Shown here piece after piece: positions 1 to 64,000 of a stretch of 64,000 bases of DNA. The stretch's first letter is position 1. Every line of letters starts with the position of its first letter. Source of the stretch: Isurus oxyrinchus. Taxonomy: Eukaryota. Location: NCBI GenBank assembly GCA_026770705.1, contig JANJGN010000021.1, positions 104,904,001-104,968,000 of the forward strand, written 5' to 3'. The notes under the pieces were generated by a model, which saw only the letters and a program-made list of their open reading frames with translations, was not told where the DNA came from and searched no databases. The translations under genes were made by a program, and so were the position numbers.

Positions 1-285
1 CTGGACAGTAGTAGATAAGGAGAAACTGTTCCCACTCGTGAAAGGACCGAAAACGAGGTGGCACAGATTTAAAGTAATTGGCAAGAGAAGCAAAAGCGAT
101 ATGAGAAAAAAAAACTCACATGGTCAGTGGTTAGGGTCTGGAATGCACAGCCTAAGAAGGTAGTGGAGGCAGGTTCAATCGAGGCATTCAAGGGGGAATT
201 AGATGATTATTTGAAAAGGAACAGTCTGTAGGGTTACGGGGAGAAGGCAGGAGAATGGCTTCCTTTTCTGTAACAATTCTGTGAA
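1..285 (+). mobile_element. CR1-type LINE 3' end fragment
   Basis: Typical CR1 ORF2 C-terminal/3'UTR sequence, similar to other copies in the window (e.g. 24650-25200, 49860-50050). Confidence 0.75.
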
Positions 286-1297
286 TCCAGTTTGAATTCG
301 AGCGACAGCTCCACAAGTGGCCATTCTTAATGAAGCAGCACTAATGTAATTTAGACCTTTGTATTATATTTATAAATTCCAAACATTTTATTACAATGTT
401 ATACTCCAAGTGCAAGAAAATTGCTTTGTTGTCAGTTGTTGACCGTGTGATCACTGACCGGATATTTTGCTCTTGGCGCTTTGTGGCTCAGGGTAACATG
501 CAAAATCTGATATAATAATACAGTACAGGAGGGGGCCAATCGGCCCGTTGTGAATATACAGCTTTCCTTGTACTGAGCAATCGTCAAAGTGAGTCCCCTT
601 GCAGTGCCCAGACTCATAAAATATTAGCAATAATCATGATAACTTTGAGCTGATGCACTTCAACAAGGCCACGCCCCTTATCTGTAGAATCCTAAGGAGA
701 TAATACGACCATGAAATGATAGACATCAGCTGGTTCGCCCATTCACTCATTCACGGAATCCATGTATGCCAAATATGAAATTGTCCTCTTGTAATATAGC
801 ATTATACGACATTAACAAAGGTATTTGTACAATCGGGGTGTGTCCTATGTGGGACTAACACAAGAAAAATCAAGTTCAGAAACAGGGTTGGGAAGCACTA
901 TGCACGCTGAATTTTAATTGGCTGAGTTTATAGACGAATGATCGGGCAGCCTACACTGTGACTTTAATCCTATCACAATCTTTTTGCAGACTTAGGGATT
1001 GACAGTAAACGTCGTGCCACTTTTAGAGGCATTGCAAAGTGCGGAAATAAACGAGGTTCGAAGAGATATACAAGTCACCATGGTACACCTGTTTTTTGTC
1101 TGTGGGATTTGAGATCGAAAGCCATTGTTTTCGTTTCAATTCTGCAATCGTCTTTACATCTGCTCGAGACCCGCATGAGTCTGTTGCACATTGTGCGAGA
1201 GGCTGCTCTCTTTGCTTGCGTAGACAGCATGATGTTTCCGCCCTTCTAATAGCACAACATCAGCTTTGCTTAAATATTCACTAAACTGTGCCATATG

Positions 1298-3490
1298 GAC
1301 ATAAGAACAGGAGGAGGCCATTCGGCCTCGAGCGTATTGCACTATTAAATTAGATCATGGATGATGTGTATCTTAACTGCTTTGCTTCTGTAAACTTTCA
1401 TATTCTGTTGTAATAAAAATCTATCGATGACATTTTCAATCTACACAAACTTAGTAGCTTTTTGAGACTTTGTCCAGATTTTCACTATCTTTTATTCAAA
1501 GTGCTTTCTGACATGAAAACCTAGCGCTAATTTTAAGATTCTGCCCCTTTGTTTTGGTCTTCCCCACGAGAAGCAATAGTTTATTGATATCTACCTGATC
1601 AAATCTTTAATCTTCTTGAACACCTCAAACTATCATTCCGTAATCATTTACGTTCAAGGGAATACGAGTCCTGTCTGTGCGATTAACTCTGTTTAACCCT
1701 AACATTTTGGTGAACCTGGGCTGCACCGCTTCAAGGCCAATATATCCTTCTTGAGATTAGTCCCCATAAATTCATACAGTACGCCAGGTAGAGTTTAAAC
1801 ATAGCTATATACAGCAGCCATGTAACTTGGGTTTCTTTGTATTCCAGCCCTCTTGATAGTCCAACATCACTTCAAAGTTTGAAATTAATTTTTGCATTTA
1901 TCTAATAGTTTTTAGGGATTGCAGTGCTTAGCCTCGCAAATCTCTGTTTGTTCAGAGCCGCCCATCATTTAGAAAATACATCTTTCTTAGTCACAAGGTG
2001 GCTGACTTGACACTCAGCCTCATTGAAGTTCATCTGCTACCATTTCCCCACTCTCTTCCTCTATCATCATCCCTCTACAAATTTCTGCTCCATTTTATAG
2101 TGTTTCCTCAGCTTCCAAACCTACAGCAGAGTTCGAAATAACGCTTTTGATTACTTCACCCAAGTTATTTATAAATATAGTGAAAAACTGTGGCAGTACT
2201 GATCATTAGGCAACGCTATTCGTCACATCCTACCAAGTTGAACGGAAACCTGTTATTCCCTACTTTTTATGCATTACCTACTAACCAGTTTCCTCTCCAA
2301 GCGAATTGCCTCCAATTTCATGCACTCTCATTTTTGTTAACAGTCTGATGTGGAACCCTATCGAAAGCCTTACAGAACTAAATAATTAACATGCATAATT
2401 ATTTCCTTAACTACTACATTAATTACCTCCTCAAAACATTCAAATGGAGTATTAGGTATCACTTGCCCCCTTACAAAGGCTCAGCCACTGCACCCCTCGT
2501 CACAGTCTAATAATTTCCTCACAAGGACGTTAGATCAAACATAGCTATATATAGTAATAAGGTAATTCGGGTCTCTTTGTATTCCAGCCCTCTTGACAGC
2601 CCAACATCTCTTCAAAGTTTTAAATTAATTTTTGCATTTGTTTACTGGTTACATGACTGCTATATATAGCTATGCTTAAACTCCATCTGGCGTGCTGTAT
2701 GAATGTTATATTATGTTATTCGACGTTAGAATCCTATAATTTCCTGGTTTCTTCCTCTTACGCTCCTTAAAAATAAGATCACAAGATCATAAGAAATAGG
2801 AGCGGAAGGTAGGCCATTCGGCCCATCAAGCCTGCTCTGCCATTCCATAAGGCCATGGCTGATCTGATTGTGGTCTTAACCTTACTTTCCTGTCTGCTCC
2901 CCATAATGTTTATCTCCCCGTCAATAAAACAAAAACTACCTAACTTAACCTTAAATATATTCAAAGACCCGGCCTTCACTGCACTCTGTGGAAGAGAATT
3001 CTAAGGAGTAACAGTCCTTTGAGAGAAAGGCTTCATCCACTTTACCATCTTAAATGTGAATTAAATGATGGTGATGAATTAAATGCTTCTTGCCAAAGTG
3101 AGCAATCTCACATTTTCCTACATAATACTCTATTTGCCATTTTTTCCCACTCGCTTATCTGATTTTCCCTTGACTCATCACCATCTTTAAATTTGAAATC
3201 CTCAAAGAACTCTAATAAATTTGTCAATATGATTCACAAAACCATGTTGACTCTGCTTGATTGTATTATAATCCTCATAGTGTCCTGTTACCACTGCCTT
3301 AATAATTGATTCTAGGGCTTCCCAATGACAGATGTTAGTCTAATTGACCTATAGTTTCCTGCTTTTTGTCTCCCTCCTTTCTTGAATATGGGTATTACAT
3401 TTATAGCTGCCCAATCTCTGAGGCCTTACGAGAATCTAATGAATTTTGGAAGATTGCAATCAATACAACCACCACCTCTGCAGCCACTTA
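1298..3490 (-). mobile_element. Old nested CR1-type LINE fragments
   Basis: Two minus-strand CR1 3' tails (cataagaa...ggaggccattcggcc at ~1300 and ~2788) with degenerate RT remnants. Confidence 0.7.
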
Positions 3491-3839
3491 TTCTCTGATT
3501 AGCAGGATGTGACCATGTTTCATCACATATATTAAAGAACTGAGTGAAGGAATCGGGAGCTGTATATTCAAGTTTGTAGATGATAATAAATTAGCAAGCA
3601 CGGCACATTGCGTGCATAAAAACACCAAGTTGCACAGGGCCAAAGGCAGACTAAATGAGTGAGAAGTACTACAGCAAATGGAGCTCAATTTGGGAAAATG
3701 TGAGGCCATCCACTTTGTATCACGCAAAGACAAATTGGAATACTTTCTTAATGGTGAGAGATTTGGAACTATGGAGTAACAAAGAGATTTAGGTTTCTAC
3801 ACATATAGATCACTAAGGCCAGTGGACAGACACCAAACT

Positions 3840-6385
3840 GGATGTAGAAATGGTTCGGGTTGAAATGAGAAATAGTAAAGGCAAGAAGTCACTTTTTGGA
3901 GTAGTGCACAGGTCCCGTTACTAAATCATTACTAAATGGCGGGGCAGACTGAAAAGAAGATATAATAGGAGTTTGTCAGAAAGGTACGATGATAATCATG
4001 GGGGATTTTAATCTACATACGGGCTGGAAAAATCAGATTGGCAAAGGCAGCCTAGATGAAGAGTTCACAGAATGTGTTTGGGATGCTATCATAGAACAGC
4101 ACATCTTGGAGCCAACCAGATAGCAGGCTATACTAGACCTGGTATTGTGCAACAAGCTAGGATGAATTGATAACCTCATAAGGAAGGCAACTCAACGACC
4201 ATAATATGATTGAATTTTATATTCAGTATGAGGGAGAGAAGAATGGGCCCAAGACTAATATTTTAAACTCAAATAAGGGCAATTAGGAGGGCATGAAAGC
4301 AGAGCTAGCTAAAGTGAACCGGCAAATTAAGTTAAGGAATATGTCAATAGAAATTCAGTGGCAGAAATTTAAACAGATATTTCAGAATGTACAGGATAGA
4401 TATATTACAATGAGAAAGAAAAATTCCAAGGGGAGGACCTCCCATCAATGGTTAACTAAAAAAGTTAAAGACAGTAACAACCTTAAAGAAAAAGCATATA
4501 ATTGCATAAAGACAGTTGACAGCTCAGAAATGGGACAGAATATAAAGAACCATAAAAATGACAAACAGATAAATAAGGAGAGACATGTTAGAGTACAAGA
4601 GAAAGCTAGCTAGAAGTACAAAAAGGGATAGTAAAAGTTTCTATAGATATTTAAATAAGAAAAGATTTAACAAAGTGAGGGCTGATCCTATAGAAAGTGA
4701 GGCTGGAGATTTAGTAATGGAAAATAAGGAAATGGCATGAATTGAATAGGTATTTTGCATCGGTCTTCACTATAGAGTGTACAAGTAACATCCCAGAAAC
4801 AGCTGTAAATACGGAAATGGAATGGAGGGAGGAAATCGGGAAAATTACAGTCGCCAGGGAAGTTGTATTGAGCAAAATGCTGGAACTTTGGGTTGACAAA
4901 TCCTCTGGTCTTGATGGACTTCATCCAAGGGTCTTATAAGAAGTGGCTAGTGAGTTAGTTGATGCTTTGGTTTTAGTTTTCCAAAATTCCCTAGATTCTG
5001 GGAAGGTTCCATTAGATTGGAAAGGGAGGGAGACAGAGTGCAGGAAACTATAGTTCTGTTAGCTTAACATCTGGCATAGAGAAAGTGTTAGAAGCTAATA
5101 TTAAACATGTTATGATAGGACACCGAGAAAAATTCAAGGCAATCAGGCCGAGTTAACATTGTTTTGTGAGAAAGAAATCATGTTCAACCAATTTATTGGA
5201 GTTCTTTGAAGGAGTCACATGTGCTGTGGATAAGGGGGAACTGGTGGATATACTGTACTTAGATTTCCAGAAGACATTCGATAAGATGCTACATGACAGG
5301 CTATTGGGAGAAATGAAAGCTCATTGTATAGGATTTAACATATTGGCATGGATAGAAGATGGCTATCTAACAGGAAGAGAGATAGATATAAATGGGTCAT
5401 TCTCTGGTTGGCAGGGTGTAATGAGTCATGTGCCACAGGCATTAATGTTGTGGCCTCAAGTTTTGGATGAAGGGACTGCAGGTATGTTTGCTAAATTTGC
5501 TGATAAAACAAAGATAGGTAGGAAAGTAAATTGTGAATAGGACATAAGAGGCTACAAGGGGGCATAGCTAGGTTAAGGGAACAGGCAAAGCTATGGCAAG
5601 TGTAGTATAAATAAGGCAAATGTGAAATTGTCCATTTTGGCAGGAAGAATAAAAAAGAAGCATATTATCTAACTGGTGAGAGATTGCAGATCTCTGAGAT
5701 GCAGAGGGGTCTGGGTGTCCTTGTGCATGAATCACAAAAGGCTAGTATACAGGTACAGCAAATAATTAGGAAAGCTAATAGAATATTATCCTTTATTGCA
5801 AGTGGAACTGAATGCAATAGTAGAGAGATTATGCTTCAGTTGCGCAGGGCATTGATGAGCACTATGTACAGTATTGGTCTCCTTATTTAAGGAAGGATGT
5901 AAATGCGCTGGAAGCAGTTCAGGAATGGGTGGGTTGTCTTATGAGGAACTATTGGACAGGCTAGGCTTGTATCCACTGTGGTTTAGAAGAGTAAGAGGTG
6001 ACTTTACTGAAGCCTTTAAGATCCTGAGGGATCCTGAGGGTGGATGTGGAAAGGATGTTTCCTCTTGTGGCAGAATCTAGAGCTAGGGGTCACTGTTTAA
6101 AAATAAGGGGTCGCTCATTTAAGACAGAGATGAGGAGATGTTTTTCTCCCAGAGAGTCGTGAGTCTTTGGAACTCCCTTCCTCAAAAGTCAGTGGGAGCA
6201 GAGCCTTTGAATGTTTTTAAGGCAGCGGTACATAGATTCTTGATTAACAAGGGGGTGAAAGGTTATCGGGGGTAGGCAGAAATGTGGGGTCGAAGTTACA
6301 ATCAGATCAGCCATGATCTTATTGAATGGCGGAGCAGGCTCGAGGGGCTGAGTGGCCTACTCATGCTCCTAATTCATATGTTGTT
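3840..6385 (+). mobile_element. Decayed CR1 LINE ORF2 (APE endonuclease + RT) with 3' tail
   Basis: Broken ORFs with RT motifs (KSCSTNLLEFFE, YLDFQKTFDK, KFADKTK), endonuclease remnants and a CR1 3' tail. Confidence 0.9.
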
Positions 6386-7049
6386 TTTTTTTAAAAGTCA
6401 TCAAATAGGATGCGTGAGGGACTGATGCAAAGGTTAAGCAGTGTCTCGTTCAGACCTTATCTCGATTACCGCGTTCAGTTTTGGGCATCAAAATTGAGAA
6501 ATCGGGAAACGCTTTCATACAAAAGATTAGTGAAGATCTGGAATTAACTCGAAGCTGTGGGTGCTAACCAATTCACATTTTCAAGATTGCGATTGCTAAT
6601 TTTGTGCTCACCAATGGCCAAGGCATATAAAATAAAGGCAGATAAATGGAGTTGAGTTGCAGACCAGCCATAGTGTAATGGAATAGCAGAGCAGGCTCAA
6701 GGCATTGCATGACATACTCTTGTTTATATCGTTTCTATGGCAGATTAAATTTGAATAGTAATAGTAATTTCGGCTTCTTTATTATGAAAGCAAAGCTCCA
6801 CCTTATACATTTTGCATTTTGTGGGTAGGCCATCAGCTAATTGAAATTATAGAATAGACTGAAACCTGTTCAAATGCCATCTGGCATATTTTCAGTCGTT
6901 TTGCCAATAGCAATAATGATAGATGGTGGGATACCTATTAGCACTTCATATTCAATATTACTACTTAAAAACTTAAGGACCATGCAGTAGCACCTTGAAT
7001 TTCTTATTCCAATATGCACTAGTTTGAAAAGATCTTTGGTAATGATATT

Positions 7050-7870
7050 TTTTATTCAGTCATGGGATGTGAACATCACTGACAAGGCCAGCCTATGTTT
7101 CCCATTCCTGATTGCCCTTGAGGAGGTGGCATTGAGCCACATTCTTGAAACATTGCAGTCCTTGTGCTGTAAGTTCACCCAGAGTTCTGCTATGGAGGGA
7201 ATTCTAAGATTTTGATGCAGCAGCAATGTAAGAATGCTAATGCATTTCCAAGTCAGGATGGTGTGTGACTCGCAAGTTATGTTGTTTCCAAATGTCTGCT
7301 GCTCTTGTTCTTTTTGGTCTTAGAGATTGCGTGCTTGAAAGATGATGTCGAAGAAGTCTTGATCAACTGTTGCAATGCACCTTGTAAATGGTACACACCG
7401 AAGACAAGGTGCACTACGGTGGAGGGATTGATTATTTAAGCTGGTGAACGGAGTGCCAATCAAATGGGCTGGTTTGCCTTGAATTGTTTCTAGCTCCTTG
7501 AGTATTGTTGAAGCTGCACCCGTCCAGTCAAGTGTAGCGTATTCCATCACACTCCTAACTTGTGCCTTGCAATAGGTGGGAAATCTTTGGAGAGTCAGAA
7601 ATTGAGCTATTGAACATGGAACAATAAGCCTCTGACCTGCTCCTGTACCCTTTGTATTTATGCGGCTGGTCCACTTAAGGTTGTGGCAAATGGTGACCCT
7701 CGGATATTGATGGTGTGGAGTTTGGTGACGGTAATTCCATTGGCTGTCAAGAGGAGATGGTTAGCGTCTCTCTTGTTGTAGATGGCCATTACCTGGCACT
7801 TGTATGGCATGAATGTCACTTGCCATTTATCAACCATTGCCTGAATGCTGTCCAGGTCTTGCTGCATACT
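7050..7870 (-). mobile_element. Second LINE family (CR1/L2 group) 3' fragment
   Basis: MQQDLDSIQAMVDKWQVTF and MEYATLDWTGAA remnants. Same family at ~36450-37100(-), ~49450-49790(-), ~52345-53550(+) and ~58120-58940(-). Confidence 0.75.
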
Positions 7871-8439
7871 GGTACATTTGTTTCATTATAATTTTCAAAT
7901 GGAGCTGGATATGTAGTGACATTGGGAATTTTCCAATGTAGATGGGCAATTCCCGAACAGAGAACATTATGGAAGCATCGGGCTCTCAGTCTCATTTGTT
8001 TTTCTATCATCATTTAAAAATATATTTAATCTGGTTAGTTCCACTCCGTGATTTATTTTTCTTTTTGCTGTATCCCTGGTATTTTATTTGCATTTTCTAC
8101 TGTGAAGATTGATGCAAAGCCCAATATTTAGTAAATCAGCCATTTCCTGAATTCCAAATACAATAGTGTTGGGTCTGTTATTAAGAAGCACACAGTTCTT
8201 AATGCTGAAGATCCTTTGTCTTAAAACATTTGTCAAAGCTTTTATTTTACTTTCTGATGTCCACACAAGCATTTGCTCTTTTCCCATTATTGCAGCACTT
8301 ACCAAATTCTCTGCATCTCTTCGCAGGTCCTCATATCCCTTCTAGTCCACTGGATGTATAGATATTTGCCTTCTAAGTGTTTCCTTTTTGTTTTATATTA
8401 TCTTGCTCTTCCCTTGTTGAGCAAGGTTGTCTAATCAGA

Positions 8440-8850
8440 CAACAACGGCAACTCACATTTATATAACAGTGTTAGCTTTGTAAACTTGGCAAGGTGCTTC
8501 ATGGCAACGTTATCAAACATTTGAGACAAAGAGATATTAGAACAGCTGACCAAAGTCCTGGTGAAAAGGTTAGGCTTTCAGGAGTGCCTTAAAGGAGGGA
8601 AAAGAATTAGAGAGGTGGAGAAGTTAGAGATGGAAAGTATAATTCGAAGCATTGCTGTATCTGGAGCCAATGCATTGAGCCTGGTGTTGATGGAGGAATA
8701 TGATTTGGCGTGTGAGTTAGGATGTTAGCTGCAAAACTTTGGATGATCTCAAGTTTATAGACGATAGAATATGGGACTTCAGCTAGAAGAATGTTGGAAT
8801 AGTCAAGTTTAGAGATGACAAAAACATGGATGAGGGTTTAAGCAGCAGAT
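8440..8850 (-). mobile_element. L2-like LINE 3' fragment
   Basis: Homologous to ~59530-59950, whose translation (FITSKLDDSNVLLAG...KLEFIQRSAA) is a typical L2 ORF2 C-terminus. Confidence 0.65.
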
Positions 8851-9092
8851 TAATTTTACCAGGTTTCCCAGTGTTGGATTACGAGGAGGGATTATATATA
8901 TTTGGCTTGTATCCCTAGGAAATCAAACGTTTACCAGTTGATTTGAGTGTGTCTTTTAGGATTTTTAAAGGAGTTGATAGGGTAGATAGAGAGAATTTTT
9001 TTACACTAGTATGGGAATCTGAGGGAAGGAAGTGTAACCTTAACAGCAGCACCAGGTCATTCAGGAGAGATAGGAAACGCTGTTTCAATCAA

Positions 9093-9297
9093 NNNNNNNN
9101 NNNNNNNNNNNNNNNNNNNNNNNNNNNNNNNNNNNNNNNNNNNNNNNNNNNNNNNNNNNNNNNNNNNNNNNNNNNNNNNNNNNNNNNNNNNNNNNNNNNN
9201 NNNNNNNNNNNNNNNNNNNNNNNNNNNNNNNNNNNNNNNNNNNNNNNNNNNNNNNNNNNNNNNNNNNNNNNNNNNNNNNNNNNNNNNNNNNNNNNNN
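9093..9297. other. Assembly gap (205 N)
   Basis: Run of N. Confidence 1.
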
Positions 9298-10525
9298 CAC
9301 AAACACACAAACATGTATATATCATTCTGGCTAATTTAAAAAAAAATTAAAACTGGACAATGACCTTTTTGAAAAGGCTGAAGTTATGTCTGCCTGTGAC
9401 CTTCGAACAACAGGAGTTAATCTGGTAATATGAGGGAAATTCGCACCTCATTGTCAGTGAAGAGAACCTAACGACCCTTGTGGGCTGCAGGGACCATATT
9501 GAAAGAGAACAATATCAAGGCCATCTGCATTTCAGATTCCAGGCTGGCCAACTGGAGTCTATTAGTCTGAGAAGTGGAAGAGACTTGCAGCTTTCCTTTC
9601 TGGTTCTTAATGGTTGGAACATTAACGATCTTAGTAACCCAGACAAAGAGATATACACCATTTGTCAAAGCCAAAGTGGAGAGGCGGGCATCATTTAACA
9701 TGAACCCTAGCTAGTGGGACCTGTAATATTGCCTTTTGGAGCTGCAAAACTCGGTCTGCCATCTTTCCAACTACCAAGCAGCAGGACAGAAAAGAACGTT
9801 GAATACCTGGCTCCATCCACACTGTGTTGGAACTACTAAACTTCTGTACCATCACCTACAAGACTAATTCACCTCTCCATTCCTTTCTAATCATGAAAAT
9901 CTATCCATCAGAAAAGTGTATTAGAGAGCATGAGTTTTCAGCCTGCTGATCTGTGCAAAGAAATACATCATTGGACTTTGATTTTGGACTGTGAGCTCAT
10001 GTGAAACAATAAATCGTGTCTCTGTGGTCTTTACCTTGTAAATCTTTTTCTCCCTCTATCCCTTTTTTATTGTATGAATGCACAGGGGGACTATGTAGTG
10101 ACACCCCCCACCCAGTCCACAGTTTTGATGTGTACAAATAAACTAATCCTCTAGTTTACTCTATCTCGAGTTTGATGTGGGGCTGTTAATAGAAATTGGA
10201 TCACACCAGAATGGAGGAGTTGGGAAATAGGCCATCACTTATAAAGATAGAAATGAAAAGCAAAACAGCTTTCTGTTTATGGATGGGTGGTGAAAAGAGG
10301 AGTCAGGGCTGTTTAAATGAACACCCCCCACCCACCCTGCACACATTCCCAACAGGTAAACTATGTGAAGCTGCCTCCCATAAAAGATGATTAATTAAAT
10401 ACATTCTAAGATTGGCTGATTTTTGATGGACAAGTGGCTATTAAGGGAGATGGAGCCATATCAGGTGTATACAATGAAGCCACAGATTTGTATAATGTTA
10501 GGAGTTAGACATATACATTTGTACT

Positions 10526-10664
10526 GGGCTTGGCCTAAATAGCCAAGTGGTTATGGTACTGGGTTTGTAACCCCAAGATTGAGAGTTCAAATCTCACAAT
10601 GGCAAACTATGAAACAATGTAACTTCATCTGAACAGATGGAAACAGGTTTGTACTCGTAAGAGT
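10526..10664 (+). mobile_element. Short tRNA-Thr(TGT)-like SINE / tRNA retrocopy
   Basis: Box A TAGCCAAGTGG, anticodon arm actgggtttgtaaccccaa and box B GTTCAAATC, with a 12-bp TSD TACATTTGTACT (10514-10525 and 10665-10676). Confidence 0.75.
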
Positions 10665-11705
10665 TACATTTGTACTTGTGGATGTTAGGAATAAGCTATA
10701 GCTTTGAGTTTAATTCTGGCTTTAAGGAAGTTATATACTTTATTTGTGGGTCCAGCTTCACTTTAAAGAATGTTGTCTGCAAGTTTGTGTTTGTTTGTAT
10801 ACCTGCATGTAATGAGGTTTATGATTCTTTAAGTAGAAAACCTATGCTGTTGCCTATCAAGAGGGGACCCGAAAACTGAGAGAAACAAAAAGCGGTTTGA
10901 GTTCAGTTGGTGATTATGTTCTAAAGTAAAAGGAGCAGAGTAAGTTTCTCTAACTGGACATGCTAGCATATTTCTGAGGAAAATAAGTCTAAGAATCTTA
11001 GATGAGTTGCTCTAAAGTTAAAGTAGCAGAGAATGTCGAGTGAGTTCTGGATCTCAAGGGGGATACCAAGTTGTCAGCAGTCAACAGGAAGGGGGAACTG
11101 CAAGGAGCAGGTCCTAAAGGAAGAAGAGAAAGGTCCCAAGAAGACCTTTAAGTTAAATCAAAGGACTAGGACAGGAATCTGGAACAACAGCCTGTTCAGT
11201 GGAAGTGAAAGCAAGGAGCAGAAGGAAAGGCTCCAAGTTAAAGAGAGAAAGCTGCAGGAAGCAGACTCAAGGCAAATCGGTCTTGTGAGAAGCCAAAAGA
11301 TCCAAGGAGGCAGTCGAAGGTTGGTGATTCCTTATTATGGACATGTGAAGCAGTGATGCTCGCACAAGTGAGCATCTGAGAGGGAGAGTGCGTGGAAGGC
11401 AAAGCCTGAATGCCCGTGGTGACACAAGGGAGAGGAACATTGTAAGGCAAGTTTGAAACCCTGGAAATAGACCCTTGTAGAAGGCATCTGAGAGAAAGCA
11501 AAGTTTGGGATAAGATTCCAAAGTGAGTTCTTTGAGAGTGGACTTTTGAAACCCTCATGTGAAAGACAGACTGCTGGGCTCAATGTGTGACAAACGTCTG
11601 GGGAGAGTTGATGAGGGATCCATAGTATCTGCTTGGGATGGCATCTGTTACTTGGTTTCAGAGCTTGGTGTGTTTGACAACATGTTTCCCACTGGTTTAC
11701 ATGGA

Positions 11706-14700
11706 TAGTTACAAGGTTCTTGCAAGCTGTGTGGATGAGAGCAGGGACTGCAAGGAGGATGAGCGAACTGACCACTTTAGCATGGTACAGGGAGCCATAC
11801 AAGTAGGGAGAGGAAATGGGAGCGTGCTAGCAGTAGGGGACAGTAGAATTATGGCGATAGATACTGTTCTCTGCTGTGAGTGTGATTCCTGAAAGCTTTG
11901 TTGCCTGCCCAGTGCCAGGGTTAAGGACATCTCCTCAGGCCTGGAGAAGAACTTGCAGTGGGAGGGGAGGGATCCAGTTGTCATTCATGGTGGTGTGAAC
12001 GACATTGATAGGACTAGAAAGGAGGCTCCGCTGAAATAATTTGAACAGTTAGGATCTAAATGAAAAAGCAGAAGCTCCAAGGTAATAATCTTGGGATTGC
12101 TTTCTGAGCCACGGGCAAACTGGCAGAGGGTTAAAAAAAAAGTCAAGGAGTTAAATGTGTGACTCAGAGATTGGTGTGGGAGGAATGTGTTTCAGTTCAT
12201 GGGGTACAGGCATCAGTACTAGTGTAGAAAGGAGCTATTCCATTGGGATGGGTTTCACTTAAACCGTGCTGAGGCAAGTGTCCTGGCAAATAGAATAACT
12301 AGGGATGTAGAGAGGGTGTTAAACTAAATGGGAGGTAGAGGGTGGGCTGTAGGGGTGGGGGGGGGGGGGGGGGAGGGGCTGGTGGGTGATGAGGGTCATG
12401 GAAGGGGGATACGTAGATGTATGACACAAAAAGGATATGGCAGCCTTGCAGGGCAGCTATTCAGGTAATGATAGCCAGAGTGTGACAGGAAGGGGCAGAG
12501 AGTACAAACAGCAAATAGGCTCAAAGGGGGAAAATAGTAAAAAGGCAAAATTAATGGTCCTTTACTTAAATGCACGCAGCATTCGGAACAAAATAAGTGA
12601 ATTAACGGTACAAATAGGTGTTAATGGGTTTGATCTTATAGCCATTATGGAGACGTGGTTACAAGGAGATCTAAGCTGGGAACTAAATATTCAGGGCTAT
12701 TTGACTTTTCAGAAGGCCAAGAAGGAAGTAAAGGGTGGTGGGGTAGCTTTGTTAGTATGGGATGGAATATGTACGATAGCAAGAAAGTATCTTGGATTGG
12801 AAGATGTAGAATCCATGTGGGTGGAGGTAAGAAATAACAAGTGGAAGAAGACACTGGTGGGAGTAGTCTATAGGACTCCTGACAGTAGCTACACCGTAGG
12901 ACAGAGAATAAATCATGAGATAATGAGGGCATCTAAAAATGCAGTACATTAATCATGGGTGACTTTACTCTCATGTAGATTGGGAAAATCAAATTGGCAG
13001 AGGTAGACACGAGCAAGAATTGATGGAGTGTATTTGGGACAGTTTCTTAGAACAATATGTTGTGGATCCAATCAGGTATCAGGTTGTTTTGGATCTGGTA
13101 ATTTGCAAAGACTCAGATCTAATAAATGACCTAAGAGTAAGGAGCCCCTAGGAAACAATGAGCATAATATGGTAGAATTTAGCATTCAGTTTGAGAATGA
13201 AAAACTTGGTTTGGAAATAACTGTGCTAAACATAAATAAGGGTAATTACAATGGAATTAGGGAAGAATTGGATGGAGTGGACAGGGAAAGCAGTTTAGCA
13301 GAAAGGACAGTTGATGAACAATGGCAGACATTTAAGAAAATAATTCATGACTCTTAACAAAGATATATCCCAGTGAAGAAGAAGGATTCAAGGAAGGGGA
13401 TAAACCAACCATGGTTAACCAAGGAAGTTAAGGACAGTATCAAATTGAAAGGAAAAATACAATGTGGTAAAGATTAGTGGGAAGCCAGAGGATTGGGAAA
13501 TTTTAAAAAACCAACAAAAGATGAGCAAAAAAAAGGGAGAAAATAAACTTTGATGGTAAACCATCAAGTAATATAGAAATGGACAGTAATAGCTTCTTTA
13601 AATATATAACAAGAAAGAGAAAGGCTAAAGTGAACATAGGCCCTTTAGAGAATGAGGCTGGGGAAATAATAATGGGGAACGAGGAAATTGCAGAGGAGTT
13701 GAATAAATACTTTGCTTCAGTCTTCATGGTAGAATATATTAATATCATTCCACAAATAGTAAATAATCAAGGAGCAAAAGGGGTGGGGGGAGGAAATGAA
13801 TACAATAACTAGCACTAGAGGAATAGTGCCAGGGAAACTAATGGGGCTAAAGCTCGATACATCCATTGGAACTGATGGGTTGCATCCAAGGATATTATAG
13901 GAAGTAGCTGCAGAGACAAGGCATGCACTGGTCATAATCTTCCAAGAATCCTTAGATTCTGGAACACCCCAGAGGATTGGGAAACTGCCAGCATAACAAC
14001 CTTATTTAAAAAGAGAGGGAGACAAAAAAACAGGTAGCTATAGGCCAATTAGCTTTACATCTGTCATTGGGAAGTGTTCGAGTCTATTGTATAGGATGTG
14101 ATAGCAGAGCATTTAGAAACACATAATCCAATCAAGCAGAGTCAGCATGGCTTCATGAAGGGAGAATCATACCTAAAGATTTATTAGAATTCTTTGAGGA
14201 GGTAACAAGCAGGGTAGATAAAGGGGAATCAGTGGATGTAATATATTTGGATTTCTAAAAAGCATTTGATATGGCACCGCACATAAAGCTACTTAATAAG
14301 ATAACAGCTCATGGTGCTGGGGGGGAGTATATTAGCATGGATAGAAGATTGCCTAACTAATAGGAAATAGAGAGTTGGCATAAGGGGCGCATTTTCCGGA
14401 TGACAACCTTTAACTAGAGTGGTGCCACAGTGATCAGTGCTGAGGCTTCAATTATTTACAATACATATTAATGACTTAGATGAGGGAAGTGAATGTACTA
14501 TCACCAAATTTGTGGATGACACAAAAATAGGTGGGAAGGCAAATGGTATGGATGACACAAGGAGTCTACAGAAGGATGTAGGTTAAGTGAGTGCACAAAA
14601 AACTTGGCTGATGGACAATGTGGGAAAATGTGAGGTGATGCTCTTTGGCAGGAAGAATAGAGGAGCTGAATATTATTTAAATGGAGAAAGACTGCAGAAT

Positions 14701-15418
14701 GCTGCAGCACAGAGGGATTTGGGAGTCCTTGTGCATTAATTCCAAAAAGCTAACATACAAGTTCAGCAGGTAATAGGTAAGGCAAATAGAATGTTGGTCT
14801 TTACTTCAAAGGGAATGGAATATGAAAATTGGGTAGTCTTGCTAAATCTATACAATGCACTAGTTAGACCACACCTAGAATACTGTGAACAATTTTGGTC
14901 CCCTTAACTAAAGAAAGATATATTGGCATTGGAGGCAGTCCAGAGAGCGTTCATTCAGTTGATCCCGTGTATGTAGGGATTTTCTTATGAGGAAAGGTTG
15001 AGTAGGTTGGGCCTATACTCATTGGCATTTATTAGAATGAAAGGTGACCTATTAAAACATATAAGATTCTTAGGGGGCTTGACAGAGTAGATGCTGAGAG
15101 GGTGTTTCCCCTTTTGGGAGAGGCTAAGACCAAAGGCCATTATCTCAGAGTAAGGGGTCGCCCATTTAAGACAGACATGAGGAGGAATTTTTCTCTCTCA
15201 GAGGGTGTGAATCTGTGGAATTCTTTACCACAGAGAGCTGTAGAGGCTGGGTGGTTAAGTATATTCAAGGCTGAGATAGACAGATATTTTAATCAGTAAG
15301 GGAATCAAGGGTTATGGGAAAAGGCAGGAAAGTGAAGTTGTGGATTATCAGATCAGCCATGATCTCATTGAATGGCGGAGCAGACTCGATGCTCCTATGT
15401 CTTATGATGTTATGGCCG
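11706..15418 (+). mobile_element. Near full-length CR1 LINE (ORF1 SGNH esterase, ORF2 APE-RT), degenerate
   Basis: ORF1 VLAVGDS...CLPSARVKDI; ORF2 YLNARSIRNK, IAIMETWL, VGVVYR; RT motifs; 3' tail. ATGGA is a possible TSD. Many stops and frameshifts. Confidence 0.92.
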
Positions 15419-16844
15419 TATGGACTGTGTACTTTCTGTGAACATTAGAGTAGGAAATTTCTGCACATTGTGTTATCCTTACGAAGCTGTTTATATCTGT
15501 AAAGGCATAGTTGTGGATGAAGGAGTATTGTAAAATAGTTAATGTTTCTTGTTTAACAAAGGTTTTATTATTTTGTTAAAGCGTCATCAGCTGACACCGG
15601 CAACTCTTCAGTAGCTACCCTCCACGTAACATCAGCTGGGATCATAACAATAATGATATAATAATATAACAATATACAATGATCTCATTAAACTGTAGAA
15701 CAGGCTAGAGGATCTGAAATATCTACCCTTTTTCCTCTGTTCCCTCTGATACACAATATCAAACTGTTTACTCCTAATTACACCGAACTCTACGTCCACT
15801 TACATAAGTGGCTATTGACATTGAATCTGGGATAGTATCAAGCACAAAACTGAAGGATTTGTCACACACACTTAATGGAAAACTTTGGTCAGCAATTTAC
15901 GGAGATTAAGTACTTTAATATTCATAAGAAACTGAAAGCAGTTAACCATAAGTCGCATATTTACATTTTTAGGCAACACATTGATTGCTACCTGTTATCA
16001 ACAATGTAACTGCATTGGGGAAGATTATTTGGATCCAATCCCTAGGAAGACAGCAAACGTATTTTCAATAACCTGCTCATGAATTCACCAGAAATACTCA
16101 CGTAATGAAATTTTCACCCATTTATTGAAACATCCCCTACAAGCAATGACCCAGAAGGCCTTTTTCCCACCTTGTGCTGTTTTCCAAAGCTGGTAAAAGA
16201 TACAGTTTGATCACGAGAATGAAGATCTGATTATCAAGAGTATTCGAAGAGACACACCGACTCTGCAGACTGGTTAATTGGAACATTGGTGTCTTCCACA
16301 ACTGGGAAATTAGGAACAACTTTACACACATTCATAGTTAACATGTTGAAAATGTTTAATCATTAGCAGGGTAATAGAGAACAAGGTAGTTGGTGTGCTA
16401 GATATGCTTTAAAATTGCTTAGTACGAGGCTGGGCTAATGGAGGATCAGGATGTTGATGTCTTTCAAGTTTCTTCCCACAGCTTCATCTGATGGTGGCGT
16501 ACTCGACATGACATGTCTCACAGTTCATTGCCTTCTTCTTCCTCTCTTGTTTTATGTTCACTTTGGCGTAATGCAGGGAGACATCCTCATCACTGCTGAA
16601 TTTAGACTGTGCCTAATAATTATCGCAATCAGATAAAAATAGATTTAATTCCCAGTGCAGGTAAATGCAGCCACATCCAATTGCATGTTTGTAGCGTCCT
16701 TAAGGAAGAAAAACTTTAAAAGGAACTTTAAAAAAAACATGCAGAGACAAGTTTGCATGTTGGAGAAACAGTTAAAATCACCAGGATTGGCCGAAGTTGT
16801 TTGTGGATGAGTAGAACCCTGAGTGGCATACATGTTGAAGGAGA

Positions 16845-19760
16845 ATCATAGAATGTTTGCAACACAGATGGGAGTTATTTGGCTCATTGTGTCCATATCG
16901 GATCTCTACAAGAGCAACTCAACCAGTAACACTCCTCTTTTGCTCTAGCCCTGCAAACATTTTCTCTGCAGAGAATTGTCCAATCTCCCTGTTCAAGGCA
17001 CGATTGAATTGGCCTCCACCTCACGGTCAGTCAGTGCCTTCCCGAAATTGGTTTCCTCTGGTTGTCGGGGGACAATGGGGACAGCTTCTCCCTATCCACT
17101 GTGACCAGATCACTCATGATTCTCGGTGCCACTATCAAATTTCCTGTCAATCTTGTTCTCTATAAGGGGATCAGCAGTTTCTCCAATCTCTCGTTGTAAA
17201 TGAAACCTCCATTCCTGGAAACAATCCCGTAAATCTTTTCTGCACCCCCGCCCCCCCCCCTAATGCTTTCACATCCTTCTGAAAGTGCGGTGCCTCGAAT
17301 TAGACACAATACTGTAGTTGAGGCCGAACCCATGTTTCACAAATGTTCACAATCACCTCCTTACTTTTGTACTCAATATCTCTATTTATAAACCCCAGAA
17401 TCCTGTATGCCTTATTAACCCTTTGCTCAACCTCCCCTGCCATATTCAAGTATTTGTGCAAAAGGGCAATTAATGATGGACAATTCCCACGTCCCGTGAA
17501 AGAATAAAGGGAAACATATACCACAGGTCACCCTGCTCCAGCACCCCAGTTGAAATTGTATGATTTATTTTGCATTCTCTCTCCTTTTTCCTCCTCCCTA
17601 AATATATCTTTAGTGCTTAACTGCACTAAATTTTATAGGTCACATTTGTGCCTATTCCACCAACTCATCTCCCCCTGAAGTTCAAATCTAATCTCATTAC
17701 AGTTCACAATATTTCCAAGTGTGGTGTCGCCTGCAAAGTATGAAATTGTGCCCAGCACACCCAAGTCTGGGTCGTTAATATAGATCAGGACAAGCAGGGG
17801 TCCTCACACTGATCCCTGGGGAACCCCACGATATAACTTCTTCCAGTCTGAAAAAAAGAACAGTTGACTATTCTTTTCTGTTTCCTGTCACTTGTATGCT
17901 GCCATGTTCCTCCTGCTCCATAGCCTTCAGTTTTGCTGACAAGCCTCTTAGGTGGTAGTTTATCAAACATCTTTAGGAAGCCTCTGTGCAGATCAATAAC
18001 TGCTTAAGCCCCATCAATGATCGCTGTTAACTCATTAAAAAAACTCAATAAGGTTAGTTAAAAGCGTTTTGCCCTGAACAGAACCATGTTGACTTATCTG
18101 AATTAATCAACATTTATCCAAATGACTGAAATTTGCCTCGGATTGTTGTTTGCAAGAGCTTATCCACCACTGAGGTTAAGCTGATTGATCTGTAGTAACT
18201 GGGGTTATCCTTGCCCACTCCCCGCCACTCCCCCGCACCCCCGCCACCCCATTTAATAAGGGTGTAACATTTGCAATTCTCCGGTCAGCTGACACCGCCC
18301 AATTATTGGTCGCTCCACAATTTCTACCCTTACTTCCTTCAGCATCCTCTAATGCACGTGACCCAGTCCCGGTGTCTTATCAACTTTAAGTACAGTCAGA
18401 CTTTCTAATGCCTTCACTTTATCAGTATTTATTCAATCCAGTTCTGAACTACCTTGTGTTTCACTATGACTTTCTCAGCGTTTTCTTCCATGGTGAAGAC
18501 AGGGGCAAAGTATTAATTTAGCATGTCAGCCATGCCGTCTGTCTCTACAGTAAACCTTCTTAGTCCCTAATCGGCCCACTCCTCCTATTACCACCGTTTT
18601 ATAATTTATATGCCTATAGAAAACGTTTGGTTTTCTTTTAAGTCAGCTGCCAGGTTATTTTTATTATACTCTCTCTTTGCTGCCGTTAGTCTTTTCACTT
18701 CCCCTCTGAAACTTCAACGTTTAACCTTGTTCTCACTTCTATTCTTCGGCTTCTGCTTACTCTTGCTCTCGTTCGTCATCTAGGGAACTCTGGCTTTCTT
18801 AAGCCTACCTTTCCCCCTCGTGGAAATGAATCTTGACTGTTACCAAACCATATCCTCTTTACAGGCAGCGCATTGTCCCGTTACGGATTTGGTTGCCAGT
18901 CCAATTTACCAGGGCCAGATTCTCACTCTATTGAAATTGGTCGTCCTTCAATTGCTCTTTGTTCTATCCTGGATTGCCCCTTAACACCCCCCATTGATAG
19001 ACTAAGAATTATGGAGCTATGGCCACTATCATTTAAATGTTCGCCAACTGAGACTTAATTGTTTGATCTACCTTATTTCCTAGAATCAGATACAGCAATG
19101 CCTTGGTCCTCATTAGACCGGAAACATGCTGATCTCGAACAATTTCCTGAACACACTTCAAACGCTCTTTCCCTCCCTGACGTTACACTAGTTCTATTCC
19201 AGCCTATATTAGGGTGAGTAAAACTCGCCATTATAACTACTGTATAGAATTGCACATCTCTCTACTTTCCTTTACATCTTTTCTATTACTCGGAAGCCTA
19301 TAGAATACACCCAGTAGAGCAATAGCATTCCCATTGCTTCTTATCCCTAACCAAATAGGTTATGCCCTTGACATTTTTACGACATTCTCTCTCTCCAGCA
19401 TTGTAATATTCTCTTCAATCAATACTGCCATTCCTCCTCCTTCGTTGTTTCCCTAATTTTCCTGAAAGCCATGTATCCAGGAACATCTGGTATCCAGTGC
19501 TTTCATCTTTGAGCTTGGTCTCCTTTATCACCACAGCATCATATTCCTATTTGGCTATCTCCACCTGCAGTTCACCAACATTATTTACCATACTTCGTGC
19601 ATTCACACACAAGCACAGTGAACCTAAGTTAGACCAGATTGCATACCCTCTCCTTCTGACCCCGCTTAATGTTTTACCATTTCTTATTCTAGTGTTACCT
19701 GTCTTTCCCAATTCTTTGAGCACTTTATATTTCCTCTGTGATGTTAAATCTTGGTGACCA
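16845..19760 (-). mobile_element. Old degenerate CR1 LINE
   Basis: Remnants such as KAYRILGFINRDIEYKSKEV...VRPQLQYCV and FDKLPPKRL, with endonuclease-region remnants toward 19500. Confidence 0.8.
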
Positions 19761-20349
19761 TCCTCCCCTCCACCCCCACCTCCACCCCCACCTCCACCCC
19801 CATTGCTCCCGCCAAGTTAGTTTCAACCCTTCTTAACCATTCTAACAAACTCTCACAGAAGGTTGTGGCCAGAAAGAGCAGCTGTTCCTCGACATGTCCT
19901 GGTTAAATTAAATGACTATAGGTGAGCCAAGTGAGAATACATCCACCGAGCTGAACAATAGAGAGGAAATACTGGAGGACACATAATGTGACAGACGTGT
20001 AAAAACTTACAGGGATGATAAAAAAAATGCATTATATTCATAGTGGCATTTGGGTCAGAGTTGTTTTCTTTGTAGCAGAGGCCAGACCTAATTTGAGGGG
20101 TGATGGGCTCAGACCCGGGAGGCGATAGCACGTTATGGGCCTGAATGAGGGAAGGAAGTTTGAAGATTGAACATTCGATCCAAAGGATAACGATGTCAAA
20201 GATACACTGCAACAACTCGCTGAGGCTTCTTTCTCAGCCCCTCCTAATACTGTGCCCTCTATCACTTAGAAGAAGGATAGCAACACGCACAGAAACACCA
20301 CCCTCCTCAAGCATGCCTCCAAGCTTATTAACTGAAAGGTGCAAGTCCA

Positions 20350-22070
20350 GGCGGGATAGAGGAACAAAGGGCGTCCGAAGGTATCAATCACTAAAGGTTG
20401 CACAGCAGACAAGGAAGGTCATTAAAAAAAAACAAACGGAGAAGGTAGATTTGAAAAGTAGAGAAGTGATGTGAAACCTGCATCGAACCATAATTAGTCC
20501 ACACTTAGAGGACAGTGTACAGTCTGTCTGGTCGCAATATTATAAAAAGGAAACAGAGGAAGTGGAGAGGGTGCAGGGAATATTTACAGGGATGATACAA
20601 GAAATGTGTGGAAATATAGATATCAGGAAAGCATTGGCAGGCTGGGTCTCTTTCCTCTGGAGAAAGACCTAATAGAGGTCTTTAAAATCATGAAAGATGT
20701 TGATAGAATGGACACAGAGAGAACAAAAGTAAAATATGAACATATGGATTATGAGCAGGAGTAGGCCATTTGGCCCTTGAGCCTGCTCCACCATTCAATC
20801 AGATCATGGCTGATCTGATCTGATTGTGCTCTCAACGCCACCATCCCACCTACTACAATGCACTTTGATTCCCTTGTTAGTCAAGAAACTGTCTATCACT
20901 GCTGTACAAATATTCAATGACCCTGCCTCAATCACTTTGGGGAAGGATATTCCACAGGCTCACAACCCTCTGAGAGAAAACATTTCTCCTCATCTCCGTT
21001 TTAAATGAGAAACCCCTTATTTTGAACCATGTCTGCATTCTAACCTCTCCCGAATGAGAAACATCCTTTCAGAATTCACCTTGTGAAGCACCCTCAAGAT
21101 TTTCTATGTTTCAATAAGATCACCTCTCAATCTTCTAAACTCCAATGGATACAGGTCAGCTTGTCTAATAATTCTTCATAGGATAACCACCTCATCCAAG
21201 GAATCAGTCGAGTGAACTTTCTCTGATCTGTTTCTAATGCAATTACGTCCTTTTTTAAATAAGGAAGTCAAAACTGTACAGAATACTCTCAATGTGGCCT
21301 CACAAATGTTCTGTACAACTGTAGCAAAATATCCCTACTTTTATATATACAGATCCCCTTGGAATAAATGACAACATTCCATTTACCTTCCTAATCACTT
21401 TCTGTATCCGCATTCTCACTTATTGATTTTTTTGATTCATTTCCAAGGACACGGACCTCAGAATTTTACCTTAGCCAATCCAATTTACCTGGGCCAGATC
21501 CGTTCTCACTCTATTGAAATTGGTCGTACTTCAATTGCTTTTTGTTCTATCCTGGATTGCCCCTTAACACCCCCTATTGATAGACTAAGAATTATGGAGC
21601 TATGGCCACTATCATTTAAATGTTCGCCAACTGAGACTTAATTGTTTGATCTACCCTATTTCCTAGAACCAGATACAGCAAGCCTTGGTCCTCATTAGAC
21701 CAGAAACATGCTGATCTCGAACAATTTCCTGAACACACTTCAGACAATCTTCCCCTCCCTGACGTTACACTTCCTCTCGTGGGAAGAGCAGATATAAGGC
21801 ATTAATACATAATAGTCACCACGAAATCCAATAGGAGTCTCAGAAGGAATTTCTTTACCCAAAGGGTGCTGTGAATATGGAACTTGCTACCACAGCGAGT
21901 GGTTAAAGGTAATGACAAATGCCTTTAAAAGGAAGTTAGATAAGCATACGAGGGAGAAGGGAATAGAGGATTACAGTGATAGAATTAGATGAGGAAAGAT
22001 GGGAGGAGGCTTGAGTGGAGCACAAGCGGTGGGCTGAATGGCCTGTTTCTATGCCATATATTTTATGTAA
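20350..22070 (+). mobile_element. CR1 3' fragment split by a composite insertion (minus-strand CR1 tail ~20735-21470 plus copied local DNA 21473-21770)
   Basis: The plus-strand CR1 stops at ...acagagagaac (~20733) and resumes at tcctctcgtggg (21771). Confidence 0.7.
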
Positions 22071-22084
22071 TCATGTGTGCGCAT

Positions 22085-22410
22085 TATTTTTTTTTTTAGT
22101 CATTAATGGGATGTGGGTGTCACTGGCTAGCATTTATTGCCCATCCCTAATTGCCTTTGTTCAGAGGGAGTATAAGAGCCAACCACATTTCTGTGGGTCT
22201 GGAGTCACATGTAGGCCAGACCAGGTAAGGACTGCAGATTTCCTCCCATAAAGGACATTAAAAAACCAGATGGGTTTTTATAACAATCAACAATGGTTTC
22301 ATGGGCATCATTAGACTTTTAAAGACTTGTAAAAATTGAATTAGGATTCCAACATCTACCGTGGCATTACCTTGGGGTCTCTCGTCCAGCGATAATAGCA
22401 CTAAGCCATT
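22085..22410 (-). mobile_element. tRNA-derived SINE sharing its 3' tail with the second LINE family
   Basis: Same family as 45983-46345(+), ~56105-56430(-) and ~56980-57190(-); tail gggatgggcaataaatgctgg...cccacatccc. Confidence 0.8.
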
Positions 22411-23655
22411 GCCTCCCTTTAGAAATATATAACCATTACTTCAGCATTGCTGGGCCCAAATCATAGAACTCCATCTCTATGAGCACTCTTGGAAGATCTT
22501 TGCACAGGTTGCTGCTTTTCAGGAATGCTCAGTACCACTTTTCTCAAGAGCAATTAGGAGTGTGCAATAAATACTAGTCTTGTCAGTAATGCCCACATCC
22601 AGTGAATGAATAAATTAATAAAACATAGGATATTGAGATGGGAAGCGACTTTGAAAGACAGGCTAAAGTGCCTGTGTAAATAGAACCATTCACATATTGG
22701 CTAAAATGAATGCCAGGAATGGAAGTGGGATGACCAGGAGTGGGAATGTAGGTCAAGAGATCAAGAAGAAGGCCTCTTGGATGAAATGAATTTGGAAGGA
22801 ATGTGGGGAAATGGGCAGAACCTAATCCGAGGGCAGGTTTCAGGGAAACCATGGAGACAGGACTGGGGAAGATTTGACTTCATAGACAAGGGGAAGATGG
22901 AGGCAACCTGACAGCTGAGCAAATGGTCTCTATTCTCGGGAGAAGAAATTCCTCAAGTGTGTTCTTAAGGATAGAATGTAGCTGGTGGGGAAAGTTGGTT
23001 ATACTTGTAGAGAAAAGAAAACTGGAGTTATTATTGCCTTCCTGAATGATCTTAGAGTAATGGGTGGTTTCTGCAGAAGAAAGCAGAACCTTTGAGAGTT
23101 TAATCTGACAAGTCACATCTGACAATAATTAACTAATCCGGTTGTGTGCCTTGTGCCTGCTTGAACTTAAAGAAGTGAAGATATGGACTACACCAGATAA
23201 ACTGGAATGAGAAATTGTTAAGTTTTCATTGGGTAGAAAAGCACAAATGTAAATTGCCTTTTAGTTTGAATTAGTGTTTCATGGAGTTACCAAATTGGAA
23301 ACACTGCTAAAGTATTATCAGTAAAATTGCTTGTGATAAGAAGAGAAGATATGTTTTCGTACACCAACACAAATGATACATGTAACGTTCATGTTCATCA
23401 GTTTGACAAAAGTTAATTCTATCCAATAGAACAGATTGCCACAATAGCAATCCATTGTATGATCCAATATTTCCGGGTCTGCTACAGTATAATGTCCTGC
23501 AATGTGAATTTTCCTCTACTCTGCCTGAATATCATCCTGACACACAAAGTTCTGAAAAAGGACCCTGACTGTCGAAGTCTACTTTTCTAAGCTCTCAATT
23601 TATGAACCCTGTGACTGAACCAATTCAATACCGCATTGTACATTTTTCGGGCGAT

Positions 23656-23696
23656 TTAGATGTTCTGTGTGAATGTCTCTTGGGAAGTTATGAACC
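23656..23696 (-). CDS. NCR3: NCR3-like terminal coding exon (RFITSQETFTQNI*)
   Basis: Strong acceptor ctctctattttcactttcag|GGTTC, with TAA at 23656-23658 in the carried frame. No poly(A) signal identified with confidence. Confidence 0.52.
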
Positions 23697-24029
23697 CTGA
23701 AAGTGAAAATAGAGAGGAGCCTTTCAGCCCATCAGTATGGGTGAGAAATGATGCAGGGCATAACGTGAACACGTCACGCCTCCTTAAGCACCATTATTTA
23801 TCGTGATCATGCCTGGTTTCATTTTGCCGGATTGTATCAGCACTTCCCTCATTTTGCTAAACAAAGGTAACAGGGGAAAAACTTCACATGCATGTTTAGC
23901 ATATTGGAAACAGGTAGAGAAGTGAGCAAATCCATTGCTGGAGATAACTCTTGGCAAATTATTGAAACCGTTTATCAGAACCACCTAGCATTGCACATAT
24001 CACACATCTCATTCTCCAATTGCTCTTAC

Positions 24030-24058
24030 TTGTGTCGTTGGCTGTAGATTGGCTGTTG
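24030..24058 (-). CDS. NCR3: NCR3-like cytoplasmic micro-exon 2 (29 nt, NSQSTANDT)
   Basis: Acceptor tcttctactcccacag and donor CAA|gtaaga; open in the frame carried from the previous exon. Confidence 0.58.
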
Positions 24059-24099
24059 CTGTGGGAGTAGAAGACAGTGATGTGTCAGAGTCATACAAT

Positions 24100-24180
24100 G
24101 CCATACACATGAACACACAGACAGAGGCAGACACACGCATACACACACTCACACAGAAACACACACACACAAAGACACAC
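24100..24180. repeat. Imperfect (CA)n microsatellite in an NCR3-like intron
   Basis: acacacag/acacacac arrays. Confidence 0.8.
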
Positions 24181-24429
24181 AATATGAGATCAAATTAAAT
24201 TGAAGAAAAAAATTGTAAATGTATTTTTATACTTAGTTTGTTTTTAATTAGCCAGGAATAAAAATTAATGCTTACAACATCAAATGAAGGCAATTACTGG
24301 TCACGTACCATGTTTTGTATTGGTTTCACTGTGATGTCTGTAATAAGCAAAATTAAAATTGAATTTAAAGTTCAGCACATTACGTTCTGAATAATCACCA
24401 ATTTGATAAGGTTTGACATTTTCATGTAC

Positions 24430-24448
24430 CTTTTCAGTCTCCGGATAA
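24430..24448 (-). CDS. NCR3: NCR3-like cytoplasmic micro-exon 1 (19 nt, VIRRLKS)
   Basis: Strong acceptor tatttttctttcag and donor AAG|gtacat. In frame after the TM exon it supplies a basic stop-transfer cluster, RRLK. Confidence 0.62.
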
Positions 24449-25394
24449 CTGAAAGAAAAATAATGTAGACATTAATAAAATTGTTTGACGTTAATAACTT
24501 GGTGAATCTTTTTCTCATGAAAAGATCGCAAAATTGATCTTTGACAGGCACACACGGATAGATAGGACTCTGAGTCTGGTGACTATATGCACCAGTGGCA
24601 TAGTGAGTACATGGATATTTTCTCCTTCAAGTAATGGGTTGAGGAACTTCAGTTAGGTAGATAGATCGAGAAGTTGGAACTGTTATTCTTGGAGTAGAGG
24701 ATGTTGAGAGGAGATTTGATGGAAGTATTCAAAATCACGAGGGACCTGGCAAGAGTAGATAGGGAAAAAACATGTTCCCATTGATGGAAAGACCGAGAAC
24801 AAGCACAGGTTATCGGGGTGGTAGGCTGGAATGTAGACTTGAGCTCCCAATCAGATTAACCATGATCTTATTGAATTTTGGAGCTGGCTCAAGCGGCTGA
24901 ATGGACTACTCCTTCTCCCAATTCGTATGTCCGCCCAGAGTGAAGGTGAGTGGCCAAAGAAACAATGGCAACGATTTTTACACAGCGAGGGGTTAGGATC
25001 TGGAATGTTCTGCCTGAGTGTGGTGGAGGCAGGTTCAGTCAAAGCTTTCAAGATTGAATTGATTTATTATCTGAGAAAGGGAGAATGTGCACGGCTATGG
25101 GGAGAAGGCCAGGGAGTGGCTCTAGGTAAGTTGCTCCTACGGAGGGACAGCACAGAAACGATGGGTTGAATGGCCTCTTTCTGTGCTCTAACAATTTGGT
25201 GATTCGCAAATGAAATCCTAAGTTTTAAAACAATTGTTCATACTAATCAGGTTTCCGATTGCACTAGAGATGCTGACAAGCTCCACAGAAGCACGAACCA
25301 GGTTGCTTCTCCTAGTGGCCAGAGCAATTGCTCCGTACTATGGCGAAAGTGTAAAAGTTAAACGGGTACCAGAGCGTTTGATATAGATACACAC

Positions 25395-25514
25395 CGATGC
25401 TTTGCCAGATCAGTCCAAATATAAGGAGCGCTGCGGTTATACCCAGCAAAGTCAAAGCACCTTTCAGTCCAAGTATCAGGTCAGGCTTCCCGCTATTTTC
25501 CTCTGGCATCTTGC
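25395..25514 (-). CDS. NCR3: NCR3-like stalk and transmembrane exon (charged Lys in TM)
   Basis: Acceptor cttatttcag|GCAAGATG joins the V exon in frame (C|GC = Arg), giving RKMPEENSGKPDLILGLKGALTLLGITAALLIFGLIWQSI. The Lys in LGLKGA sits where NKp30 has Arg (LLLRAG). 120 nt, phase 1/1, with a weak donor ATCG|gtgtgt. Confidence 0.8.
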
Positions 25515-25632
25515 CTGAAATAAGGAGTTAAGTCAATATTTTTAAATTTTAATCTGCAAATGTTGAGGAAAAATGATTTTGTCTTCTATGATAAAAACTA
25601 CGGTTGTAAGCATATATAAATAAATGGAGAAC

Positions 25633-26538
25633 TGTGATGAAAGTATAATAATTTTCATAATATTTTCTTGGTTTATTGTGAATTAGGTTTATGGGGGTAA
25701 GTATAGTTGGGTCTGTCTGTGTGATTTAATGACATTTGGGGTGCAAGCTTGAAATCATCAAAAGAAGTCATGTGCTTGACATGCTGACGAGTAAACATGG
25801 ATGCTGGCTTAGGTAAAGTGTGAAGGCAATTTGCATTTTTAGATAAATGAAGATTTGGATTTCAAAGGGAGCTTAGTGTGTTTACAACTAGCCAGATAAG
25901 CAAGGCTAAGGAATGTGTTTGTTTTTCCCCAAAGATTACTGACAATATTGGCAACATGAAAGTTTTAAATTATGAGCAAGTTACAGTTTCAAAGACATCA
26001 AGAACAATATAATTTACATATTAAAATGAGAGAAATATATATAAAGGAGAATGAAAGGCAATGTGGGAGGAAGACCATGTAAGCTCTGACAGGAGTGTTT
26101 CAAATCGCCTTAATAAAGCCCCTAACCATGAATGCTATGTAACAAAACTGAGTTTGGGGTAAAGCCATTTGGAATTCCACTGTCAAGTGGGTATTGTGTT
26201 AACTTCTTGGTTCAGTTTTAAATCTAAAATCCACTTTAGATTGTTGCCTTAAAGGAGGAGTAACTGAGGGTCAGGTTATTTAGGAATTTTAGCAGTTATT
26301 ACCGTCATAACTAATTGTAGTCTTATGTATGCACTTGAAATATTTTATATTTTGTTCATAAATATTTTAAAGTAATTTTTATGAAAAATCTCTAAAGGTC
26401 TTGGTGGACTTATTACTTCTGAATTCAGTGGGCATGTCTTATTGTAATAAATACAAATTGCAAAACTGTTGTGAGCGCAACCAAGTTTCCCTTATAAATT
26501 TGGTCCACCTGGCACACATCATCTGCCACGTCATAACA
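25633..26538. mobile_element. Solo LTR in the V-TM intron
   Basis: TGTGATGA...TCATAACA termini with near-identical flanking AGAAC/AGAAT repeats; organisation similar to the 10496 LTR. Confidence 0.55.
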
Positions 26539-26539
26539 A

Positions 26540-26880
26540 GAATTTACCTTTCTATAATGCCTTTCATGACCTCAGAACATTCCAAAGCATCTTACAACTA
26601 ATGACGCACTTTGGAAGTGCGGCTACTTTTGGAATGTAGGAAACTCAGTCAATCTTTGCACAGCAAGCTCCCACAGACAGACTAGATAACCTGTTTATTT
26701 TAGTGATGTTGATTGAGGATTACGTATTGGCCAGGGCACGGAGGGTACCTGCCCTGAAATTCCTCCTCGTATGCTCATGAGATTTTTTACAATCACTCTA
26801 GAGGACTTGGCTGAACATTTCATCCAAAGGATAGCAGCTCCAGGGATGTAGTGCCAAATTTTGAGGTGCAGGAGTTCTAA
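26540..26880 (-). mobile_element. Deu-domain SINE (SacSINE1/AmnSINE-like), old
   Basis: Reverse complement of Deu-core-like motifs (gcacagcaagctcccaca, tagtgatgttgattgagg, attggccaggg); family recognised from memory. Confidence 0.7.
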
Positions 26881-27334
26881 GAAAATGCGTTGGCGCTATA
26901 CTTCTAAATCTGTTATTGCGCTATGTATTAATCAATTGAGTCCCCAAACGTCAGTAAACCTACACTTTTTAAATGAAAAATTTCAAGCCTGTAGGCATTA
27001 TATTTCGAACCATGTGGTATTTTGAATCATTAGTCTTTAGCATAGCTAGAATTTCATTACGTAATTGTTTAACATTTAATTTAAACCCATTGAAACATGA
27101 ATTATAGAAAGCCTTACCTACTTCTGACTGGGCGATGGCACATAGAGAGGCCACTGCTTTTCTTGATTTATATTAATATAACCTAGACCTGAGTGTACGG
27201 GGCATTATTTCAAAATTAGAGGATGATGCAAGATTTGGAAGTATCGTGAACTGGGAAAGAGGCCGGTTTTAACCAGTGTCTTAAGGTAGTAAAAGGAAGT
27301 AGAGAGGCGGAGAGGTGTATGGAGGGAAATCCTT

Positions 27335-28430
27335 GGGCTGAATTTTACGCTCCAAGATCGGGAGGTTTCCCGCTTTGCGGAGTGTATTATGAGGCGGAAT
27401 CCAGCACGGCGGTTTCCGATAATACGGCAAGCGAGCGGGTCTAAAATTCGGGCGCCCGCATTATTCGAATATCAATTTATAAGGCAATTCAGACAATTAA
27501 CAGCCCACCTCACAGCAATAATACGATCAGAAGGCAATAATGAGCTTTCAGGGAGAGATTTGGATCAGGTGGGGAATGCATTCTTAAGGTCAAGCTTGTT
27601 TGAGCGGGTTTGAAAACTGCCGCTGAGACCAGAGTCTCAGGTTTGTAGTTCAAACTCCATTGGCTGCAGGGAGTGCTCATCTGAGTGGACAGAGGAGACT
27701 TTTTGACATTTTTCAGGAGAACTCTCCCCTGCTTCAGAGGGCACTTCTGATGGATTGTCCTGTCCATTGTCCAGGGTTGAGGGGTGAAAGGTGTCTGAGA
27801 CAGAAAGGAGTTGTTGTCGCAGTTGGAGACACAACCTCCCGTGAGGAGGAGAGAAGGATTAGAGGAGGAGAAGAAGGGTGAGAGGAAGAAGGGAACACAG
27901 AGAGGCTCAGGATGCTGTGCTGGCTCAGGAAGGGCACAGAACAGTGACAGGCCCTGAGGGTCAGGAGGAACCAAAAGGCCATCAGAAGAGGCACAGGTGG
28001 AGTTATGCCACCCCGAAGTTATACAGTCAGAGATCTAGCTACATGTGACTGACTTCATAATGTCATTGAACCTTTTGTGGCTCTAGGACTAAGTCCTGCT
28101 CACAACACTAACCCTGTTGACCTCGTCAGCCACCTTCTCCCATGTAGCACGAGTCTGCCTGGGCTTCTTCCTCTCCCTAGTGCTTGGCAGAAGCTGCTGA
28201 TGTCTATCATGTATTGCATGCAGGAGGGCACCATGGGCAACCTCACTGAATCTGCAGGCAGCTTTGCCCCTTCTAGAATGCCTCCCCCTGACTCTGATAT
28301 TGCAGACACCTTTACATGGCATAATACACCTTTTCGATGTCAAAAGTTGGGAGGCTTGCTGAATTTTAAAACTTCTGTCAACTATGAAGTTTGACATGGT
28401 TGGCAGAGATTAGCTAAAATGTAAAATAAA
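27335..28430. mobile_element. Internally deleted PIF/Harbinger DNA transposon (Myb/SANT-like ORF remnant on minus strand)
   Basis: TIR-like gggctgaatttt at 27335. Minus-strand RFSEVAHGALL...TWEKVADEVNRVSVVSRT*...HKRFNDI matches the Harbinger Myb/SANT-like DNA-binding domain. The plus-strand purine-rich stretch resembles the start of the nuclease gene. Confidence 0.72.
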
Positions 28431-28960
28431 AGCAGAGATTGCTGGAGAATGCTCAGCAGGCCTAGCAGCGCCTGTGGAGAGAGAAACATGGTTAACGCTT
28501 TGAGTTTGTGTGATTTCTTCAGAGCTGGAGAGAGGTAGAAATGTGATGGAGTTTGTACTTTTGATGAGAGGGGGTGGAGCAAGTAGAGCAAAATAGAAGG
28601 TCAGGGATGGTGGGAGCTTAGGAGGGATTTCACAAAGGACACAAGACAAAGGGAGTGGAGACGATAGTGCTAAAGATGAAGGCATGTGTTAATAGTGACA
28701 TAAAGAGCAGACAGTAGACTGCATTAATAGCAGAACAAGGACCATTGCTCTCTGAAAGCAAAACATAAGAACAAGTTACATCTGGCCATATGGGGGTGGG
28801 GTGGAGGCGGGGGGCAGTGGGTTGGAGGGAGTGGGTTTTGAAAAAAAAACATCAACATGGAGGACAGGGTTCATGGTCTGAATTTGTTGGGCCAATTTAA
28901 GTGTAGAAGATTGTAAAATGCCTAATTGGAAGATGAGGTGCTGCTCCTCTAATTAAGGAA
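28430..28960 (-). mobile_element. Penelope-like element 3' fragment
   Basis: Reverse complement of the family seen at 37250-37975; short derivatives at ~35765-35970, ~41990-42075 and ~42410-42520. Confidence 0.65.
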
Positions 28961-30266
28961 TCGACTTTACAGCCCGGTTTTTTGAAACCATCTTTCCGAA
29001 CATGCCAAGATATTTACGGTTCCGCACCAGGTTTCTCAGCAATGAAGCAAAGGTCGGGTAATAATCCATTGAATTTGGTGGGTGATGAAAACTGTTTGGG
29101 TGCGACTGCAGGGAAGTTCCATCTCCCTTATCTACTCATGTATGCAAACTCAATGGAATGCCTTTCAAAGTGTAGGTCCCTGTATACACTTTTGTATTAA
29201 AAATGCCAAAGATACTTAATGTTCCAACTTAATCGCAACGAGCACGCCAATTTCTTGTTACATTGTTTTTTTTAACAGTTATATATTGGCAAATTCTAAC
29301 AAAATATTGATGACCATTATCGTACTCTCTATACCTATTACATAAAATAAGGCCAAACTGAGAGTAGGTCAATCAGAAGTGAACATTCTTTAACTTTTTT
29401 AAAAGTCTTTGCTCCGTGTGTTTGGAGCCGTCTGCATCGGCCGCTCCCTGGCTCTACTTGGAAGTGCCGGAGGGGCACTCCGGTGCGATCCGGCAGCACT
29501 ACATCCCTGGGCACCTCCAACACTGCAGCACTCTCTCCATTTCGCTCTGGAGAGTTCGTCTTGATTTTTGTGCTCAAGTGTCTTAGACTGGGACTATAAC
29601 GGTAGAAACAGTAAAATTGAGTCTGGATAATTGCCACTGCAAAGCGCTTCTTAAGTAAGAGCAATATCTAGAGACGTCCTTCTACTTGTGTTGCGTTTCT
29701 GCCTGCTCTCCCTAAAGGAATGACTCTTCATGCGTTCTGGCGACACTGGGGAATCGGGAATATTCAACGTTGAGCCCAGCGGGTAGAGATTGGCTGATTG
29801 ATTCTAAGCAGTGTCACAACGCAGCTCAGCCCTAGTCGGCTTTGGCATGGACTTTGGCCTTATTGCTTCGGCAACCCGTTATACATTGCGCTCCGTTTTC
29901 GGTTTCATTGATTCAAGGGGACTTCAGTTATGCTGACTTCAATAAAACGGAATACCCGACGTGTTGCACAACGGGCTGCAGACGCGATGCAGTATGTTTT
30001 GCATCAGCGCCTGCGTCCAGTTTCATTGCCGCTCCCGCCCCATCTCCAGATGCACACATAAATACCGGCACATTCTGGAGAGCAACATTTGAGGATGACG
30101 AGAAGGATTTACTCTGAATGATCTGCAGGTCCCTGATGCCCATATTACTACAGAGTAGTGAGGTCAGTTAATTTATCACAGTCTGCAAATTGGCCCGGGG
30201 CAGTCCGATTAGTCTGTGAAATTAAAAGACTTTTTGAATAAATGATTATTTTAAATTGTCACTTAC

Positions 30267-30605
30267 GCTTTACTTCCAGTTTGGTGCCATTTCCATTTCT
30301 CATTCCTGTTCCCATTAAGCTTACACGACAGTAATAAGTGTCTGAGTCTTTCTCAATCAACTCGGAGATATTAATGAATATTCTGTTGTTGGCAAATGAA
30401 TCGCTGTCTGATCTCTCCAGCCGAGCTTCATAAAACGGACTATTGTCCAGTTTGTAGCCATCTGGTTTTCCCCGTGTCCAGTGAGCTGCTCCGACCAGGG
30501 CTAGGTTTCCGTCAAAGTCTAAGGCACAGTGCAGTGTTACCGACTCCCCCTCCGCTGCAATTATAAAGGGAGGGAACTGGTAAACGGTGTTACTCGGCTT
30601 CCCAT
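30267..30605 (-). CDS. NCR3: NCR3/NKp30-like receptor, Ig V-set (VJ-type) domain exon
   Basis: 339-nt open exon, phase 1/1, acceptor tttctttcaacag|ATGGG, donor AAGC|gtaagt. Translation DGKPSNTVYQFPPFIIAAEGESVTLHC...AAHWTRG...INISELIEKDSDTYYCRVSLMGTGMRNGNGTKLEVK has canonical V-set Cys, Trp, DxxxYxC and GxGT. It resembles human NKp30 as recalled from memory (VSQPPEIRTLEGSSAFLPC...YVCRVEVLGLGVGTGNGTRLVV). The symbol means family-level similarity, not proven orthology. Confidence 0.88.
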
Positions 30606-31807
30606 CTGTTGAAAGAAACAACTTGAATTTTAAACGAGATAAGGTTAAATGTTGCCCGACAAAAGGTGTAATTATTATTTCATAAATTATAGATGTAAAG
30701 GAAATGAAGAGAACAGTGGATGCTGGAAGCGTCAAATAAATAAGCAGAAAGTGTTTGACCTGTCTAGCAAATCAGTCACAGCCTGAAAGAGAAAGGCAAG
30801 TTCATGTTTGGTTATTTTGGCAAGGTGATGTTTGGTTATTTTGTCAGGTTAATGTCTGATTGTGTTGGCGGGTTAATCAAAGGCAGCCGCCAATTAACGT
30901 CAGCAACGTCCCACATTTGGCTTAAACTTAACGAAGGTATCGCCTAGAATTTCTGCGGCGGGCTGCCTCCATCTCCCATCGTAACTTCGGCGGAAGATCG
31001 ATGAGCTTAAACAGCCGCCGAACTTCCATCAAAATTAGGGTCGGAGATCGAAGGAACCTCTCAGGAATTCTAAACCTGCTCGCAGGAGCCTGGTCTATTG
31101 CTAAGCAGGGAACAGCTCTGTTTCATGGTTAGTGCGGCAACATTCTGTAAACTGCAAGGAAATTAAAACCTTAACGATTTGTCCCCCCGGTGCGTTTTGC
31201 CGACTGGGAAGTGGGAATGTCCTCCCAAAACAAGTCGAATTTCTGCAAGATTTGCAGTTTAAATTTGCACCATTCTCCAGCCTATCGGCGTCATCCGTTA
31301 AGCAGTTAAAATACAGTTTACTCACCAGCGCCCGTTGCAAGGATAATCAGCTGAAGTAGAGTGAGCTGTTGGCTTAACAGCATCATCTGTGAATTTGTAC
31401 AGACGCTGAAAATTATGAGCCAGAAGTCAAGCAAGGTGAGCTGATGTATTCACACCAACCGACCGACTTAAAAAGCGTGAATGGAATTAATTGTGGGTCC
31501 CCCCGTTAATGACACAGGATATAGACACACTGTTGCACAGAATTAAACGCTCTTCGTCTTTAAAGATTTTTTTAAAGAGTTCGGGAATTGTTAACTGTTG
31601 ATGGTGCTTGACAATTAAAGAGCACAGGAAACACAGGGTATTAAGCTCGTCAACTGCTCATGCAATTCGCCAAAAGTGCGGTTTTATGTTTAACCTGCGG
31701 AGTCCGTAAACTGCAGATTGCTCCGTGACGATGATGTTGCAAGTGGCTAAAGTGGAGGGAAGGGGCGGCGTGTAACACACGTGACTAAAAGTTTCCATTC
31801 AGCTAAC

Positions 31808-31874
31808 CGTGGGCCTGGATTCCAGCAGCAATGTTTGTGACTATAATGCTTATGATAATGGCAACTGTGTTCAC
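31808..31874 (-). CDS. Candidate signal-peptide exon of the NCR3-like gene (begins GTG, no ATG)
   Basis: Reads (V/M)NTVAIIISIIVTNIAAGIQAH and ends in a phase-1 donor CACG|gttagc that matches the V exon (G|AT = Asp). An in-frame TGA lies four codons upstream of the GTG and there is no ATG. Confidence 0.45.
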
Positions 31875-32245
31875 ACACAGCTCAGATCACACTCTCGCTC
31901 TTTTATCAGGAGGCCGCGAGTTCAGGTCCACCTCTAGCAGACTGAAAACATATAAATTTAGGTTGACTGTACACTGTCAGATGTGCCGCTTTTCGGATGC
32001 CCCATCTTCGACGGCCATGGAAGTTCCCATGGCGTTAATTTGCAGGATAAGAGCGGAATAGTCTTTGATGCCCTGGCCACTGGTTCTCTCTCCACACAAG
32101 TTATCTGGTCGCTATCATGTGGCTGCTGGTGGAATGGCAACTGTGTTTAACCTTGGCTGTCGGGTTTCCTAAACGGTAACATTGCTTCATTGAATGCAAA
32201 GGGCTCTCCGACTTTGTGAAAGGCGCCATATGAGCGCCAGCCCAT
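31875..32245 (+). mobile_element. Deu-domain SINE (tRNA head), highly diverged
   Basis: Head agctcag...cactctcgc...gagttcaggtcc; core cactgtcagatgtgccgcttttcggatg, cccatggc, ttatctggtc; tail gtgaaaggcgccatat. Confidence 0.68.
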
Positions 32246-32674
32246 CTCCTAGCTTTAAACGTCTGATGACTTCGCAGGAAACCAGATAGAATCATGTTGG
32301 ATGGTGAGGTATGATATGTTTGAACTGAAATTCGGTATTGGCTATGGCCTTTTTTCAATTGCAGACCACCCACAGAGCCCAGTTGCTTATGTTAGTGATG
32401 TTTATTCATCCGCCTTGATTCAAGAGGACGGACGATTAACAAACGTGATTCAGTTATAGTTATTAATCCCCCAGCTATATATTTTTGCACTAAAGCACAC
32501 TTTCATCTCAAATCTACTAGTCAATTGCATAGAACGATTTATGCACAAATTCTTTTATGGTGATGTCCGTTTGTACAATTTTAATTTGTCAATCTTTCGT
32601 TTTATTATTATGAGGAAGAGTGCATGATTTTCAAATAGCTTTATGTAAAACAAAAACTACTAAAACGAGTCTAT

Positions 32675-35190
32675 TTAAATATAGGAACAGGAGAAGGCCA
32701 TTCAGCCCGTCGAGCCTGCTGCGCTATTCAATGCAATCATGGCTGATCTTATATTTCAATGCCTTTTACCCACACTATCCCCATAAACCGTTACGTTATT
32801 GTTAATCAGAAATCTATCAATCTTTATCTTAAACATACTCAATAGCTGAGCTTCCATGGCCCTCCTGGGGTAGAGAATTCCAAAGATTCGCAACCCTCCG
32901 AGTGAAGAAATTTCTCCTCATCTCGGTCTTAAGTGGCTTTCCCCTTATATTGAAATTGTGTCCCCTGGTTCTAGACTCCCCAAATAGGGGAAACACCTTA
33001 CCTACATCTACCTTATCTGCCCATTTAAGTATTTTGTAGGTTTCAATGAGATCACGTCTTAATCTTCGAAACTCTGGAGAATACAGACCCAGTTTCCCCA
33101 ATTTCTTTTTGTAAGACAGTCCCACCATCCCCGGAACAAGTCTGGTGAACTTTCGTTGCACTCCCTCATGGCAAAAGTATCCCTTCTGAGGTAAGGGGAC
33201 TAAAACTACACACAGCACTCCAGGTGCAGTCTAGCCAAGCTTCTATTCAATTGAAGCAAGACTTCACTACTCCTGTACTCAAATCCTCTTGCGATAAAGG
33301 CTAACATTCCATTAACCTCCTTAATAGCTTTCTGCACCTGTATGTTAGCCTTCAGTGACTTATGATCAAGGACACCCAGGTCTCTTTGTATATCTACACT
33401 TTCTAATCTATTACCATTGAGGGAATACTTTACACATCTGTTCCTTCTACTGAAGTGGATGACCTCATATTTTTCCACATTATATTCCATCTGCCATGTT
33501 CTTGCCCTCTCACAAAGCCTGCCCAAATCCTCCTGTAGCCGTTTTACACCATCCTCACAATATACATTCCAGTCTAGCTTTGTAACTTTAGCAAACATTA
33601 ATATATTATACTTGATCCCCACATCCAAATCATTGATATATATTGTGAACAGCTGGGGCCCCAAGTCCTGACCTTTGCAGTACCCAATTAATCACAATCT
33701 GCCAACGTGAGAATGACCTGCTTTCTGTTTTCTGCCTGTTAGCCACTCCTTAATCTATGCCAGCATATTGCCTCCTATGCCACGTGCTTTTATTTTGCTA
33801 ATCATCCTCCTGTGGGGGACTTTACAAAAAGCTTTCTAAAAATCCAAGTATCCTACATCCATCGACTCTACTCTACCAATTTTGTTAGTAACATCCTCAA
33901 AAAACTCCAACGAGTTCGTCAAACATGATTTCCCATTCACAAATCCATGCTGTCTATGTCCAATCAGGTCATGATTATTCAAGTATCTATTTATCACATC
34001 CTTTATAATAGATTCTAGCATTTGCCCTACCACTGGTGTAAGGCTAACAGGTCTGTAGTTCCCTGTTTTCTCTCTCCCTCCCTTCTTAATTAGTAGGGTG
34101 ACAGTTGCTACCTTCCAATCTTCAGGAACCATTCCAGAATCTGTAGAATTTTGGAAAATGACCACCAATGCATCCACTATCTCTATAGCAACCTCGTTCA
34201 ACACTCTGGGGTGCAGAATATCAGGTTCCAGCGACTTGTCAACTTTCAGCCCCATTAATTCCCCAATACAACCCTCTTACTTATACTAATTTCTTTCAAC
34301 TCATCATTCTCTTTTGGATCTCTAAATCTGGGAGCTTTCCTCTATCTTCCTCACTGAAAACAGACACAAGTCATTTAACTCCCTGCCATTTCTCTATTCC
34401 ACATTATGTATTATTCTAACTCTGCCTGTAATGGACCCATATTGGTCTTAGCCAACCGTTTCCATTTTACATACCTATAGAAGCTTTTACAGTCCGTTTT
34501 TATGCTTTTTGCCAGATTGCATTCATTTTCTATTCTCCCTTTCTTTACTAGTTTCTTGATCTTCCTTTGCTGTATTCAAAAAAAGCTCTAATCCTACTTC
34601 TGGCAACTTTATATACCTTTTCTTTTAAACTTGTACGATCCTTAAACTTCCTTTGTCAGCCACGGTTGATTGACCTTTTTGGATTTTTGCACCTTGAAGG
34701 AAAGTATAGTAGTTTTTTGAAGATTATCAATTGCCTCTGTACAGTCATACCTTTTAATGTATTTCCCCAATCCACCTCAGCCAATTTGCCCCTCATGCCT
34801 TCGTAATTTCCTTTATTCAATTTTAATACCCTTGCTTCCGATTGAACTACCTCACTTTCAAACATAATGTAACATTCATAATATTGTGGCCACTCTTCCC
34901 TAAAAGTTCTTTTACAACAACATAATTAATTATCTCTTTTTCATTACATGATACGAGATCTAAAATAGCCTGACCTTTAGTCTAGAACATACTGCCCTAG
35001 AAAATCATCTCTAACACACTCCAAAAACTCATCTTCCACAGCATTAGTACTAAATTAGTTTTTGCAGATTGAAGGCACCCATGATTACGTATTACCCATG
35101 CTACATGCTTCTCCCATTCCTGATTAATACAATGCCCCACATTACCATTAATATTTGGTGGCCTATAAACACCTCCAACCAATGTCTGCC
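32675..35190 (-). mobile_element. CR1 LINE ORF2 (degenerate)
   Basis: GPQLFTIYINDLD, NYRPVSLT, QHGFVNGKSCLTN and YLDF motifs, plus a CR1 3' tail at ~32680. Confidence 0.92.
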
Positions 35191-37249
35191 AAATGTCCAA
35201 CCAAGATTTTAACTTGTATGCTGTATGATGTACATGAGAATTTCCCATAATAAAATCAATGCTTGGGACACTAGCTTGTTTGGAAAGCAGTGAAACGAGA
35301 TATAAAAGCCTGGCTGTATGATTCAGAAGGCGTCACCCTAGCAGCCTGATCCAGAATGTTGGGCAAAGTGCTGAATCATCAGTTGTATTTTCAAAACCTG
35401 AACTTAATTTAGGTGGCATGTGCGGAATACCACTATCGATAGCTTAACTTAATGGGTCACCAATTGGAAGTCATTGAAAAACAGCATCATAGTGACTGGC
35501 ATTACAAGAGGTGTGCACTTCCTGAGTTGGGCTTAGGAAACGATCAAGAACAATATCTGCAGCGAGTTCTTCTGATCTTCTGCGATCACTTCAGTGGGCG
35601 GAAACCAGGCAGAGAATCTTTGTTTGCTCCTCCGCCATTATTAAGACAAAGAGATGTAGAAGCGTGGATAAGTTCCACGATTCATTTGAAACTCCATTGA
35701 ATGAAACCCTAGATCTGATCAACAGTCTTTTGGTCAACGTCAGCAGTTTCCTTCATAATTATCAACAAAAACAGAAAATGCTGGAAAACTTCAGCAGGTC
35801 TGACAGCGTGTGTGGAGAGAGAAACAGAGTCTCTGAAGAAGAGTCATTCAGAATCGAAACGTTAACTCTGTTTGTCTCTCCACAGATGCTGTCAGGCCTG
35901 CTGATCTTGCCCAGCATTTTCTGTTTTTATTTCAGACTTCCAGCGTCCGCAGCATTTTACTTTTATCCTTCATAATTATTAACTTTTTTTCTTAAGATCA
36001 GCACAAGGTATTAGGGCAACTTGTGCCTACACATTGGCGTTAATCTGCGGGAAGCTTTGGTAGAACACTCTTGATTTATCTAGTCAATGAAGGTGAAAAA
36101 CAGGACTTTTATTCATCTTTTCCAAAGGCCTGTGTTGACATTTGTCCTCCCTCTAATGTATACGAATGAATGGCGCAGGGAAGCCGAAATTATTCTGCAA
36201 AATATATTTATTATACGTCATTGCCAAAGGGAATGCAAAAGATTGCATAAGGAAGAGTATCGTGTTTGATAAACATTATGCCGATCATTTTGGGGGGAAA
36301 CATGGAAAATAGAATAAAACTGCCATTCCGAGTGGAGTAATAGTGAAGAAGAGCAATCAAGAAATAAAGATGCACATCTGCCCTTAAAGTGATAGTAAGT
36401 TTAAATCATCAAACTGATGTCTGATTCTGGGATTTCCAGTTTGGCTCTTTTCTTCTTTCATGGTACTCGGGTGTCGATGGCTCGGTCTGCATTTATTTTG
36501 CCGATCCTTAACTGCTCTGAAGAAGAGCCATGAGTCTCTTTCTTGAACGGCTGCAGTCCATGTGGTGTAGGTACACCCACAGTGCTGTTAGGGCGGAAGT
36601 TCCAGGTTTTTGACCCAGCCACAGTGAAGAAACGGCAAGTTCCAAGTCAGGATGTTAAGTGGCTTGGAGGGGAACTTGCAGGTGGTGGCTTCCCCTGCAT
36701 CTGCTGCCCTTGTCCTTCTACGTGGTAGAGGTCATGGGTTTTGAAGGTGCTGTTTGCAGAACCATGGCAAGTTCCTGCAGTGCATCTTGTAGCTGGTACA
36801 TACTGCTGTCACTGTGTGTTTGTGGTGGATGGAGTGAATATTTAAGGTAGTGGATGAGGTACTAATCAAGAGGACAGCTTTACCCTGGACGGTGCCAAGC
36901 CCCTTGAGTGTCATCGGAACTGCACTCGTCCAGGCAAGTGGAGATTATTCCATCATACTCCTGACTTGTGCCTTGTAGATGGTGGAGAGAGTTTGGATGT
37001 CAGGAGGTGAGTTACTCGCTGCAGGTTTCCTATCCTCTGACCTGGTCTTGTAGCCACAGTATTTATATGGCTGATACAGTTCAGTTTTCAGTGACCCCAG
37101 CGTAATTTTATCATTTAATTTTTCATATATCAATCATGAAACCTAGATGCAACGTTACTTTAGCTCCTGCATTTTTCTCCAACATTATATTCAACACTGC
37201 ACTCAGTCCTCTATTTTGAACAAATGGCCTGCCTTTTTACAATATGTAT

Positions 37250-37975
37250 CCAACAAAAAGGAATTTAACTAACTCCAGATGGCATTCCATGCAATGTTCC
37301 AGTGAAGCCCAACGCAACTGGAGGAACAGCACCTCATCTTTTCAATAGGCACTAAACAGCCTTCTGGACTTAACATTGAGTTCAACAACTTCAGAACATG
37401 AACTCTCTCCTCCATCTTCGCCCCCTTTATCCACTTTTTTCAATGTTCATTCTTATTTCTTAATTTTTATTTTTTAATTTTATTTTTTATCCACTTATTT
37501 TTATTATTATGTATTTTCATTTTAATTAATTGTTTTATCCCCACCTCATATCCTGTTTTCAATCTTTCTCCTACCACAGTCCCCTCCCCCTAACCCACCC
37601 CCACTAGGACCATCTGTCACTTTTTCATGTTGTTGTTTCCAGAGTGCTTATCCTTGTCCTGCCATTATCACATTCTGCTTTCTCACCTTAATGCCACCAT
37701 CAACACCTCCGATAGCCAATACCACGATCATTAACACCCCTTTGTCCTTTTGCCCATGACATCTCTGACAATCTCCCCTTTGCCTCCACCTATCACTGGC
37801 CATCTATCCAGCTTCACATTCTCCACGGCTCTTAAACAGTATAAATGTCATTATATTTTAACTTCTATTTAGCTCTGAAAAAGAGTCAGAAGGATTCGAA
37901 ACGTTAATTCTTTTTCCCCCTCCACAGATGCTGTTAGACCTGCTGAGTTTTTCTAGCATTTTCTGTTTTTGTATA
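37250..37975 (+). mobile_element. Penelope-like retroelement 3' fragment (GIY-YIG C-terminal remnant)
   Basis: LEEQHLIF...QPSGLNIEFNNF remnant at ~37318-37395, followed by the family's characteristic tail. Confidence 0.7.
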
Positions 37976-38274
37976 AGAAACAATATGTAGTTATAGAGCA
38001 TCATGGCAGGTTTTCTTATGATATTACAAACGGATTCACAATCAATAAATCATTTTTGAAGTGTTATGTTATGTTATGTAGTTCCACAGAGGAAGACGCC
38101 ATAAATGGGTTAAGACCATAAGACATAGGAGCAGAAATTAGGCCATTCGGCTCATCGAGTCTGCCCCGCCATTCAATCATGGCTGATAAATTTCTCAAAC
38201 CCATTTTCCTGCCTTCTCCCTTAAATTTAAGCTTACATGTGTTCCATTGATTTGATGATGCTGGCTCAGGGATA

Positions 38275-41200
38275 ATCACAGAATCACAGAATCAGCCCCT
38301 TGGGTTTGCACCGACACGTGAGAAATACCTGACCTACCTACCTACCTAATCCCATTTACCAGCATAAGACCTTGAGTGTTATGGCGTACCAAGTGCTCAT
38401 CCAGGTACTTTTTAAAGGTTGTGAGGCAACCCACCTCCACCACCCTCCCAGGCAGCGCATTCCAGACCATCAGAACCCTCTGGTTAAAAAGTTTTTCTCA
38501 CATCCCCCCTAAACCTCCTGCCCCTCACCTTGAACTTGTGACCTTTCGGAACTGACCCTTCAACTAAGGGGAACAGCTGCAACCTAAGCACCCTGTTCAT
38601 GCCCCTCATAATCTTATACACTTTGATCAGGTCGTCCCTCAGTTTTCTCTGCTCCAATGAAAACAACCCAAGTCTATCCAACCTCTCTTCATAACTTAAA
38701 TGTTTCGTCCCAGGCAACATCCTGGTGAATCTCCTCCAGTGCAATCACATCCTTCCTATAATGTGGCGACCAGAACTGCACACAGTACTCAAGCTCTGGC
38801 CTCATCAAGGTTCTATACAACTCCAACATGACCTCTCTACTTTTGTAATCTATGCCTCGATTGAGAAAGACAAATGTCCCATATGCCTTTTTCATCACCC
38901 CACTAACATGCCCCTCCGCCTTCAGAGATCTACTGGCAAACACGCCAGCGTCCCTTTGTTCCTCAGAACTTCCTAGTGTCATGCCGTTCATTGAATAATT
39001 CCTTGTCAAATTACACCTTCCAAAGTGTATCACCTCACATTTTTCAGGGTTAAATTCCATCTGCCACTTATCTGCCCATTTGACCATCCCGTCTATATTT
39101 TCCTGTAGCCCAAGACCCTCAACCTCACTGTTAATCACCCGGCCAATCCTTGTGTCATTCGCAAACTTACTAATCCTACCCCCCACACAGTCATCAATGT
39201 TGTTTATATAAATGATGAATAATAGGGGACCCAGGACAGATTCTTGTGGAACACCACTGGACACTGGCTTCCAGTCACTAAAGCAACCTTCTGCCATCAC
39301 ACTCTGTCTCCTACAACTAAGCCAATTTTGAATCCACCTTATCAAATTGCCCTGTATCCCATGTGTATTTGCCTTCTTTATAAGTCTCCCATGTGGGACC
39401 TTGTCAAAGGCTTTGCTGAAATCCATATAAACTACATCAACTGCACTACCCTCACCTACACACCTGGTCACCTCCTCAAAAAATTCAATCAAATTTGTTA
39501 GGCATGACCTCCCTCTGACAAAGCCATGCTGACTATCCCTGATCAAAGCTTATCTCTCCACGTCGACATAGATGCTCTCCTTCAGAATTTTCTCCAATAG
39601 CTTCCCTACCACGGATGCGGGACTCACTGGCCTGTAGTTCCCTGGCTTATTTCTACAACCCTTCTTAAATAGTGGAACCACATTAGCTGTTCTCCCGTCC
39701 TCTGGCACCTCCCCAGTAACCAGAGAAGAATTAAAAATTTGGGTCAGAGCCCCTACGATCTCCTCCCTTGCCTCCCTCAGCAGTCTGGGACAGAAATCAT
39801 CCAGACCTGGAGATTTGTCCACTTTCAGGTCTACCAACACCTCCAATCCCTATACCAATTTGCACAAGAATCTCGCAATCTCTGTCCCCGAGTTTGATAC
39901 CTTGATCTTCATTCTCTTGGGTGAAGACAGATGTGAAGTATCCATTCAATCCTCTATCGATGCCCTCTGGCCCCACCCTTAGATTGCCCCTTGGTCCCTA
40001 ATGGACCCTACTCTTTCCTTGGTTATCGTCTTCCCATTGATATTGTTATAGAATTTCTTGGGAGTTTTCCTACTTTTACCAGCTAGAGCTTTCTCATATC
40101 CTCTTTGCTCTCCTAATTGCTTTCTTAAGCTCCATCCTACACTTTCTGTACTCTACTAATGCCTTCTCTGATTTGCTCCCCATGTAACTGCTAAAAGCTC
40201 CTCCTTTCCTTCTCATTGAATCCCGAAATTCTCTGGTTATCCATGGTTCTCTGGCCTTATTACTTCTTCCGATCAGCCTAGAGGGAACATGTTGAGCCCA
40301 TACCCTCCTCATTCCCTTTTTGAATGCTCACCACTGCTCTTCTGTAGATTTCCCCACAAGTAGCTGTTCCCAGTCTACCTTGGCCAGATCCTGTCTTATT
40401 TTACTGAAATACACTCTCCCCCAATCTAAAACATTATTTTGCAACTTGTCTATTTCTTTGTCCATTACAAGCATAAATTGTACCATGTTGTGGTCGCTAT
40501 CACCTAATTGCTGCCCCACCACCACCTCTGCCATCTGTCTGGCTTCATCCCCCAGAATTAGTGGCAGCACTGCGCTGTCCTTTGTTGGACTGCACTAGCA
40601 AACCCACTCGCAAGGATGTTAGTCCCACTCTGGTTCAGATGTAGACCGTCCCTCTTGTAAAAGTCCCACCTTCTCCAGAAACGTTCCCAGTGGTCCAGGA
40701 ATCCAAAACCCTCCCTCCTGCACCAATTCTTAAGCCACATATTCATTTGTGCCATTCTCCTATTTAAGTGCTCACTAGCACGTGGCACTGGGAGTAATCC
40801 AGAGATTAGAACCTGAGAGGTCCTGCTTTTCAGGCTACTGCCTAACTCCCTGAATTCTTGATGCAAGACCTCATCCCTCTTTCTACCTATGTCATCGGTA
40901 CGAACATGTACCATGACCTTTGCCTTATCACCACTCCCTTCAGGGTCCCATGCAATCGTTCTGTGACATACCGGACCTTGGCACCAGGGAGGCAACACAT
41001 CATCCTGGAGTCACATTGACAGCTACCGTAGAGCCTATCTGTTTCCCTGACTATAGCATCCCCTATTACTATTGTTCTTCCTCTCTTCCACCCCTCCTGT
41101 ACAGGAAGGCTGCTTGTGGTGCCAGATGCTTTGCGAGCGGAACGCCAGGGTGCTCCTGAACTACCTGCCTGTTTCTCTTGGATTGCCTGGTGGTCACCCA

Positions 41201-41800
41201 TTCTCTTTCTTCCTCAAGTCCCTTCAGCTGTGGTGTGCCCACATCTCTAAATGTGCTACCTATGATGCACTCAGACTCGCGGATGCTCCACATTGTCCCC
41301 AGCCGCCGTTCTAGCTCTGAAACCCAAGCTTCCAGAAGCTGCAGCTTGACACACTTACTGCACACATGTTGGTCCCAGGCACTGGAAATTTTCCCAGCTT
41401 TGCACATGGAGCACGAGGACCACGACTTTGAGCTGTCCTGCCATTGTATATCCCTTTATATTAATTGCTTTAGGGACCTTCTTTCCTGATCGTCATTACC
41501 ACAGACTATACAAACTCTAAGCCACAAAAATACCTTAATCTATAAGTGATAAAAGTAGTAAATACTTACCTGACCTTACCCACTTCTTACCAGCCATTTC
41601 TCTCCCTTGTAGCCTCTACTGCTGCAGCAGGGCAAGACCACTCTCTGAAGATTTAAGAAGTTGGATAGCAAAGAAAAAAATGCAAAGAGCACCTCTTCCC
41701 CTCTGCACCGATTCCCACTGTGCACCAAATTGCTAATACCCACACTCACTCTGGCTGTGTCTCACTCAGGATGAGGTCTTTCCCCTGCTCGTGTGCAAGC
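38275..41800 (-). mobile_element. Near full-length CR1 LINE: ORF1 (zinc finger/coiled coil + SGNH esterase), ORF2 RT, internal deletion of most of the endonuclease
   Basis: ORF1 CSMC...HVCSKC...LLEAWVSELERRL, IVIGDAIVR and DGLHLN. The 285-aa RT fragment (38689-39546) contains QHGF, YMDFSKAFDKVPH, GVPQESVLGP and KFAND. Confidence 0.93.
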
Positions 41801-43474
41801 ACACTGAGTATTGGAAGTATAAGCAGGAGAAGGTATTAGTATTAAATATTGAAATACTGAAGGATCTCCCTGCTCTGGGATATTTCAGTTACGCCCAGTT
41901 TAATACCTGATTTGAGGAACTTCAACACTCACAATACAATATTTTGTTAAAGTGCCCCCTCTAGATTATGGTAATTATCCCATTTCTCATGAAGAGTCAA
42001 TTTAGACTAGAAACGTCAATTCTTTTTCTTTCTCCACAGGTGCTGCTGAGTTTTTCCAGCCTTTTCTGTTTTTCTTGCCTCTTCATGGTGGCTTTAATTC
42101 CTGCAACGGGGTTTGAATCTACAGTGAGGCTTGCTAGTAATTAAAATGAGGAAACACCTTATTAAGGAGTATGAATGAATGGGATTCTAGATAATAGGTA
42201 ATGAAGAGTTGTCACTGGAACAGGCAGGGTAATCAAAACGACTTTTTTGCCTTGAAATTTCTAAAATTCTATGGGAAAAAGCAAGATCAATGAATGAACG
42301 TTTCCTTATAATAAAATTGTGGATGTCTGTGTGCATGCTTTTGTTTTCTTTCCCTACACTATATCAAGTCAAAAACGTCTCCCTTATACTTGAAGAGTTA
42401 GAACTCCAGAAATCTGGCAGTTCTGAAGAAGAGTAAAATTTGATTTGAAACGTTGACTCTGCTTCTTTCTCCACAGATGCTGCCAGACCTGCTGGGGTTT
42501 TCTCTGTTCCTATTTCAGAACTCCATACAGGACTGCAGAGGTTATGACCAGTGCCTCAGGAAGTAATATATACCTTTAGTACACACTGTCTCTCTGCAAA
42601 TGCAACCTAGCATTCATCATTCTCAGAGGACAGGTAAGAGTCAACGACGGTGATGCGGCTCTGGGGTGACATATAGACCAGAGCAGCCAGGGGTCCTTAA
42701 AGAACTTTCCAACTTTCGAGATCCAGAGGGCAGAGATTCAAAGTGATCGTCAAATGAACCAACGATGACACGAGGGAAACCTTTTCTACACAGCGAGTGT
42801 TGAGGATGTGGAATAACAGTGTCGTGAAGGCAGATTCAATCGTGACTTTCAAAAGGAAATTCGATATTTATCTGCAGAGAAACGGAAACGAATGACAGCG
42901 CTCCGGGGTAGAGGTGGGTGAGTGGGACTAACTGAGTTTGCCTTGCAGAGAGCTGGCACTGACATAACGGGCAGAATGGCCTTCTTATGTGTTGTAACCA
43001 TTCGACGATTCTATGAACCATAGAGTTTGTACGACAATCCGGTAGGCTTATGTTCACCACTGAGCGACTTTAACATCTTTATTCCTTATTTATTAATGAA
43101 TTTAAATTCTGCAGCTATCCTGGAGGAAGTTGAACTCCTCCACCAGGAGCGTCCTTCCAGGTTCCTAACCCAGGAACAAAGCTGCCACGCTACTGTTCTC
43201 ACGAATTGATTTTTTTTTAGTGCTTAGCAGTATTGAATTGAATCTATCATATACCGCCCGCGTGTCTAGAAGCCAACAGCCTTCTTATTCTGGTTATGCT
43301 ATGTTTATTTATTGTGTTTGTTCATGTTGATATATTTACACTTGGCAGGCCCCCCCACCCCCACCACCTCCTCCCCAACACCAACACCCCCCACCCCCCT
43401 CCCCCACCCCACCACCAACCACCCCCCCCCCCCACCCCCCCCCCCCCCCCCCCCCCCCCGCCCCCGGGCCCCGG

Positions 43475-43800
43475 TGTGGGAGAGGTTAGAACTAGGGGAC
43501 ACAGTTTAAAGACAATGCGTCTCTCATTGAAGACGGAGATGAGGAGAAATTTTTTTCACTCCTTCAGAGGATCGTGAATCTTTGGAACTCTCTTCCCCAG
43601 AGACCGGCGGAGGTTGGGTCATTGAATATTTTTAAGGCAGAGGTAGATGGATTCTTGACGAACAAGGGGGTCAAGGATTGTAGGGGGTAGGCGGAAATTG
43701 GAGTTAAGGCCACAATTAGGTCAACCATGATCTGAATGAATGGCGGAACAGGCTCGAGGGGCCGAATGGCCTACTCCTGCTCCTATTTCGTATGTTCGTA
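43475..43800 (+). mobile_element. CR1 3' tail preceded by a poly-C tract
   Basis: Same 3' end as ~6060-6385 and ~47320-47670; C-rich run at 43350-43465. Confidence 0.85.
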
Positions 43801-45982
43801 TATTGCGTAAATTGATAAAACTACTTACAGAGTCACTTTGATATGGTTATCCATAACACATTGGGTCAAGTGCACATCCCCTGCTCAAAACCCGGTTACT
43901 TCCTGTTTTACGCTTTTTAAAGTTCTTTTTTTTAAATCAACATGCAGCTCAGAAGATCAGTTTCGGAACTTGCCGGTAATGGTGCATTAACTGGGATAAG
44001 GGGGCGCTGCTGCAAGTGATTCCGGTGTTTTAAAAATCTGGGCTAATGTCGTTTCCTCTATCCTGTGGTTGGACAGTGGCCTGTCTGTCCTTGCGCGCTT
44101 ACTACCCTTTGCAGGCCACGCATTCCCTGGCGATTCTCGTCTATTTCCCGGTGCCGGGAATCAGCGATATGTGCCTCTTTACAGGAGTTTTTGCAGGGCT
44201 TTTTCTCCAAATGAAGAGGTTTGAGCTTTTAATATTGAAAATCAGTCATTCTCAGAACTGGGAAACATGCCGAAGAGGAAGGAATTTTTCGCGGGATGGT
44301 AAAGGACTTTCACATTACGCTGCTGTTGGGAGAAAGAACCTTGGATCTGAATGTGGTAAATGGGAAGGCGATGGGAGTTTGAGCGCGAAACAAGTTTCAA
44401 ATTACGGGCTGAAGGGTGGGTGGGGTGGGGCGGGGGGGTGGGGGTTGGTGGAGGTGAGTGGAGGTGGCGGATGAGAGTGCGATTATTGGCCGACGAATAC
44501 CTGGGAGAGAAAGGAGGCTGATGAGTGTGCCATTTACCGAATTGAAAGTTAAAGATACATTGAGCTACTTTGAAAATAAGATTATAAAATGTACAGAGTG
44601 TGTTCAGTGTAAAATATCACTTAGTTGTCAACGTCTATTTGATCTCATTCTTGTCATTGACAGAGGCAGCGACTAGGTGCTTTCCCCTCACACAAAGTGA
44701 CATCAGTGGTTAAATTGCACCGGTTGCTTTTGCATCACTCCTGGCCCTGGGATTACACATACAGTATCAGAGATCGCCTGACCAAGCGGAAGCAACCGAA
44801 GATTGGAGAGATTGAACGACAAGCAAAGGTAGGATACGACTAATAGTTTCCGTTTCCCACATTTTAAGGTTTGATTTCAACATGACGCACCTGAGAAGAT
44901 AGAAAACTGTAGTCTTTTTTAGGGAGACTAAACTTTAACTGTCACTAATGAGCATGGCACCTTGTCATCTGGTCATTGGATCGGCGTAACGTGGCAGTTC
45001 TTGTGGTGTCAATGTGCAGTTAAATTTCCGAAGGAGGATGTGCGTGTGATTAATAATTTGCCGAGAAGCCGCATTTAGATTTGAAGTCATGAACAATTTT
45101 CACATTAATCGAAAATTTATCTTTAGTACAAATATAATAAAAATATGTTATTCAATTACATTTTAGCACGGCGAAATAAGGTACACATGTTCAAATGTCA
45201 TTGAATTTTATTTGCAGTAGGTCGCTGGACGAATATCAGGAATATACAGTCAGCGAATTTCCATCCGTTGATGCAAATACAATGGCATCACAAAATATGC
45301 ATTATATATAAGTCAGTGAAAAGGCGACTGAAAGGTGATATGAAATTTAACGTGGAAATTGTATGAAGTTCATAATATGTTACACTGTAGGGTCAGTCCA
45401 GTAAAGATCTATATATTTAAACGTTTACACCACAGAATTGAAATGCTGCCACTGTTCAGGTTTCCAATTCACACCTTAGCTCATCGACGTTTACAAGCCT
45501 CCTATAGCGGCGATCTGTATACATGCGGTTAGTTTGTCTGTTACGTGTCTGCGCTCAAAATAGTTCCGATTTGTTCCGACTGTGCACTGCTAGACATGCT
45601 AGTTATTTTCGAATCCGTGTGGTTATTTATAATACGCTTCAATATCTCTGCAAACACTGCACATTGGCCAGATTCATTGAACAGGTGAAAAATATGGACC
45701 AGAAAGAGCTATGCAGTTGCACACCATCAGCTGCCTGCACTTTAAAGCATACGCTTTTGGTATGCAATTATCGTATTTAGTCTTCAACGCTGGTCGTCTT
45801 GAGAGAGTGCTGCCAGGTTTCGTACAATATAGAAATTTGATACAACTGAATAATTTGTCAGGGTACCCCAGGGCTCAGTTAAACGTCAACAATGTTCCAG
45901 TCGTCTGGAGTTATCTAACGACCAGGCCAGGTAAGAATTACTTCCCTTTGGGACATTCATGAATCATGGGGGAGACATTAAC

Positions 45983-46345
45983 GTGGTGGCAATGTGACTG
46001 GACGAAACACCCAGCCTTATATTCTGGGGACAGGGGTTCCAATTCCAATATGGTAGCTGCTGGAATTTGAATGAAATTGAGAAAACTGGAATTATAAAGC
46101 TGGTCTCAGTAATGGTGTCCATGAAACTATCATCGATTGTATAAGACCCCATCTGGGCCACTAATGTCCTTTAGAGAAGGAAACCTGCCATCCTTAACTG
46201 GTCTGGCCTACATTTGACTCCAGATGCACAGCAATGTAGGTAACTTCTAACGCCCTTGAAATAGCCTGGCAAGTCAGTCGGAACTAAGGGCAATCAGGGA
46301 TGGGCAACAAGTGTGGGCCTTGCCAGCGATGCCCATATCCCATGA
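45983..46345 (+). mobile_element. tRNA-derived SINE, near full length
   Basis: Head gtggtggcaatg...ggggttccaattcc, body cccatctgg...ctaatgtcctttag, and a LINE-shared tail followed by an A-rich end. Confidence 0.8.
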
Positions 46346-49300
46346 GAGAATAAAGAAAAAAAGTGAACCAGTTGTGTTTTTTACGACAATAGCTTCATAG
46401 TCACTTCAATTAATGCTGCATTTTTGCTTAATTTTTCCAAAGCTGAAATTCATAATTTGCAATGGTGGTGATTTGAAATCAATTAGCTGCATTATCAATC
46501 CGGGATCTTGGATCACATGTCCAGCAACATAACCATGTTTGTTAGCACCAGTGAAAGACCACTCTAAATTCATGCTAAGTGCACTGACCACTTCAATCGA
46601 AAGGAAACATTTACTATAGATTTTATTTTCATTTGTAAAGAGCTCTCCCTAAAGCTTTCCGCAACCTGAGACATTCAGTTCAACCACACAATTTCTTTCT
46701 GAACAGAAGCAGTTCCAATTGTAATAATATTGATGTATCAGTTTGGGATGTTTGAATATTATGAATGCCGGCTATCCTCAGCGATTTGTTACAGTAAAAG
46801 GAAGAACAACTGTGTTACTCTGGAAATCATAATCATAGAATTCTTTGCAACTCAAGTGAAGGTATCTCCGGGTTCATATTTGCAGCAGAGGGTTGAGTCG
46901 AGCGCGGCCCATGCAGCGGTCACTGAATATGAATATGAATATCAGTATAGACTGAGGGCACACGTTCCACTTGTGCCGTTTGCCGCCGCGATTAACCGCT
47001 CTCTTCACTCATTCCATAGGCTTGGGCGTAGGAACAAGGAAACCTCGCTCTAACTTTCTAACTTCTGAGATAGTTATTTCCAGGCGAGAGTTTGAGTTAG
47101 TGCATTCGAATTTTTTTCAGGAGGTCCGCGTTTTCACTCAAAAAGAACACACCAATTTAAACAGTGTTGTTCCAGACCGGGGCACCAGCGGCCGCCAAGG
47201 GATTTCAAGCAAGTAGCTGTGTAGATGCAGCGTAAGTAGCTACTTGACCTGCACTTATCAATACACAATTTGAATGGCTAGCCTGATATTTCATAATTGT
47301 GCCAGTTGAATGCACTTTAAGACCCCGAGGGGTCTTGACAGGGTGGATACGGAGAGGACGTTTCCCCTTGTGGGATAATCTAGAACGAGGGGCCACTGTT
47401 TAAACAAAGGGGTCGCCCATTTCAGACAGGGGTGAGGCGCTTATTTTCTCTCAGTGCTCGAGAGTCTTTGGGACTCTCTTCTTCAAAAGGCGGTGGAAAC
47501 AGTGCCTTTGAATATTTTTAAGGCAGAGATTCTTGGGAAACAAGGGCGGTGAAAGGTTTTCGGTGGTCGGTGGGAATGTGGAATTTACAATCAGATCAGC
47601 CATGATTTTACTAAATGGCGGAGAAGGTTCGAGGGGCCGAGTTTCCTACTCTTGCCGCTAATTCGTATGTTGGCATGTGCATACGTATGCATGTGCATGT
47701 GTAACTTCACGTGTTCGGTTCCTTTCTAACGTTGGAGGCGGCGGAACTACCAGTATCACAGACGGGATGACTTGCTAAGGTTTTCACGGCTACAAACGAA
47801 ACATACTACGTGTGATAATAAGCTTCGAACATTTGCAGAGTTACAAGTAACATGTTTTACAAGGAGAACACAATTGCAAGAAAGCTATTTTTATACGGAC
47901 GCCAAATAATTCCGCGCCTGTTGCTTCATCGAGGCGAGATGAGGTGTTATATAAATGTGTAGCTTATCTGTCGATTGACTCGGAATGCAATGCCTAAATA
48001 CCATTACGCTTGCTTCCTAGGAAGTTAGAGCGTGAATCTCAGTATTTTCAGCTTGCTAACTTCACAAGTGCAGTGGGTGGGTTGGGAGTAGGGCGGGGGT
48101 GGGTGGGGGGGGGGTGGGGGGGGGTGGGGTGGTGGCGGTGACGTGGGCACAGGGGGTGGGTTGGGGTCAATGCCTCCGAGCAGATCCGTGAATTATGGAG
48201 GAATGGGTGGAGCAGTCGGCTCAGCCGCGCGGACAGGGGCTAAAAGAAACGCTGTTAATTTGAGCAAATATCCTATTTCTAAAGGGTGGCGACAGAAGAC
48301 GGACACCAGTTCATGTAACAACGTTAGAAAATTTACTAAAACACCCGCCGCGCTCCACCCCCGCTCCCCGCCCCGCCCCGAGCTGACCGAGAGAGCTGCA
48401 GACACCTGACGGGGTGCAAAACTGCTGATAACATAGTAGCGCGACCAAACTGAGAGCGGGCGGTAAGTAGCAACTGAACGTTACATACAATTATGTCACC
48501 ATTTTGGCAACACATGGGTCGATTAAAATATCCTACCCGAACATACACCTATCATAGTGAATCGTTAAAAAAATCCACTTCCTTAAGTACAAATGCAGTC
48601 TTTCTCGGAGCCCCGAAGACACATTGCCATCATTCAGTCAACGTGCCGGTGGGAAGTAAGGCGCCAGATGATATCTGTTTTCTGTAGGACCGCACTGCCC
48701 CTTCACCATGTGATTTTTGTAACATTCGGAATGCAGCTGCAAAACTAACTGTCTGCACCTTTGTGCAGTGCGCGCCACAATCGGCTACCCATCTGGTTAT
48801 GCCCGCTGGAATAGTCATTGTTAAAGAATCGTAAGAATTGGACGAGGTAAGCAGGTTCATCAAATGTTGGTAATGTCCAGTTCAAATGGTCCGGGAATTC
48901 TACTTACGATTTCCCTAGAAACGTTGAACAAGGAAAACTGAACAACGCTTTCAGCATGTTGATTTCGGGGAATGAAAGTGTTCAAATGAGGTTTAGAAAG
49001 GAAGTGGGAGGTGCTCTCTTTAAGGTAGAGGAATTCATTATTCATTACTTTCTTTTGCGTCGATGTCCACAGATTTGACTGGCGTGTTGGGGAGAAGCTG
49101 ATTTTAGACCAGGGACCAGGAGACTAGAGGCAACCTAAGTCGATTATTATTATTACGAAATAGTAATCTTGACATTTTGGCACAAACACTGTGAGGCCGA
49201 TTCCATTTATCTGATTTTGCTTTGTGCGGCAGGTTGAGCAGTGAAATGTCACCCACCTCGGTCTTGAATTCCAGCCAATAGAACAAGGACATGGCACATG

Positions 49301-52300
49301 CGGTAAGAGAATTTGATCAGTTTTTCTATCTAAGCAAGAGCTCAATGTCAACGAGTACTAATTAGTAAAAGCCAAATATGTGCTTGAAGTCTCGTGGATT
49401 GTAAGAGGAATGGAAGACACAGATGGGCATGATGTGTACTCCATTTTTAATTCTTTCATGGGATGTGGACGTCGCTGGCGAGGCCAGTACAGTATTTGTT
49501 GCCCATCGGTAATTGCCCTTGGGAAGGTGGTGGTGAGCTGCTTTCTTAAACAGCTGCAGTCCATGTGGTGTAGGTACAGTTACAGTGCTGTTAAGGAGGA
49601 AGTTCCAGGAAGTTGTCCCAGCGGCAGTGAAGAAATTGCGCAATATTTCGAAGTCGGGATGGTGCGTGGCTTGGAAGGGAACTTCCAGGTGGTGGCGTTC
49701 CCAAGCTTCTGCTGCCCTTTGTCCTTCTAGAGTTGGAGGTCTCGGATTTGCCGCAGTGCATCGTGTAGATGGCACATCTTGCAGTCACGGTGAACAAGAG
49801 AAGCACCTTGATTTGAATAAATATGTTACTATAATATTGTAATGTTATTGTATTGCATTTAAGTGGTGGAGGAAGATTCAATCGAGGTATTCAAGAGGGC
49901 ATTAGATGATTATTTGAATAGAAACAACGTGCAGGGATAGAGAGAAAAGGCAGGGCAACGACACTAGGTCATAATGCTCATTTGGAGAGCCGGTGTAGAC
50001 ATGATGGGCCGAATGGCCTCCTTCTGTGCCGTTAAGCTTCTGTGATTCTATGTCATGTAACTCACGTGTAAGGGTTACATGATGTGAAATCATTCTCTTA
50101 CTTTTCACATTTTTCCTCAGTATTCAATACATTAAACGCCGTTCGAAAATGCATGGTTTACAAACCTGGGCATAAACCAGTGAAAAGAGGAGAATGTACT
50201 GAGGACTGGCTTGGGCTAAAATGCGATTCTACATGCGATGGGTCAAGGACTCTCTTAATTAGTTGATGATGGGAGAGAGTTGACTGAGATCTATCATGTG
50301 GTAGCGACAAACTTAGATCTATGTGACTGCTGATATGATACAATGGGAAACCTGTGGAAGGGTGGAAATGACGCCAAACTACAGATGAGGCGTAAAAAAT
50401 AACGCATTCCAAAAACAAACCGCATCATTTTTGCGGACACGTTTGTTGGTTACAATGTGTTTCTGTCTCTAACTTAACTAAAATCGGACAGGTAACTCTT
50501 TAAGCTTCTGCCCTGTGGAACAGATGTAGCTGATAGATGAGCTCACATGTTTGTGTGCAAGAGAATACAAATAAAAAGCTATTCCAAATATTTTCACACC
50601 CTGTTCTTTTTACGAACTATACCTTAAAACATTTTTACAGCCTTGTGCTGGCCAGCTGTTTTGTTCCTAAAAATCAAACTGATGATTGAAACAGCAAAAT
50701 CATTTCAGGAAGTGTAAAATAATCAAATTATGTGGGCCCACGACTGCTTTAATATCATTGGCTTTAACTTTGTGAAGAACAATAGTCCTGCTGGTTATAG
50801 TACTCATGACAGTAACAGCATGCAAACTGTAATGGAAGTGCAATGGTATGTACCCTTATAATTAGAATGTCCCCCGCAATGGTCATGCATGTCAGTGTTC
50901 GTTTAAATCATTGTCACGTGCAACACAAATACAACGTTCCCATTATGCCCTTGACAATGGTCTCTCGTACTTTCCCCACCAATATTGTTGGACTGAATGG
51001 CCTGCAGTGAGTAAATATATTCCTGTGCACTTTGCTTTAAACCGTGGAGTAACACTTAGAGACATGGGAATATAGGCCTTAGAAGCAGGACGAGGCTGAT
51101 GGAGCTTGCTCTGCCATTAGATAAGATCGTGGCTGATCTGATTATGGCTTTCACCACACTTTCCTGCCTGTGGCCCATAACCCTTGAGTCCCTTGTCTAT
51201 CAAAAACCTGTCTAACTCAGCTTTGAACACATTCAATGACTCTACCTCCAGTGACTTAGGGAAGAGAATTACACAGACCAACGACCCTCTGAGAGAGAAA
51301 AAAAAACATCCTCCCCTCCCCCACTTTAAAAGTGAGACCATGTATTCTTAAACTGTATCCACTAGTTTTAGCCTGTCTCACAAGAGGAAACCCCTCTGCA
51401 TCTATCCTATCAAATTCCCTCAGGGTCTAGTCCCAATCTGTTTAAACGTTCTTCATAAAATAAGCCCTTAATCTCAAGAATGAGTCGAGTGAATTTTCTC
51501 CTGCCTGTTTCCAACTCAATTATATCCTTTTGAAATTAGGAGACTAAAATTACACACAGTACCCCAGATGTTGTCAACCCAATGCCCTGTACAGCTGAAA
51601 TAAAACCTCTCCATTTTAATATTCCATTCCCCTCGTAATAAACACCAATATTTACAATCCTCTATGTTCTTTTAAATTAATTTTGATGCCACCAAAGATT
51701 ACAACTAGAGTAACTTTAACTGTATCGTGATATCTATAGAAATTGCATACTTTTAGTACAATGCCATGAATCGATGATCAGGTGTGTCGCTATAAGCTAA
51801 TAATCAAATGATCAAGAAGGAATGGTTTCTGTCTATCAGTGGAAGGGGAAACAGTCATGAACGCACACGTAAGGTTCATTCTTGAGAAATGCCATGGTAT
51901 CTTTTGTAGTTTAAAGCCAGGTATTTGTACAATGGAAAGATACATGTATAAAAAATAGATGGATAGATAGATAAGTGTTCAGGTGAATAGACAGATAGGC
52001 CGAAAAATAGAGGGCAGGCAGACAGGCTGAGAGGTCATATCATGGAAAACCTTAAGAAGTAGATGTATCTGAAACATTACAAAGGTCACTATTCCAAATC
52101 AATTCTTTGGGAATTTAATTATTCAACTTTATTCTTTCACTATAGCTTTCTCGCAAAATGAAACAGGCAGTCACTTTGAAGTAGATTCCACATTCATGGT
52201 AAAATATATTTCCAGAATATCCTGATTACATTAACACAAGCATTTGCTGGCAGAAGTGTCTAAAATAATAGGATTTCTTCTATTTTTTTTTAAAAAAGGC

Positions 52301-52344
52301 CTCGGAACTGGGAGCTGTGGACACTTACAGTGAATTGCACAGGT

Positions 52345-53390
52345 ATGGCACAAGATGAGGTGAGAGTGACTGCCCTTGACATCAAGGCAGCATTTGACCA
52401 AGTGACGCATCAGGGAGCCCTAGCAAAACAGGAATCAACGGGAATCGGGGGAAAACTCTCCACTGGTTGGAATCCTACCTAGCACAAAAAAGATGGTTGT
52501 GGTTGTTGAATGTCAAAAATCTCAGCTCCAGGACATCCGTGCAGGAGTTCCACAAGGCAATGTTTTGTGCCCAACCATCTTCAGATGCTTCAACAATGAG
52601 CTCCCTTCCATCATAAGGTCAGAAGGGAGATGTTCACTAATGGTTGCACAATCTTCAGCAGCATTCACACCTCCTCAGATACTGAAGCAGTTCATCTCCA
52701 GATGCAGCAAGACCTGGACAATATTCAGGCTTGGCCTGTCAAATGGCAACTAACATTCGTGCCACACAAATGCCAGGAAATGACCATCTCCACAAGAGAG
52801 AATCTAGCCACTGGCCCTTGAAATTCAATGGCATCACACTCGCTGAATCCCCCACTATCAATATCCTGGGCTTAGCATTGACCTGAAACTGAATTAGACT
52901 AGCCATATAAATACTGTAGCTACAAAAGCAGGTCAGAAGTTAGGAATCCTGCGGTAAGTAACTCACCATCTAACTCCCCAAAGCCTGTCACCATCTACAA
53001 GGCACAAGTCAGGAGTGTGATGGGTTACTCCACACTTGCCTGGATGAGTGCAGCTCCAAAAACACTGAAGAAGTTTGACATCATCCAGTACAAAGCAGCC
53101 CACTTGATCGGCACCACATCACAAACATTCACTCCCTCCAGTACCGAGGAACAGTAGCAGCAGTGTGTACCAGTTACAAGATGCACTGTCGCGATCCATC
53201 AAGGCCCTTTAGACAGCACCTTTCAAACCCACAGCCGCTACCATCTAGAAGAACAAGGGCAGCAGGCACATTGGAAGACAGCACCTGGAAGTCCCCCTCC
53301 AAGTCACTCACCATCCTGACTTGGAAAAATATCGCTGTTCCTTCACTGTTGCTGAATCAAAATCCTGGCACTCCACACCCCCCCCCGCCA

Positions 53391-53421
<31 letters not shown>

Positions 53422-53550
53422 CCGAAGGCCACATGGACTGCAGCGGTTCAAGAAGGCAGCTCATCACCACCTTCTCAATGGCAATTAGGAATGGGCAATA
53501 AATGCTGGCCTTACAAGCGACATTCACATCCCGTAAATGAATAAAAAGAG
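52345..53550 (+). mobile_element. Second LINE family RT/3' region
   Basis: ALDIKAAFD, GVPQGNVLCP and MQQDLDNIQAW remnants; tail shared with the SINE. Confidence 0.85.
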
Positions 53551-54399
53551 TTCCGAAAGCAATCAAATATATACCTTAAAAAGAAAGTACTTCCTCGGAT
53601 GATGCAGGTTTGAACAGATATTCTGAGGGGAATCGTCCATGTACTAAAGTGATTTGTTTTCAATGCAGACATCCTAAAAGCTTAGTGGAAGCTGGAAGTA
53701 ATTTGATTCGTCATTCCTTTTCGTACCATATAAGTAATGCATTTAGTAATTCCTGGCACTCGATTACAGTATGGACTGGAGCTAGTAGGTCTAGCAACCA
53801 CCGATATTTCAGCAAAATTATTCAATATCAAAGGGTTTTCATCACCACGACTTAATTCAATTTCCTCATTCACTTCTTATTGGTAAAAGGAGGTGAAATG
53901 CTTGCAACAGCAATAAAGTACATGAATGATGCTGAGAAAAGAGACATGCTGCTGAAACTTTGTGTCTTGCAATCATCAGGACAAACACAAGAATACCAAT
54001 TGTCAACCAATTAGAACACTGTATACCCCAGAAGAAAAGGAGTGCTCATTGGTTTGCAAGTCGACTCGGATTAATCAATGTAGTGTCATGGAGAAAGTAA
54101 AGGGAACTATAGTCTCCCAAAGCTCACCGGCATTTAAAAAAAAAGGCACAAGTCTTGAACGTATTCATTTTCCTTACACAGAACGTGTCCTTGTCTATCA
54201 GTGTATGTCATTCTACCAAGCGTAAGTAGGCCATGTCATGAGCTCGACTGATTGTCTTAAACTGCAATATGGCTCACTTATGCTTGCTAGAAGTGATGCA
54301 CATTCATATGCAGGAACTATTTTCTGAAAACTAAAGAGAGCTTGTTTGTTAATTTGCCCCGTTTCTTTCTCCACGTCAATGTCTTGGCCCCTATGCAAT

Positions 54400-55020
54400 T
54401 TTGTAGTGACAGGGGCCCATTTATCCTTGCCCCTATTGAGGTCTTTGGGTGGCCAATTATTGACCACTTAAGGGCCCTTTACTGCCCAGCTCATTTTTAA
54501 GGCTAGTGGGGCGAGTTCAAGGGCGGGGGAGGGGAGGGGAGAGCCCGCAAGTGAACCGTGTTCAGGACAAGGGCGTGAAGTAGGATGCGATCTCCTCCTT
54601 TTAACATCGGGTGCCCCCGTCAAATAAAGGTCAGGCCCCTGAACTCTCCACCAGTGCCGACCGCCCCCCCACCCCCCCCCCCCACCCCACACACACACAC
54701 ACACTGCGCACCCACCGATTTTGTCCTTCCCATCCCACGCTAAGTCTCCCACACTTACCAGGTCTGAGCTGAAGGGACTTGGGCGATGGGGTCAGCTTGT
54801 AGTACCAGGCCTGTCCACTGCAGTTCTGGCGCTAAAGGGCTGCAGGTCGGCAGGCAGCTCTCTAAGGCGGGAGTTCCCCCGAGTGAAGGGCAGAATTCTG
54901 TTCTGCAGCCAGTTGTTGGAGAGTTAAATGGCTGGGGGGCAGGCAGGATGAACGGGAAATTGATCTGCCCCAAATCCTCGGATGGTCGAAAGGGAAACCC
55001 GGCCATTCTAAAAATGACCC
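54400..55020. mobile_element. Probable non-autonomous Harbinger-like fragment
   Basis: GC-rich, with ccacttaagggcc/ggccaatta motifs and a terminus aaaaatgaccc resembling the TIR of the other Harbinger copies. Confidence 0.4.
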
Positions 55021-56019
55021 AGATTTGAAATCATAGAAAAATCGACTCAGCTTCAGTTCTACTTATGAAAGTTGTGACGGGAATAATCGCATTTTCACTT
55101 TTCATTCCCGACAGGAAATATGTTACTTTCTTCCTACTGTAATCGATACTGACATATTCGGAACATGACAGAATAATTGCATGTTTCCCCAGCTGAGAAA
55201 TCAAGATTGAGCCAGTCAACAATGAGATAATCTTTAAAATCAGTGAATGTTTCTACAAATTAACGTAAGGACGTTGCTATCTTGATTAACTTACAGATCA
55301 TATCCTTGTTTAAATGTAAATAGCGCCCGGCGATACTAAGGACGCATCGCGTTCAAAACCAGCCGAAAAGCCAAGACGACCCGAGGGACTGTGAGCCGCT
55401 CGTGTAATATTTTAGCTTTAAGCGTTCTATACAAAAATCAAAGTCGCAGTCAAACAGTTACAAATAATGGAGGGGAGAAATGTTTGGACTATTGGTAATG
55501 ATTCGAATTGCTGAATTGTTTTATGACGATATTGTCAAGGGAAATCATAGACTCCCTGCCTCTTTCACCCCTCCTTCCTACTGTTCTCAAGGGAGAGGTA
55601 AATCTGTTCGTTCTGTGCGGGGCGCATCCTTTTGGGGTCGCTCATGGATGGAACAACGGTTGAAACAACTTGCCAAGAGTGTCCCGAGTTTAAAATATAT
55701 CATCTTCTCATCGCCATTTTCCCTTCTGCGCGATCTGAAAAACATTATTTCGGCACAGACACTGAATGCAGCATCTTTCTTGTGAGCGTCATCCGCAAAG
55801 GTTCTCATGTCTGCCTATGTATCTTATCTCAACATTCCTCGGTCTTATTTCTTTTGGGCTGGGAGGCAGGGAGGAGGGAGTGCGCGCGCGCGCGCGCCTG
55901 CTGCTGGTGGTGGATGGCGGCAGCGTAGAGATATTGCCGCTGGGATTAGCAATCCAGCAGATCCAGCGTAATGTCCTGGGGACGCGGGTTCGAGTTCCAC
56001 AAGGGCAGATGGTGAAAAA

Positions 56020-59000
56020 GGGACCGAAGGCATGATTGCTAAATTTCCTGATGGTAGGAAAGCAAGTTGTGAAGACGATATATGGAGGCTACAAAGAGGC
56101 ATTTTTTCATTCATTCATGGGATGTGGGAGTCGCTGGCCAGGCTAGCATTGATAGCCCATCCTTAATTGCTCTGGTTCGGAGGGAATTTATGAGTCAACC
56201 ACATTGCTGTTGGTCTGGAGTCACATGTAGGCCAGGCCAGGACAACAGGTTACCTTCCCTAAAAGATATTAGCGAATCAGATGGGTTTTTACAACAATCA
56301 GCGATGGATTCACGGTCATCAATTCAACTCTTAATTCAAGATTTTTTTTTGAATTCAAATTCCACTATCTACTGTGATGGGATTTGAACCTGGGTCTCTG
56401 GATTACTAGTCCAGTGACAATACCACGAATTGATAGCTTAAGTAAGTGGGCAAAGCTCTGGCAAGTGAAGCATAGTGGGGAATTGTCCACAGAAGAAGCA
56501 TATTATGTAAATGGTGAGAAATTGCTGAGCTCTGAGAATCAGTGGGGTCTGCGTGCCCTATTGCATGAATTGCACAAGGCTGGTATGCAGTTGCAACAAG
56601 TAATTAGGACAGCTAATAGAATCTTATTGTTTATTGGGAGGGAAATTGAATAAAATTGTAGGGAGGCTATGCTTCAGTTGGACAGGAATTTGGTGAGATC
56701 ACATCTGCGGGCTTGTGTACAGTATCGGTCATCTTATTTAAGGGAGGATGAGAAGCGTTGGAATCAGTTCAGAGAAGATTGACTAGATGAATACCAGGAA
56801 TGGACGTGTTGTCCTATGAGGAAAGCTTAGAGAGACTCGACTTGCATACACTGGAGTTAAGAAGAGTAGAAAGCGACTTGATTGAAACGTTTAAGACCCT
56901 GAAGGGGCTTGGGATGGTGGGTGTGGGGAGGGTGTTCACTTTTATGAGAGAATCAAGAACTAGGAGTCACCATTTTTTCTTTATTTTTTCATGGGGCGTG
57001 GATGTCGCTGGCAAGGCCAGCATTTGTTGCCCATCCCTAATTAGTTTTGAACTGAGTGGCTTGCTATGCCATTTCAGAGGGCATTTAAGAGTCGACCACA
57101 TTGCTTTGGGTCTGGAGTCACATGTAGGCCAGATCGGGTAAGGACGGCAGATTTCCCTCCCTAAAGGACATTAGTGAACCAGATGGGTTTAAAATAAGAT
57201 GATTTAAGACAGAAAAGAGGAGTATTTTGTTTCCTTTACGAGGGTTGTGAGTCTTTGGAACTCCCTTTTCCAAAAGAGAGTGAAAGCAGCATCTTTGTCT
57301 ATTTTAAGGCAGATTGATTCTTAATAAGCAAAGGGGTTAAAAGTTATTGGGGGTGCACGGGAATGTGGGGTCAAGGTTACAGTCAGATTGGCCATGATCT
57401 TATTGAATGGCGGGGCAAGTTTGAAGGACCGAGTGGCCTAATTCAGCTCTTATTTCATTCGATCGTGTGTTCGTAAAAGATAATCAAAAAGTTTAAGTGA
57501 GGACCTGATGCAAAGGTTAAGCAGAACCTTGTTCAGACATTTCCTCGATTACTGCTTTCAGTTTTGGGCATCAAACCTGAGAAATCAGGAAGCACTTTCT
57601 CACTAAAAAGATTAGTGAAAATATGAAACTCACTTTAGGATATGAGTGCTAGCCAAATGACACTTCTAAGACTGAGATTGCTAATTTGATGTTCGCCAAA
57701 CCAAGGCATAAGAAGTAAAGGCAGATAAATGGAGTTGAGATGCAGACCAGCCATAGTGTGATGGAATAGCAGAACAGGCTCAAGGGTCTGAATGACATAC
57801 TGCTGTTTTTAGTGTTTCTATGAAGGACTAAATTTGAATAGTAATTCTGGCTTCTTTATCATAAAAAAACAGACGCCATCTCACACATTTTTACGGACAA
57901 ATAATGATCTAATTGAACTTATGGGATAGACTGAATCCTGCTCAAATGTCATCTGCCATGTTTTCAGTCATTTTACCCATAACAACAATGATAGATGCAG
58001 AGCTACCTGTTGGTGCTTGACATTCAACGCTGCTATATAATTAATTATGGACCATGCAATAGCATCATGAATTTTTATTCCAACGTGCAATAATGTGAAA
58101 AAATCTTTGGTAATGGTTTTATTTCTTTGTTCATGGGGTCTGAGCATTACTGACAATGCCAGCCTGCATTGTATGTTCCTAGCTGCCCTTGAGGTGGTGT
58201 TGAGCCACCTACGTGAAATTATGCAGTCATTGTGATGTCAATTCACCACAGTTCTGCTAAGGGTGGAATTTCAGGCCTTTCTTGCAGCAACAATGTAGGA
58301 ACGGTGATATATTTCCAAGTCAGGATGGTGTGTGACTTCGAGGAGAACTTGCAGGTTATGTTGCTCCCAAGAGCCCACTGCTCTGGTTCTTCACTGTGTT
58401 AGAGGCTACGCACTTTGAAGATGCTGTAAAAGAGACTTTGGTCAATGCTGCAGTGCATCTTATAAATGGTGCACACGGCAGACACGGTTCACCTGTGGTA
58501 TAGGGATTGAATATTCAAGATGGTGGAGGGGTGCAAATCAAGTGGGCTATTTTGCCCTAGCTGGTATCGAGCTTTTTGAGTGCTGTTGGAGCTGCACCCA
58601 TTCAGGCAATTGTGGAGCATACCTTCAAACACCTGACTGGTGCCTTGCAGAATGTGGAAAGGCTTTGGGAGTCAGGAATTGAGTAACTCAACATGGAACT
58701 CCAAGCCTACGATCTCCTCGTATATTCATTGTATTTATGTGGCGATCCACATAAAGTTGTGGCAAAGGTGACACGAGGATATTTATGGTGCAGAGTTTAG
58801 TGATGGTAATGTCATTGGATATCAAGGGGAGTCTCTCTTGTTGTAGATGATCATTGCCTGACACTCGTGTGTCATGAAAATTACTTGCTGTTTATCGACC
58901 TTTGCCTGAATGTTGTCCAGTTCCTTGTTGCATGCTGGCACATTTACTTCATTATCATTATCAAATGGAACTGGATATATAGTGACATTGGGAATTTTCC

Positions 59001-60190
59001 AATGCAGATAGACAATTCCTGAATGGGGAATATTTTGGAAGAATTAGGTTCTGGATAGTTACTTATTTTCAGTCATTTGTTTTTCTATCATCATTTTAAA
59101 ATATATTTAACATGGTTAGTTCCACCCCCTGATTTATTTTGTTTTCCTTTTCGTTGTATCCCTGGTATTTTATTTGCATCTTCTACTGTGAAGATTGATG
59201 CAAAGTATGATATTTAGTAAATCACCCATTACCTGAATTCCAAGTACTTTAGTATTGGGTCTGTTATTAAGAAACATACATTTCTTAATGTCGAAGCCCC
59301 TTTGTCATAAAATATTTGTCAAAGCTTTTATTTTTCTTTCTGATATTATTGCAAGCATTTGCTCTTTTCCCATTCTTGTAGCTCTTACCAAATTCTCTGC
59401 ATCTCGTTGCAGGTCCTCATATCTCTTCTAGTCCGCTGGATATATAGATACTTGCCTTCAAAGTATTTCCTTTGTGTTTTACACTATCTTTCCATTCCAT
59501 TGTTGAACAAGATTGCCCAATCACACAACAATGGCAACTCACATTTATATGGCATTGTTAGTTAGCATCGTAAATGTGACAAGTTGCTTCGCATCAGCAT
59601 TTTCAAAGAACGTTTGAGATGAAGGGATATTAGGACAGCTGACCAAAGTCGTGCTGAAAAGATAGGTTTTCAGGAGTGCCTTAAAGGAGGATTAAGTATT
59701 AGAGAGGCGGATGAGTTATAGATGGATACTATAATTCGAGGCGTTGTTGTATCTGGAGCCAATGTAAATCATTGAGTCTGGGATTGATGGAGGAATTTGA
59801 CTTGTTGTGTGATTAGGACATTAGCTGCAGAGCGTTGGATGAACTCAAGTTTATAGGCCATAGAATAGAGGACACCAGCTAGGAGAACATTGGAATCGTC
59901 AAGTTTAGAGGTAATAAAAGCACTGATGATGGTTTGAGGACAGGTGAATTTTACCAGAGCTCCAAGGCTTGGATTACGACGAGAGATTGTATACATTTGG
60001 CTTGTGTTCCTAGGAAATCAAACGTTTACCAGCTGAGTTGAGTGTGTTTTTAGAATTTTTAAAGGAGTTGATAGGGTGGATAGAGACATTTTCTAACAGT
60101 GATGTGCGATTCTAAGAGGAGTGATCGTAAACATAAAATCAGAACCAGGTCATTCAAGAGTGAAGTTGGCATACGCTACTTCGTGCAATT
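56020..60190 (+). repeat. Diverged direct duplicate of ~5480-9092
   Basis: Collinear similarity including unique junctions, e.g. ctgatgcaaaggttaagcag (~6422 vs ~57505), taaatttgaatagtaat, tagtgacattgggaattttccaatg and ctaggaaatcaaacgtttaccag, with the same order of CR1 tail, LINE fragment, L2 fragment and CR1 fragment. Confidence 0.9.
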
Positions 60191-60274
60191 GCAAGTGGTG
60201 TAAGACCTCACACCCACACAGACACACACACAGGCGCGGGCGCACGCACAGATACACACACACACACACACACC

Positions 60275-60963
60275 GGGCTGAATTTTTCGTTCGTCGGGCA
60301 GGCGCGGAGCCGATCACTGCCAGCGGTAGCGGCCGCACGGCCATTGGACGTGGGCGGGCCAATTAAGGCCCGCCCAGCGTGGCGTCCGCCAGGAAGCATT
60401 GTGTGCTTCGTGTGCAGGCAGGCAGGCAGGCAAGGGGAGGGGATTGCCTAAAATCAAGATGAACCCTTCGCACATGCGCACGAAAGAGCGTACTCATCTC
60501 CCTGAGGCTCAATGCAGCCTCAGGGAGATCGCCTCGACTTTTAAAAATATTAAAAATAGAGAAAAGAAAAATCCCTTACATGTCCCCACATGTGACAATG
60601 TCACATGAGTTGGGACATGTTCATAATTTGCATAAAAACTTTAGTACAATTTTTAAAATCCTACATGAAAACTCATTCTGCCGCTGGATGAAGATTCATG
60701 TTTTATTTATTTGCCGCCGGGGCTCCTGGCCGACCCACCAACCTTAAGGTTGGACGGGTAGGATCTTTAATTGCTTACTTAACCCTGTCAATGGCCATTG
60801 ATAGGTCGGCGGGCGCGCAGCTAATTTTATTGCGCCCCCACCTGCCTGAAAATTTAAATGGCGCGGGGTGACGTCGGGGCTCCGCCTGACGTCTCTCCCT
60901 TGCGTCATTTTATGCGTCGGCGAGCGGGCCCCGCCCCAGCTCACCGATGGTAAAATTCTGCCC
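60275..60963. mobile_element. Non-autonomous Harbinger-type element (MITE-like, ~690 bp)
   Basis: TIRs gggctgaatttt...aaaattctgccc, no coding capacity, inserted at the end of a (CA)n tract. Confidence 0.75.
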
Positions 60964-60992
60964 ACTGTCCCTGCGTCTCTCACTCTATCTAT

Positions 60993-63900
60993 GGGCAGAA
61001 TTTTATGTTTGCCAGGCAGACGGGTCCGGCCCAATCGGCGGCGGGCGCGTAGCCGATCTCCGCCGCTAAAACGGGTTGCGCCGCCATTTTGTGTGGGCGG
61101 GCCAATTAAGGCCCACCCAGCACGTTTCAAACTTCCGTGTACAGCGGGAAATTCAAATGTGTGGCTGGCGTGTTCAGACCTCCGTTTCCAATGGGGAACT
61201 GACAGTCTGTATAAAGAAAGTCCAGGCAGCGTCCCTTAGGCTGTTCACCATGGCCAGTGACCGGGCTCTAGAGGAGGGCAGGGCAGAGGAGGAGGGGTCA
61301 GGCTGCAGGCTAGGCCAGCGTGGGGCCAATGAGCCCCTCGATTCTCTGATACCTGCCTTGCTGCCCTACTGGAAGAGGTTGCAGAACGTCTAGAGGTCTT
61401 GTTTTCCGAGGGAGGAGGAGGGCCCCCCCACATTACCAAGTAGGCCTGGCAGGAGGTGGCAGAGGTCATGAGCTCTCAAGATGCTGTGGGGTGCATGGGG
61501 ACCCAGTGCCGCAAACACTTCAATGATTTGTTGCACTCTGGAAGGGTGAGTACCATAGGGCCTTGGCCATTTAACCCAGCAGGTAGCCTTAGCCTTTGAG
61601 GCCCCCCCACCCTCACCACGTCTTAGTGTCATTACTGCATTGGGCATTTGGCGCACGCTGGGTGGGCAAACAGATAGTGACCATGCTTACATCAGGTTTA
61701 CTGGCTGAGGAGAAATGGGTTCTCCCTGAAGGCATATGTTGGTGTTTGTCACATTTAGGTGGTCCGGGGGCAACCTGCAGAGGAGGCAGCTGCGCACATA
61801 CTCAGAACTCCAACCCATGTCTTACTGATGGTGATGAGATGGTGGAAGGGGAGCCTCAAGGTGTCATGGCCAAGAGCCACCTGCTGGCCTTGGTGCCGCA
61901 CCTAGTTGCACCTCCTTGACATGCACTAAGACCTGTGTGGTATTCAAAGTGATAGACGCCGAATGTGTCCAAGATGGCAGTTGAGGGAGGGCTTTGGGAG
62001 CAGCTGTACTATCCTCTGGTGACTGATCACCAGTAGTGTGGACAGAAGCTGCTGGAGGTTGCCGCATGAACATGCAGAGTACATGAGCAATCAGCCACAA
62101 TAAATGCTCTTCTCTGTTCTGCAGGCAAAAACAGAACACAGAACACAACACCAGGGAGCGTTTGTGGACTGGTGGTGGGCACGCCATGCTGCAACATGTC
62201 ACCAACTTTGAGGAGCAGGTCATGGAGCTGGGGAGGAGGCAAGTGGCCAGGTCAGCAGGTGTCGGTGAGGCTGGGGTGCAGCGGCCAGGTATTTGAGGCC
62301 CATAGTCTCATCCACTCTGTCTTCCCACCATCCAAAGCACTGATGATTGCTGCAATCATTAATGCAGCAACACTACTCATTCACAGAGTGATACAATCAG
62401 ATCTGTGGGTCACACACAAAGGTCCCTCAGCCCCTGAGGATGGATGTGTCTAGTAACTTTCAAAATTGCCTTTCCCATTTGTGACCACTATCCCCATGGC
62501 CTAACATGCTATGGCATCGCTGATGCACATCCAAATACTTATTGCATCTTCGGAGGGTTTGTACCTCCACCATCCTTTCAGCCAGTGTGTCCCACTTTAC
62601 TCTGTCCAAAAGTTCCTCAGCACCTCACCTGTCATGGCACTCAAGTTAAATAAATGCCACCATGTGAGTCATCCCTGCACCAAGGGGAAATGTTGCCTTC
62701 TGTCCACCCATTCTATGCCCCTCATAATGGTTTGAATGTCAATAATGTGACCTGTCAATCTCCTGTGCTCCACAGCAAATGTCACAAGTGTCTGCAATGT
62801 TTCCTCATAACTCCAACTCTCCAGGCCAGCATGCATCCTGGTCAGGAACATCTGCACTCTCCCCACCCAATGCCATCCCTCCCATGAAGCACAGGTCACA
62901 ACTGAACGCAAAAGTGTAGATGTGGCCTCGACAGCATTTTCTGCACTTGCAACATGACCTCCCTTTTCTTACATTCTATTCCCATGCTAATATAGGCAAG
63001 TCTGGTTTTAACCTTGTTAATCGCCTTATGTTCATGTCCTTAATGGGTCTGCCCAGCAAGGTCCTTGCAATCGTCCCGACTTTCCATGGTCCTACCATTT
63101 CTCAAGTATTCCCGTGCCATGGTCAGCTTGCTCAAGTGCTTAACCGCACACTTATCCACATACCATTCCATGTGGCATTCCTTAGGCCATCTGACCAGCC
63201 TTTCTTTATGTGTGTGTAACGTTTGGGCCTTCTTTTGCCTATTTACCACCACACCAATGTTGGTCTCCTTAGGTTCTTGAAGTTTGAGCGTATTATGAGC
63301 CTGGAGGGAAAAGGGATGAAAGTTGTTACTGACTGAACGCTAACTGATGCACTGTCCTAGTTGTTAATTTCAGCATCACCACCGCGTGGCCGCCAATACG
63401 AAGTCCAGAGCCCCTCTCGACACCTGAGGGGCATCACTTGCAACTTGCATCACATCATTTAAGTGAGCCAGGCACCAGCGCAGTGACAAACACATCAGTG
63501 GGGATTATAACATTGGCTAGTGTCCTGGGGCACAGTGGATAGGGCACTTCACAATTGCTGGAGGAGATGACATGGACAGAGAGTGCCGATGATGCCAGCA
63601 GCAGGAGGACTGCAGGGGCTCAGTCACATGCTGACAGCAGAGTCAGCAGGCTGTCTCACAAGCCACTCCAAGCAATGAGGCGACACCCACAAAGGTAAGC
63701 ATAAGGCACGTTAGGAACTCTACGGGTTTCTCACGGGTGCTTTTCTGTTACCCCTAGATTAGGGAATGTTTGATTCTTAACGTCAGAGCGACGTTTGTTC
63801 ATTTTCTTGGAGGCAATAAAGTCCACATTTATGAACTGGGCTGAGGGTGTTTTCTTTGTGCTGCATTTGTCTGTTTCACAGACATATCTTAAGTGTTTAA

Positions 63901-64000
63901 GTGGACATTGATGTTGATGTACTAAACCCTTAGTTGCAGCTGATGAGGTGGAAGATGTAGCACCTAAGTGCCACGTGTGGGAGCGCCAGGCAATGCTGGT
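60993..64000 (+). mobile_element. Harbinger element with a spliced Myb/SANT-like gene remnant (continues beyond window)
   Basis: TIR gggcagaatttt. Exon APRFSDTCLAALLEEV...TK*AWQEVAEVMS...TQCRKHFNDLLHSGR|gtgagt (~61330-61545), then a second exon after ctgcag (~62124) with RERLWTGGG...FEEQVMEL. An in-frame stop and frameshifts are present. Confidence 0.8.

Follow-up and report, generated by a model that had tools for sequence, protein, structure and literature searches.

The locus described here raises the question whether an NKp30 (NCR3)-like gene of Isurus oxyrinchus encodes an activating or an inhibitory receptor. In the window, the whole stretch of 64,000 nucleotides that was analysed, a sequence-only reading had joined five exons between positions 23656 and 31874 into an activating receptor of 204 amino acids with a lysine in the transmembrane (TM) helix and a short, tyrosine-free tail. 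The gene model presented here ends further downstream, and its predicted product is probably an inhibitory and not a short-tailed activating receptor.

Family membership and MHC linkage

By sequence and fold, the gene is a member of the shark NCR3/NKp30 family, as had been proposed. Its V domain is a single, non-rearranging VJ-type Ig domain. One exon of 339 nt on the minus strand (30605-30267, phase 1-1) encodes all of it, strand A through strand G with its GxGT, and matches the Pfam V-set profile (E 7.6e-9). Human NKp30 took the top four places in a phmmer search against the PDB (E 1.5e-9 to 2e-9; 41 bits, the next match scoring 35.7), and also the top four when an AlphaFold model of the V domain (pLDDT 90.7) was submitted to Foldseek (TM-score 0.82-0.83). 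In a search of structures with the family profile, NKp30 was the best single-domain chain, ranked under 13 multi-domain chains. The homologue search yielded six proteins among 176 candidates, all of them from sharks and 72-80% identical in the V domain; identity to the nurse-shark protein QTT61901.1 (P0002), annotated as 'natural cytotoxicity triggering receptor 3', is 76%. In a 49-row tree, built without mammalian NCR3, CD28/CTLA4, TCR, NITR or PRARP rows and poorly resolved at its deep nodes, the V domain falls into one clade with nurse-shark NCR3 and the other shark orthologues (100/97), and the three near V copies of this genome group together (99/87). A profile search of representatives was swamped by multi-Ig proteins, mammalian NCR3 being absent from the 20 hits named, and no mammalian NCR3 was found among the 12 matches listed in the last homologue search.

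The gene resides on the contig (C21) that carries 30 of the 31 MHC class I matches of the genome, the nearest about 4.6 Mb off, and a BAT2_N (PRRC2-type) gene, probably PRRC2A, is located about 150 kb from it; a search of the genome for MHC class II gave no match. Related V exons, 19 of 79 candidates, are likewise all found on this contig, in two clusters. According to partial texts of PMC12227049 and PMC10751288, sharks possess NCR3 as a VJ gene linked to the MHC; the former lists eight nurse-shark NCR3 accessions. With human NKp30 the gene shares the single VJ-type domain, the linkage to the MHC and a basic residue at the border of stalk and TM helix, but identity is only about 30%, and the basic residue is arginine there and lysine here. 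The tails differ as well: that of human NKp30 has 33 residues without an ITAM, according to the accessible part of PMC2195691, compared to about 70 residues with two ITIMs in the model described below.

A seven-exon model and its cytoplasmic tail

On the minus strand, seven predicted exons with AG/GT ends form one open frame of 241 amino acids, all splice junctions being predicted from homology. Exon 1, which encodes the putative signal peptide, spans 31386-31326, with an ATG at 31386, a second Met at 31383 and a GT donor in phase 1. It is 63-71% identical to the leaders of the nurse-shark, Mustelus and Scyliorhinus proteins and 92% identical to its counterpart in a sister copy of the gene, and tblastn with orthologues gave a leader match at 31383-31321. 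The V exon (exon 2) is followed by exon 3 (25514-25395, AG/GT, phase 1-1), which encodes the stalk and the TM helix, aligns with the TM exons of orthologues and contains the lysine noted earlier (Lys151, codon AAA at 25464-25462). Three micro-exons come next, all with AG/GT ends: exon 4 of 19 nt (24448-24430), encoding in frame the RRLK basic cluster that had also been recognized before, and the cytoplasmic exons 5 (24337-24309) and 6 (24058-24030) of 29 nt each, both 93% identical in the sister copy and the latter marked by tblastn matches to orthologue tails. Exon 7 (16612-16484), the last coding exon, is located 7 kb beyond the stretch from 23656 to 31874. It was identified by tblastn with orthologue tails (match at about 16610-16487, E down to 1e-17), and polyA-like hexamers occur nearby at 16360 and 16126. 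A pattern scan of this exon, which also provides the stop codon, revealed two ITIMs, LHYAKV (16576-16559, residues 212-217, Tyr214) and VEYATI (16507-16490, residues 235-240, Tyr237); both fit (S/I/V/L)xYxx(I/V/L) and are spaced 23 residues apart in the tail of about 70 residues.

Thus, the internal part of the earlier model (30605-30267, 25514-25395, 24448-24430 and 24337-24309, all with AG/GT ends) holds, while its two ends do not and exon 6 had been missed. The length of 204 residues can be reproduced with the leader then proposed (31874-31808, minus strand) and a last exon at 23696-23656 (minus strand), but the orthologue-supported model gives 241. The former leader begins with GTG, contains no ATG and has no leader match from an orthologue, whereas 31386-31326 does. 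The former last exon is most likely sequence of intron 6: its acceptor at 23696 is 90% pyrimidine, but is one of seven such sites in this 7.4-kb intron, and in the sister copy the AG is shifted by one base, the stop is lost and identity is 85%, against 95-96% for exon 7. No orthologue protein on record ends in this stretch. An alternative last exon at 23856 was rejected, having no orthologue support and 80% identity in the sister copy. The tail is therefore neither short nor tyrosine-free, since the real last exon carries the two ITIMs.

In end-to-end alignments the 241-residue model is 59-67% identical to five full-length shark proteins, one of which also has 241 residues. The orthologues, QTT61901.1, Heterodontus XP_067865596.1 and those of Scyliorhinus, Mustelus, Chiloscyllium and Heptranchias, represent the same subtype and share the exon-coded tail with the distal EYATI, which is kept in all five species with a full-length tail. 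The proximal tyrosine, Tyr214, is kept in four of these five; in the nurse-shark orthologue the tyrosine of the first ITIM is lost, and in Heterodontus and Mustelus the motifs are partly off-consensus. These losses and departures in the nurse-shark, Heterodontus and Mustelus orthologues were counted against plain inhibition. Among the matches listed, an orthologous contig from a close relative keeps Tyr214, the stretch covered not including ITIM 2.

The sister copy and the position of Lys151

The sister copy is located 47 kb away, directly to the right of the window (78342-67501 in window coordinates). It is intact, with the same seven exons, 239 residues and identical ITIMs, and has no charged TM residue. 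The TM exon and the last exon each have exactly two DNA matches in the genome and the V exon has three copies, the third with neither an ITIM tail nor a leader within 34 kb around it. At codon 151 the sister copy reads GGC (Gly) instead of AAA, a three-base change, and glycine occupies this position in six of six orthologous species with the TM on record; together with the next residue it reads Gly-Gly in all six and Lys-Gly here. Lys151 is thus derived in this copy and, in what we regard as the most likely reading together with the inhibitory role, probably arose after a lineage-specific duplication. Contigs from six sequencing runs were compared with the locus. Those from X1, X2 and X5 look like genomic DNA from a close relative, those from X6 cover mainly repeats, and none from X9 or X10 fell on the TM exon; in none of the runs did a joint match an intron, and they are uninformative on expression. 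The orthologous contigs of X1 and X5, with a DNA identity of about 97%, show no change at 25462-25464, and both carry Gly152Ser. That Lys151 required a three-base change and is kept in this relative was counted against plain inhibition.

Between the two copies, the last exon is 95-96% identical, compared to 70-84% in long, mostly intronic genomic blocks, and both the V exon and the last exon show pN below pS (for the last exon 0.04 and 0.08). The stalk/TM exon differs: its pN is 0.21, against 0.04-0.08 in the other exons (Fisher p 3e-4). The excess of this pN over the pS of the same exon, 0.13, is not significant (p 0.23), and positive selection on the TM exon is not supported. That this exon holds the most amino-acid change between the copies is a further observation counted against plain inhibition.

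The best TM window of 19 residues, 152-170, starts just past Lys151, and some longer windows (21-23 residues) place the lysine at TM position 5-6, those of 21 residues at position 6; the windows are simple hydropathy sums. Lys151 is predicted to sit at the outer margin of the helix and not in the central position typical of DAP12 partners, and its N-terminal place makes it, by position, a residue of the FcR-gamma/CD3-zeta type and not of the DAP12 type. The basic residues of 16 other TMs of the family, chosen by eye for having one (Arg in 12, Lys in 4), occupy this N-terminal zone too; 24 uncharged residues follow Lys151, versus 14-21 in those TMs. The distance to the V-domain end that matches the human one is 18 residues, and 15 for human Arg143. 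The likeness in zone and distance to the family TMs and to human Arg143 was also counted against plain inhibition, as was position 6 in the 21-residue windows. According to the available part of PMC7409301, Arg143 terminates a 15-residue stalk and signalling depends on it. Compared to this mammalian arginine, the position of Lys151 fits and the side chain does not. Of the 19 family V exons, 17 (all but two that lie in tandem) were scanned for a TM further downstream, exons being tentatively assigned by proximity. A basic residue at the N-terminal side of the candidate TM turned up in this gene and in five others, two with Lys and three with Arg; nine had no such residue and two no TM. A lysine in place of arginine is thus not unique, as it occurs in two other family genes of this genome.

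The lysine had been taken as a possible sign of a preference for DAP12 or DAP10. According to the portion of PMC1440944 at hand (Feng et al. 2006), DAP12 needs a lysine near the TM centre, at position 9, and Fc-gamma favours arginine; with lysine in place of its N-terminal arginine (position 3), Fc-alpha-RI assembled less with Fc-gamma and not at all with DAP12. An excerpt of PMC8102735 states the same rule on adaptor position. Lys151, at the N-terminal edge and not near position 9, does not support the proposed pairing with DAP12 or DAP10. For DAP10, a Pfam search of the genome gave no match among 59 candidates, which is no proof of absence. TM exons with the conserved Asp are present in the genome, which we take, from a Pfam hit and their sequence, to be CD3-zeta-like and FcR-gamma-like.

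Inhibition, splicing and the sign of the receptor

As the 241-residue model carries two ITIMs, the default reading is an inhibitory receptor, in place of the activating one assigned before. Phosphorylated ITIMs recruit SHP-type phosphatases. In the mechanism suggested here, a ligand would bind to the V domain, a B7-family ligand such as B7-H6 being a guess by analogy; binding would lead to phosphorylation of the ITIM tyrosines in the tail and, as expected from established ITIM biology, to recruitment of SHP-1/SHP-2-type phosphatases, by which NK- or T-cell activation would be damped. Lys151 would most likely rest at the outer membrane surface above the hydrophobic run of 19 residues, and its coupling to an ITAM adaptor would be weak or absent.

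Splicing may add a second output. In five of the eight inclusion patterns of the three micro-exons, the frame still ends in the last exon but contains neither ITIM. Among them, skipping of exon 4 shifts the frame into an open one of 210 residues, that of the annotated isoforms P0009 of Heterodontus (210 residues) and P0010 of Scyliorhinus (209 residues), and the Heptranchias isoform P0013 ends in the same ITIM-less frame by another route; all three are annotation models. In this copy, the exon-4-skipped form would retain Lys151 and lose the ITIMs, and a splice switch between an inhibitory and an activating form is possible. According to the best surviving alternative to a purely inhibitory role, which we nevertheless consider unlikely, Lys151 couples to FcR-gamma or CD3-zeta so that the full-length receptor carries both signals, skipping of exon 4 provides an activating isoform of 210 residues, and the purely inhibitory sister completes a young paired set. 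This would agree with the open frame shared with the database isoforms of Heterodontus and Scyliorhinus, with a lysine that is both derived and retained, with the CD3-zeta-like and FcR-gamma-like TM exons and with the five other family genes that have an N-terminal TM arginine or lysine. However, the isoforms in question are annotation models from species without the lysine, and since ITIM-less forms occur in such species, activation was not what the skip evolved for. In addition, Lys151 need not be buried for the helix to cross the membrane, no sign of pN > pS was found, and Fc-gamma prefers arginine in the text available from PMC1440944.

A basic TM residue and an ITIM in one chain, as in this gene, are also found in KIR2DL4 and NKp44-1, both encoded at unrelated loci and thus functional analogies only. 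KIR2DL4, as described in the part of PMC3422731 at our disposal, has an ITIM and an arginine in the upper TM and activates; this activation despite an ITIM was counted against plain inhibition. It pairs its arginine with FcR-gamma and has one ITIM, compared to a lysine and two ITIMs here. NKp44 likewise has one ITIM, its lysine pairing with DAP12, in the sources as far as available. ITIM-less splice forms of NKp44 exist and the tails of the other NCRs contain no signalling motif, both according to a section of PMC6514059.

Two further explanations appear highly improbable. One is a recently silenced duplicate whose TM changes, Lys151 included, reflect relaxed drift. It might be suspected from the three copies of the V exon and from a stalk/TM change close to the intron level, but all seven exons and their splice sites are intact, the V and last exons show pN < pS, and the TM exon is intact in the close relative. 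The other is the activating receptor of 202-204 residues that takes a short tail lacking tyrosine from 23696-23656 and pairs with DAP12 or DAP10. It has an open frame and a pyrimidine-rich acceptor, and the stretch could act as a minor alternative last exon, but no orthologue protein ends in this way, the sister copy lacks the acceptor register and the stop, the conserved exons 6 and 7 are left unused, the lysine is off-centre and the leader has no ATG.

Shark NCR3 genes have reportedly been published by Kinlein et al. in 2021, and an ITIM-bearing nurse-shark NCR3 (P0002, with the distal ITIM) is already in the databases, so that the gene itself is ordinary. In the literature searched, as far as its text was available, no shark NCR3 with both a TM lysine and ITIMs was found, and Lys- or ITIM-bearing subtypes may already be described. 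The correction of the model is of consequence, as it reverses the sign of the receptor. One may tentatively speculate that an inhibitory shark NKp30 was recently duplicated, that this copy kept both ITIMs and acquired a basic residue at the place where activating members have theirs, and that an older skip of the 19-nt exon gives one gene both outputs, beside a purely inhibitory twin. Should Lys151 recruit an adaptor, the origin of activating receptors from inhibitory ones could be studied here in a simple test case, as could the question whether shark adaptors obey the mammalian Arg/Lys rule. If the switch is real, the gene would show a paired receptor in the course of its formation, and this in the oldest lineage that has adaptive immunity.

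Copies of the window's NCR3-like gene

Immediately to the right of the window, an intact sister copy of the NCR3 gene (L020-L021) is located on the minus strand at C21:104971501-104982342, corresponding to window coordinates 67501-78342, and encodes a protein of 239 aa; the copy is 82% identical. The two ITIMs are also present in this copy, its TM is devoid of charge, and the basic cluster following the TM is weakened. A third copy of the V exon (L002, L024; C21:105011040-105012900), which is 90% identical to that of the window, is followed downstream by an unrelated, uncharged TM exon, and a search of the 34 kb around it for a matching leader or ITIM tail identified neither. Upstream, a leader-like stretch similar to one alternative N-terminus of Heterodontus is interrupted by an in-frame stop. 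The third copy looks like a product of V-exon shuffling or conversion.

Transposon remains in the window

LINE-type fragments reside at window positions 38689-39549, 40558-41010, 33206-33691 and 12425-12952; one of the four matches a reverse transcriptase in Pfam (E 1e-21) and another is identified there as a GDSL-like piece of ORF1, while the remaining two, which gave no Pfam match, were assigned by eye. A minus-strand Myb/SANT-like fragment (28089-28409; PF13873, E 1.7e-4) within intron 2 of the NCR3 gene is probably a relic of a Harbinger-type transposon.

Further receptor loci and candidate adaptors

Elsewhere on C21, two further NCR3-like genes at 105241784 (L004) and 105155973 (L018) have a candidate TM with a Lys near its N-terminal end, and three tandem V exons spaced 2.4 kb apart (L012, L008, L009; C21:100850987-100856120) probably belong to a single multi-V NCR3-like gene. 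At C21:66132994-66134184, distant from the main class I cluster, stretches that match alpha1 and alpha2 of MHC class I share one 845-aa open frame, which is unusual, as such exons are separated by introns.

The V exons at 100.32 Mb (L017) and 100.95 Mb (L013) are near-identical (tree branches of 0.04), and their candidate TMs, assigned by proximity, differ, one being uncharged and one containing an Arg; they likely represent an activating/inhibitory pair. TM exons with the conserved Cys and Asp on two other contigs (L065 on C1723, L066 on C1648) are candidate FcR-gamma-like exons, so labelled by resemblance. Their occurrence in this genome contrasts with the shark genomes of 2014, from which an FcR-gamma chain was reported to be missing (PMC4016189).
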